The notes below the pieces were generated by a model. It was not told where the DNA came from, made no database searches, and saw only the letters and a list, made by a program, of their open reading frames with translations. A DNA stretch of 64,000 nucleotides from a virus (lineage: Duplodnaviria > Heunggongvirae > Uroviricota > Caudoviricetes). The position numbers and the translations under genes are program-made. Numbering within the stretch: the stretch's first letter is position 1; every line of letters begins with the position of its first letter. Where the stretch lies: IMG/VR virus record IMGVR_UViG_2541047913_000007; one strand, 5' to 3'. This document shows positions 1-64,000 of this stretch, piece after piece.

Positions 1-1563
1 GAACCGTACGGCAATTTCACCCCCCTTGCTGAGAAGATTTTTTGCCTCCTCCACTGCAACAGTACGGAACATTTTCCAGGACGTCAGTTTACCGGGCTGT
101 TTTTCCAGTCGCAGCGCTTTCCGTCCACCGTCATCAGTCACAGTGCCTTTGCCACCGGCAGCCCCCCACTGCTGCTCTGTCCATACACCATTTCCACTGT
201 TCGCATCATATTCAGCCACCGTCCTGGTACTGCTCACGGCCTCATCATGACCAGTACCAGCAACACCGCCATCCTGCGGTTTCTCAACACCCGGTACCCC
301 CGGACTGACATCATCACCGGGAGTTGTACCACCCGACTGCGGTGCGCTCTGCCCGGTAAGGAACGATAATGTCCGCCCGGCGTACTGCAAAATGGCACCT
401 GCCAGGCGGTCTGAAACAATGCCTCTTCGCGCCCATGAACTGAAGTGCGTTTTACGATCGGCTGCCGTCCAGTTACTGGCAGTGCGTGACGCAGCGCCAT
501 AGTATCCCGCCGGGATAATGTCCGGATCTTCTGACGGCTCGTTTGTCGGCACATTCACACCATGCTCATCCGTCATCAACGGCACAAAGAAGATTTTTTT
601 TGCGGATTTCGTCTTGTATGCACCATACACCGCATCGTATTGCGAAGAATAAGTCTGCTTCCAGTAGTAGGTCGTGTCGCCACAAATCCAGGGAACCGAT
701 GACGGAGAGCCCCCGATACACTGACCTCCGAATTCCGACAGGTCAGAACGATATTTTTCCACCATGGAATCAAACAGCCCCGGCTGAGTGGCGTATGCAC
801 CCTGTTTCAAATCAAACTCGCCCTGCATCCAGACCACTGCAAGCAGAATATTTTTAGGGTTAGCCTTCAGTGCGGCCTGAGTACGGGTAAGCAGGTCCTT
901 GTACAGTGGCTTATCTACACCCCAGCGTGCCGAGGTCTCGCTTGCGCCGGTGGATTCGCTGAAAGTACCTTCATCGCCCTCCAAAAATGCAGAACCACCA
1001 CGGCAGCACGGAACCAGAAGAATACCGGCATTCGCCGGAATAAACGGCAGCAGTTTTTTGGCGATATGCAGCCCCTGCCCCACGGTTCCGTACTGCCCCT
1101 TTGACAAGTCCGCTTTCGGATGGTTAAGACGGCTCATGTCCTGTACATCATGCAGACAATGGTCCGCCGGAATGATGTCGTTATATTTACAGGCGACACC
1201 ACCCGGTGTCACCGTACTGCGACGCGCCAGTTGCTTAATGCGCGGGTCCGGACGGTCATATGTCTCCGGCAGCGGCAACCCTTCACCAAAAGACATTGAG
1301 TTTGACTGCCCCGCCAGAACAACAACAAAGTAATACTCCGGTTCGCTGGTGGTGCTGATAACTGTGCCTTCTCCATCCGACGGCTTCACCACCACAGGTG
1401 TGGTGACATCACCTTCCGCCGCAATGGCCTGCATCAGGGTATAAGGCGTGATGGCGACAGGGCTGCCAAATGGCTGCCACCCCTCCTTCAGTTTTTGTGT
1501 CAGTCGCTCCGCAAGGTCTGACGGCGACGCCGCCCTGACCACATCGTAGTGTTTAAATGTCAT
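1..1563 (-). CDS. NanS-p-like sialate O-acetylesterase (DUF1737 N-terminus + SGNH/SASA domain), N-terminal 521 codons; C-terminus beyond window
   Basis: Minus-strand frame open from ATG at 1561-1563 to position 1; translation begins MTFKHYDVVRAASPSDLAERLTQKLKEGWQPFGSP and contains VLAGQSNSMSFGEG (GQSN esterase motif); absent from ORF track because no stop inside window. Confidence 0.7.
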   Translation of the reverse strand, partial: MTFKHYDVVRAASPSDLAERLTQKLKEGWQPFGSPVAITPYTLMQAIAAEGDVTTPVVVKPSDGEGTVISTTSEPEYYFVVVLAGQSNSMSFGEGLPLPETYDRPDPRIKQLARRSTVTPGGVACKYNDIIPADHCLHDVQDMSRLNHPKADLSKGQYGTVGQGLHIAKKLLPFIPANAGILLVPCCRGGSAFLEGDEGTFSESTGASETSARWGVDKPLYKDLLTRTQAALKANPKNILLAVVWMQGEFDLKQGAYATQPGLFDSMVEKYRSDLSEFGGQCIGGSPSSVPWICGDTTYYWKQTYSSQYDAVYGAYKTKSAKKIFFVPLMTDEHGVNVPTNEPSEDPDIIPAGYYGAASRTASNWTAADRKTHFSSWARRGIVSDRLAGAILQYAGRTLSFLTGQSAPQSGGTTPGDDVSPGVPGVEKPQDGGVAGTGHDEAVSSTRTVAEYDANSGNGVWTEQQWGAAGGKGTVTDDGGRKALRLEKQPGKLTSWKMFRTVAVEEAKNLLSKGGEIAVRF

Positions 1564-1744
1564 GAATCCTCCCTGGCGGGATAATGTTGTGAGTCAGATA
1601 AGGAGCGAGCTGAAGTCCGGAAGTTACAGGACAATGGCAGGAGGAAGACTACAGCCCGCAATACGAAAAAGGCCGCGCAGTTGCGCAGCCTTATGAATTC
1701 TGGTTAAAATCCATTCGATTATAAAAATGTATATCTCATGCTGT

Positions 1745-1776
1745 TGCCCGAACCCACTCGGGCTTTTTTTTGCCCA
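1745..1776 (+). terminator. Hairpin plus T8 tract (gcccgaacccactcgggc tttttttt), intrinsic terminator-like on plus strand
   Basis: Inverted repeat followed by run of T read directly. Confidence 0.4.
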
Positions 1777-1783
1777 CAAGAAA

Positions 1784-2035
1784 GCCCCTCCGGAGAGGGG
1801 CTAAAGCCGCGTATCTGTATCATCATGCACATGGTGCCGGGTGCCTCCCGGTGAGTTCAGCCCGGTGCCACTAAACCCGCGTCATTCTCGTTTTGATAAT
1901 CAGAGATTATACCGTCACCAGTCGCCCCTCCGCTCAGGGGGATTCACCATGCGAAATTTTTTTAACAAATGCCCAGTCTGACAGGCAACTGTCAACTTAC
2001 TGAATTGTGAGCAACATAGCATTTAACGGGGAACC
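1784..2035. repeat. Direct repeat unit A (~250 bp) with internal hairpins gcccctccggagaggggc and cccctccgctcaggggg
   Basis: Long blocks shared with unit B: aaagcccctccggagaggggct, gccgggtgcctcccggtgagttcag, gggggattcaccatgc, ctgaattgtgag. Confidence 0.7.
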
Positions 2036-2049
2036 TGTTTTCTGCAGTA

Positions 2050-2082
2050 AAAAGGCCCACCGGAGCGGATGGGCCTGGAAGG
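2050..2082 (-). terminator. Hairpin ggcccatccgctccggtgggcc followed by T-tract on minus strand
   Basis: Inverted repeat plus tttttact on minus strand, in spacer between repeat units. Confidence 0.4.
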
Positions 2083-2268
2083 ATAGCGGTCATGTGATGC
2101 CGGTTTCCCGGTAACTCAGCACCGGTATCTGAGTCAACGTTTTCTCTACTGGGTCATTTCCGATACGCCCTGCCTGCTGACAGGCTTTCATCACATCTGA
2201 AAATATAGCACCCTGACTGATACTGTAGTACCTAAGGTTCCAGAAACTGTGATGTATCCGGCACAGAA

Positions 2269-2520
2269 AAGCCCCTCCGGAGAGGGGCTGGAGAGTGGCG
2301 CTATGTGCCATTGCATGATGCCGGGTGCCTCCCGGTGAGTTCAGTATCAGCACCTGAACCCGCACAGAAAGGATAAGGGTCGGTGACAAAACACCAGTCG
2401 CTGATTGCCCCTCCGCACAGGGGGATTCACCATGCCAGTTTCTTTTAACAAACTCCCCGCAAACCAGACAACAGTCAACCGCCTGAATTGTGAGGTATTT
2501 AAAAATTTCAACGGGTAACT
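2269..2520. repeat. Direct repeat unit B (~250 bp), diverged copy of unit A
   Basis: Same conserved blocks as unit A in same order. Confidence 0.7.
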
Positions 2521-2618
2521 GATACCCTGCTAATCGCCTGATGCTTTCTTTTTCAGCAACGGGAAAGCAACAACCACCACACCCACCAGCCGCCCATTTA
2601 CCACAAATAAAAAAGCCT

Positions 2619-2939
2619 TCAGGACTGAAGGCGTCTGTAACAACCGAACTGATAGTCTGCCAGCCCCGCCATAACAAGCTGGGTCAGTATTAACTGGCAG
2701 CGTTCACGTGAAAGGTAAGTATTCTGCGCAATCTCCCCGACTGTCGCCGGTTCGGTGGCACTTAATTCATTAAACACCACTCTGGCGGTTTCGGTCATAT
2801 CCTGCTGTTTTAGCATGTCTTTTTCCATTTTCTGGTTAACGTAACATACCAATAACTCTTGTCGGAAAAGCCAGCAAGCTGAAAGACCGGTATTCGCAAC
2901 CACCAGCGCGTTTAATGTTCTGTGCCGTTTTTCAGGCAT
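2619..2939 (-). CDS. Hypothetical small protein, possible winged-helix DNA-binding fold, in the position occupied by stx in Stx phages; start uncertain
   Basis: ORF-track 106 aa; ATG abuts the U-tract of the upstream terminator so the true start may be an internal Met. Confidence 0.4.
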   Translation of the reverse strand: MPEKRHRTLNALVVANTGLSACWLFRQELLVCYVNQKMEKDMLKQQDMTETARVVFNELSATEPATVGEIAQNTYLSRERCQLILTQLVMAGLADYQFGCYRRLQS

Positions 2940-2963
2940 AAAAAAACCCGCAAAAAGCGGGCT
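2940..2963 (-). terminator. tR'-like intrinsic terminator downstream of Q (hairpin cccgctttttgcggg plus U7 on minus strand)
   Basis: Perfect 5-bp GC stem and 7 T on minus strand, ~80 nt after the Q stop. Confidence 0.6.
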
Positions 2964-3040
2964 CTTTCAAATGTCCATGTCTGCTATTCGCCTCGTGGTA
3001 CGGCTTTGCGAAGCGTACCGGAATTGAAGCAGTTTTTACG
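2964..3040 (-). promoter_or_regulatory. Putative late promoter pR'/qut region between Q stop and tR'-like terminator
   Basis: Position only, by analogy with lambda Q-pR'-tR' organisation. Confidence 0.3.
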
Positions 3041-3607
3041 TCAAAAAGCAATAACTTTTTTCTCTATACCAAAAGCCATAACCATTGGTTTGTACAAAAT
3101 AAATTCTGCCACCTTTAGCCAATGCTCAATGCGTCTTTCACAGGTTCTTAAACTCCATTCCGGGTGTGCATCATTCAGCAGTTCAGCCATTTTGCGCTTA
3201 GTCATCCCCCGCCCCACATAACGCTGACTCAGGACATTGAGCAGCCCGGGATAGCCTGCCAGGACTTCGCCAATAACCCTGTCGATTATTAACGCCTCTG
3301 AATCGGTACAATGTGCCAGCCAGCTTTTTTGATTGCCGTTGATCATATCCCGCAAAAAAGCCTCAAGTTCAGGTTTGTCCAGACCAGCTTTTTTCATCCT
3401 CCGGAGCGCCTCGTTAATTGCCGTTTTTGTCAGCTTTTTAGAGGTCAGTAATTGGTTGAACATATTTCCCGTCTTACCGCCGCCAATATACGACCAACGC
3501 CCCCACATCCGTAATCGCCCTTGGATCCAGACTGCTTCCAGCGTTTTTAGGCGTAAATGCTCGCCGCTTTTGCCTGTAATTTCCGGATATATCATATTTA
3601 CGCTCAC
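3041..3607 (-). CDS. Late-gene antiterminator Q (lambdoid Q family)
   Basis: 188 aa, directly downstream of rusA with GTGA stop/start overlap, followed by intrinsic terminator; context and size typical of Q. Confidence 0.7.
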   Translation of the reverse strand: MSVNMIYPEITGKSGEHLRLKTLEAVWIQGRLRMWGRWSYIGGGKTGNMFNQLLTSKKLTKTAINEALRRMKKAGLDKPELEAFLRDMINGNQKSWLAHCTDSEALIIDRVIGEVLAGYPGLLNVLSQRYVGRGMTKRKMAELLNDAHPEWSLRTCERRIEHWLKVAEFILYKPMVMAFGIEKKVIAF

Positions 3608-3969
3608 TCACTCTCAATTTTGTAAATCTTCACACCCAGCCGTCCACCAGATACTGGCTGACCACGTACAATATTGATTTCATCAAACTGCTCGTCATCA
3701 ATGAGCACTCCCGCATGCGTCAGCGCATCCAGCGGTGCTTTCAGAATGTTGTCCAGGTCGCGACGACGCTTATCCGGTGGCTCTGCAATCACCTTTATCG
3801 CCAGCCTTCCGGACAGGCTTAATTTCAGCCGCTGCTGGCGAACAATAAGCGCCACAGCCCGGCGATAACGCTTTCCCTCCTCCGAGATAAAATATGTGCT
3901 GCCACGGCGTCGCCAGTAAGTGTTCACCGTCGGCGGGTAAGGCAAAACAAATTCTATGCGTTCGGTCAT
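3604..3969 (-). CDS. rusA: RusA Holliday-junction resolvase
   Basis: 121 aa; motifs PYPPTVNTYW, RRRDLDN, LIDDEQ closely resemble E. coli RusA. Confidence 0.85.
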   Translation of the reverse strand: MTERIEFVLPYPPTVNTYWRRRGSTYFISEEGKRYRRAVALIVRQQRLKLSLSGRLAIKVIAEPPDKRRRDLDNILKAPLDALTHAGVLIDDEQFDEINIVRGQPVSGGRLGVKIYKIESE

Positions 3970-5028
3970 TTATGCTTTCCACTTCAGAACACCCGAATTT
4001 CTCGCGTGCATTAAAAAACGAATCAGCAACAACAACTGACTGCCGTGTTTTTCTTCAAAATCTTTTACTCCGGCATGTAGTTTGTTATGGCATTTACGGC
4101 ACAACGGAATAACAAACAAATCGTCAGCCTTTGTTCCCATACCTCCCAGTCCATGACCAATGATGTGATGCGGATCATCTGCCTGATTGCCACACGTCAT
4201 GCATTTCTGCGTTTTTACCCAGCGCGTGTATACAGGCATCTCTTTCCGTTGTGGTTTCTGGCGCTGGAGGTACTGAGCCGGAGACTCCGGATCAACGGCG
4301 ATGCTTACTAACGTCTTTTCCTGGGGTGGGGGCTGTTGCTGGTGGACGTGAAGTGGCAGCGCAATATTTTTTGTGCGCTGCTTCAGTATGCTGATGGCTG
4401 TCTGTTCTCCCGGTACGATGTCACTCTCACGGTATACGGAGCGGATTTTTTCCACCGGTAATCCCAGCGAACGACGCAATACAGACTCCGGAAGCGCATC
4501 AGCCACCTGATGACAAACCGCCCACCAGCATAACTCTGCCAGCGACAGTTCCCGCTCCTGTGTGCCATTCATTGCGTGACGTATGACATCAATCATCCTG
4601 GCTGCCAGATTCTGCTGAGCAAGTTGATCGAGTGATTCTGATGTCTGGTCGCGCAGCTGGTTGTCACAGTGCCAGCACAACACCATCGCGCCGGTACCGT
4701 AACGGTGAATGACGGTTTCGCTGTGATGATAATCACCGTGTGGCCACTGGCAGGATTTCACGTGACGTAATAACCAGTCAGACAGTGCACCAGCGCCACC
4801 CGCAGCACGAATCACCCGTTCGTTGCTGAAAAATGGCAGTAATGTTTTATCCTCTGCCAGCGGCTGTCGAACGGCAGGAACGACTCCGGACGGCAGATTA
4901 CGCATGCTTTTCGGTTCCGGCTCCACCAGTACCCGGGTATTGTGGAATACCGGCATGGATTCACGGCCCGGCTTAACGATCACCAGCCCGAGTTCCGGTA
5001 CCAGAACAGGTCGAAGTAATACCCGCAC
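3970..5028 (-). CDS. DUF968 family phage protein (YdfU-like), HNH-like C-terminal cysteine/histidine motif; start uncertain
   Basis: 352 aa; C-terminal CMTCGNQADDPHHIIGHGLGGMGTKADDLFVIPLCRKCHNKLH; conserved position upstream of rusA-Q. Confidence 0.65.
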   Translation of the reverse strand: MRVLLRPVLVPELGLVIVKPGRESMPVFHNTRVLVEPEPKSMRNLPSGVVPAVRQPLAEDKTLLPFFSNERVIRAAGGAGALSDWLLRHVKSCQWPHGDYHHSETVIHRYGTGAMVLCWHCDNQLRDQTSESLDQLAQQNLAARMIDVIRHAMNGTQERELSLAELCWWAVCHQVADALPESVLRRSLGLPVEKIRSVYRESDIVPGEQTAISILKQRTKNIALPLHVHQQQPPPQEKTLVSIAVDPESPAQYLQRQKPQRKEMPVYTRWVKTQKCMTCGNQADDPHHIIGHGLGGMGTKADDLFVIPLCRKCHNKLHAGVKDFEEKHGSQLLLLIRFLMHARNSGVLKWKA

Positions 5029-5029
5029 G

Positions 5030-5308
5030 TTACCTCCAGATGCGTTGCTGGAATGTGCGGGACGGACGCGGTGGGCGTTCAGAGTAAGGAAGCCTGACGG
5101 AGATTATCCAGTGACGATAATCGAGGCTGAGGGTTTTCCTAAACTCATACCCACGTCTGCGGTAGTTCTGAATCAGCCATTCGGCCTGTTCTTCAGTGCA
5201 TGGGGCGTGCTGTAACCTGTCAGATTTGAATGCATGAGAACGCCGCCCGTGCCTGCTGGCAAAGACGGCTGAATTATCAGAATTGTATAATTTGGTATCG
5301 TGCGCCAT
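5030..5308 (-). CDS. Hypothetical phage protein (start taken at internal ATG)
   Basis: ORF-track frame 5030..5389 begins with TTG; first ATG gives MAHDTKLYN... Confidence 0.35.
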   Translation of the reverse strand: MAHDTKLYNSDNSAVFASRHGRRSHAFKSDRLQHAPCTEEQAEWLIQNYRRRGYEFRKTLSLDYRHWIISVRLPYSERPPRPSRTFQQRIWR

Positions 5309-5384
5309 CGGTTGTCTCTGCTGGCGCAGCAGGTGCCAGTTGTTCAGGCTGGCGTGCGAATTGTAAACCAGAATGCCAGGAAAA

Positions 5385-5412
5385 AACAAAACCCGCCGAA
5401 GCGGGTTAAGTG
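5385..5412 (-). terminator. Intrinsic terminator downstream of hok (hairpin cccgcttcggcggg plus U-tract)
   Basis: Inverted repeat followed by ttttgtttttt on minus strand. Confidence 0.5.
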
Positions 5413-5475
5413 CGGGTGCGTTGAGGATGCCTGACTCATCAGAGGTGGCGAGGGATTTCTCCCTCGCCAGGTCTC

Positions 5476-5631
5476 TTACTCCTCAGGTTCGTAAGCTGTG
5501 AAGACAGCGACCTCCGTCTGGCCGGTTCGGATTCGTACCTCGCAGAGGTCTTTCCGCGTTACCAGTGCCGTCACAATGACGGTAATACAGATGACGATCA
5601 GGGCGACTAACATCGCCTTTTGCTGCTTCAT
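5476..5631 (-). CDS. hok: Hok/Gef family type I toxin (HokD/RelF-like, 51 aa)
   Basis: MKQQKAMLVALIVICITVIVTALVTRKDLCEVRIRTGQTEVAVFTAYEPEE is near-identical to E. coli HokD. Confidence 0.9.
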   Translation of the reverse strand: MKQQKAMLVALIVICITVIVTALVTRKDLCEVRIRTGQTEVAVFTAYEPEE

Positions 5632-5639
5632 AGCCTGCT

Positions 5640-5720
5640 TCTCCTTGCCTTTCGGCGTGTAAGAGGCTAACCTACATGTGACTAGCATGAAATTGGCCTC
5701 AGATTAATGTTAAGCGTCCT
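5640..5720 (+). ncRNA. Putative Sok-like antisense RNA region opposite the hok/mok leader (position inferred, not delimited)
   Basis: Established hok/sok architecture; no boundaries verified in sequence. Confidence 0.25.
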
Positions 5721-5867
5721 GCAAGACGCATAATGTTAACTGGGGCTTTTCTCTATCTGCCGTTGGTGTTCATGCCCGAGGCAGATAGCCTCAAGCACCC
5801 GCAGCAATTCTACTTAACTCACGTCACCTCGCCAATATGAAATCAATCAGAAAGGTGATCCATAAAA

Positions 5868-6554
5868 TCACTCCTTCTCTTCTTTTCCGTAGTGGAGTTG
5901 GCCAATTTTGATAAGAGGGCGTCCCTGAGATTTGCGGTGTAGATTGGTATCGCGCAGAGAATACACACAGCCACAATATTCCTGCTGATAGAATTTTTCG
6001 CGCTTGCTGATTTCAATCATACGGGACGAGCCGCCCTGCTTGCGCCAGTTATAATCCCAGTACACCATACCCGGATAATGCGCAACAGCTCGCCGCCCAC
6101 ACTCGTTAACCTGCTGCATATTTTTCCAGCGTGAAATGCCCAGTGAACTGCTGATCACACTGAAACCATTTTCAGCAGCGTACAACGCTGTCCGCTCAAA
6201 ACGCATGTCAAAACACATGGTACAACGGATCCCCCTCTCAGGCTCCCATTCCATTCCTTTGGCACGTTCAAACCAGTTGTCGGTGTCGTAATCAGCATCG
6301 ATAAACGGCACGCCGTGTTGTTCAGCAAAGCGAATATTTTCATCCTTACGAATTAAATACTCTTTCTGAGGATGAATGTTCGGGTTGTAGAAAAAGATGG
6401 TGTAGTCGATTCCCGAGGCCTGAAGCGCCTCCATCACTTCACCGGAACATGGAGCACAGCAAGAGTGCAGTAGTAGTTTGTTTGCCCCGTTTGGGAGTTC
6501 CAATTTAGGCCGTTTGAAATCAGCAATAGTCATAAATATTTTTATTGGGGTCAT
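5868..6554 (-). CDS. DUF208 / QueH-like protein (epoxyqueuosine reductase family candidate)
   Basis: 228 aa; N-terminal [14 protein letters not shown] and C-terminal [11 protein letters not shown] cysteine motifs characteristic of DUF208. Confidence 0.6.
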
Positions 6555-6707
6555 GAAAATAGCACAGAGTGTAGCATCAGAGCAGGGCTATCGGGAATAT
6601 ATGTCTAAATCTGGTAATATCTGGTTTTGACGCAAAGCGGACAACCACGCTGGCTCTACCCTGCGCCATGAAAATGTCAATTCACATCTGAACTAATGCT
6701 CTTTAAT

Positions 6708-7103
6708 CTAGTAACGTCTAAAATACCTAACATTTCCTTGATAAAATGCCAGTACACGCTGCATAACTTCGCTCTGGCGGCACTCACGACAAATTATGTT
6801 CTGCCGTCTGTTGTAACGACGTATTTCTCCGTCAGGTAACTTTCGAATCAGTGTCGGGTCAGCAGCCTTCTCCGGTGTCTTACGCCATACGCGATACGCC
6901 TGCTCTGATGGAAATACCCCGCAATCAGAGAGCCAGACATCACCACTGGCCGCAAGCGCACCAGATAAACGACGAATAGCGGTCTTACTGACACCCGTTT
7001 TATCTGCCAGTTGTCGAAAAGTTTCTCGTCCGCTCAGGCGCACGAATTCCACAATGCGCGCCTTCACTTCTTCCCGCTCTTCTGGTGTAAATACTTTTGC
7101 CAT
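6708..7103 (-). CDS. Hypothetical phage protein with HTH-like segment
   Basis: ATG at 7103 preceded by ggagg; segment LADKTGVSKTAIRRL. Confidence 0.45.
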   Translation of the reverse strand: MAKVFTPEEREEVKARIVEFVRLSGRETFRQLADKTGVSKTAIRRLSGALAASGDVWLSDCGVFPSEQAYRVWRKTPEKAADPTLIRKLPDGEIRRYNRRQNIICRECRQSEVMQRVLAFYQGNVRYFRRY

Positions 7104-7118
7104 AAGCGCCTCCGGCAA

Positions 7119-7844
7119 TCACTTTTCCGACACAATACGACCGGATGAATCGACAATCTGTCGAACAATATCCCGGTGCTTGTTCAGCTCCCGCAGCGCG
7201 GCGCAGACTCGCTCCCACTTCTGAACCTGACCTTTTGCCCGGCGCAGCTCGCGGTTAGCCACATGCAGCGATGGTAAAATCAGACCATCCGGATGTTTTC
7301 TGGTGAACGACGGCTGTGACTGCACTGTGACCGCCACACTTTCCGTTTTTATTTCTTCCTGTGTTTCTGCTTCCCGGACAGGTAACGCAACACCTGCTGG
7401 CTGAGGAAAGGCTTTACCATCGGTTTCCGCTACGGATGCAGCTTCCGGCTCTGCCGGTAAATCAGCGCCCGGTATGCAGTAACGAAATTTACCGCCCTGA
7501 TTCACGCGAATCAGACGCCCTTTGCTGATTGCCATGGCCAGCGATGAATTCGCCCGGCGGGAGGTAATCCCGAACATCAGTGCCAGCTCATCCGCCGTTT
7601 GTGGGCCATGTTGTTCAATCGCCTCAGTCAGCATTTGCGCTGTCACTTTCGGTACCGGTGACACCGGTTCACTTTCACCAGCCTGAATCAGCCGCCACAT
7701 CGAACCCTTGTTATCCGCTTCACCGCGGCGCTTCAGTTTCCACAGTTCGTTGACCGCATCTTCACGGCTGATTCCAAGGCGGGCCGCCACTACCTGTGAA
7801 GAGGCTCTTTTCAGTGCTTTCAGTGCGTCAAATACGGTTTCCAT
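7119..7844 (-). CDS. Hypothetical phage early protein with N-terminal winged-helix-like domain (DUF1627-like)
   Basis: [38 protein letters not shown]-terminus; ATG at 7844 preceded by ggagg. Confidence 0.45.
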
Positions 7845-7877
7845 TAAAATTTCCTCCGACAAAATCGTTTCTCAGAT

Positions 7878-8543
7878 TCAAATAAAACCAGCTGCCTTCC
7901 GGCGTTCGTATTCCTGTTTCAGCCGTTCAATTGGCGTTGGCCCTTGCGGGTGTTTCGCCCCTTCCAGTTGTCGTCGCACTGGCGGAACACTCATCCCGTT
8001 ACCAACATGCTTTGCCCATTTCGTCAGTTGCCGTTCCGCAAGTCGTTTTAACTCACCCTGCGTCATCTGGCGCTCAATCCCTCTGGTACGCATTTCGAGG
8101 CAGATGTGGTACAGCACAGGCTGTGGCCACGGGTATTTATCACTCCCGTCGTATCGCCAGGATTCATTGCGCCAGCGCCGGTACTCTTCCATCACTGCAT
8201 CCACCGTAAGACCAAATGGATTTGCCCCACTCTCCGAAATCAGTGCAACAAACTCAGCCAGGTCCGGGGGCCACGTTTCACCCGCCCGGCAGCGGTCCAT
8301 GCACTGACGGCAGACCAGCCGGATTTGCTGTTCAGTCATCGCGCCAATCTGGGCAATCCAGAGCTTCGAAGGTGCGGCCCCGTTCTTCTGGGTCCAGCGG
8401 TTCGAATACACCTCCCCCATAAGCTCCCACAGCTTCCAGGCCGTTTCCGTCGCTGATAAATCCGTTTTCACGTTCCCACTGCTCACGTGCTGCCCGAATT
8501 TCCTGAACTGCCCGTGATGCGGTGCCACCTGGTGCTGCTGCAT
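7878..8543 (-). CDS. Lambda P-like replication protein (helicase loader); 5' end overlaps O-like ORF in another frame, start uncertain
   Basis: C-terminal YPWPQPVLYHICLEMRTRG...TQGELKRLAERQLTKWAK parallels lambda P; adjacent to O-like gene. Confidence 0.6.
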   Translation of the reverse strand: MQQHQVAPHHGQFRKFGQHVSSGNVKTDLSATETAWKLWELMGEVYSNRWTQKNGAAPSKLWIAQIGAMTEQQIRLVCRQCMDRCRAGETWPPDLAEFVALISESGANPFGLTVDAVMEEYRRWRNESWRYDGSDKYPWPQPVLYHICLEMRTRGIERQMTQGELKRLAERQLTKWAKHVGNGMSVPPVRRQLEGAKHPQGPTPIERLKQEYERRKAAGFI

Positions 8544-9372
8544 GGTTTACCCCCTTGCTGACTGGTTTTACCTGTGCCCTGACGTGCTGCACGTGGCGGG
8601 CAAATTTCTGCTCCCACTGAACCTGCGTGAAAACCTTCCCCTCCGCCATCCAGTAATCCCGGAATGCGGCAAGCTCTGCAGGTGTAAATTCCGGCTCAGG
8701 CAGAGCCATACCCCACACTGCTGCCCGTTGTCGAAAATCCGACGACGGCTGCCAGACAGTAGTCATCGAAAATTTCCCGATCGGTTCGCTCAGGCCGTCC
8801 AGGTATTCAGGTTCGGCTGTCTGCAACGGCGCACCATGCGACTCACCGGTTGGAGCACTCTCGCGCATGCGCGCGTTATGTGTGGGGTTTAATTCTGTAT
8901 CTGTATCTTTATCTGTCGTGACTTGTCGTGACGGATGCGTGACACGTCGTGACTCATCGTGACAATCAGCATCATATTTCCGCAGCTTTTCGCGCTCCCG
9001 CTGCGCTCTCTTGCGCTCTGCCGGGGATTTTGCCGTTTGCGAAACGTTACCATTGTCCTCTTTCAGCACCTGACGTTTTTCCCATCCGGAAATAAGGTCA
9101 CCATCCAGAACCCGCCCCTGCATTGCATGCAAAATTGAATCAATTACGTCTTCCGTCACATCAAGCGCACTTGCTAAATCTTCCGTCGTGACATCAATGT
9201 GACCACGTAGTGACACGCCGTGACATGTCGTGACATTTCGTGACGCACTCACCAGAAGGTGGATATACACCGCCATCACTGTTGCGATTGGCTGTCCTGA
9301 GACCCTGGCAATGGTTCGCCATTTGGGATCATTTGGCATGTCATGCCACAATCTGAGCCAGGCATTAGCCAT
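8332..9372 (-). CDS. Replication initiator (lambda O-like / replisome organiser) containing two iteron clusters
   Basis: 346 aa from ATG at 9372; iterons embedded in coding sequence; position between cro-like/ydaT-like and P-like. Confidence 0.65.
   Translation of the reverse strand: MANAWLRLWHDMPNDPKWRTIARVSGQPIATVMAVYIHLLVSASRNVTTCHGVSLRGHIDVTTEDLASALDVTEDVIDSILHAMQGRVLDGDLISGWEKRQVLKEDNGNVSQTAKSPAERKRAQREREKLRKYDADCHDESRRVTHPSRQVTTDKDTDTELNPTHNARMRESAPTGESHGAPLQTAEPEYLDGLSEPIGKFSMTTVWQPSSDFRQRAAVWGMALPEPEFTPAELAAFRDYWMAEGKVFTQVQWEQKFARHVQHVRAQVKPVSKGVNHAAAPGGTASRAVQEIRAAREQWERENGFISDGNGLEAVGAYGGGVFEPLDPEERGRTFEALDCPDWRDD
8912..8965. repeat. Iteron cluster 1 (about 5 copies of CGTGAC-containing ~10-bp repeats), putative replication origin element
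   Basis: ctgtcgtgac ttgtcgtgac ggatgcgtgac acgtcgtgac tcatcgtgac. Confidence 0.7.
9183..9245. repeat. Iteron cluster 2 (about 6 copies of GTGAC-containing repeats)
   Basis: ccgtcgtgac...tgtgac...tagtgac...gccgtgac...tgtcgtgac...ttcgtgac. Confidence 0.7.
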
Positions 9373-9440
9373 ACTCACCTCATCTGATACCGAACTTTAC
9401 CCTCGAACATCCGGAAGAAATCCGGCATGAATATTGTTGG

Positions 9441-9866
9441 TCAATGCACGACAACAGCATTACCAGGCTGACCACCACTGTTAGTCAGGGTGCCCCAGGC
9501 GATCGCCGCTGCGACAAAATCATCCACATCTTTCACCAGCCGATCCCTCCGTTCGACGATCTCACGGTAATATTCAGAGCTGTGACTGCGCATACGGGCC
9601 ACCAGCAGAGGCGGCATTGCCTTTTCGATCGCCGGTAACAGAGCCTGAATTTTTTCAACAGCATCAGGGGTGTCTTTATCCAGCCAACGGAAAATTTTCT
9701 GGGTATTACGAGCCAGGGCTTCCGGATGGCTGTCGTCGTACAGTTCCGGGAACGTCATTCCCAGCTCGAAATACGCTTTGGTAATTTTCGCAGCCGGTAC
9801 TTTTTCGCCGTCCGGATGCGCCCAGACATTCATCGCCATGCGGATGTGTTCATGCTTGATTTTCAT
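9441..9866 (-). CDS. YdaT-like protein (Rac-type early protein in the cII position)
   Basis: 141 aa immediately downstream of the cro-like gene, overlapping its end. Confidence 0.45.
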   Translation of the reverse strand: MKIKHEHIRMAMNVWAHPDGEKVPAAKITKAYFELGMTFPELYDDSHPEALARNTQKIFRWLDKDTPDAVEKIQALLPAIEKAMPPLLVARMRSHSSEYYREIVERRDRLVKDVDDFVAAAIAWGTLTNSGGQPGNAVVVH

Positions 9867-10131
9867 GAATCAAGCTCCTAGAAAGTGGTTGTGTTAACGT
9901 TTTGGTATCTTCCAGCTCGGGCCAAATATTCATCCAATCAAAAGGCCTTAGTTGCTGACGTGTAACTTCACCATTACTGGCTCGCTCAATAAGGACACAT
10001 AACGATGCCCCTAACACTTGACCTTTACTCAATGCTTTTCTTAGATAACCGATGCTGGTACCACACTCGCATGCAAACATACGCTGTTCATCTGACGAAA
10101 GAGAATTGAGAAATATTCTTAATTCTTCCAT
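9850..10131 (-). CDS. Cro-like/YdaS-like HTH regulator
   Basis: 93 aa with HTH segment CECGTSIGYLRKALSKGQ; aaggag SD; divergent from repressor gene. Confidence 0.6.
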   Translation of the reverse strand: MEELRIFLNSLSSDEQRMFACECGTSIGYLRKALSKGQVLGASLCVLIERASNGEVTRQQLRPFDWMNIWPELEDTKTLTQPLSRSLIHENQA

Positions 10132-10231
10132 AGCTACTCCTTAGTAAACACAGCAAAGAATACCCGCAGGTAAACAAAAGTCAATACCCACAGGTTGTTT
10201 ACCTTACGGTAATCGCATCTATTATTTACCT
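10132..10231. promoter_or_regulatory. Divergent promoter/operator region between cro-like and repressor genes
   Basis: Inverted repeats caggtaaacaa...ttgtttacct and near-palindrome ttacggtaa. Confidence 0.5.
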
Positions 10232-10651
10232 ATGGACAAATATGAATTTAGACGACAGCAACTCATCAAAATTCGTGATGAGAAATGCGATGGTAAAGCG
10301 GTTAACGTGGCCAGAAAGATCGGGCGCGAGCCTTCTTATGTATCAAGAATGTTGTACCCAGAGGGGAAAAAGGGAAAAAAACGGATCGCTGATGATATGG
10401 TGGAGATTATCGAAGAGTCCTTTGGGTTACCCCGGGGATGGATGGATGGTATCGTTTCATCATCAACGAACACAGCCTCCAGTTATGAAACAAGGGTTCT
10501 AACGCCACGACAACGTATTTTTTTAGATCTCTTAGACGAACTGCCAGAAAGTGAAGCGGATAAATTATTAAAAACTCTTGAAGAGAAAAAACAGTATTAC
10601 AATATGATCTACGAAGAAATCCGTAAAAAGAAAGCACAAAACGCATCATAG
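10232..10651 (+). CDS. Phage repressor-like DNA-binding protein
   Basis: 139 aa, HTH-like segment AVNVARKIGREPSYVSRML; essentially leaderless ATG; divergent from cro-like. Confidence 0.55.
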   Translation: MDKYEFRRQQLIKIRDEKCDGKAVNVARKIGREPSYVSRMLYPEGKKGKKRIADDMVEIIEESFGLPRGWMDGIVSSSTNTASSYETRVLTPRQRIFLDLLDELPESEADKLLKTLEEKKQYYNMIYEEIRKKKAQNAS

Positions 10652-10692
10652 CTCACCAAACAACTAGTCACCAGTTAAGACACCGCAAAAAT

Positions 10693-10738
10693 TTACCCAT
10701 AGGTATTTACTTTTTGAATACCTATGGGTATCCTTCTT
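10693..10738 (+). terminator. 13-bp perfect inverted repeat (cccataggtattt...aatacctatggg) followed by T-rich tract
   Basis: Palindrome read directly, 40 bp after repressor stop. Confidence 0.4.
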
Positions 10739-10915
10739 TTCATACCAACCCACCCCGCCCCACAGAATGCAGGGCAATACTTCGAGTTACCCGGCAGTGG
10801 TCAGGGGTTAAGTAGCCAGCCCGAGGCGTATGAACATGACGGCGGGAACACTTTGTATAACAGCGCAGCAGGTTTTTGTTCCGCTACCCCGGCGTTAAGG
10901 GGAAATGAGGTCAGC

Positions 10916-11068
10916 ATGGATACTATCGAGCTTGGCAACAGCGAATCTCTGGTATGCGGCGTGTTTCCCAACCAGTACGGCACGTTTACCGCGATGACGT
11001 ATACCAAAAGTAAAACGTTTAAAACCGAAGCTGGCGCGCATCGCTGGTTAGCAAGAAACTCCGACTGA
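10916..11068 (+). CDS. Hypothetical small protein (50 aa)
   Basis: ATG preceded by gagg; within ORF-track frame 10724..11068. Confidence 0.3.
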   Translation: MDTIELGNSESLVCGVFPNQYGTFTAMTYTKSKTFKTEAGAHRWLARNSD

Positions 11069-11481
11069 TGAGGTTGACGATGGAATTTAAAGATTTACCA
11101 GTACCATTCCAGGAAATGGCATCGAATGTGGTTCGCTCTCAACTGGCGACTCTTGACCTGAGTACCGTAGAAAAAGAAACCATCGATACTATATCCGGTA
11201 ACGTGCGTCGTGCCTTTATAGGTCTGTATGAAGAGAAGCGCCTATTCGGCGGACAGAATTCGCCTGAAAACAAGAATCAAGCAAATGATGAGAAGCTGAA
11301 ACACATTATCGCCTTACTTTTGGAAGACGCAAAACGTCTACAGCAACTGGAACCAAATGCAGGCACAGAGGCCCGCATTTGGATTGCCATGAAATCACTC
11401 AAATGTGAAAGCAGTGATTATTTCAAAACAACAATTAAAACTACTCAACTTTCGGGAGAGCTACTGAAGAAATTGCCATAA
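11068..11481 (+). CDS. Hypothetical phage early protein
   Basis: 137 aa ORF, TGATG overlap with upstream ORF. Confidence 0.4.
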   Translation: MRLTMEFKDLPVPFQEMASNVVRSQLATLDLSTVEKETIDTISGNVRRAFIGLYEEKRLFGGQNSPENKNQANDEKLKHIIALLLEDAKRLQQLEPNAGTEARIWIAMKSLKCESSDYFKTTIKTTQLSGELLKKLP

Positions 11482-11725
11482 GAGCATGGTCTTTCTCTTG
11501 TTCTGCAAGATGAGCATTAATACCTGGTATGGTTTTTTCAAATTTATCTATCTGTTGAATAACAACTTCGCGGTATACGTTTGTTTTTGTACCACCAAGC
11601 GCAGCCGTTAATGCAGAAAGCATATTTAGTATCATATCAGTACGATATGAAAAGAATCCTGATAGCTTCATCTTGTTTTTCAATAATAGATTGCAGGGCC
11701 TCAATTTGCTTTTTATCCATTTCAC
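11441..11725 (-). CDS. Hypothetical protein (GTG start; a 27-codon ATG ORF with better SD exists in another frame)
   Basis: ORF track; convergent with 11068..11481. Confidence 0.25.
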   Translation of the reverse strand: MKWIKSKLRPCNLLLKNKMKLSGFFSYRTDMILNMLSALTAALGGTKTNVYREVVIQQIDKFEKTIPGINAHLAEQEKDHALMAISSVALPKVE

Positions 11726-12281
11726 CCTCCTGAGGGTTGGTAATTAAGGAGTTCTCCACGGGTCAGGTGGAGTGCGTGCGCCGGACACGGGTGAGCATCC
11801 GGCACTGACAGTTTACTGAAAGGATATGTCCCTGAAAAGTCAGGGCATAACGCGAAAGCGCACGGCGAAATTGGTCTCTCTGTACGGTGTCGTTAAATTT
11901 AGTTCGACCGTGCACTTCCGGTTGTGGCACTCCGCGAAATGGCGCGGCGGTAAGTATGGCTGGGGTTTCCTCCATTGCTCCAGAAAATGCACCGGGTTGT
12001 CAGGTTGACCATACGCTTAAGTGACAGCCCCGCCACAATACCCATGCGTAGTCTTTGGTGGCATCAGTTCTACTCCGTGACTGCTCTGCCACCCTTTTTA
12101 AAGTGAATTTTGTGATGCGGTGAATGCGGCTATGCGCACGCGGAACAGTTAAAACCGTAAAGTGGTCTTTTACGGGGCGTAACGGGCATCCTTCTGTATT
12201 CCGGCGTTAATTGTTAACTGGTTAACGTCACCTGGAGGCACCAGGCACTGCATCACAAAATTCATTGTTGAGGACGCGATA

Positions 12282-12470
12282 ATGGAAACGTTATTACCAA
12301 ACGTTAATACGTCTGAAGGTTGTTTTGATATTGGAGTTCTGCTCAGTAACCGGGAGTTTACTGAAGATGCCATTAAGATGAGAAAATATGAACCTTATCT
12401 TCTCAATGATAATTCCATACTTTCCAGAATTGCCCTTCTTGAACTTGGTATTATCGGAGAACAGCAGTGA
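12282..12470 (+). CDS. Hypothetical small protein (62 aa)
   Basis: ATG preceded by gagga; ATGA overlap with next ORF. Confidence 0.4.
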   Translation: METLLPNVNTSEGCFDIGVLLSNREFTEDAIKMRKYEPYLLNDNSILSRIALLELGIIGEQQ

Positions 12471-12655
12471 CTTCAGCATTTGCACTGGTGATGACCGTTT
12501 TTCTTATAACGGGTGAGCCACAAAATGTGATTACCGGAATTTATGACAGTAAGTCATCCTGCATTCAGGTAAGGGACGAACAAAAAATCCCCGGTGAATG
12601 CCTCCCGTTAAAAAAAGTATCGCTGTACCTGAATAACGAAACACCGGCTGGATAA
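12467..12655 (+). CDS. Hypothetical small protein with hydrophobic N-terminus (62 aa)
   Basis: MTSAFALVMTVFLITG N-terminal hydrophobic segment; translationally coupled to upstream ORF. Confidence 0.4.
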   Translation: MTSAFALVMTVFLITGEPQNVITGIYDSKSSCIQVRDEQKIPGECLPLKKVSLYLNNETPAG

Positions 12656-12747
12656 CCCGCCAGCCATATTAACGCCATACCAACGGATTAAAAATGCCAG
12701 CAATGGCAGGAATTTGTTCATCCTTAAAATGGTTATGAGGTTTATCA

Positions 12748-15186
12748 ATGAACGCTGATAAAGAAGAAATTGCACTATATTACGAAGCCAAAAATGACAA
12801 AGTCAGAAAACGCCTTGGGATTAAAGGTGGTTTTTACTGGCGCACAGCAAAAAAATTATCGGTTGCAATATCACGCGGTGTTGCTGCAATGGACGATGCC
12901 GGATTTGACGAAGAGGATTTTAAAAAACCCATCCGCGTCCATTTACCCGTTGTGAATGACCTTCCACCGGAAGGTGTGTTTGATACTGAATTCTGCAACC
13001 GATACGAAAAAGGCGGAGAAGATGGTATCACAATGATATTTATAGCGCCCTCCCCCTCAGTTCAGGACAAACCAGCCAGCACTGACAATACCAACGTCAA
13101 TGGCGAAGACATGGCTGAGATTGAGGATAATATGCTCCTGCCGATTTCCGGTCAGGAACTGCCCATTCGCTGGCTTGCGCAACATGGCAGCGAAAAACCG
13201 GTAACGCACGTTTCACGAGAAGAACTTCAGGCATTACATATCGCACGAGCTGAAGAACTACCGGCTGTTACTGGCCTGGCTATTTCCCACAACACAAAGC
13301 TGCTCGACCCGCTGGAGATTCGCGACCTTCACAAATTGGTACGCGACACTGACAAAGTTTTCCCTAATCCCGTTAATTCCAGTCTGGGGTTCATGACTGC
13401 TTTTTTCGAAGCATACCTGGACACTGACTATACCGATCGAGGTCTGCTGACAAAAGAGTGGATGAAAGGAAATCGTGTTTCTCGCATCACCCGCACGGCT
13501 TCCGGTGCAAATGCCGGTGGCGGAAATAAAACCGATCGTAATCCTGACTTAGTACACACTCTCGATACTCTGGATGTGGAGGCTGCAGCAGCCACGCTTC
13601 CGATGGATTTTAATATTTATGAAATTCCCGGGAGCGTTTATCGTCGCGCAAAAGAAATCGTCCTGAAAAAAGAAAGTCCGTTCAGGGAATGGTCCGCAGC
13701 ACTTCGCGCAACCCCTGGTATCCTGGACTATTCCCGCGCAGCTATTTTTGCACTTATCCGAAGCGCCCACCCTGAGTTTTATCACTACCCGGGGCGCCTT
13801 CAGGGGTATATCAATGCCAACCTGACAGAAACTGATCACGAGAATCCCACAGCTGAAACGCTCATGGCTGCCCGGCATACACCGGAAAAAGATATCCTGG
13901 AAGAAATTAACGGCGGACTGGCTGCTGAGTGCAAAACAGAAGAAGAAAAAAATGATGAAGATAACCCGCAACCATCTGGCGCAATGGCAGATGAACAGGC
14001 AACGGCTGAAACAATGGCAGCGGATACAGTTGAACATCATCAGGACCCGCAGCCGCTGGATGACAAGTCACAGGTAAAAGTTACCGCTGACGAAGTAAAC
14101 AAAATTATGCAGGCAGCCAATATCAGCCAGCCTGACGCCGATAAGTTGCTTGCTGCCTCTCGCGGAGAATTTGTTGCAGGGATTAGCGACCCGAATGATC
14201 CGAAATGGGTAAAGGGGATTGAAACCCGCGATTCTGTAAACCAGAACCAGCAAGAATCGGAACAGAACGACCAGAAAGCGGAACAAAACAGCCCAAATGC
14301 GTTACAAAACGAGCCAGAAACGAAACAGCCTGAACCAGTGGCGCAACAGGAAGTGGAAAAAGTCTGCACCGCCTGCGGTCAGACCGGCGGCGGCAACTGC
14401 CCTGATTGTGGCGCGGTGATGGGCGACGCAACATACCAGGAAACATTCGATGAAGAGTATCAGGTTGAAGTTCAGGAAGATGATCCGGAGGAAATGGAAG
14501 GCGCTGAACATCCACACAAGGAGAATGCTGGCAGCGCTCAGGATCACGCCAGCGATAGTGAAACTGGCGAGACGGCAGATCCCTTAATTACGGTGAACGG
14601 TCATCACGTTATCACATCCACCAGCAGGTTGTGGCACCATCTGATGATTGACCTTGAAACCATGGGAAAAAATCCTGATGCCCCGATCATCTCAATAGGT
14701 GCAATATTTTTCGATCCGCAAACCGGAGATATGGGACCGGAATTTAGTAAGACTATCGATCTGGAAACTGCTGGCGGGGTCATTGATCGGGACACCATTA
14801 AATGGTGGCTTAAGCAATCACGCGAAGCGCAATCTGCCATTATGACCGATGAAATCCCGTTAGATGATGCACTGTTACAATTGCGGGAATTTATCGACGA
14901 AAACTCCGGTGAATTTTTTGTTCAGGTCTGGGGAAATGGAGCCAACTTCGACAACACGATTTTGCGCCGTTCATACGAACGGCAGGGGATCCCCTGCCCG
15001 TGGAGTTACTACAACGATCGCGATGTACGCACAATCGTTGAGCTGGGGAAAGCCATAGACTTCGATGCCAGAACTGCTACCCCATTCGAAGGTGAGCGCC
15101 ATAATGCACTTGATGACGCCCGTTATCAGGCAAAATACGTTTCAGCTATCTGGCAAAAACTGATCCCGAGTCAGGCTGATTTTTAA
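12748..15186 (+). CDS. Large early protein with acidic linker, CxxC zinc ribbon and C-terminal DEDDh (DnaQ-like) 3'-5' exonuclease domain
   Basis: 812 aa; [16 protein letters not shown]; exonuclease motifs [33 protein letters not shown]. Confidence 0.7.
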
Positions 15187-15257
15187 TGTTCAACCGTCGT
15201 CGGTTGCAATTGGTATTCTGCAACCGGCGTTCATCTGATGTAAGAGATAAAGAATCG

Positions 15258-15509
15258 ATGAGCGAAGTAATCATGATCGTCTCTCCTGGCAAATGGGTAT
15301 CCGAAGAGCAGTTAATTGCACTTAAAGGAATCAAAAAGGGAACGCTAAAAAAAGCCAGGGAAAAATCGTTTATGGAAGGAAGGGAATATAAGCATGTCGC
15401 TCATGACGGTATGCCATGGGATAACAGTCCATGCTTTTACAACCTGGAAGAAATTGATCGCTGGATTGAGCGCCAGGCATCTGCAAGACCAAGACGTCAT
15501 CTTGCTTGA
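15258..15509 (+). CDS. xis: Excisionase-like protein
   Basis: 83 aa immediately upstream of integrase. Confidence 0.5.
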   Translation: MSEVIMIVSPGKWVSEEQLIALKGIKKGTLKKAREKSFMEGREYKHVAHDGMPWDNSPCFYNLEEIDRWIERQASARPRRHLA

Positions 15510-15528
15510 CTAAAAGCAACACGAACCA

Positions 15529-16824
15529 ATGAGAGAAGCTGAAATGAAATATCCGACAGGCGTGGAAAACCATGGAGGGAAATTACGTATCTGGTTTGTT
15601 TATAAAGGTGTAAGAGTCCGGGAAAATCTTGGGGTTCCTGACACAGCAAAAAACAGACGCATTGCAGGTGAGCTACGCGCCTCTGTTTGTTACGCAATAA
15701 AAACTGGCGCTTTCGACTATGCAAAACAGTTTCCCGCCTCACACAATCTGGAAAAATTTGGTGAGGCCCGACAAGATTTAACCATAAAAGAACTGGCTGA
15801 AAAATTTCTGGCACTGAAAGAAACTGAAGTCGCAAAAACGTCACTCAACACGTACCGTGCCGTCATCAAAAATATTCTGAGCATAATCGGTGAAAAAAAT
15901 CTTGCATCATCGATTAATAAAGAAAAATTGCTGGCAGTACGTAAAGAGTTACTGACTGGATACCAGATCCCCAAAAGTAACTATATTGTTACACAACCAG
16001 GGAGATCGGCTGTTACCGTAAATAATTACATGACAAATCTTTACGCCGTGTTCCAGTTTGGTGTTGATAACGGTTATCTGGCAGACAATCCATTTAAGGG
16101 GATCTCACCATTAAAGGAGTCGAGAACCATCCCGGATCCACTTTCGCGGGAGGAGTTTATCCGCCTTATTGACGCGTGCAGAAATCAGCAAGCCAAAAAT
16201 TTATGGTGTGTTTCCGTTTATACTGGGATTCGCCCTGGTGAACTCTGTGCGCTTGGATGGGAAGATATAGATCTGAAAAATGGAACAATGATAATCAGAA
16301 GAAATCTGGCAAAAGACCGTTTTACAGTACCAAAAACACAGGCGGGAACCAATCGTGTGATTCACCTTATTAAGCCCGCAATCGACGCTCTCCGGAGTCA
16401 GATGGCACTAACGAGACTGAGCAAAGAGCATATCATCGATGTTCACCTCAGAGAATTCGGCAGAACAGAGAAACAAAAATGTACCTTTGTTTTTCAACCT
16501 GAAGTGTCAGCGAAAGTAAAAAATTATGGTGACCATTTTACCGTTGACTCAATAAGGCAGATGTGGGACGCAGCGGTAAAGCGTGCCGGAATCCGCCATC
16601 GCAAATCGTATCAGTCGAGACACACTTATGCCTGCTGGTCGTTAACAGCAGGAGCTAACCCGGCATTCATTGCAAACCAGATGGGCCATGCAGATGCGCA
16701 AATGGTGTTTCAGGTGTACGGGAAATGGATGTCAGAAAATAATAATGCGCAGGTAACGCTGTTAAATACACAGTTAAGCGAGTTTGCCCCAACCATGCCC
16801 CATAACGAAGCAATGAAAAATTAA
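15529..16824 (+). CDS. int: Tyrosine site-specific integrase
   Basis: 431 aa; C-terminal RHTYACW and HAD...MVFQVYGKW catalytic-region motifs; terminal position next to host gene. Confidence 0.85.
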   Translation: MREAEMKYPTGVENHGGKLRIWFVYKGVRVRENLGVPDTAKNRRIAGELRASVCYAIKTGAFDYAKQFPASHNLEKFGEARQDLTIKELAEKFLALKETEVAKTSLNTYRAVIKNILSIIGEKNLASSINKEKLLAVRKELLTGYQIPKSNYIVTQPGRSAVTVNNYMTNLYAVFQFGVDNGYLADNPFKGISPLKESRTIPDPLSREEFIRLIDACRNQQAKNLWCVSVYTGIRPGELCALGWEDIDLKNGTMIIRRNLAKDRFTVPKTQAGTNRVIHLIKPAIDALRSQMALTRLSKEHIIDVHLREFGRTEKQKCTFVFQPEVSAKVKNYGDHFTVDSIRQMWDAAVKRAGIRHRKSYQSRHTYACWSLTAGANPAFIANQMGHADAQMVFQVYGKWMSENNNAQVTLLNTQLSEFAPTMPHNEAMKN

Positions 16825-17011
16825 TTTAATATTTATCAAATAGTTAACACGCATGACTCTTGAAATCCATAAATTCAAGCGCAGTGCCCAGCCATCCCGA
16901 TACTGCTGCTTTCACCAAATCCTTAGTGCTTCTTTCATGTTTTTCTATTGTCATAATGGTTATCTCTAAAAAAGAGGTAAGATGCGTACTACTTACTCGC
17001 CGTTATTGGTA
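16825..17011. other. Prophage 1 attachment junction (attR side) between int and rspB
   Basis: Intergenic AT-rich 187 bp between integrase stop and rspB stop. Confidence 0.4.
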
Positions 17012-18031
17012 TTATTCAGAAAAAGTGAGTAAGACTTTGCAGCAATGTTTTTGATCCTGTTCAAATAAACTAATGGCATCAGCAACATGCTGGAAATCAA
17101 ACGTATGGGTAATTAATTTTTCTGGTTTAATTAACCCTTTACTTAACCAGTCGATAACAACCGGAAATTTATTTGCATTTAAGCGTGAAGAGAAAATAGA
17201 GAGTTCTTTTCCGGTAATTCCTTGCTGAATCACTTCAGACGGTTCACTGGAGAAGCCCATCAATACAATACGTGCCGCTGGAGAAGCCAGCGTTACGGCC
17301 TCTTTCAGGATAGAAGGATGACAAGCCGCATCGATAATTAATGTCGGCTTGATGCCTTTTTCAGCGAAAATCTCGCCAAGCGGTGTCTGGCTGTTATTAA
17401 TCGCCCAGTCTGCCCCGCTCTCTTTCGCTTTTTCCAGTCGTTCATCAATGCGATCGGCAACAATCACATTTTTAACGTTATAGACGCCTTTTAATACCTG
17501 AACGATCGTCAGGCCGATTGGACCGGCACCATAAACCAGAACGGTATCATTTTCAGTCGGTTGACCATGACCGGTAACGTTAGCCGCAATGGTAAAAGGT
17601 TCGATCATCACCGCATATTGATCGGCCACTGCTTCAGGAATTTTCCACGCATTTTTTGCCGGAACCACGGCATATTCACTGAAACCACCGTCAGCGTGCA
17701 CACCTAATACAGCAAGTGTCGTACAAACGTTCGGCTTACCTATAGAGCACGGATAGCAATGCCCACAGCTGACCACCGGATCGACAGCAACGCGTTCACC
17801 GACTCTGGCGCTTTCCACACCTTCACCCACCGCATCAATGACGCCAAAGAATTCATGACCAATGACGCGCGGATATTTCGCAAAAGGATTATGCCCACGG
17901 TAAATATGGCTATCTGAACCACAAATTCCGGCAAGTTTCACTTTTACTCGTACTTCACCCGCTGACGGGGTGGGTATTTCACGTTCGATAATCGACAGTT
18001 GATTCGGTTTTTCAATTAAAATGCTTTTCAT
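17012..18031 (-). CDS. rspB: Starvation-sensing protein RspB (Zn-dependent alcohol dehydrogenase family)
   Basis: MKSILIEKPNQLSI... GHEFFG and Cys Zn motifs. Confidence 0.9.
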   Translation of the reverse strand: MKSILIEKPNQLSIIEREIPTPSAGEVRVKVKLAGICGSDSHIYRGHNPFAKYPRVIGHEFFGVIDAVGEGVESARVGERVAVDPVVSCGHCYPCSIGKPNVCTTLAVLGVHADGGFSEYAVVPAKNAWKIPEAVADQYAVMIEPFTIAANVTGHGQPTENDTVLVYGAGPIGLTIVQVLKGVYNVKNVIVADRIDERLEKAKESGADWAINNSQTPLGEIFAEKGIKPTLIIDAACHPSILKEAVTLASPAARIVLMGFSSEPSEVIQQGITGKELSIFSSRLNANKFPVVIDWLSKGLIKPEKLITHTFDFQHVADAISLFEQDQKHCCKVLLTFSE

Positions 18032-18042
18032 TACCTTACTCC

Positions 18043-19257
18043 TTACCAGTTCCACAGCGTGCCATCTTCCAGACGTGCGACTGGCAGATAAGCAGGTTCA
18101 TAGGGATATTTCGCCGCCAGCTTTTCATCGAATTCGATGCCAAGACCCGGTTTGTCTCCCGGATGCATATAGCCGTTATCGAAAGTCCAGTTGTGCGGAA
18201 AGACTTCGAGCATTTGTTCGGAATAACCCATGTACTCCTGGACACCGAAATTGGGGACCCACAGATCAAAGTGCAGCGCCGCAGCCATGCAGACTGGTGA
18301 CAAATCGGAAGGACCGTGTGAGCCAGTACGTACCTGATACAGCGAAGCAAAATCGGCAATCCGGCGCATACCGGTAATTCCGCCTGCATGGGTCAGCGTG
18401 GTGCGGATATAATCGATGAGTTGCTCTTCAATCAGTTGTTTGCAGTCCCAGATGCTGTTGAAGACTTCACCCACTGCGATGGGTGTGACGGTATGTTGGC
18501 GAATGAGACGGAAGCATTCCTGGTTTTCCGCAGGCGTCGGGTCTTCCATCCAGAACATGCGATAATCTTCAATGCTTTTACCAAAGCGCGCCGCTTCAAT
18601 AGGCGTTAAGCGATGGTGCATGTCATGCAGCAAATGTTCATTAAAACCAAACTTGTTACGTACCGCGTCAAACAATTTCGGCATGAAATCGAGGTATTTC
18701 TCCGTCGACCACAGCTGCTCTTCCGGCCACTGTCCTTTGGTTGCGGGTTCATAAGCCAGACCTTTACCTTTCGACATGCCGTAGGTGGTTTTCATACCAG
18801 GGATTCCGCACTGCACGCGGATGGCTTTGAATCCCAGCTCCTGATGACGGGCATAATCATCCAGAGCTTCATCAATACTGTGACCGGTGGTATGGCAATA
18901 AACCATCACCCCTTCACGAGACGCGCCGCCGAGTAACTGGTAAAGCGGCATGTTGGCAGCTTTGGCTTTAATATCCCACAGCGCCATATCAACCGCTGAA
19001 ATGGCCGACATCGTAACCGGACCGCGACGCCAGTAAGCACCTTTATAGAAAAACTGCCAGATATCTTCGATACGGTGCGCATCGCGACCAATAAGCTGCG
19101 GACAAAGGTGATCCTGCAAATAAGAGGCCACGGAAAGCTCACGTCCATTGAGGGTGGCATCCCCAAGGCCCGTAATACCGTCCTCAGTGGTGATTTTTAA
19201 TGTGACGAAATTACGCCCCGGACAGGTAACAAAAACTTCAGCCTTTACGATCTTCAT
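18043..19257 (-). CDS. rspA: Starvation-sensing protein RspA (mannonate dehydratase/enolase superfamily)
   Basis: [40 protein letters not shown]... Confidence 0.9.
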
Positions 19258-19462
19258 GTTCGATTCCTTGCATCGCTTGTCGTGATGCATGAAATCTACG
19301 CAACTGAGCTACTACCATACAAGTATAAAGATCGAAAAAAGCCGGAGTGATCACAAAAAAAGGCGTATATTTGCGCTGTGAATGGTTGACAAAAGATGAA
19401 ATAGAATACCTTTTGTCAGCTGACACTTCCTCTTATCTTATTGATAAAATGGATTTATGTTC

Positions 19463-19789
19463 CTACGTGCGCCCCCAGCCCGCAACAATGATCAACATGC
19501 CGCAAAGCGCAATCAACGCACCCGTCCAGTCATAAAGAGTCAGTTTCACGCCATCCACAACGCGCAGCCACATCAACGCCGTGCAGACATAAACGCCACC
19601 ATAAGCCGCGTAAACACGCCCACTCGCCGCTGGATGCAACGTTAACAACCAGACAAACAGCGCCAGTGAAATCCCCGCCGGAAGCAACAGCCAGATACTG
19701 GCGTTTCGTTTTAACCACAACCAGGGCAGAAAGCATCCAATAATTTCACACAGCGCAGTAGCAAAAAATAGTAACGTTGTTTTAATCAT
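19463..19789 (-). CDS. ynfA: UPF0060 membrane protein YnfA
   Basis: [26 protein letters not shown]..., 108 aa. Confidence 0.85.
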
Positions 19790-19923
19790 CTTTGTCACTT
19801 ATTGACATCATGTATAGTTATAGGGCGACATAATATCATCAATATAAACACCCTCCTGGTACGTTTTGCGTTCGCAGTGGATGGTGTAGAATCACCTTTA
19901 ATCATTCATACAGGGAATGAATT

Positions 19924-20265
19924 ATGAAAATCACTCTCAGCAAACGAATCGGCCTGCTCGCTTTTCTGCTGCCTTGCGCACTGGCACTGAGCACAACTGT
20001 TCATGCCGAAACTAACAAACTGGTGATTGAGTCTGGCGACAGTGCACAAAGCCGCCAGCACGCCGCTATGGAAAAAGAGCAATGGAATGACACGCGCAAT
20101 CTGCGTCAGAAAGTGAATAAACGCACTGAAAAAGAGTGGGATAAAGCCGACGCCGCTTTTGATAACCGCGATAAATGTGAGCAAAGCGCCAACATCAATG
20201 CCTACTGGGAGCCAAATACTTTGCGCTGCCTGGACCGTCGAACTGGCCGCGTTATTACCCCCTAA
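19924..20265 (+). CDS. ynfB: YnfB (UPF0482) secreted protein
   Basis: 113 aa with signal peptide, conserved position. Confidence 0.85.
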
Positions 20266-20299
20266 CCTGTTATTGATTTAAGGAATGTAAGGACACGTT

Positions 20300-20860
20300 A
20301 TGCCAAGCGCCCACAGTGTTAAGCTACGCCCGCTGGAGCGTGAAGATTTACGCTATGTACATCAACTCGACAATAACGCCAGTGTGATGCGTTACTGGTT
20401 TGAGGAACCCTACGAAGCCTTTGTTGAACTCTCTGATCTGTATGATAAGCATATTCACGATCAGAGCGAACGACGCTTTGTGGTGGAATGTGACGGCGAA
20501 AAAGCCGGTCTGGTGGAGCTGGTGGAAATTAACCATGTACATCGCCGGGCAGAATTTCAGATAATTATCTCCCCGGAGTATCAGGGGAAAGGTCTGGCAA
20601 CCCGTGCCGCCAAATTAGCAATGGACTATGGCTTCACCGTTCTCAATCTCTATAAGCTGTATCTGATCGTCGATAAAGAGAATGAAAAAGCGATTCACAT
20701 TTACCGCAAGCTTGGCTTTACGGTTGAAGGTGAATTGATGCACGAGTTCTTTATTAATGGTCAATATCGTAATGCCATTCGCATGTGTATATTCCAGCAT
20801 CAGTATCTGGCAGAGCACAAAACACCGGGTCAGACTCTCCTGAAGCCGACCGCACAATAG
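20300..20860 (+). CDS. speG: Spermidine N1-acetyltransferase SpeG
   Basis: 186 aa GNAT protein, conserved position. Confidence 0.9.
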
Positions 20861-20862
20861 CA

Positions 20863-21573
20863 TTAATAATAATCGATCGTATTTTTGATGGTGTAAACCC
20901 GTTCGACGGCGGGTTTTACTCCTTCATCAACAATGATCAGCTGACAGTCCACCGGATTAGCGTGACTGTCATATTCACAGCTCTGTTTTACATTACCAAC
21001 CCGTTGATTATTCAGTAAAGTAACCGCTGTGTAATCTAATTTTTTGATCGGATCCGTTGATGGCGTGGCGCTGACAGATAATGTTTTGTCGTTACTTTTC
21101 GTGGTTTTACCCAGCGGATAACCCTGATCATCATAGCGATATTCCATCTGCATTTGTTTGCTGCTGGCTTTAATCACGAAGCCATTATCATCGGTTTCCC
21201 AACTCACCCCGGCAGAAGGTAATTCTGCTAGCTGGCATTTTCCCTGTAAACGTACTCTCTTCTCCAGCGTCTCGGCATCACGGTAATAATTGGCGTCCAG
21301 TACCAGAGCGACCACGGTATTATTTTCCAGATCCAGTAATTCGAGTGAATCAAAACAGCCTTCTTCCGACAAAGTCCCAGAAACACGTTTCGTCACTTCA
21401 CCTTGCTCATCCATTAATGTCTGAGTGAAATCTTTTACCGGACCACGCAGCGGATCAAAATCGAATTCATTAGAGAAACTGGCCATCTCAGGGGTAAATG
21501 AAAGTGTTACCTCTGTGCGGTCACATCCTGTGAGGAATATCGCGAGTAAGCATGGTAGTAATTTGTATTTCAC
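20863..21573 (-). CDS. ynfC: Lipoprotein YnfC (UPF0257); GTG start
   Basis: MKYKLLPCLLAIFLTGC lipobox when started at GTG 21573. Confidence 0.8.
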   Translation of the reverse strand: MKYKLLPCLLAIFLTGCDRTEVTLSFTPEMASFSNEFDFDPLRGPVKDFTQTLMDEQGEVTKRVSGTLSEEGCFDSLELLDLENNTVVALVLDANYYRDAETLEKRVRLQGKCQLAELPSAGVSWETDDNGFVIKASSKQMQMEYRYDDQGYPLGKTTKSNDKTLSVSATPSTDPIKKLDYTAVTLLNNQRVGNVKQSCEYDSHANPVDCQLIIVDEGVKPAVERVYTIKNTIDYY

Positions 21574-21680
21574 AACAGTCACCAGAGAGTAGAGATGATT
21601 CTCAATCATAGTAGCAAATACAGTACTTTACACGTTAAATGCTATGCTTAAAGAAGTTATCTTCGCGTAAGGAGCTTATG

Positions 21681-21986
21681 ATGAAACTCTCAACCTGCTG
21701 TGCCGCGCTTCTGCTCGCCCTCGCCTCACCCGCGGTACTCGCCGCGCCGGGATCCTGTGAGCGCATACAGAGCGATATATCACAGCGCATTATCAATAAT
21801 GGCGTACCCGAAAGCAGCTTCACGTTAAGTATTGTACCCAATGACCAGGTTGATCAGCCTGATTCCCAGGTCGTCGGCCATTGCGCTAATGATACGCATA
21901 AAATTCTCTATACCCGCACCACCAGCGGTAACGTCTCTGCTCCCGCGCAGTCTACCCAGGATGGCGCGCCTGCCGAACCGCAGTAA
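21681..21986 (+). CDS. ynfD: YnfD (DUF1161) periplasmic protein
   Basis: MKLSTCCAALLLALASPAVLA signal peptide, 101 aa. Confidence 0.8.
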   Translation: MKLSTCCAALLLALASPAVLAAPGSCERIQSDISQRIINNGVPESSFTLSIVPNDQVDQPDSQVVGHCANDTHKILYTRTTSGNVSAPAQSTQDGAPAEPQ

Positions 21987-22184
21987 TACATTATCGACTG
22001 AACGCCGGATACGACACATCCGGCGATTTGAACATACAACATAATCCCACCTTATTACTCATACCCTTCTATTGATATGGATTAATAATTCTTAACCCAA
22101 AATGGGTAGACTCCCTCTATTGTTAGCGCGCTAAATATTCAGTATATAAACATTTATATAACGATAAAGAACAGGGAGTGAGTT

Positions 22185-24611
22185 ATGTCTAAAAATGACC
22201 GAATGGTGGGCATCAGCCGCAGAACACTCGTTAAATCAACCGCGATAGGTTCTCTGGCGCTGGCTGCAGGCGGTTTTTCTTTACCGTTCACCCTGCGCAG
22301 TGCAGCGGCAACGGTACAACAGGCCAGCGAAAAAGTGATCTGGGGTGCCTGTTCCGTCAACTGTGGTAGCCGCTGTGCACTTCGTCTACATGTTAAAGAT
22401 AATGAAGTGACCTGGGTGGAAACTGACAATACCGGCAGCGATGAGTACGGCAACCATCAGGTACGCGCCTGTTTGCGCGGTCGCTCCATCCGCCGGCGTA
22501 TTAATCATCCCGATCGCTTGAATTACCCAATGAAACGCGTGGGTACACGCGGTGAAGGCAAATTCGAACGGATTAGCTGGGATGAAGCCCTGGATACTAT
22601 CGCCAGTAGCCTGAAAAAAACCGTCGAACAATATGGCAATGAGGCTGTATATATTCAGTACTCTTCGGGGATTGTTGGCGGCAATATGACCCGCTCTTCG
22701 CCATCAGCCTCGGCGGTCAAACGCCTGATGAACTGCTACGGCGGTTCACTCAATCAGTATGGCTCCTACAGCACCGCGCAAATTTCCTGTGCCATGCCCT
22801 ACACCTACGGCAGTAATGATGGCAACAGCACCACGGATATTGAAAACAGCAAGCTGGTCGTGATGTTTGGTAACAACCCGGCAGAAACCCGCATGAGCGG
22901 CGGTGGCATCACTTATCTTCTTGAAAAAGCGCGCGAGAAATCGAACGCCAAAATGATTGTTATCGATCCGCGATATACCGATACGGCTGCTGGTCGTGAA
23001 GATGAATGGCTCCCTATTCGCCCGGGCACCGATGCCGCGCTGGTTGCGGGTATTGCCTGGGTATTGATTAACGAAAATCTCGTTGATCAACCTTTTCTCG
23101 ATAAATACTGCGTCGGCTATGACGAAAAAACCTTACCCGCAGATGCACCCAAAAATGGTCACTATAAAGCCTATATTCTTGGTGAAGGTGATGATAACAC
23201 AGCGAAAACGCCGCAGTGGGCTTCGCAAATTACCGGTATCCCGGTAGACCGTATCATCAAACTGGCGCGTGAAATTGGCACAGCAAAACCCGCTTATATC
23301 TGCCAGGGCTGGGGGCCGCAACGCCAGGCAAACGGCGAACTGACTGCACGCGCTATTGCTATGTTACCTATTTTGACGGGCAATGTCGGCATCAGCGGCG
23401 GAAATAGTGGCGCGCGTGAATCGACCTATACCATTACCATAGAACGCCTGCCGGTGCTGGATAATCCGGTCAAAACGTCAATCTCCTGCTTCAGCTGGAC
23501 AGATGCTATCGATCATGGTCCGCAAATGACGGCAATCCGCGACGGCGTCCGCGGCAAAGATAAACTGGATGTGCCCATTAAGTTCATCTGGAACTACGCG
23601 GGAAATACCCTCGTTAATCAGCATTCTGACATCAACAAAACGCATGAAATTCTGCAAGACGAATCGAAATGCGAAATGATTGTGGTCATCGAAAACTTTA
23701 TGACCTCATCGGCAAAATATGCCGACATTCTGCTGCCAGACCTGATGACCGTTGAGCAGGAAGATATTATTCCTAACGACTACGCCGGTAACATGGGATA
23801 TCTCATTTTCCTCCAGCCAGTCACCAGCGAAAAATTCGAACGTAAACCGATTTACTGGATCCTGAGTGAAGTCGCGAAACGTCTTGGACCTGACGTCTAT
23901 CAAAAGTTCACTGAAGGTCGCACGCAGGAACAATGGTTACAACATCTGTACGCCAAAATGCTTGCCAAAGATCCGGCGTTACCGTCTTACGACGAACTGA
24001 AAAAAATGGGTATCTATAAGCGTAAAGATCCCAATGGTCATTTTGTCGCCTACAAAGCATTTCGTGACGACCCCGAGGCAAATCCACTTAAAACACCTTC
24101 CGGTAAGATTGAAATTTATTCCAGCAAGCTGGCGGAAATTGCCCGTACCTGGGAACTGGAAAAAGATGAAGTGATAAGCCCACTGCCAGTTTATGCCTCT
24201 ACCTTTGAAGGCTGGGACTCCCCTGAACGTAGAACCTTCCCACTTCAACTGTTTGGTTTCCATTACAAATCCCGTACTCACTCGACCTACGGCAATATTG
24301 ATCTCCTGAAGGCTGCCTGCCGTCAGGAGGTGTGGATCAACCCTATAGATGCGCAGAAACGTGGGATTGCCAACGGCGATATGGTGCGGGTGTTTAACCA
24401 TCGTGGCGAAGTTCGGCTACCAGCCAAAGTGACACCACGCATTCTCCCTGGGGTTAGCGCTATGGGCCAGGGAGCCTGGCACGAGGCCAATATGTCTGGC
24501 GATAAAATCGACCATGGCGGCTGTGTGAATACGCTAACCACTCTGCGCCCTTCACCACTGGCGAAGGGAAACCCGCAGCACACTAATCTGGTCGAGATCG
24601 AAAAAATATAA
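22185..24611 (+). CDS. ynfE: Molybdopterin oxidoreductase YnfE (DMSO/selenate reductase family catalytic subunit, Tat signal)
   Basis: 808 aa; twin-arginine motif SRRTLVK; 4Fe-4S CSVNCGSRC. Confidence 0.9.
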   Translation: MSKNDRMVGISRRTLVKSTAIGSLALAAGGFSLPFTLRSAAATVQQASEKVIWGACSVNCGSRCALRLHVKDNEVTWVETDNTGSDEYGNHQVRACLRGRSIRRRINHPDRLNYPMKRVGTRGEGKFERISWDEALDTIASSLKKTVEQYGNEAVYIQYSSGIVGGNMTRSSPSASAVKRLMNCYGGSLNQYGSYSTAQISCAMPYTYGSNDGNSTTDIENSKLVVMFGNNPAETRMSGGGITYLLEKAREKSNAKMIVIDPRYTDTAAGREDEWLPIRPGTDAALVAGIAWVLINENLVDQPFLDKYCVGYDEKTLPADAPKNGHYKAYILGEGDDNTAKTPQWASQITGIPVDRIIKLAREIGTAKPAYICQGWGPQRQANGELTARAIAMLPILTGNVGISGGNSGARESTYTITIERLPVLDNPVKTSISCFSWTDAIDHGPQMTAIRDGVRGKDKLDVPIKFIWNYAGNTLVNQHSDINKTHEILQDESKCEMIVVIENFMTSSAKYADILLPDLMTVEQEDIIPNDYAGNMGYLIFLQPVTSEKFERKPIYWILSEVAKRLGPDVYQKFTEGRTQEQWLQHLYAKMLAKDPALPSYDELKKMGIYKRKDPNGHFVAYKAFRDDPEANPLKTPSGKIEIYSSKLAEIARTWELEKDEVISPLPVYASTFEGWDSPERRTFPLQLFGFHYKSRTHSTYGNIDLLKAACRQEVWINPIDAQKRGIANGDMVRVFNHRGEVRLPAKVTPRILPGVSAMGQGAWHEANMSGDKIDHGGCVNTLTTLRPSPLAKGNPQHTNLVEIEKI

Positions 24612-24668
24612 CCCACGACAACCATAAATTCTGGCATGACATTTTGTTTGAAAAGCAATAAGTGAGTA

Positions 24669-27095
24669 ATGATGAAAATCCATACCACAGAGGCGCTCAT
24701 GAAGGCTGAAATCAGCCGTAGAAGTCTGATGAAAACCTCCGCACTTGGCAGTCTTGCGCTGGCAAGCAGTGCTTTCACTCTGCCATTTTCTCAAATGGTC
24801 CGGGCGGCAGAGGCTCCGGTAGAAGAGAAAGCGGTCTGGAGTTCCTGCACCGTTAACTGCGGGAGCCGCTGTCTGTTACGTTTGCATGTGAAAGATGACA
24901 CCGTGTACTGGGTGGAGTCTGATACGACAGGTGACGACGTCTACGGTAATCATCAGGTTCGCGCGTGTTTACGCGGGCGCTCTATCCGCCGACGGATGAA
25001 TCATCCTGATAGGTTGAAATATCCCATGAAGCGCGTCGGCAAACGCGGTGAAGGTAAATTTGAATGGATAAGTTGGGACGAAGCCCTGGATACCATCAGT
25101 GATAATCTTCGGCGGATCCTAAAAGATTACGGCAATGAGGCTGTACATGTCCTGTACGGAACAGGCGTAGATGGCGGAAACATCACCAACTCAAACGTCC
25201 CGTACCGTCTGATGAACTCTTGCGGTGGTTTTCTCAGTCGCTATGGCAGCTACAGTACCGCACAGATCAGTGCCGCAATGAGTTATATGTTCGGTGCCAA
25301 TGATGGCAACAGCCCGGATGATATCGCCAATACGAAACTGGTCGTTATGTTCGGAAATAACCCGGCAGAAACGCGGATGAGCGGCGGTGGTGTCACTTAC
25401 TACGTCGAGCAAGCCCGCGAACGTTCAAACGCACGCATGATCGTCATCGATCCACGTTATAACGACACAGCTGCCGGGCGTGAAGATGAATGGCTGCCCA
25501 TTCGCCCAGGCACCGATGGCGCACTGGCCTGTGCGATTGCCTGGGTACTGATTACTGAAAACATGGTCGATCAGCCATTTCTCGACAAATATTGTGTTGG
25601 TTACGATGAAAAAACTCTGCCCGCCAACGCACCACGTAACGCGCATTATAAAGCCTATATTCTGGGCGAAGGGCCTGACGGCATAGCTAAAACGCCGGAA
25701 TGGGCAGCAAAAATCACCAGCATCCCGGCAGAAAAAATTATCCAGTTGGCACGAGAGATCGGTTCAGCAAAACCTGCTTATATTTGTCAGGGTTGGGGGC
25801 CACAACGACATTCCAACGGCGAGCAAACGTCCCGCGCTATTGCCATGCTTTCCGTTCTCACCGGTAACGTCGGCATAAACGGCGGCAACTCAGGTGTACG
25901 CGAAGGTAGCTGGGATCTGGGGGTAGAATGGTTCCCGATGCTTGAGAACCCTGTTAAAACGCAGATTTCCGTCTTTACATGGACAGATGCCATCGACCAT
26001 GGTAAGGAAATGACCGCGACCCGTGATGGTGTTCGTGGAAAAGAAAAACTGGATGTCCCCATCAAGTTTTTATGGTGCTACGCCAGTAACACATTGATCA
26101 ATCAACATGGCGACATCAATCACACCCATGAGGTGCTTCAGGATGACAGCAAGTGCGAGATGATTGTTGGCATTGACCACTTCATGACGGCCTCGGCTAA
26201 GTATTGCGATATCCTGTTGCCCGACCTGATGCCAACAGAGCAAGAAGACCTTATCTCTCATGAATCTGCAGGGAATATGGGCTATGTGATCCTCGCCCAA
26301 CCCGCAACCTCTGCAAAATTTGAACGCAAACCCATCTACTGGATGCTGAGTGAAGTCGCCAAACGCTTAGGACCAGACGTTTATCAAACCTTTACTGAAG
26401 GTCGCAGTCAGCATGAATGGATCAAATATCTCCATGCGAAAACGAAGGAACGTAACCCTGAGATGCCCGACTACGAGGAGATGAAAACGACCGGGATCTT
26501 TAAGAAAAAATGCCCGGAAGAACACTACGTCGCTTTCCGCGCATTCCGTGAAGATCCCCAGGCAAACCCGTTGAAAACACCTTCGGGGAAAATCGAAATT
26601 TATTCTGAACGACTGGCGAAGATTGCGGATACCTGGGAATTGAAAAAAGATGAAATTATTCATCCCCTTCCAGCTTATACGCCAGGTTTTGATGGCTGGG
26701 ACGATCCCCTGCGGAAAACCTATCCACTGCAGTTAACGGGCTTCCACTACAAGGCGCGTACCCACTCCAGCTACGGCAATATTGATGTGTTACAGCAGGC
26801 CTGCCCACAAGAGGTGTGGATCAACCCCATTGATGCTCAGGCTCGCGGTATCCGTCATGGCGATACCGTGCGGGTATTTAACAATAATGGAGAAATGCTG
26901 ATTGCCGCAAAAGTGACTCCGCGTATTCTGCCTGGCGTTACCGCCATCGGGCAAGGTGCGTGGCTTAAAGCGGATATGTTTGGTGACCGGGTCGATCACG
27001 GCGGCAGTATCAATATTCTGACCTCTCACCGCCCTTCACCGCTGGCAAAGGGAAACCCGTCGCACAGCAATCTTGTCCAGATCGAAAAGGTTTAA
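24669..27095 (+). CDS. ynfF: Molybdopterin oxidoreductase YnfF (paralogue of YnfE)
   Basis: 808 aa; Tat motif SRRSLMK; CTVNCGSRC. Confidence 0.9.
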   Translation: MMKIHTTEALMKAEISRRSLMKTSALGSLALASSAFTLPFSQMVRAAEAPVEEKAVWSSCTVNCGSRCLLRLHVKDDTVYWVESDTTGDDVYGNHQVRACLRGRSIRRRMNHPDRLKYPMKRVGKRGEGKFEWISWDEALDTISDNLRRILKDYGNEAVHVLYGTGVDGGNITNSNVPYRLMNSCGGFLSRYGSYSTAQISAAMSYMFGANDGNSPDDIANTKLVVMFGNNPAETRMSGGGVTYYVEQARERSNARMIVIDPRYNDTAAGREDEWLPIRPGTDGALACAIAWVLITENMVDQPFLDKYCVGYDEKTLPANAPRNAHYKAYILGEGPDGIAKTPEWAAKITSIPAEKIIQLAREIGSAKPAYICQGWGPQRHSNGEQTSRAIAMLSVLTGNVGINGGNSGVREGSWDLGVEWFPMLENPVKTQISVFTWTDAIDHGKEMTATRDGVRGKEKLDVPIKFLWCYASNTLINQHGDINHTHEVLQDDSKCEMIVGIDHFMTASAKYCDILLPDLMPTEQEDLISHESAGNMGYVILAQPATSAKFERKPIYWMLSEVAKRLGPDVYQTFTEGRSQHEWIKYLHAKTKERNPEMPDYEEMKTTGIFKKKCPEEHYVAFRAFREDPQANPLKTPSGKIEIYSERLAKIADTWELKKDEIIHPLPAYTPGFDGWDDPLRKTYPLQLTGFHYKARTHSSYGNIDVLQQACPQEVWINPIDAQARGIRHGDTVRVFNNNGEMLIAAKVTPRILPGVTAIGQGAWLKADMFGDRVDHGGSINILTSHRPSPLAKGNPSHSNLVQIEKV

Positions 27096-27105
27096 AGAGT
27101 AGCCC

Positions 27106-27219
27106 ATGACCACACAATATGGATTTTTTATCGATTCCAGCCGCTGTACTGGCTGTAAAACCTGCGAACTGGCGTGCAAAGATTTTAAAGTTGGTTACGT
27201 ATCGTTTAAAATCAATTAG
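27106..27219 (+). pseudogene. ynfG: ynfG truncated after ~27 codons by prophage 2 insertion (ferredoxin-type Fe-S subunit)
   Basis: MTTQYGFFIDSSRCTGCKTCELACKD then unrelated sequence and stop after 37 aa. Confidence 0.8.
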
Positions 27220-27269
27220 ATAGCCCGTCATTTCTGCGCTCACACGTCCCAACATTGAAAAACATGCAA

Positions 27270-27312
27270 AGCTTTGTAAGCCAATGCAAAGCTTTGTGTG
27301 TCTCACTTTTGT
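27270..27312. repeat. Direct repeat atgcaaagctttgt x2 near prophage 2 end (possible integrase arm-type sites)
   Basis: Two copies 22 bp apart about 90 bp inside the junction. Confidence 0.3.
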
Positions 27313-27634
27313 CCCAATACCAATCCGAATCCACCCTTTGTCATCATTGAGAAATGGCAAGGAAGAAAAGGATGTTACTGCACGATTTGACAAATCCGCC
27401 AGAGCTATCGCATACTGATCGCACTGAACAAATAAGCGGTCTCCGCACCCGATAGCTTTGCGGCTTTTTTATGCCTGCAATTTGGCATAGTTACATCCGT
27501 ACAAAGGTCGGGTGGAGAGGCGTAATACAACACCCGCAAGGGGAATATGCCCAGAGCTTCTTATTTGGCTCAGTTGACACCCGACCGCCAGCTACTAACT
27601 GGCGGTTATAAACTAAACAAATAAGGAGGTCATC

Positions 27635-27919
27635 ATGACCAGTCAACTCATCCCCGTATTCAACGGTTCTATCTCAAACCAAGCAGCCCTTCTATGCAAT
27701 GCTCGCAATCTACACGCTTTCCTTGGGGTTGGTAAACGCTTTGCATCGTGGATAACAGAACGTATTGCTGAATATGGTTTCGTTGAAAAACAGGACTATA
27801 TGATTGCTTCCCAAATTCGGGAAGCAAAAGGTAGAGGCGGTCACAACCGCAAGGAATACCACCTCACCCTCGACACAGCCAAAGAGCTTGCGATGGTTGA
27901 CGACTGCGTCCAATACTGA
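27635..27919 (+). CDS. AntA-domain antirepressor-like protein, short copy (94 aa)
   Basis: MTSQLIPVFNGS...EYHLTLDTAKELAMV; identical RBS ataaggaggtcatcATG as second copy. Confidence 0.6.
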   Translation: MTSQLIPVFNGSISNQAALLCNARNLHAFLGVGKRFASWITERIAEYGFVEKQDYMIASQIREAKGRGGHNRKEYHLTLDTAKELAMVDDCVQY

Positions 27920-28168
27920 CTATACTCCGCGCCGAGGCCTCGAAAACCTCCCAAAAGCGGATTAAACCAACCCCGTCAGTGTTGGATTTTTTATGCCTGT
28001 TATTCAGTGATAGCACAGTGTGCGGTCACATCCCCGATCAATGTCGGGAGGGCGACGAATACAACACCCGCAAGGGGAATAAGTCCGCGGTATCTTTTGG
28101 GCCGTTTCGAGCCTCCCGGCACCACATCTTGTGGTGGCATTTCTCGAAAAAAGCCAAAGGAGGTCATC

Positions 28169-28798
28169 ATGACCACTCAACTCATCCCTGTGTTTGAAGG
28201 TACAATCTCAAATGAACCTACGCTTCTGGTGAACGCGCGTGATTTGCATGGATTTTTAGAGGTAGGTAAAGATTTTTCTAACTGGATACGGGCCAGGCTA
28301 AACGAGTATGGATTCGTAGAAAATTTAGACTACATTCTATTTTCGCCAAATTTGGCGAAAACTCCAGGCCGCCGCCGCAAGGAATACCACCTCACCCTCG
28401 ACACAGCCAAAGAGCTTGCGATGGTTGAACGTAACGAAAAAGGTCGCCAGATCCGCCGCTACTTCATCGAGTGCGAAAAGAAACTTCGCAACATTCAGCC
28501 AGTACAAGCAGAACCACAGCCGCAATTCACAGCCGAGGAAATCATCCTCCTTTGCTACATGCAGCTCTGGATGGAAAAAGCCCAGGACCTCAGCAAACAC
28601 CTGTATCCCATCATGAAAGAGCTGAACTCCTCATACACGAACAAGCTGTATGACATTGCGTTTGAGACCATCTACATGGTGACGAAGAACAGAGATGCGT
28701 TACTGAGGGAAGTAACACGTCTCGACATGTCAAGTTCCGTTATCCAACGAGCCATGCCAATGCTGAAAAGCCTGCGGGCAAGGCAATTCGAATTCTGA
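28169..28798 (+). CDS. AntA/AntB-type antirepressor-like protein (209 aa)
   Basis: MTTQLIPVFEGTISNEPTLLVNARDLHGFLEVGKDFSNWI...KEYHLTLDTAKELAMVER. Confidence 0.65.
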   Translation: MTTQLIPVFEGTISNEPTLLVNARDLHGFLEVGKDFSNWIRARLNEYGFVENLDYILFSPNLAKTPGRRRKEYHLTLDTAKELAMVERNEKGRQIRRYFIECEKKLRNIQPVQAEPQPQFTAEEIILLCYMQLWMEKAQDLSKHLYPIMKELNSSYTNKLYDIAFETIYMVTKNRDALLREVTRLDMSSSVIQRAMPMLKSLRARQFEF

Positions 28799-28802
28799 AA
28801 CT

Positions 28803-28828
28803 AAAGGAGCTTCGGCTCCTTTTTTCAT
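28803..28828 (+). terminator. Intrinsic terminator after ant copy 2 (ggagcttcggctcc plus T6)
   Basis: Perfect hairpin and T-tract. Confidence 0.65.
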
Positions 28829-28994
28829 GCCTGAACGACAACGCCGCTGAAATCGAAGAGTTAATACAATAAAGAGAAGAGCTCAGTACATTAGATAAAC
28901 ATTTTTTATCATTATCTCATTGCCTTTATTCAAAAAAATAGTTACATAACGTTACTAGGTAAAATGCAAACCCTCGCTATTTTTATCAGATTGT

Positions 28995-30221
28995 ATGCCG
29001 GTAACTATAACAAAAATCAGAACTGGAGAAGATGTTTTGTCAGCAGCCATTCACCGCATTGAATGGTTGTTTGAAACATTCTCTTCTGTATGTTTATCTT
29101 TTTCTGGCGGTAAAGATTCCACTGTACTTTTCCATCTTGTAGCCGAAGTGGCCTACAGGAAGAAACGTCGTTTTTCTGTATTGTTCATTGACTGGGAAGC
29201 CCAGTATCAATGCACCATTGATCATATACAGAAGATGCGGATGATGTACCAAGATGTAACAGATACCTTTTACTGGGTTGCACTTCCCCTGACGACAGTA
29301 AATGGTGTCTCGCAGTTTCAGCCTGAGTGGATATGCTGGGAGCCCGGTGTAGAGTGGGTTCGACAGCCACCGGAAGATGCTATTACTGATATGGCGTATT
29401 TCCCCTTTTACCGCTACGCCATGACTTTTGAAGAATTTGTCCCAGCTTTTTCTTCCTGGTTCGCAAGTAACCAATGTAGCGTGGCAATACTGACTGGAGT
29501 CCGCGCGGATGAATCTCTTAACAGATTTATGGGACTGGTTTCCCAACGAAAACTGAGATATGCAGATGATAAACCCTGGACCACGGCGTCACCTGAAGGT
29601 TTTTACTACACCATGTATCCGCTGTATGACTGGAAAACCAACGATATCTGGGTATATAACGCTAAAACCTGTGCAATCTACAATCCTCTGTATGATTTGA
29701 TGTACCGTGCAGGCATTCCTCTACGTAATATGCGTGTCTGTGAGCCTTTTGGCCCGGAACAGCGTAAGGGACTATGGCTTTATCATGTTCTGGAGCCAGA
29801 AACTTGGGCACGGATGTGTGAACGAGTATCTGGTGCTGCCAGTGGGGCTCTTTATGCCAATGAAAGCGGGGCCTATTTTGCCCTGCGTAAACGGATGTCA
29901 AAACCATCCCATCATACCTGGCGCAGCTATGCGTTCTTCCTGCTGGACGTAATGCCGGAAAGAACGGCTGAACACTACCGCAACAAGATAGCAGTTTACC
30001 TGCGCTGGTATCAGAACCGGGGATTCCCGGATGATATCCCGGATGAACAGGAAAATGATCTGGGCTGCCGGGATGTTCCCTCCTGGCGACGTATTTGTAA
30101 GACTCTCATAAAGAATGATTTCTGGTGCCGAACGCTCTCCTTCAGCCCCAACAAACCCCGGCACTATGAACGTTACCTGCAGCGTATGAATGAAAGGAGG
30201 AAGGAATGGGGAATTCTGTGA
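28995..30221 (+). CDS. ibrA: IbrA-like PP-loop ATP pyrophosphatase (PAPS reductase family with C-terminal extension)
   Basis: 408 aa; PP-loop SFSGGKDS near N-terminus. Confidence 0.65.
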   Translation: MPVTITKIRTGEDVLSAAIHRIEWLFETFSSVCLSFSGGKDSTVLFHLVAEVAYRKKRRFSVLFIDWEAQYQCTIDHIQKMRMMYQDVTDTFYWVALPLTTVNGVSQFQPEWICWEPGVEWVRQPPEDAITDMAYFPFYRYAMTFEEFVPAFSSWFASNQCSVAILTGVRADESLNRFMGLVSQRKLRYADDKPWTTASPEGFYYTMYPLYDWKTNDIWVYNAKTCAIYNPLYDLMYRAGIPLRNMRVCEPFGPEQRKGLWLYHVLEPETWARMCERVSGAASGALYANESGAYFALRKRMSKPSHHTWRSYAFFLLDVMPERTAEHYRNKIAVYLRWYQNRGFPDDIPDEQENDLGCRDVPSWRRICKTLIKNDFWCRTLSFSPNKPRHYERYLQRMNERRKEWGIL

Positions 30222-30850
30222 CACCAGAGGTGGAGGTGCTGAGCAAGATGATTCGACAGTACTTCAGTCAGGAACAATCTGAAGAGAAAACCATACAGGC
30301 CCTGAACCATCTCCGCTGCGTACTCCATGAGATCAGCCCCTTTGCTCAAGAACCAGTGGACTGTGTGCTGTGGGTAAAAGCGGATGAAATTGTCGCTAAC
30401 GATTATAATCCCAATGTCATGGCCCCAAGCGAAAAAAAATTACTGAAACAATCTCTGGAAAAAGACGGTTTTACTCAACCAATTGTTGTTTCGGAAGAAA
30501 CAAGCCATTACCTGGTGGTGGATGGTTTTCATAGGCAGTTACTAGGTAGAAGAACAGTTACTGGAAAACGCCTGAAAGGCTGGCTACCAGTAACCTGTAT
30601 TAATCCAGACCGAAAGGGACAAACCTCACGTATTGCCGCGACTATCCGACATAACAGAGCCAGGGGGAAACACCAGATAACCTCAATGTCTGATATTGTC
30701 AGAGATCTTTCACGTCTTGGCTGGACTGATGAACGTATCGGAACAGAACTGGGGATGGACCAGGATGAAGTTCTGAGGTTAAAGCAGATTAGCGGGCTAA
30801 CGGAGTTATTTCAGCAGGCAGATTTCAGCCCTGCATGGACTGTTACATAA
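30206..30850 (+). CDS. ibrB: IbrB-like ParB/sulfiredoxin-fold nuclease-domain protein
   Basis: 214 aa; ANDYNPN and VVDGFHR ParB-N-like motifs; 16-nt overlap with ibrA-like. Confidence 0.65.
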   Translation: MGNSVTPEVEVLSKMIRQYFSQEQSEEKTIQALNHLRCVLHEISPFAQEPVDCVLWVKADEIVANDYNPNVMAPSEKKLLKQSLEKDGFTQPIVVSEETSHYLVVDGFHRQLLGRRTVTGKRLKGWLPVTCINPDRKGQTSRIAATIRHNRARGKHQITSMSDIVRDLSRLGWTDERIGTELGMDQDEVLRLKQISGLTELFQQADFSPAWTVT

Positions 30851-30938
30851 AGTTAGGTTAGGCCTGTGGAGCCGGGGAATCGGAATTAAACATCTTCCCT
30901 CCCCGGTAAATACAAATAAGGGCTGAACATCATCCCGA

Positions 30939-31463
30939 CTACCTCAGATCACCTAATAATATATCAAGATTATTTTGCGCATTAATGCTATTCGCCATTA
31001 CTGTTGCTGCTTCTGGCAACTTTCCAAGAGCAATAAATATATTCTTAAGGCTGATTGGAATTGATGAACCATGCGGATCGCGCCACTCACCGCAAATTCT
31101 GTGAGTTTCATCACAAAGCCTGAACGCATCCCAACCTCCATATTGACCAAAAATTATGTCCATTGACTCTATTTCTGCGGGCGATAACTCCCCCAGCTCA
31201 TCAACAGAAGAAAATGTACGCCACATTTCAACCTTATGATCCGCTACATCAGATATCCATGATTCCCACGGACTGTACTCGTTTTCACTTCCATCCTTAA
31301 CCAAAGAATATGTCTGCGATAAAACGGGTCCTTTGTTCATAGAGAAATAATGATCACCACTAATGGGAAAACCATACAACTCCATTGCTTTGCGGTCAGA
31401 GAGATACATCAGCTTAATGAAACGCATAGATCCGCCATGTTTTTTCAGCAAATACGCTGCCAT
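30939..31463 (-). CDS. Panacea (DUF4065, SocA-like) domain protein
   Basis: 174 aa; N-terminal MAAYLLKKHGGSMRFIKLMYLSDR typical of DUF4065. Confidence 0.55.
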   Translation of the reverse strand: MAAYLLKKHGGSMRFIKLMYLSDRKAMELYGFPISGDHYFSMNKGPVLSQTYSLVKDGSENEYSPWESWISDVADHKVEMWRTFSSVDELGELSPAEIESMDIIFGQYGGWDAFRLCDETHRICGEWRDPHGSSIPISLKNIFIALGKLPEAATVMANSINAQNNLDILLGDLR

Positions 31464-31613
31464 TTACGCAACTTTTTCTTCATTAAACATAAATCGGCTC
31501 TCTGTCTCACATGAAATACTCTTTCTGACTATATGTTAATAGCTCCGGTTATTACAGGTTAATGTGTGTTTATTTCTTAATCAGCCCCGCACTTCCGTAC
31601 GGGGCCATTTCTG

Positions 31614-34600
31614 TTAATCCACTCCCACTTTTTTGTTGTACTCGCGGTTAAAGCGATCCACGGCAACCTTCATATCCCGCTCTACCGATTTCACCATCGC
31701 CGCCTGCTGCGCCAGACTGAGAGAACTGTCGGCATAAATGGCATCGCGCTGTTTGCGCAAATCCTTCAGTCTCTTCCGGGTATCCTGCATAAGCCCGTTC
31801 ATCAACAATTTTCCGTTGTTCTCGTCAATGAACGCCGTTCTTTCTGCACCGGTCAGACTCTTCAGCTCTGCGTGATACTGCGCAACCTCTGTCATCCGGT
31901 CGTACATCTTCTGCTGGTCTGCATACGGCATCACCTCACCCGAAATTTTCCCCAGGAAGGGCACCTGCTGCTCCGGTATATCAATACCGTTCAGCGATTT
32001 CACCGCCGCATCTGTGGTTTTGGAAATGAAGCGCCCTGTCCCTCCGGAGATATAGTCAATCCAGAATTTCAGCGATTCCGGTGTGATATCCACCGCGCCG
32101 GGACGATACTGGCTGCCACCTGAGAACGCATTCAGCCAGGATGCAAACGCCTTGTACGCCTCAGGCGTTGAACGTCTGCCCAGTTGGCTGTCCGGTTTCG
32201 GTGTGCCAAATGGCATGTTCTCCTGGTAAATCTGCGCCCCCATGAAGTTTTCATTCATGGCAAGGTTCGCAAACGGACGCAGAATGGTCGGCGCTGCATT
32301 TTTCAGCAATGCCCCGGACAGTGTTTCCGACGTTTCACTGCCCACAGGACTGAATGCCCCCAGGATACCACCGACAACATTACCGGCAGCACGTGAAGCA
32401 GTCAGGTCGCCCGCTGCCACACCTTCAGCAGTATGCCCGAGCAGGAAGAAAACGTTGTACCCGTAAGGCAGAGGAATACTCCAGTACTCTCCGGCCTTGC
32501 CCCCGAACACCGATTTCATAATGACGAGGTTACGCTCTTTCACATGAGACGGCACCTTGTCATACCAGTTAACCCCGTCATCATCCTCCCCCGCAACACT
32601 GCGGTTAAGCGAGCCAAGCAGATAACCCGCTCCCACAGCTGCAAGCGCGATTTTCTGCGGTACATTGAGATTCTTCCAGCGAAGGCGCTCCGGTAACGGC
32701 CCGTCGCCATTAAGATGTCCGAGCGTTCTCACCAGGTTTGCGGTCCCCTGAATGCTGGCGTTGGCAAACATATACAGCGAGTTCATCAGCGCTCCCTGCT
32801 CACCACGACGGTTAAAGTTCACCGTCATGTTTTTGGCAAGAGATGCCGCCTGCTGGCGTGACAAACCGGCATCACGGGCGTGTTTATAGGCAGAAAGACG
32901 CAGAGCGTTTTCAACCGCGCCGTTGGCATCCTCGACCAGGTTCAGGAACGAATGCCATGCACCGATACTCTGGCCTTTCCATCCTCCCTTCGCCAGCGAT
33001 ACAAGGCGATCCATTTCCTTCTGCTGGCCTTCAAGGTCACCCATGTTAAACCAGCCGGTTTTACCTCCATCCTCAACAAACTCTTTCCACACCTTCTGCC
33101 ACTGCGCACCGTTGCCCGTGAGGGTTTTACCACGCAGACTGGCGTATACGGCAGACATGGCAGACCGGCTGTCTTTCACCACAGCCAGGGCGGATAAGTT
33201 ATCCAGCCCTTTCAGTTTACCGTCGCTCCTTCCCTGCTCAGCCTTCAGGTTCATCACCGCCGTCTGCACGTCACGGATGAAGTTACTGACCAGAAATTCC
33301 GGGTTATACGACGTGTTCACCGTTGCCAGGAAACGGTTAACTTTCCCCAGCGTACGGATTACGGCGTTACTGGTTTCCGGCCCCATGTTCTTCATCGCAC
33401 GCATCAGGCGCGGGTCATGGAGTTTGATGTAGTAAGTTTTGCCGTCCTTTTTGGTGGTGAAGTAGCGATCCGCCATCATTGCCATAGGCACCGGACGTTC
33501 AACAACTTCGCGACGGGTTTCGCCGGTTTCCGGATCAACACGCTCTGCAATCGCCCGCATGGTGTCCGGTTTGTCATCAGTGAATACCTGCCAGTAATCC
33601 TTATCGGGATTATCCTGCACCAGTTTCAGGAAGGCGTTACCCACTTCGTTTTTGCGATTGCGGATCAGCGATTCGCTCAAATCCTGTATCGCCTGAGTGG
33701 AAGGAGACTGTGCGCGGGATGCACGCCCCATGGCCTGCCTGCTTTCACGTCCGCCGATGGTGAAGCCCTTACCTGTACGGGGCAGTGACACCACACCGTC
33801 AACATCCTGACCTTTCAGGGGAACGTAGTAACGGTAGGCGTTCTGCCAGGCATCCACCACACCGCTCTCTTCCAGTCCGGCCTCACGGATAAGCTCACGG
33901 CGACGGGCCAGCATATCGTCAACAATCCCTGCCAGACGGTCATACTGTGCCTGTTTGCCACTGTTACGCACACGCTGCATGATTTCCGCCGCTTCCGCGT
34001 TGGTCATCCCCGAACCGCCGTCCGGCATTTTCGGGTTGATTTTCGCGATATGCGCGTTACGTTCCGGCGCGTGACGGGCGTAGAGGTACTCATCCAGATC
34101 GGCCTGCGCAATTTTGTAGTCCGCCAGTAATTTAGCCAGTGGCTGAACGTAGCGCTCCTTCATCACGTTCAGGTCGTTTTCCGCCTTCCCGTGGAAGAGT
34201 TCTTCCGCCATATAAGCGTTGTTACTGTCGTCTATTTTTCCGCCAGTTTTACGGATATTCTCCTGAACAGCTTTCAGCACCTGGAATTTATCCTGCATCT
34301 GGCGCACAAAACGCGATGCAATTGTCTCTTCCGGTGTCAGACTGCTGGTACGGGAGTAATACGGCCCCTTGCGAATATCTTCAGGATAGAGTATTTTATC
34401 TACAGAGCCGCGATAAGAACGCTCCTCTTTGGGCAATTGGAGCCCACTGTACTGAGGGTTATCGCGGCTTAATTTCTCCTTCCGGTAAAGCGTTAATCCA
34501 GCCATTTCCATACTTTTCAGCTTTTTCCCGTTTTCCGTACCGTAAACAGATGCCACCTTGTTAATTTCCAGACGTTTATCTGTCGCCTTCATATGCACTG

Positions 34601-37600
34601 CCGAGACGACCGGATCACCATTTTTATCCACAGCATCAAGCAGCATCACAACCGCATTTCTTTCTGTCGCGGAACGGTAAATTGCATCCGGATTGTGCAT
34701 CAGTTCCGGAAGTCTCTCGATAACATCCATTGGCACCACATGTTTCACGCCATTGGTAGCCTTCCGCACAGTGTCGCGGGAGATAACCAGCGGCAAATCT
34801 GGTGCGCCAAGGTGGCGCAATACCGGCGGCGTACGCCCGATGTTTGCAGTCATTGCACCAGAACGTAACGACTTCATCATTCTGGCAAGGTCATCACGAT
34901 AACGCTCGCCCTCACCTTCCGGCACTTTGAACGGATCAGGCTTACCGCTACGGGAGTACTGAGACGATGCGCCAGCGCCATCCTCACGCGGCGTGTAACC
35001 TTCCCGCACACGCTGGCCTAACGTGCGAATAGTTTCGCGAACAAGTCTGATATCGTTCAGCTCTGTCGGCTTCAGTAACCCCGTGCGACGCAGTACCCCT
35101 TTGACCAGGGCAACAACACGCTCCCACGCCGCCACAAATTTATTCGGCTGTTTCTCCGCCATATGTGCCAGAAATTCACCTGCCTGCACTTCCGGTGATT
35201 CCTTACCATAAGACGCATCAACCTTACGCCAGGCGTCACGGATGGTGGCGTTATCACTGTCACGGGTTTTCAGTACGGTCTTAATAATCGTCTGATATTC
35301 CGCTGGCGTGACTACATGCTCCATTGCATGGTGAATAATCTCGTGACGTAACTTCTCGCGAACGGTCCGCCCGTCAGGGATGTTATCCGCCACCAGGACA
35401 ATTTCACGTTTATCCGGACGATAGAACGCATGCACCCTGCCGTAACCGTCGAACGATTCACCCGCCAGCGCTTCAGCCTCTTTCTGTGACTTCACCACGC
35501 GGACCTTCAGGTCACTGTCCTTAATGCCACTCATCACGCCACGGGCAACCGCTTCAACCTGCGGGACCGGGCTGCCTTTGGCTTCCGCACTGCGGTTAAC
35601 ATCCGAAATGAGATTGCCTTCAGGTGTGCGGGTCACGCCCTTACGGGAATAAAACGCAACGCCCTTGTCCGTCTCACGGGTTTTCAGCGTACTGAACAGG
35701 TGATCGAATGCATCACGAATACCGCCATCCAGTTCCGCATTCGTCGGATAAGCCCAGGTGTTATCTGTGTTGTGCTCAGGTGCCTTACGGATATTGACCA
35801 GATAATCATTCTCCACGCCAGCCGTACGCGCTTTATCCTGAACATAACGCTCAAAGGCACGCGCCGCCATTTCAACATCCGTTGACCAGTACGGTTTTGA
35901 GCGCACCTCATCGAGAAGCGCTGAACGACGCGGCATGTCACTGCTGTTGATCGCTTTCATCACGCCTTTAAACGCGTCGTAAACCTCCTGACGTACCGGA
36001 TATTCCGCATCAACATATCTGCCGTCTTTAAATACGCGCCCGGCACGCTGTGCTTCCGTCATATAGTCGCCACCTGACGTGATCTTCCCGTCAGTGGAAA
36101 CATCATAACGACCAAAATAATTATCCAGTGAATGGAACCATTCGTGGGCCAGCGCCCCCGGTCCGTTACCTTTTGTCAGGTTGATTGCCACCTCACCCGG
36201 CTCATAGTGTGCCGCCGCCTTACCCTTACCACGGGCACCAAAAGCAAGCCCAAGACGACCGTTCAGAGAAAGCGCTTTTGTCGGCACGTTCAGCACATCA
36301 GCCAGGTCATGCAGCGAGTCATAAGCCCGGTTCAAATCAGCCTGACGACGCGGACCTTCCACATAATTACCAAACTGCACACCACGAAAACCAAACGCAT
36401 CACTGAACTGCTCCGGCGAAACATCCCCCTTGCGGCGTTCTGGTCCGGTACGATCGCGGTTGGTGGCGTTACGCTGCTCCTCACGCGAAATCTCCCGCAT
36501 CTCCTTCACATGACGAACAAGCTCATCACGATGTGAATCAATGTACTTACGCGCATCACTGGCTGACTTAAAGCCACCTCTCACCCGCATTTTGTTTTTG
36601 CCGTAAGCGATAAAAATATCGCCACTACGGGTATTCCGGTAAACGTCAAAGCTGATTTTGTCATCTGGTGACGGTGCTGTTTTTTCATCACCTTTCGCCC
36701 GTGACTTTTCCTCCTGCTCTGCAAACCAGGCTTTCGCCTTTGTCAGTAATTCATCCCTGCTTTCCGAGAAAAAGAGGTTACTCCCCTTATTGTCCTTATT
36801 GCGCAGTGAATAAAGTTTCTGTGGCGGATCGTAACGCTTCCCTCCGGCCGCCTGATACACACCGGATACCACCCGATAAGCAGAAGCCTTGTCCATCTGT
36901 GAAGGTGGCAGCGTGCGTAACAGTTGCCAGGTATCCGCATAACGGGAAGGCATTCTTCCCTCCATCCACTCAGCAAGCCGTCCGGCAGTCACTTTTCCTT
37001 CCAGCATTCCCGCCACGCTTGTGCGGATGCTCTTTACACTCTCCACCCACTTCACCGCATTGAGTTTCGTTTTCGCGGGAATATCACTGCGGTACAGCGC
37101 AATCATTGCCAGTGTGTCAGCGTCGGCCCCTTCGTTCGCCAGTTTTGCATAGTCCGGTTTCGGGAACACTTTGCTCAGCGGCTGCGTGAAATAATCCCTG
37201 TCTTCCAGCGTTTTACCCAGTGTTTCGGCAAGCTGTGCATAACGGTGTTTTGCCGCGCCCTTAATCTCCTCACCAAAGTCTTCAATTTTTGCACCACGCG
37301 CCTGCTGGTGAGTGCTCGGTTTATCTACCGGCACCGGCACCGGCACCGGCACCGGCACCTCAGTATCCGGAACATCGGTTATGGTCTGGCGATTATCCCC
37401 GGTCTGTCTGCGCGCTTCTGCCTGCTGTGCCAGTTCCGGAAGGGAGTCACGAACCATACGAGGGAGTGATTCAGGATGTGGCATATCAACCCCACGCTGT
37501 TCAGGTGCAGGAAGTCCTTCACGCACTGGTGCTGTGGCGTTCTGCTCATCCGGTGATGGCAGACCACGACGAACCGGTTCGCCCTCCAGTATTTCCCCCT

Positions 37601-39995
37601 GGCGACCAGCGGCATTTTCCGGTGCCTGCGCACGTCCTTTCTGGAAACTCTGGCCCTTCACCTCACCGGTTGTGGTAAAACGACCACCACGTCCGGCCTG
37701 ATTTTCATCCGGCGTACGCGCCACTTCTCCTGGTAACGGATATCCCTGTCCGGGATGAATATCGCCGGGAGCGGGAAGGCGTGGACGCTCAGTTAACTCC
37801 TGTGCTGTCGGACCGGCATCACCTTCAGCCATCTGTGAACGTACAAGCTCCTCTGCCGTCGGCGCGTTGCCACGGGCAAGGCGGGCCTGCACTTCTGTAT
37901 CATCCCCCGTGAAACCACGGAATCGCGGGTCACGCATGAACGCGGGCTGCTCCATCGGTTCAGCATCAGCAATACGCTCTCCGTCAGCCAGGGTGTTAAT
38001 GGTCTCCGTTGCCACATCTTCAGAGAACGCAGGATTATCCATTTCAACGGCATACTGATTCTCGCCTTTCTTCACTACGGACGGTTTCAGGCCGGTGGCG
38101 CTGGCATTGCGGAAAACGTCGCTCCCCAGAGCACTTTTTTCATCCGTGAAATAACGGTTGTCCGGACGCACCTTTTCAATGCGTTCTGCTGGTCTGGACG
38201 CACCACTCCCGTTAATTTCAATACGAACTTCATCCGGATCGCGGAACCGCACCGTCGGGTAAATACTCCCGTCGCCATCATCCGCATTTTCCGGCTGTGG
38301 CTGTGCCTCCGGTCTGGCCTCCTGCTGAGGGCGAAGCACATCACGGATAGCCTGTAACTGCTGCTCTTCAGTATCAGTACGCCCTTCCTTCAGGCTGAGT
38401 TTTCGGTATTCCTCAAGCAGTTCAGGGCGCGGCTTCGCCTTCAGCTCATCCATCACCGCCTGTCGCTTCGCCTGTTCATCCAGTTCATTTAACAGCTGGC
38501 TGGCGGCTTCCCGGCGATGAACGGCAGACGTGTCTCCCTCAGGTGCCATATCCGCATCAGCATACTGTTCCAGAAGTTGCTCGCGATTCATGCCCTGCAT
38601 GGATTCGCGATGCTGTGCCACCGGATCAGCCGGTTCGGGTTGCGGGGCTGCTTCACCCTGCTGTACGACTTCAGCCTCACGCATGGCGGTTTCTTCTGCG
38701 GCCTGACGTTTTCCACGATATCCGGCAACCGCACCGAACGGTGCGCCCATCGCTGCACCAAGAGCGGCTCCTTCGATCGTTGCGTCAGCTACCCCCTCCC
38801 ATGGTGATATATCCATTCCGGCAGTCTCACGCAACGTCATATTTTCCTGGTAACGCGAATAGCCGCCCTGCGCCGCATTAATCGTCCCCTGTTCCGTGGC
38901 ATTTCTGACAATGCCGCTTTTAACGGTCTTCGCCGTGCCCCGCATCGCCAGATTAAACAACTGAGCATCGCCCAGTTTTGCCGCCATGGCATTCACAGCC
39001 AGCAATTCAGGATCGGTTGCCAGCTGCGCGCGCACCTCATCGGCAACACGCTCTTTTGCCAGATCCATTTTCTGGCGATCAGTAAGCTGTGCGTGCTGCG
39101 GATCTGCATCAATTGACAAAAACGTCTGCTGAAATTTCGGGGACTTCGCCAGCTCAGAGTAATCCGCGTTAAGAACAGAGTCTGCTGCTGCCATTGCACT
39201 CTGCCCCTGTGCGCTGGCTGAGGAATGGGTGATCAGGCCTGCCTGGAATAAATCCGGCATTTTTTTATCGACAGCTTCTGCTGCCAGTGCGGTAGCTCTT
39301 TCCGGCTGCATCCCTGCCGCAATGTATTTTTTCTCCAGCCCGGCGGTCAGCACTTTTCGCAGAGTGACTTCACCCAGCTTTTTAGTCACACCGCCTGCAA
39401 CCATATCAGGTACAAGGGCACCAATCAGGTTTACGCCCTTCGCCACCCAGACCGCAGAATCATCATATCCTTCAGTCATCGGTGTATTCAGCGCCCGCTG
39501 CGCCCCCGGCGACATCTTGCCAGTCAGCCATTCATCCGAGGCTTTAGCGCCGCCACTGACTGCCTTGCCTGTGACCTTCAGACCTTTACCGACAGTATCA
39601 GTAACCGCATTTTTTCCATCAGGCAGAGTGTCGATGACCTCATCCGCCCCCTTGCTGCCACCGACAAAAATATCCTGAACAGTTGCGACTCCCGGCAGCC
39701 CCATACGGCTGAACTCATTTAAAATACGCGCCCCTGTTTTTACCGGGTTCTGAATCATCGCATCACCGAGTCCACGGGCCATTTCCCCTGCCCCCCGGAC
39801 GGACTGGGCGACACCTTTCCCCATAGTTGGCAATACATCGCCCAGGCTGAACGACGTGCTGTTGTCCTTCCAGCGATTGGGATCGGAGAAAAACGCATCA
39901 TAGCTGTCAGTCTCGCCCGGCTGCTGAATGTTCAGGCTGTTGCGGTTCTGGTTGCCAAATTGCGCTTCAGGGCGCTGTTCATCGGAATAAGCCAT
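31614..39995 (-). CDS. Giant 2793-aa virion-associated/polyvalent-type protein with two HExxH zincin-like motifs and acidic Pro-rich linkers
   Basis: Single uninterrupted ORF; ALAHEWFHSLDNYFG and LRHEIIHHAMEHV; PVPVPVPVPV tract. Confidence 0.75.
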   Translation of the reverse strand: MAYSDEQRPEAQFGNQNRNSLNIQQPGETDSYDAFFSDPNRWKDNSTSFSLGDVLPTMGKGVAQSVRGAGEMARGLGDAMIQNPVKTGARILNEFSRMGLPGVATVQDIFVGGSKGADEVIDTLPDGKNAVTDTVGKGLKVTGKAVSGGAKASDEWLTGKMSPGAQRALNTPMTEGYDDSAVWVAKGVNLIGALVPDMVAGGVTKKLGEVTLRKVLTAGLEKKYIAAGMQPERATALAAEAVDKKMPDLFQAGLITHSSASAQGQSAMAAADSVLNADYSELAKSPKFQQTFLSIDADPQHAQLTDRQKMDLAKERVADEVRAQLATDPELLAVNAMAAKLGDAQLFNLAMRGTAKTVKSGIVRNATEQGTINAAQGGYSRYQENMTLRETAGMDISPWEGVADATIEGAALGAAMGAPFGAVAGYRGKRQAAEETAMREAEVVQQGEAAPQPEPADPVAQHRESMQGMNREQLLEQYADADMAPEGDTSAVHRREAASQLLNELDEQAKRQAVMDELKAKPRPELLEEYRKLSLKEGRTDTEEQQLQAIRDVLRPQQEARPEAQPQPENADDGDGSIYPTVRFRDPDEVRIEINGSGASRPAERIEKVRPDNRYFTDEKSALGSDVFRNASATGLKPSVVKKGENQYAVEMDNPAFSEDVATETINTLADGERIADAEPMEQPAFMRDPRFRGFTGDDTEVQARLARGNAPTAEELVRSQMAEGDAGPTAQELTERPRLPAPGDIHPGQGYPLPGEVARTPDENQAGRGGRFTTTGEVKGQSFQKGRAQAPENAAGRQGEILEGEPVRRGLPSPDEQNATAPVREGLPAPEQRGVDMPHPESLPRMVRDSLPELAQQAEARRQTGDNRQTITDVPDTEVPVPVPVPVPVDKPSTHQQARGAKIEDFGEEIKGAAKHRYAQLAETLGKTLEDRDYFTQPLSKVFPKPDYAKLANEGADADTLAMIALYRSDIPAKTKLNAVKWVESVKSIRTSVAGMLEGKVTAGRLAEWMEGRMPSRYADTWQLLRTLPPSQMDKASAYRVVSGVYQAAGGKRYDPPQKLYSLRNKDNKGSNLFFSESRDELLTKAKAWFAEQEEKSRAKGDEKTAPSPDDKISFDVYRNTRSGDIFIAYGKNKMRVRGGFKSASDARKYIDSHRDELVRHVKEMREISREEQRNATNRDRTGPERRKGDVSPEQFSDAFGFRGVQFGNYVEGPRRQADLNRAYDSLHDLADVLNVPTKALSLNGRLGLAFGARGKGKAAAHYEPGEVAINLTKGNGPGALAHEWFHSLDNYFGRYDVSTDGKITSGGDYMTEAQRAGRVFKDGRYVDAEYPVRQEVYDAFKGVMKAINSSDMPRRSALLDEVRSKPYWSTDVEMAARAFERYVQDKARTAGVENDYLVNIRKAPEHNTDNTWAYPTNAELDGGIRDAFDHLFSTLKTRETDKGVAFYSRKGVTRTPEGNLISDVNRSAEAKGSPVPQVEAVARGVMSGIKDSDLKVRVVKSQKEAEALAGESFDGYGRVHAFYRPDKREIVLVADNIPDGRTVREKLRHEIIHHAMEHVVTPAEYQTIIKTVLKTRDSDNATIRDAWRKVDASYGKESPEVQAGEFLAHMAEKQPNKFVAAWERVVALVKGVLRRTGLLKPTELNDIRLVRETIRTLGQRVREGYTPREDGAGASSQYSRSGKPDPFKVPEGEGERYRDDLARMMKSLRSGAMTANIGRTPPVLRHLGAPDLPLVISRDTVRKATNGVKHVVPMDVIERLPELMHNPDAIYRSATERNAVVMLLDAVDKNGDPVVSAVHMKATDKRLEINKVASVYGTENGKKLKSMEMAGLTLYRKEKLSRDNPQYSGLQLPKEERSYRGSVDKILYPEDIRKGPYYSRTSSLTPEETIASRFVRQMQDKFQVLKAVQENIRKTGGKIDDSNNAYMAEELFHGKAENDLNVMKERYVQPLAKLLADYKIAQADLDEYLYARHAPERNAHIAKINPKMPDGGSGMTNAEAAEIMQRVRNSGKQAQYDRLAGIVDDMLARRRELIREAGLEESGVVDAWQNAYRYYVPLKGQDVDGVVSLPRTGKGFTIGGRESRQAMGRASRAQSPSTQAIQDLSESLIRNRKNEVGNAFLKLVQDNPDKDYWQVFTDDKPDTMRAIAERVDPETGETRREVVERPVPMAMMADRYFTTKKDGKTYYIKLHDPRLMRAMKNMGPETSNAVIRTLGKVNRFLATVNTSYNPEFLVSNFIRDVQTAVMNLKAEQGRSDGKLKGLDNLSALAVVKDSRSAMSAVYASLRGKTLTGNGAQWQKVWKEFVEDGGKTGWFNMGDLEGQQKEMDRLVSLAKGGWKGQSIGAWHSFLNLVEDANGAVENALRLSAYKHARDAGLSRQQAASLAKNMTVNFNRRGEQGALMNSLYMFANASIQGTANLVRTLGHLNGDGPLPERLRWKNLNVPQKIALAAVGAGYLLGSLNRSVAGEDDDGVNWYDKVPSHVKERNLVIMKSVFGGKAGEYWSIPLPYGYNVFFLLGHTAEGVAAGDLTASRAAGNVVGGILGAFSPVGSETSETLSGALLKNAAPTILRPFANLAMNENFMGAQIYQENMPFGTPKPDSQLGRRSTPEAYKAFASWLNAFSGGSQYRPGAVDITPESLKFWIDYISGGTGRFISKTTDAAVKSLNGIDIPEQQVPFLGKISGEVMPYADQQKMYDRMTEVAQYHAELKSLTGAERTAFIDENNGKLLMNGLMQDTRKRLKDLRKQRDAIYADSSLSLAQQAAMVKSVERDMKVAVDRFNREYNKKVGVD
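37327..37356. repeat. Hexanucleotide tandem repeat (ACCGGC)x5 inside giant gene, encodes (PV)5
   Basis: accggcaccggcaccggcaccggcaccggc. Confidence 0.8.
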
Positions 39996-40063
39996 ACAGA
40001 CTCCATAAAAAAACCCGGCACAATGACCGGGTATCAGGAAATAGTATTAACGGGAATGGTGAA

Positions 40064-41329
40064 TTACTGCGCGTAATTCTGTTTCAGACCACGGATAAAC
40101 TCAGATGCAGAGGCCGCACTATCATCTCTGGCCTGTTCCCCCCTGGCCTTTTGAATACGGAGAAAATTCGCATACCCGTTCTCCAGCAATTTCTGATTCT
40201 GAGGCTCCAGCATTTCTGGCTGACGGGAAGCAACTTCTCTGGCGAATGCCTGCTTATCCGGATCATCACCCGCCCAACTGGTAATCCCTTGTTGAATTTT
40301 TTGCTGCTGAATTTTCTGCTGATGTTGCGGTGAACCAGTTGCAGCGTAATACTCATCCACCGCCGCCTGAGCATTCCCGCCGTTCTTGATCGCTTCCGCC
40401 GCTACACTGCTGGCTCCTTCCTGAAGTTTCGCCAGAGAAAGTCCCTGCTGCTTCGGCGTGAAATAGCCGAAATTTTTCGAAATTTCCGCGAATTTACTGC
40501 GATCCCTGACAAGCTCAACAGCCTTATCAACAGGCACCGCCAGCACGGTTTGATCATCAGGATGTGCACTGCCGTATTCTGTTACAGGTTTATGCGCGGT
40601 GGAGCCATCGCTGTATGTGAGATCAAGGCCAATAAGTACGTACCCTTCCTGCTGCGCCGGTACGATACTGCCAATCCTGGCCTCTTTTATCGTCTTTTTC
40701 CCGGTTGAATCGGGCATGCCAATACGCTGTTGCAGTTCCGGGCCAAACACCCCGGAAAGGACATCAAGATTCTCCGGCGTATTAAGTGAAGCGATAGCCC
40801 TGTCTGGCTTGTCATCAAAGATTTTTTGCAGGTTGTTCACGGCCTGACCCGCTTTCGCTACATAGCCATCATTCGCCATCAGCCTCAGCGGATTACCCTC
40901 TGACAACTGGCCGTAAAGACGCATTGCTGCATCCCGATCGCCAGCATCCACAGCCTTTCCAAGCGCCGCCATCACAGGCTGATCGCGCGCCAGCATATCG
41001 TTATACTCAAGCCGTCGCTGGTTGTATTTCTGCATCCGGAGTCGCTGCTGCTCCATACCCAGCGACGCATTCCGGTAATTCTGGTTGGCGTTAAACTCCC
41101 TTTCCTGCAGTGCATAATTACGGTCGTCGACTTTGGCTCTGTAATCAAAGTTCCGCTGATCAACGTCTTTATTATGTTCAAACTGCGACTGTGCAAATTC
41201 AAAATCGCGCTCGTTATTTTTCTGTTGTTGAGCAAGCTGTGCTTCTCGCAAACCAAGTTCCTTACGACGGGTCATTGCCTGGTCAACCGTGCTGAATCCG
41301 GCAAGTAAACCCTGTGCAAATCCGCTCAT
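40064..41329 (-). CDS. Hypothetical virion/internal protein (421 aa, Q/N-rich coiled-coil-like)
   Basis: ORF track; immediately upstream of giant gene. Confidence 0.45.
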   Translation of the reverse strand: MSGFAQGLLAGFSTVDQAMTRRKELGLREAQLAQQQKNNERDFEFAQSQFEHNKDVDQRNFDYRAKVDDRNYALQEREFNANQNYRNASLGMEQQRLRMQKYNQRRLEYNDMLARDQPVMAALGKAVDAGDRDAAMRLYGQLSEGNPLRLMANDGYVAKAGQAVNNLQKIFDDKPDRAIASLNTPENLDVLSGVFGPELQQRIGMPDSTGKKTIKEARIGSIVPAQQEGYVLIGLDLTYSDGSTAHKPVTEYGSAHPDDQTVLAVPVDKAVELVRDRSKFAEISKNFGYFTPKQQGLSLAKLQEGASSVAAEAIKNGGNAQAAVDEYYAATGSPQHQQKIQQQKIQQGITSWAGDDPDKQAFAREVASRQPEMLEPQNQKLLENGYANFLRIQKARGEQARDDSAASASEFIRGLKQNYAQ

Positions 41330-41339
41330 TCACCACTCC

Positions 41340-41591
41340 TTAAAACAAAGAACCAGCAATACCACCTATGACAGCACCAATAGCCGCACCGGGGAGACCA
41401 CCAACAGCAGCGCCCATAGCTGCACCCGTACCAATTCCCGTGCCGATATTCTGTTTGTTCTGCGCTTTCTGTTGCGCCGCCATCTGTTTGTTCGCGGCCT
41501 CAATTTCTTCACGTCGTCTGTCGGCATCACTTATTCCCTGTAATGCCTCACGCCGCGACTGATTCGCAATATCCAGTAAACCGTATCCCAT
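41340..41591 (-). CDS. Small glycine-zipper membrane protein (83 aa)
   Basis: GTGIGTGAAMGAAVGGLPGAAIGAVIGGIAGSLF C-terminus. Confidence 0.45.
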   Translation of the reverse strand: MGYGLLDIANQSRREALQGISDADRRREEIEAANKQMAAQQKAQNKQNIGTGIGTGAAMGAAVGGLPGAAIGAVIGGIAGSLF

Positions 41592-41600
41592 ATTGCCCCC

Positions 41601-42047
41601 TTACGCTGACACCAGTTTTCCGCCAACACTCAGTTGTTGTCTTGCAGGTGCAGAAGCCCCCGTCAGTATGTTCATCTGGCGATCCTGCTCTGCTTCACGG
41701 ATACCATTTTTCGCGCCAGCAATTGCCAGAGCATTACGCAAACCCAGTGTGTTACTGTTGGGATTATCCGGGCGGCTTACCCCGTATCTCGCCATCTGGT
41801 TATCCTGCGCCATCTGCGCTGTACGGAGACTGGAAGTGGCAAGGCCGCCCACCCGGGCAAGCTGTGCATTCATCAGGCTGTTGTTCTCACCAAGGTCAGC
41901 CAGCCTTGCCACGCGGGGCAAATATCTGGTTCGCCAGTCGTCGTATTGCTGGCGTGTCAGCGCGGCGGATGTCTGCCAGTCACCCTGTGGGCGGGCTGCG
42001 CCTGAATAACCAGCCCTTGCGAGAGTTTCGTATTTGCCATACTCCAT
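41601..42047 (-). CDS. Hypothetical phage structural-module protein (148 aa)
   Basis: ORF track, operon context. Confidence 0.4.
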   Translation of the reverse strand: MEYGKYETLARAGYSGAARPQGDWQTSAALTRQQYDDWRTRYLPRVARLADLGENNSLMNAQLARVGGLATSSLRTAQMAQDNQMARYGVSRPDNPNSNTLGLRNALAIAGAKNGIREAEQDRQMNILTGASAPARQQLSVGGKLVSA

Positions 42048-42049
42048 AA

Positions 42050-42706
42050 TTACAGTCTCCAGTTCTGAGCCTGATGCTGAATAGCATTAGCGCCGGTGCC
42101 TGGCGTTTTAGCGCCGCCACCACCTCCGTTACCGCCAGCCTTATGCATCGCGTACGCACCTACAGCTCCCAGACCAGCGCCAACAAGAGAAGCTCGCCCC
42201 TGTTGTTTCGTAAACGCAGCCTGTGCGTCCGATTTAGCTTTTGCCAGACTGCTGTCTGCCAGCGAGTTAAAACTCTGTAACGCATCTGCCTTCTGACCGG
42301 AACCGAGAGCCGCAACATCCTGTAGCCCGGCAATATATTTATCTGCCTGCGATACCTGCCCCCGTGTGGTCGTGTCAATCTGCCCGATCACCTGGTCGCT
42401 TTGATTTGCATCCATTACTGCATTAAAACGACCACTGGATGGGTCAACGCCGGACTGAGCAAGATTACCCGCCAGCTCCCTTCGCGCTTCACCAAACTGT
42501 TTCTGATACCCAAGATTTGTTGTGCCTGCGATATTTTCGTACTGCTGCTCACTGTTAAGGTCATCGACCTTTTTCATGAAGTTATCTTCTGCCGGACGGA
42601 GAATATTTTTGTAATCCTGCCACCCTTTCCAGGCCACCTCTTCCTGTGCTATTTGCGCTGCTGTTGGTTTTACTTTGGTATCACCACCACCTTTACTTCC
42701 GCCCAT
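42050..42706 (-). CDS. Hypothetical phage structural-module protein (218 aa, Gly-rich C-terminus)
   Basis: ORF track, operon context. Confidence 0.45.
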   Translation of the reverse strand: MGGSKGGGDTKVKPTAAQIAQEEVAWKGWQDYKNILRPAEDNFMKKVDDLNSEQQYENIAGTTNLGYQKQFGEARRELAGNLAQSGVDPSSGRFNAVMDANQSDQVIGQIDTTTRGQVSQADKYIAGLQDVAALGSGQKADALQSFNSLADSSLAKAKSDAQAAFTKQQGRASLVGAGLGAVGAYAMHKAGGNGGGGGAKTPGTGANAIQHQAQNWRL

Positions 42707-42799
42707 AATGGCTCCTCAGATAACAAAAAACCCTGCCGGAGCAGGGTCAGAATGTGAATTGCAATGTGGGTTTACGCTCGATGATGAATACAGTGGCAG

Positions 42800-43201
42800 T
42801 CAGACTGCTATCCTGAACACCATGAAGCCATCCTCATCATCCGGCATTCGCTCAAAGCCCAGACGTTTTCCCAGCCGGATAAATCCTCGTCTTGCCGTAT
42901 GAAATTCGGCCCAGCGTCCGCCAGCCAGGCGGGTTAATGTCTTCACCTCCGGCAGATAACGCTCAACACTCTTACTCCCCGTACACACGCCCAGTAACAC
43001 CAGAACATAAGGGATACCATCGTCACTGAGCACAGAACGCAGCACCAGAAAACCATCCGGCGCTTCAAAGCAAAACGCCTGCTTTTTAAGGCAGGCGTCT
43101 TTAACTTCATTCATAAATTCAGGGTTGCGGGAATTTCTCACAACACGCTGCATATACCGGAGAATTCTGTCGTCCATTCTCTCACCTGAAACGGGTGCCA
43201 T
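42800..43201 (-). CDS. Hypothetical protein (133 aa)
   Basis: ORF track. Confidence 0.4.
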   Translation of the reverse strand: MAPVSGERMDDRILRYMQRVVRNSRNPEFMNEVKDACLKKQAFCFEAPDGFLVLRSVLSDDGIPYVLVLLGVCTGSKSVERYLPEVKTLTRLAGGRWAEFHTARRGFIRLGKRLGFERMPDDEDGFMVFRIAV

Positions 43202-43257
43202 ATCGGCTGAACCTCAGCAACCAGTTGACGGGGACTTTCGTCCCCGTCGCGGTTTTC

Positions 43258-43398
43258 CTACTGCTTACACTGTAAGAACGCCGCAAACTCCGCTCCCCAC
43301 AAATTCAGCCGGAACTCACACAACGAGCCGTGTAACATCCAGATGGTGAAGATTACCGTCATACAAATTGTGACGGTGATGAGCGATTTTTGCGACAT
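43258..43398 (-). CDS. hok: Hok/Gef family type I toxin, HokA-like (46 aa); not in ORF track
   Basis: Codon-by-codon translation MSQKSLITVTICMTVIFTIWMLHGSLCEFRLNLWGAEFAAFLQCKQ; ggagg SD 8 nt upstream. Confidence 0.6.
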   Translation of the reverse strand: MSQKSLITVTICMTVIFTIWMLHGSLCEFRLNLWGAEFAAFLQCKQ

Positions 43399-43582
43399 AG
43401 CGCTTGCCTCCTGAGTGGAGAGGCGCTAACCTTCTACTTGCTTAAGGTATGATGGTTAGGGCCTCGGGTTAAACAAAATGTTTGACTCGGGGCCTTTCCA
43501 CATCAGGCCTTCAGGTTCTCCCTCCAGCCATCAGCCGAAAGGCACCCGCGCATAATCTACGATTTTTGCCCTGCACGGGCAA

Positions 43583-43610
43583 CAAAAAACCCGCCATCAC
43601 AGCGGGTTAT
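43583..43610 (-). terminator. Intrinsic terminator downstream of lom-like gene (aacccgctgtgatggcgggtt plus U6)
   Basis: Hairpin and T-tract on minus strand about 20 nt after lom stop. Confidence 0.55.
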
Positions 43611-43630
43611 GACATGTTGTCGGGTATTAC

Positions 43631-44365
43631 TCAGAATTTCAGGCCAATGCCTGCAAATAAACCATCAGTTTTCCAGTCGCCAGAGCCTGAGCTTTCATAA
43701 GTGACGTCCATAGTAACACTTTCATTGAAGTTAAATTGCGCGCCGACAGACCATGCAATAGACGTTTTTTTGGTGCTGTTACTTTCAGAAAAACTACCGG
43801 CACCATGATTAAGATTGTCGTTAATTTTCAAGTCAGTGGTGACTTTTGCACCCCCCATACCAGCCATTGCATACACACTGAGGTATTCGTTAAACCGCCA
43901 CGAAGGACCGGATAGTAGACTCCAGTAATTAGCCCTGATATCAGTTCTCGCTGAAGCTGCCGGATTTTTAACCTCTCTGGATTCATCTCCTGGGTTAATA
44001 TCAATAAATGCCTGCGCATTAGTCATAGAACGCGCCCATGTAAAAGATGTTATAACACCAATCTCATCCGTTATCTCATAACGATACCTGATGCTCATCC
44101 CCTGAGGAGATTTGCCTTTGCCATCATGCCCCCGGACAGAAGCATCTGCATATTCGCCTGAATTGAAGTAGTGTCTGTTTGTAAAACGGTTAAAAGTATC
44201 AAGATTATAAAGACTTAAATCCTTAACAAAATTGTTCAGTCCAGAGAGCTGAAGATGAGCGTATCCGAAAGAAACTGTACTGTCACCTTGTGCTGCACAG
44301 GCAGGGGCTGCTACAAAACTCATCACAAAAGTTGTGCACGCAAAAATAATTCTGGTATGTTTCAT
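43631..44365 (-). CDS. lom: Lom/Ail/PagC-family outer-membrane beta-barrel protein
   Basis: 244 aa with signal peptide; C-terminus YESSGSGDWKTDGLFAGIGLKF matches lambda Lom C-terminus. Confidence 0.75.
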   Translation of the reverse strand: MKHTRIIFACTTFVMSFVAAPACAAQGDSTVSFGYAHLQLSGLNNFVKDLSLYNLDTFNRFTNRHYFNSGEYADASVRGHDGKGKSPQGMSIRYRYEITDEIGVITSFTWARSMTNAQAFIDINPGDESREVKNPAASARTDIRANYWSLLSGPSWRFNEYLSVYAMAGMGGAKVTTDLKINDNLNHGAGSFSESNSTKKTSIAWSVGAQFNFNESVTMDVTYESSGSGDWKTDGLFAGIGLKF

Positions 44366-44451
44366 TTTTAGACTTTTCCTATAATAAAATAACCCCGTAT
44401 TATCTAAGATGAATTTAGTTTTATTACTTAATATTCATACTGACAGGCATA

Positions 44452-45078
44452 TCAGTCATACATTGATGAATTAATGACCAACACTTTATCTATATACGGC
44501 TTCCGAATATCCCATGTTGCACGACCGGAATAATGCTCACAGGAATATATTTTATTTCCTGTAGCACCAGTAGATGTGGTGTAAATCGGTCGGTCATAAG
44601 GTGTTCGTTTCCAGTTATAATATCCAACCAGTGCAGGCATAATTGCGCATGGATATCCAAGATCCTTCTCAAACTTGATATCAACTGGTATTAACTTCGC
44701 GTCAAGCAGCATCATTTCGCCATGGTAAATCATCTCACCCGACGGGTTATACATGGCGATACCATACTCAGAAGGTTGAGTAACCATATTCGCAAAAGCA
44801 TAAACAGTCGTAACACCGGGATTCGTTCCCCTGACAATTTGATGAAGCCTTAAGGCATGATATCCATCAATCTGTTCATGCGTGTACATGACATCGGCCT
44901 TCTTCTCTGTTCTGATAAAGAAAAAACAACTTTTTCCTGACGGAATTGACGTTTTAAAAAAAGCCTTCTCAGTCGCCGGAATAGTTCCCTTATTGATCAG
45001 ACACTGAGGCGTAAACCCCGGGCTTATCCACAAGCTGCCATCTGGTTTCGTAATGCTTAAACCATACATACAACTCAC
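44452..45078 (-). CDS. Hypothetical protein (208 aa), tail-fibre-region accessory
   Basis: ORF track. Confidence 0.35.
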   Translation of the reverse strand: MSCMYGLSITKPDGSLWISPGFTPQCLINKGTIPATEKAFFKTSIPSGKSCFFFIRTEKKADVMYTHEQIDGYHALRLHQIVRGTNPGVTTVYAFANMVTQPSEYGIAMYNPSGEMIYHGEMMLLDAKLIPVDIKFEKDLGYPCAIMPALVGYYNWKRTPYDRPIYTTSTGATGNKIYSCEHYSGRATWDIRKPYIDKVLVINSSMYD

Positions 45079-45353
45079 CCCCAGAATGTATAAATATATG
45101 ACCCCATCCCCTGCTCAAGATTTGACCACGTCACCGTATTGCCATTAATGGTTATCTTCGGTACTTTCCGGTCCTTAAATACATTATTCCACGGAAATAA
45201 TGAACAGACTGCCTGCAATGTTTTCCCTTCTGGTTTATTCGTATACGTTTTTGATCCCGACTCCGCCGTAAACCTGTCCAGGAAAAATATGGGAGTAAGC
45301 ACGCCCGTAACATTAACGTTATTTCTGTTATAAATGGCAAAACCGTATTCCAA
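45075..45353 (-). CDS. Hypothetical protein (92 aa)
   Basis: ORF track, overlaps downstream ORF start. Confidence 0.3.
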   Translation of the reverse strand: MEYGFAIYNRNNVNVTGVLTPIFFLDRFTAESGSKTYTNKPEGKTLQAVCSLFPWNNVFKDRKVPKITINGNTVTWSNLEQGMGSYIYTFWG

Positions 45354-45367
45354 TACTCACCTCCTGA

Positions 45368-64000: not shown

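Follow-up and report, generated by a model that had tools for sequence, protein, structure and literature searches.

The object of this analysis is a giant open reading frame (ORF) on the minus strand of a 64,000-nucleotide window, that is, the whole stretch of viral (Caudoviricetes) DNA that was analysed. The features of the locus, in the direction of translation and with the basis for each assignment, are the following:

40064..42706, minus strand: four cysteine-free ORFs (421, 83, 148 and 218 aa) upstream of the giant ORF, homologues of phi24B gp48, the 83/86-aa 'bacteriocin-like' protein, gp50 and gp51
40006..40032, minus strand: terminator-like hairpin (7-bp stem with 5 G-C pairs, then a T tract, T7) directly preceding the Shine-Dalgarno sequence (GGAG) and the start codon (ATG) of the giant ORF
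31614..39995, minus strand: giant ORF, 2793 aa, ATG start (program ORF list and translation)
38628..39995, minus strand: N-module, ~aa 1-456, conserved (boundaries from phmmer comparison with homologues)
38697-38798, minus strand: Ala/Gly-rich, glycine-zipper-like segment ending the N-module, aa 400-433 (weak Pfam Gly-zipper match, E 0.02)
37314..38627, minus strand: Pro- and acid-rich linker, aa 457-894, with a conserved island at ~aa 650-850 (composition and phmmer)
37326-37355, minus strand: (PV)5 tract, aa 881-890 (translation)
35631..37313, minus strand: predicted LPD5 - zincin (CLCA_X / phage-type MPTase) - LPD1 supermodule, aa 895-1455 (Pfam, NCBIfam, conservation, AF2 model)
36123-36146, minus strand: putative active-site motif HEWFHSLD, aa 1284-1291, with HEWFH at 1284-1288 (translation)
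34941..35588, minus strand: second zincin-like domain, HExxxH type, aa ~1470-1685 (homologue alignment, conservation, model topology)
35328-35345, minus strand: HEIIHH motif, aa 1551-1556 (translation)
34371..34898, minus strand: PBECR / MuF_C domain, a predicted RNase of the BECR fold, aa ~1700-1875 (Pfam PF18819, conservation, model)
31617..34343, minus strand: C-module, aa 1885-2793, a constant unit of ~900 residues that is always C-terminal
31953-32570, minus strand: LPD38 within the C-module, aa 2476-2681 (Pfam)

The original prediction, made from the letters of the DNA, described an uninterrupted 8.4-kb minus-strand ORF, and this description is accurate: the 2793 codons contain a single stop, the terminal one, and an open frame of this length would arise by chance with a probability of ~1e-49 (a random frame at ~55% GC contains ~3.9% stops). 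The dN/dS ratio is 0.134 in comparison with phi24B and 0.177 in comparison with Stx2-86, and remains below 0.3 in every module; therefore, the frame is a maintained coding sequence under purifying selection. The dS values against Stx2-86 range from 0.007 to 0.45 depending on the module, which indicates mosaic divergence. Retranslation of positions 36123-36146, 35328-35345 and 37326-37355 yields HEWFHSLD, HEIIHH and PVPVPVPVPV, respectively. Both of the zincin-like motifs that had been predicted exist (two HExxH motifs against 0.03 expected from composition), albeit at residues 1284 and 1551 and not at ~1330 and ~1600, the earlier numbers being ~47 too high. The (PV)5 tract is present as described, and so are the acidic Pro-rich linkers, which in the region ~440-895 reach 17% P and 23% D+E per 100 residues. 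The protein contains no strongly hydrophobic stretch (the maximum Kyte-Doolittle mean over 19 residues is 1.38), so its membrane insertion is a conjecture. It has no match in PADLOC, and PDB sequence searches with the whole protein and with profiles A1, A2 and A3 returned low-complexity or chance matches only.

The giant ORF is orthologous to phi24B gp47 (vb_24B_48), 933W L0134 and Stx2-86 gp35 of the Traversvirus Stx phages, in line with the comparison to Stx-type phages that had been proposed. The amino acid identity to gp47 is 93.4% over the full length, the gene is 92-97% identical to 186 phage records at the nucleotide level, and the PHROG 616 profile covers the protein from end to end. 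Relative to the three named orthologues, the copy in the window is a different allele, and its divergence is mosaic; the nearest whole-phage relatives are PhiR5_2 and GER2. In RefSeq, Stx2-86 gp35 carries the name "LPD5 domain-containing protein". In the window, as in Stx2-86, PhiR5_2 and phi24B, the giant gene is located after the 421-aa gene and closes the virion block. The minus-strand ORFs upstream of it (421, 83, 148, 218 and 133 aa) share 87-97% identity with phi24B vb_24B_47 to _43, and include the homologues of gp48, gp50 and gp51, which are present in purified phi24B virions without an assigned structural place (10.64898/2026.04.10.717836); the giant ORF does follow small virion-type genes, as predicted. 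Directly downstream of it in the window lies a 174-aa ORF with a Panacea/SocA antitoxin domain, together with ibrBA, whereas in Stx2-86 the Panacea ORF is missing and the integrase gene directly follows the giant gene.

A Pfam search with the whole protein identified four domains, LPD5, LPD1, MuF_C and LPD38, all above their cut-offs, and all four are markers defined from phage polyvalent proteins (Iyer et al. 2017, J Bacteriol 199:e00245-17, PMC5512222). The window-by-window domain search that had been suggested, performed with Pfam in 300-residue windows (E<=10), found these four domains and added no other. Together with the two zincin-like domains, the polypeptide thus combines several unrelated effector-type and LPD domains, and its gene closes the virion block, next to genes whose phi24B counterparts encode virion-detected proteins. 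Apart from LPD5, LPD1, MuF_C/PBECR, LPD38 and the late-gene location, it has in common with the polyvalent proteins of Iyer et al. two predicted MPTases, the first from the strand-2-His/Asp+3 clade and the second from the HExxxH clade. These observations support the original prediction of a multi-domain polyvalent protein with zincin-like motifs, and neither a broken frame nor a domain content limited to structural tail domains, the two outcomes named in advance as contrary to it, was found. The class itself is already known: the giant protein re-identifies a group described computationally in 2017, an orthologue of which was found in virions in 2026. The 2017 study (PMC5512222) makes no mention of Stx phages or 933W, of a constant N-cargo-C build, or of cysteine avoidance.

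In the first supermodule, LPD5 (aa 1051-1200) and LPD1 (aa 1361-1440) flank a region in which the NCBIfam profile CLCA_X (NF041907) matches aa 1182-1437 with an E-value of 1.7e-44; the score of 152.1 bits lies below the curated cut-off of 260 bits, and we accordingly consider this predicted zincin a relative of the CLCA_X family and not a curated member. Among 61 non-redundant homologues, H1263, H1284, E1285, W1286, H1288 and D1291 are invariant (100%), and E1375 and E1382 are retained in 91%. In the AF2 model, HEWFHSLD lies within a helix that is preceded by three strands and followed by a Glu helix; H1263 is the strand-2 His, and E1375 and E1382 are located on the Glu helix. All elements of the CLCA_X-clade signature are present, namely the HExxH helix, the His on the preceding strand, the Asp at +3 and the downstream Glu helix. 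The arrangement of HExxH followed by a conserved Asp is common to the CLCA_X/CLCA_N metalloproteases (Lenart et al. 2013, PMC3650047), from which the domain differs in its subthreshold score and in its location between LPD5 and LPD1 within a 2793-aa protein. A Foldseek search with a 1006-residue multi-domain model gave no match at E<=1e-3, and the PDB profile search was likewise empty.

The second zincin-like domain has 422 representative homologues at E<=1e-3. The motif had been predicted as HExxH; HEIIHH is indeed present, but the form that is invariant in the family is HExxxH. In 159 non-redundant copies, H1551 is conserved in 97%, E1552 in 100% and H1556 in 94%, and two Glu residues of the domain, E1607 and E1614, are retained in 100% and 86%, respectively. 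An invariant H-E-x-x-x-H with a downstream Glu that recurs in giant phage proteins is what characterizes the HExxxH MPTase clade described among polyvalent proteins (PMC5512222), and this is the pattern found here. Solo versions of the domain have no Pfam match. At this site, the 300-residue windows also yield a motif-level hint of Peptidase_M76 (E 0.19).

The following domain matches PF18819 with 66-72 bits (cut-off 27.6) and corresponds to MuF_C, which Iyer et al. assign to the BECR-fold RNases (PMC5512222). Of 36 non-redundant homologues, 100% retain H1752 and 94% retain S1816; in the AF2 model, S1816 is located on the last of four strands, and H1752 in a loop of low confidence that connects two short helices. 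The domain, a predicted RNase, thus keeps its signature His and Ser, in agreement with the toxin-type domain predicted earlier. Fold searches with two multi-domain models recovered no zincin, BECR fold or T7 gp15/gp16 match, and the fold assignments given here therefore rest on motifs, published profile comparisons and the order of secondary structure elements.

The predicted enzymatic domains are enclosed between two constant modules, so that the protein has a three-part build in which an N-module (~1-456) and a C-module (~1885-2793) surround a variable centre. In a word-indexed search, the matches to the N-module came only from E. coli and Salmonella, at identities of at least 61%, which makes for a shallow alignment. 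The module is nevertheless common to Vibrio phage D75 ORF21 (E 2e-34) and, weakly, to Ralstonia Heva gp07, and shows weak similarity to epsilon15 gp16 (17.8 bits versus a maximum of 7.9 in 500 shuffles). The AF2 model of the C-module is mostly helical (pLDDT 82.8, pTM 0.79), and fold and PDB searches found no relative of it among solved structures. In other proteins, the C-module stands alone or is joined to other cargo, and it is found in Burkholderia phage JC1 as well; the central cargo of relatives includes, besides zincin and RNase domains, methyltransferase, ADP-ribosyltransferase (ART), inositol phosphatase and phosphoribosyltransferase (PRTase) domains. A 3066-aa Vibrio D75 ORF contains both end modules, and a 4545-aa Ralstonia Heva ORF combines the C-module with a weak N-module match; each is the last gene of its virion block, and giant relatives in metagenomic contigs likewise end the block. 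A natural in-frame deletion variant retains aa 1-496 and 1693-2793 in an unchanged gene context, which suggests that the centre is dispensable.

Published virion proteomics, one of the proposed checks, shows that the phi24B orthologue, 93% identical to the giant protein, is abundant in purified virions. Phi24B gp47 is present in virions purified by a CsCl-type procedure and absent from the cryo-EM density of capsid and tail; its spectrum count is the second highest of all phage proteins, with 2188, 1686, 1187 and 1260 spectra in the top four (highest-mass) gel slices, above the portal peak, and 746 spectra versus 101 for the portal in a batch digest (10.64898/2026.04.10.717836). The phi24B supplement gives counts per slice for each protein and values per peptide as totals only; by these totals, peptides from aa 133 to 2701 cover every region of the polypeptide at similar levels. 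The location of most of the gel-slice signal at the highest mass suggests that gp47 in virions is mostly very large, and processing before packaging is therefore unlikely. The giant protein contains no cysteine in 2793 aa, compared with 0.92% in neighbouring virion ORFs (P ~6e-12). Of its giant relatives, 98 of 111 are cysteine-free, as are Heva gp07, Vibrio ORF21, and T7 gp15 and gp16.

The comparison with T7 extends to other properties. T7 gp16 and gp15 and the extended IVP-D family, a group of podoviral proteins inside the virion that carry cargo directed to the cytoplasm and include the N4 gp50 vRNAP and BPP-1 Bbp10 (Hardies et al. 2016, PMC4819975), are, like the giant protein, large, mostly helical, cysteine-free, virion-internal and encoded behind the tail genes. 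They share with it the arrangement of cargo domains within a chassis of the ejection-protein type; a CLCA_X zincin is present in Bbp10, too. By analogy, this supports a protein that works like IVP-D, a helical internal protein encoded after the tail genes that hosts cargo. Membership in the T7 gp16/IVP-D family was not supported: no profile-level similarity to T7 gp16, epsilon15 gp17 or BPP-1 Bbp10 was found.

P1 DarB is also a giant head-packaged protein, and PHROG 10089 ('DarB-like antirestriction') aligns aa 2354-2681 with profile positions 4263-4538, a match confined to the LPD38 region. The same label is attached to giant ORFs of Ralstonia and Burkholderia phages, and the C-terminus of Heva gp07 is homologous to the C-module. 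Neither the whole protein nor its 300-residue windows give a Pfam match to an N6-adenine methyltransferase or helicase; the similarity to DarB is limited to the carrier module, and therefore the 'antirestriction' label does not transfer and was rejected.

Taken together, these observations make it likely that the product of the giant ORF is a polyvalent protein inside the capsid, of the pilot or ejection kind, and that it belongs to a short-tailed prophage of the 933W/phi24B type inserted beside ynfF in an E. coli chromosome. The protein probably enters the cell together with the phage DNA, and it may have an anti-defence role. Under this scheme, the constant N- and C-modules would mediate incorporation into the head and exit through the portal and tail, probably contributing to a trans-envelope conduit, as T7 gp15/gp16 do. 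The protein would be largely unfolded when it leaves the head; the scarcity of cysteine throughout the family, nearly complete and common to T7 gp15/gp16, fits passage through the oxidising periplasm. Inside the cell, the zincin domains would cut the polyprotein, or host proteins, freeing the cargo, and the RNase domain would attack host or defence RNAs early in infection.

The phi24B preprint proposes instead that the protein is a purely structural conduit that only extends the short tail across the periplasm, with a metallopeptidase digesting peptidoglycan (10.64898/2026.04.10.717836). The large, mostly helical C-module does resemble T7 gp15/gp16, and wall-cutting is otherwise unaccounted for, because neither the giant ORF nor any of the five upstream ORFs was found to contain a lysozyme or transglycosylase domain. 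However, the preprint credits the peptidase activity to 'MuF-C', a BECR-fold RNase domain according to Iyer et al., and the CLCA_X/MPTase clades of the zincins are tied to polyprotein processing and secreted proteases, not to murein hydrolases (PMC5512222, PMC3650047). Furthermore, the central cargo varies among relatives and is deleted in frame in one natural variant, and a variable, deletable centre fits accessory effectors and not an essential wall-cutting step; we consider this proposal unlikely. Still less probable is a protein that remains inside the head (as an inner body, a scaffold-like protein or an organiser of the DNA), with the motifs acting only in assembly, for instance in maturation cleavage. 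The abundance of gp47 combined with its invisibility in symmetric reconstructions would fit such a role, and P1 DdrB, which also bears an MPTase, is processed before packaging (PMC5512222). Against this, peptides of all regions occur in virions with the signal mostly at the highest mass, which argues against removal of segments at maturation; cytoplasm-directed domains (the RNase, and the methyltransferase and ART of relatives) would make little sense within a capsid; and cysteine avoidance is common to the ejected T7 gp15/gp16. Emptied phi24B particles are not reported to retain internal density. A prophage-expressed accessory gene (a moron, defence or toxin gene) whose product is only adventitiously detected in virions seems very improbable to us. 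The terminator-like hairpin directly upstream of the start and the Panacea/SocA ORF directly downstream could be taken to favour it; however, gp47 has the second-highest spectrum count in purified virions, the gene points in the same direction as the late virion block and occupies its end in unrelated hosts, PADLOC yields no match, and Stx2-86 lacks the Panacea ORF.

Returning to the reading of an ejected polyvalent protein, we tentatively raise a broader possibility, on which we would place somewhat less than even weight: that the giant ORF and the four cysteine-free upstream ORFs (218, 148, 83 and 421 aa) form a distinct podoviral ejection apparatus, with the N- and C-modules as a chassis for swappable cytoplasm-directed enzymes. 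This chassis would be common to phi24B, Ralstonia GP4-like and Vibrio podophages, with the C-module also in JC1. Its fold is predicted with confidence and has no counterpart among solved structures, and comparison with T7 gp14-16 and epsilon15 gp17 detected no kinship. If this is true, the family-wide avoidance of cysteine would mark the passage of the unfolded protein through the periplasm. The giant gene is the largest of the 933W/phi24B group, the short-tailed E. coli phages that carry Shiga toxin genes. If its product is ejected with the DNA, the two predicted proteases and the predicted RNase would be the earliest phage enzymes at work in a newly infected cell and may influence which strains can be lysogenised, and the build of constant ends and a variable middle points to a natural scaffold for protein delivery.

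The giant gene (31614-39995, minus strand) starts with ATG and on translation comprises 2793 codons with a single stop at the end, which bears out the uninterrupted ORF of the original prediction; by our arithmetic, at ~55% GC, the chance of an open frame of this length is near 1e-49. Selection on the gene is evident from dN/dS values of 0.134 against phi24B and 0.177 against Stx2-86, with values below 0.3 in every module and the strongest constraint in the HExxxH domain (0.04-0.08) and the constant C-terminal part (C-module, 0.08). Given that dS is strongly mosaic along the gene (0.007 to 0.45 against Stx2-86), the sequence comparison indicates that recombination has occurred within it.

Features bordering the giant ORF in the window
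28995-30850, plus strand: ibrA and ibrB, just past the giant ORF
30939-31463, minus strand: ORF of 174 aa with a SocA/Panacea antitoxin domain (PF13274, E 2.5e-19)
40006-40032, minus strand: terminator-like hairpin (40032-40013; 7-bp stem with 5 G-C pairs), then seven T

A Shine-Dalgarno sequence (GGAG) lies 8 nt upstream of the start, with the strong hairpin immediately 5' of it, in the gap that separates the giant ORF from the 421-aa gene; if the hairpin is functional, full expression of the giant ORF would need antiterminated late transcription.

Megablast detected the giant gene in 186 phage records (coverage at least 80%, identity 92-97%), exclusively of the Stx-type/Traversvirus kind (933W, Stx2-86, phi24B, Sp5-like Stx2a phages and GER2). 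The protein matches PHROG 616 end to end and is 93.4% identical over its full length to phi24B gp47, and its orthologues in Stx2-86 and 933W are labelled 'LPD5 domain-containing protein' in RefSeq. The window itself is chromosomal E. coli DNA, in which the rspAB-ynf-ynfE-ynfF genes (~17-27 kb) are followed, from ~27.2 kb onward after ynfF, by a PhiR5_2-like prophage (97.8% identity) whose virion block ends with the giant ORF, preceded by Lom and then ORFs of 133, 218, 148, 83 and 421 aa. The window thus holds two prophage-like regions, the other being a lambdoid early region at ~8.9-16.9 kb that includes an integrase and is 87-90% identical to phages Tritos and vB_EcoS-689R5; no tRNA genes were found within the window.

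PhiR5_2 also has the Panacea ORF, which in the window follows the giant gene at a distance of 150 nt; Stx2-86 lacks it, and there the integrase gene comes directly after the giant gene. On its strand the Panacea ORF has no toxin partner apart from the giant ORF, which carries the predicted RNase domain. The ibrA product is PAPS-reductase-like with DUF3440 and gives weak matches to BrxP and DndC, and Ralstonia phage Heva carries a PAPS-reductase gene, cysH (766-1491 of comparison sequence L007), two genes ahead of the Heva giant ORF, which may be a coincidence or a recurring association. Three short antisense ORFs annotated inside the giant gene in the phi24B GenBank record (HM208303, our L003, 6292-9869), vb_24B_50c, 51c and 52c, are probably spurious.

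When the giant protein was mapped onto more than 200 homologues, sharp module borders emerged.

Modules and Pfam domains of the giant protein
aa 1 to ~456 (window 38628-39995, minus strand): N-module, the constant N-terminal part
aa 457-894: linker with a conserved island at ~650-850
aa ~895-1455: LPD5-zincin-LPD1
aa 1051-1200: LPD5 (Pfam)
aa 1361-1440: LPD1 (Pfam)
aa ~1470-1685: HExxxH domain
aa ~1700-1875: PBECR
aa 1750-1841: MuF_C (Pfam)
aa 1885-2790: C-module
aa 2476-2681: LPD38 (Pfam)

The C-module, present in 358 isolated-phage records (Stx, ~60-kb Vibrio, Ralstonia GP4-like, Burkholderia JC1 and Bacillus megaterium phages, and one Pelagibacter phage), is C-terminal in all cases, occurring either as a stand-alone protein of 900-1050 aa or after other cargo, including methyltransferases, ART-PolyVal, an inositol phosphatase and LPD5-LPD1. 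It closes the 3066-aa ORF21 of Vibrio phage D75 and the 4545-aa gp07 of Heva, each the final gene of its virion block; the N-module is clear in the former (E 2e-34) and weak in the latter (E 1.5e-3). The gene also has natural cargo variants: in a Salmonella orthologue fragment (P0074, named phosphoribosyltransferase at source) an insertion of ~270 residues separates LPD1 from the HExxxH domain, and a 1596-aa allele in an E. coli prophage (P0121; L012, 8866-13656) has lost aa 497-1692 in frame, so that aa 1-496 and 1693-2793 are all that remains, while the surrounding virion genes are otherwise the same.

A weak, collinear similarity links the N-module to epsilon15 gp16 (L011, 14669-16573), whose gene is flanked by those for the SLT-bearing gp15 and for gp17, the IVP-D homologue. 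It scores 17.8 bits, with a maximum of 7.9 in 500 shuffles, and the alignment is partly low-complexity. A stand-alone C-module protein of 981 aa is encoded in an Amphritea sp. contig (L004, 10001-12946), within a ~16-kb element with integrase, excisionase, YqaJ and S24-repressor genes, chromosomal genes on both sides and no recognisable virion genes; this element may represent a satellite or what is left of a prophage.

The linker contains the (PV)5 tract that had been noted by eye (aa 881-890), and the acidic Pro-rich character ascribed to it holds at aa ~440-895, where Pro and acidic residues are enriched. Both predicted His-Glu motifs exist, against 0.03 HExxH motifs expected from composition; their assigned positions (~1330 and ~1600) were ~47 residues too high, HEWFH being at aa 1284-1288 and HEIIHH at aa 1551-1556. 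LPD5, LPD1, MuF_C and LPD38 are all families defined from 'polyvalent proteins' (Iyer et al. 2017, PMC5512222). The LPD5-LPD1 gap is filled by a match to NCBIfam CLCA_X (aa 1182-1437, E 1.7e-44, under the curated cut-off), a zincin family (Lenart 2013, PMC3650047). Among 61 non-redundant homologues, H1263, H1284, E1285, W1286, H1288 and D1291 are kept in 100%, and E1375 and E1382 in 91%. Judged by these residues, the predicted first zincin fits exactly the phage-type MPTase (zincin-like metallopeptidase) clade in which strand 2 ends in a His and an Asp follows HExxH by three residues (PMC5512222).

The second motif follows the pattern HExxxH, with H1551 kept in 97%, E1552 in 100% and H1556 in 94% of 159 non-redundant copies, and the downstream E1607 and E1614 in 100% and 86%. 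No Pfam model recognises this domain, even in solo proteins; an exhaustive search with aa 1440-1745 found it in 422 representative proteins (E<=1e-3), mainly giants of 2000-6000 aa, together with a small number of solo proteins (200-270 aa). This putative zincin fits the MPTase clade with HEXXXH that Iyer et al. mention (PMC5512222). [quoted passage not shown] In an AlphaFold2 model of aa 895-1900 (mean pLDDT 78; pTM 0.48, as would be expected for a beads-on-a-string layout), each HEx(3-4)H lies on a helix, with a helix and three strands before it and a Glu-bearing helix later, and S1816 lies on strand four of a unit made up of a helix and four strands; the modelled topologies agree with published descriptions. 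Foldseek with the whole model and PDB profile searches gave no significant match among solved structures.

A 2026 phi24B preprint (10.64898/2026.04.10.717836) identified gp47 in purified virions, did not see it in capsid or tail maps, and proposes that it is an encapsidated ejection protein. We read the spectrum counts per protein in its proteome supplement, for the batch digest and the gel slices. The gp47 count is second among phage proteins (746 in the batch digest, where the major capsid protein has 1674 and portal 101) and is highest in the four top slices, above the portal peak (2188, 1686, 1187 and 1260), with similar totals for peptides from aa 133 to 2701. Thus, the whole gp47 polypeptide is packaged, mainly as very large species. 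The supplement also lists gp48 (421 aa), gp50 and gp51, which the preprint text leaves undiscussed; their window homologues are 87-95% identical.

The giant protein is probably a capsid-internal pilot/ejection protein. Established are the integrity of the gene, the selection on it, the domain signatures, the architecture and the occurrence of the orthologue in virions; ejection, catalysis and targets are inferred. The constant end modules would serve packaging, exit and perhaps conduit building, and the variable centre would bring two zincin-type proteases and an RNase into the newly infected cell, where the proteases might process the protein itself and/or cut host targets. That it only builds a conduit, with a peptidase cutting murein, is unlikely; the preprint does propose peptidoglycan digestion and labels MuF-C a metallopeptidase, but the zincin clades concerned do not support the former, and the latter conflicts with the definition of the domain as a BECR-fold RNase. 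A head-internal protein that stays unejected is less probable still, in view of the cysteine content described below. An accessory protein expressed from the prophage and present in virions by accident is the least credible reading beside the gp47 spectrum counts.

The giant protein has 0 Cys in 2793 residues, against a mean of 0.92% in 21 other minus-strand prophage ORFs of at least 150 aa (P about 6e-12). Cys is likewise missing from 98 of 111 giant relatives, from 14 of 16 C-module proteins, from Heva gp07 and Vibrio D75 ORF21, and from T7 gp15 and gp16, whose ejection is proven. The four ORFs just upstream (218, 148, 83 and 421 aa) are also Cys-free, so that 31614-42706 (minus strand) comprises five consecutive ORFs with 0 Cys in 3663 residues. 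We read this avoidance as consistent with unfolded transit through the tail and the oxidising periplasm.

By analogy, the giant protein would work like the T7 gp16-type internal virion proteins, which host cytoplasm-directed cargo (Hardies 2016, PMC4819975). Membership in that family was not supported (E 0.17-0.72 in a 10-sequence search, no fold match), and identity with DarB was rejected, the carrier module alone being common to both. Because the giant protein belongs to the phage-type polyvalent proteins and its orthologue phi24B gp47 has already been reported from virions, the finding as such is known. What this analysis adds is computational and incremental: a corrected assignment of the motifs, an N-cargo-C architecture linked to a single podovirus tail lineage, a C-module without any structural relative, and cysteine avoidance, on which Iyer et al. 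(PMC5512222) are silent. Near-absence of Cys may serve as a signature by which ejected proteins can be recognised.

Follow-up and report, generated by a model that had tools for sequence, protein, structure and literature searches.

A probable hok/sok-type cassette beside lom in a 933W/Sp5-like prophage, without a mok frame reaching the hok start in this allele

The window, by which we mean the whole 64,000-nt stretch of viral DNA that was analysed, carries a short open reading frame on the minus strand (43398..43258) that begins with ATG, runs for 46 codons and ends in TAG. Its product, MSQKSLITVTICMTVIFTIWMLHGSLCEFRLNLWGAEFAAFLQCKQ, has one transmembrane helix and a C-terminal part containing two cysteines (Cys27 and Cys44), and a GGAGG Shine-Dalgarno sequence (SD; 43411-43407) lies 8 nt 5' of the start codon. 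This peptide is identical, letter for letter, to that of the original prediction, which had called a 46-aa Hok-family toxin from ATG 43398 with this SD. The length of the ORF is by itself no evidence, because 50 ORFs of at least 20 aa overlap the same 3-kb stretch around hok. The family assignment, however, stands: the peptide passes the threshold of Pfam PF01848 HOK_GEF (33.2 bits against a cut-off of 22, E 4e-8, residues 8-44) and is matched over its full length by PHROG 251 (85.8 bits, E 2.8e-24, residues 1-46), scores that place both sequence matches well beyond chance. Its residues C12, T14, L26, C27, E28 and E37 correspond to C16, T18, L30, C31, E32 and E41 in the logo of the largest survey of Hok peptides, positions that are conserved in >80% of them (Escalera-Maurer et al., 2025-26, bioRxiv 10.1101/2025.08.07.668861). 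At 46 aa it stands at the short end of a family whose members have ~50 aa and an N-terminal transmembrane helix. Homologous loci from Stx podoviruses, a lambdoid prophage, P2-like phages, an ETEC plasmid, Salmonella, E. albertii and Citrobacter were aligned, and the ORF is intact in all 57 distinct ones. Among homologous loci dN/dS is 0-0.5, and against the VT2-Sakai-type allele we obtained dN 0 and dS 0.295, the differences read from the alignment being seven synonymous and no non-synonymous changes; this pattern of substitution indicates that the peptide is under purifying selection.

Two prophages are present in the window, separated by the host genes rspB..ynfF (~17.0-27.1 kb). The second, which holds the locus described above, resembles 933W and Sp5 and has lom as well as a gene for a giant LPD38-domain protein. 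Judged by homology to E. coli DETEC-S792, it starts at ~27.2 kb, inside a truncated 4Fe-4S (ynfG-like) gene, and this gene is probably the integration site because the prophage begins within the truncated copy; the same comparison places the integrase of prophage 1 at ~15.5-16.8 kb. Prophage 1 has a hok locus of the hokW/hokD type (5476-5800, minus strand), which the Rfam sok model matches with 113 bits at 5626-5800. It comprises a 51-aa Hok (5631..5479, minus strand), an in-frame 70-codon mok starting at 5688 and a sok promoter of the form TTGCCT-17-TAACCT on the plus strand (~5645-5673); the homologue of its protein in strain DETEC-S792 is named HokD by PGAP. The expectation of two hok loci, one in each prophage, was therefore correct. 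Other Rfam matches at the gathering threshold were AsxR (1716-1768, plus strand), STnc100 twice (1772-1981 and 2259-2464, minus strand), DicF (12043-12094, plus strand) and, near the end of prophage 2, two copies of sRNA-Xcc1 (27506-27594 and 28043-28128, plus strand).

Upstream of the hok cassette of prophage 2 lies lom (43631-44365; PHROG 108, RefSeq Ail/Lom), as had been proposed. The neighbour on the other side (42800-43201, minus strand) had been called a virion gene, a label that is unsupported since PHROG 610, to which it belongs, is a family of unknown function. The PGAP start of this downstream gene (ATG 43201) falls within the fbi element of the hok mRNA described below. The first residue covered by the PHROG 610 profile is residue 9, encoded by ATG 43177, so translation may in fact start there, 24 nt downstream of the PGAP call and outside the cassette.

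A predicted hok promoter (43582..43554, minus strand; -35 TTGCCC at 43582-43577, 17-nt spacer, -10 TAGATT at 43559-43554) is situated just downstream of the lom terminator (43608-43588) recovered by the terminator scan. This promoter is weak, with 8 of 12 consensus matches by our own count, and a sigma-70 promoter scan flagged neither it nor the predicted Sok-like promoter, both of which scored below threshold. The one further match of the terminator scan at the locus was a plus-strand call at 43226-43249 (stem plus CGGTTTTCCT), which is the complement of the hok 3' stem-loop. The predicted full-length hok mRNA extends over ~355 nt, from a +1 near G43547 to the fold-back end (43547..43193, minus strand). 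Rfam model RF01794 (sok/hok leader) also aligns from 43547 (model positions 1-157, E 6.7e-8 in a 1-kb search), with a score of 42.1 bits that is below the gathering score of 59; a scan of the whole window at the gathering threshold matched the other hok locus and not this one. Folding of the 354-nt RNA gave a minimum free energy of -153.5 kcal/mol (z -6.95), with closure of the 5' and 3' ends in both the minimum-free-energy and the centroid structures. When this fold was imposed on 56 distinct sequences, 90.8% of cells were paired against ~40% in slid controls, and 30 pairs were changed on both sides against 14.3±2.2 in shuffles. These covariation counts are inflated by the two dominant lineages and by the derivation of the structure from the window sequence, so that we treat covariation as supportive and not as proof.

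The ends of this transcript resemble the tac and fbi elements of hok mRNAs. In the folds of the full-length form the tac-like 5' element GGGUGCCUUUCGGCUGA (43531..43547, minus strand) pairs with the fbi-like 3' element CAGCCGAUAUGGCACCC (43193..43209, minus strand), which is complementary to the mRNA 5' end, while in 3'-trimmed or nascent forms its partner is a local one, GGAAAGGCCCC (43495-43485). The two tac/fbi helices (helices 1-2) have 97.8% and 86% of cells paired, with three pairs changed on both sides, and in a second pairing analysis helix 1 has 98.3%. Both sides of tac/fbi change together in the alleles of Salmonella diarizonae and Citrobacter (CGAU/AUCG and CGACC/GGUCG), and the modelled RNA has the long-range 5'-3' closure of the R1 paradigm. 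Columns 378-379 of the alignment covary with two alternative partners and were considered as a discriminator between the two folds; they cannot separate them because the covariation follows the two main lineages.

Within the body of the mRNA, a hairpin GCGCCUCUCC-ACUCA-GGAGGCAAGCGC (43400..43426, minus strand) sequesters the hok SD. Its helix 9 is 99.6% paired, helix 10 has three pairs changed on both sides, and the hok start codon pairs with the downstream coding sequence in helix 11 (98.3% paired). The probability of the SD being unpaired is 0.01-0.12 in all modelled forms, and thermodynamic modelling gave no opening of the ribosome-binding site after 3' trimming or when the Sok target was blocked. 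As the modelled site stays paired even after trimming, hok translation may be poor. The 3' untranslated region contains a stem-loop GACGGGGAC-GAAA-GUCCCCGUC (43227..43248, minus strand; helix 19) that is 99.8% paired, four of its pairs showing compensatory changes, and in 12 of 13 variants the sense strand forms the more stable version. By analogy with the R1 model, this stem-loop is likely the point at which 3' exonucleolytic trimming stops.

On the opposite strand, a predicted Sok-like promoter (43404..43432, plus strand; -35 TTGCCT at 43404-43409, 17-nt spacer, -10 TAACCT at 43427-43432) overlaps the hok ribosome-binding site. The hokW-type locus of the window and sokW of Sp5 have this same pair of hexamers with the same spacing, and AGGTTAG, the complement of the predicted -10 region, is invariant except for the third base, which is changed in a single locus (L087). 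The sokW promoter is functional, given that a promoter-less sokW mutant unleashes HokW toxicity (Takada et al., 2021, PMC8621323). Comparison of primers YO-421/422 with the Sp5 sequence indicates that this mutation replaces exactly TAACCT. Because the annotated sokW begins 7 nt after its -10, we place the start of the predicted Sok-like RNA near 43440. The RNA would then be ~60 nt long (~43440-43499, plus strand) and consist of a ~20-nt 5' tail, an 18-bp terminator hairpin (43459-43494) and UUUCC (43495-43499). It folds with -33.9 kcal/mol (z -7.2). In every one of the 17 variants the antisense strand forms the more stable hairpin, with a mean difference of 9 kcal/mol, and its G-U pairs correspond to C-A mismatches in the sense RNA; for the hok 3' hairpin the bias is reversed. 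Sequence variation within the cassette peaks in the target of the 5' tail, where mean column entropy is 0.61 compared with 0.32-0.36 in the CDS, tac, SD and 3'-hairpin segments; this fits diversification of antisense specificity. Between the two hok loci of the window, predicted tail-target duplexes reach about -40 kcal/mol for cognate and -15 to -19 kcal/mol for non-cognate pairs. An antisense RNA had been expected in the leader at 43400-43480; the expectation finds in silico support, with the promoter at 43404-43432 and the RNA body shifted to ~43440-43499. A cis-antisense Sok with its own promoter and a terminator hairpin, as in the R1 paradigm, is thus predicted at this locus.

What the cassette of this prophage does not have is a mok gene of the usual kind. 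None of the ORFs that open with ATG, GTG or TTG in this allele extends across the hok start, and the only candidate for a mok equivalent is a 15-codon upstream ORF, MWKGPESNILFNPRP (43503..43456, minus strand), which falls short of the hok start; its stop at 43456 lies 45 nt 5' of the hok SD. The same search did recover the in-frame 70-codon mok of the window's hokW-type locus, which served as a control. The upstream AUG at 43503 is nearly invariant, while the length of its ORF varies from 1 to 79 codons among the 57 loci. In most of them the frame from this AUG, or from one ~27 nt upstream, has 1-25 codons; in about 15 it has 61-79 codons and crosses the hok start in the +2 frame, which we take to be the same relative frame as that of R1 mok. 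Altogether, mok-like frames crossing the hok start occur in only 22 of the 57 distinct loci, from inconsistent starts, and the phase of the upstream frame is shifted by indels in the hairpin loop. The short ORF was also considered as a conserved leader peptide and rejected, since its length is so variable and conservation is confined to the AUG and the RNA around it and does not extend to the encoded peptide. The probability that this AUG is unpaired is 0.03 in the full-length fold and increases to ~0.6 once the 3' end is trimmed, and the predicted Sok duplex ends 28 nt upstream of the hok ribosome-binding site.

The span originally given for the gene, 43202-43420, takes in the coding sequence with its ribosome-binding site but falls short of the whole functional unit. 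When loci from different phage types are compared, their homology sets in exactly at the -35 box and breaks off just after GGCACCC, and on this basis we define the cassette as ~390 nt (43582..43193). The same cassette (~370 nt from promoter to fbi) was seen in unrelated contexts (loci L031, L032, L034 and L035): after ogr at the end of P2-like phages (P88, and an ST131-type prophage beside serS), between gpJ and the tail-fibre gene of a lambdoid prophage, and on an ETEC plasmid. Judged from these sequence boundaries and contexts, it behaves as an autonomous mobile 'moron'. In one IMG/VR record with the Stx-phage-type allele (L052, ~2343-2420) unrelated sequence replaces the hok promoter and tac while the rest of the cassette is intact, so this appears to be a natural 5' deletion or recombinant. 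Enterobacterial-type hok also turned up in contigs labelled Xanthomonas pisi, Planococcaceae MAG, Vagococcus sp. and Pseudomonas lundensis (L005, L006, L008, L013 and L018, from genome_contigs), probably through contamination or mis-binning. The same locus occurs in VT2-Sakai (Sp5) between lom and H0145 (~46.9-47.2 kb), where it is without annotation, while hokW/mokW/sokW are annotated separately at 59815-60089; both modules are also present in other Stx phages, such as PA44 and WGPS9.

The gene had been put forward as unannotated, which holds within the ORF track used for that call and not beyond it, as RefSeq, PHROGs and UniRef all have it. RefSeq WP_000078907.1 ("Hok/Gef family protein") is this exact peptide and occurs in many genomes, and there is no difference at the protein level between it, the member of Hok cluster 72 discussed below, the PHROG 251 entry and the product described here. 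The exact peptide is found on at least 1,000 contigs of a public protein collection under Hok/Gef names, and a homologous cassette is carried by 1,750 of 5,426 complete E. coli genomes (about a third) and by 198 phage records, mostly of Stx-converting phages. According to the text of the survey preprint, the identical peptide is its "72_1589", a member of the high-abundance 60%-identity cluster 72, which was cloned as pAZ3-72_1589 for an arabinose-induced toxicity assay; 42 of the 45 Hok homologues assayed were toxic in E. coli, and the only non-toxic constructs named are 19_179, 60_1482 and 69_1540 (Escalera-Maurer et al., bioRxiv 10.1101/2025.08.07.668861). Since these three are other constructs, the over-expression toxicity test proposed with the original prediction has in effect already been reported for the identical peptide, as far as the text of the preprint goes. 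The gene call is correct but ordinary, because the peptide is already publicly annotated and toxicity-tested. By the account in its Discussion, the survey leaves Sok, mok and the mRNA elements outside its analysis (bioRxiv 10.1101/2025.08.07.668861). Our literature search found no paper describing hok beside lom in Stx phages, and no study of Sok neutralization or of post-segregational or stress-triggered killing at this hok locus.

Taken together, the locus is very probably a genuine hok/sok-type type I toxin–antitoxin module. Sequence and comparison point to a selected 46-aa Hok and a conserved mRNA fold, closed between its 5' and 3' ends, with a paired ribosome-binding site and start codon; the opposite strand has a conserved promoter and an antisense-optimized hairpin that would give a ~60-nt Sok-like RNA. 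The working of the module can be outlined by analogy with plasmid R1 and hokW-sokW. The full-length hok mRNA would be stable and inert, and slow trimming of its 3' end to the 3' stem-loop would allow local refolding of the 5' end, exposing the Sok target and the upstream AUG. As long as it is made, an abundant and short-lived Sok-like RNA would pair with the exposed region and lead to decay of the mRNA or to a block of its translation. When Sok synthesis stops, whether on prophage loss, on transcription shut-off by an infecting phage or on prophage induction, Hok would be made and would insert in the inner membrane, so that the cell is killed or lysed. In this allele, coupling to upstream translation would have to be dispensable or replaced, because no mok frame reaches the hok start. 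Work on R1 and hokW suggests that such a module may serve in prophage retention, in abortive infection against other phages or in helping lysis on induction.

Two alternatives concern the identity of the gene. Short ORFs are plentiful around the locus, and a chance ORF with a fortuitous Hok-like motif might be imagined, yet the E-values of the Pfam and PHROG matches, purifying selection, the conserved RNA architecture around hok and the toxicity reported for the identical peptide leave such a reading with next to no probability. It is also very improbable, if slightly less so, that the locus is a mere copy of a named gene, either HokA or the hokW-sokW of Sp5. The labels 'protein HokA' in some sources and 'MokW-like host killing' in phage records and PHROG 251 would favour a copy, and the best NCBIfam match of the peptide is indeed the HokA equivalog. 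That match (NF007290), however, is below cut-off, at 38.4 bits against 89, and the survey assigns the two to different clusters, HokA to 93 and this peptide to 72 (bioRxiv 10.1101/2025.08.07.668861). HokA of E. coli K-12 is the closest named chromosomal Hok, with 41% identity between our peptide and a HokA-type variant in File S1 of the survey; the two share SLCE, E-x-AAFL-x-C and a hard-coded second cysteine, but HokA differs in its 60%-identity cluster, its genomic context and its equivalog score. A hokW identity fails likewise, as the peptide has 36% identity over 42 aa with the hokW-type protein of the same window and the two genes occupy separate positions in VT2-Sakai. The named extra hok of E. 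coli B, hokX (between cysH and iap), is a different gene of 50 aa.

A more serious alternative is that the cassette is a translationally silent relic, in which the mok frame has been truncated, ribosomes never open the sequestered hok start and the locus is idle in this prophage. In plasmid R1, mok must be translated as far as the hok ribosome-binding site (PMC9841398), and here no ORF runs over the hok start; the SD has a probability of at most 0.12 of being unpaired in any modelled form, and inactivity has been reported for several of the chromosomal hok loci in E. coli. Against this stand the purifying selection on the peptide between two lineages that both are without a long mok (dN 0, dS 0.295), the conservation of the promoters, tac/fbi, the 3' hairpin and the Sok hairpin together with an ORF that is intact in 57 of 57 loci, and the occurrence of mok-like frames in only 22 of these, from inconsistent starts. 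We consider a silent relic unlikely on balance. The last of these observations also implies that mok does not look essential in cluster 72. Either Hok is translated in this cluster without a need for mok, or the mok-less alleles are poorly translated. Selection on the peptide between two mok-less lineages favours the former, at least as read from substitutions. We would therefore advance, as a tentative proposal of well under even probability, that cluster-72 cassettes represent a mok-independent variant of hok/sok, in which the Sok-like RNA would act by mRNA decay or through a minimal upstream ORF or standby-site mechanism rather than by translational coupling, and that possibly constitutes a redundant second killer module in Sp5/933W.

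As a probable hok/sok module, the locus is like hok/mok/sok (parB) of R1 in its small Hok membrane toxin, its weak hok promoter, a long mRNA closed by tac and fbi, a sequestered ribosome-binding site and a protective 3' stem-loop, and in a predicted ~60-nt cis-antisense RNA with a promoter that overlaps the hok ribosome-binding site and a terminator hairpin further upstream in the leader. It differs from R1 in being prophage-borne and not on a plasmid, in having no mok frame to the hok start in this allele, and in the position of the conserved upstream AUG, which is here at the 3' end of the Sok-complementary region and not under the Sok 5' tail. The toxin is 28% identical to R1 Hok; at 46 aa against 52 it has the shorter N-terminus, and its tail ends just after the second cysteine. 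Nearer to hand is hokW-mokW-sokW of Sp5/933W (PMC8621323), likewise a prophage-borne module, from the same phage lineage and with the same Sok hexamers (TTGCCT-17-TAACCT), and the two coexist in VT2-Sakai and related phages. HokW has 51 aa and an in-frame 70-codon mok, whereas the locus beside lom has no such mok and a protein only 36% identical; hokW-sokW is found in the right arm near attR and the present locus after lom. In addition, hokW-sokW has been characterized experimentally, whereas the locus described here is nameless, and the functional study of it in the survey preprint concerns the toxicity of the CDS alone. The paper on hokW-sokW deals with that module only and leaves the second locus unmentioned (Takada et al., 2021, PMC8621323).

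As a gene call, then, our analysis adds nothing to a peptide that is already in RefSeq, UniRef, PHROGs and the Hok survey. What is modestly novel is the inconsistent mok frame in an abundant Hok cluster, and the presence of an unstudied second hok/sok module in the archetypal Stx2 phages. Cluster 72 keeps every RNA element of R1 but a consistent mok frame and is therefore well suited as a natural test case for the universality of mok coupling. For the phages themselves, it means that textbook Stx2 phages carry two different hok/sok modules, of which only hokW has been studied. With two modules present and one studied, the part that Hok plays in lysogen biology may be larger than single-deletion phenotypes suggest. 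If the second module is indeed a redundant killer, this could explain why deletion of hokW-sokW merely halves phage release.
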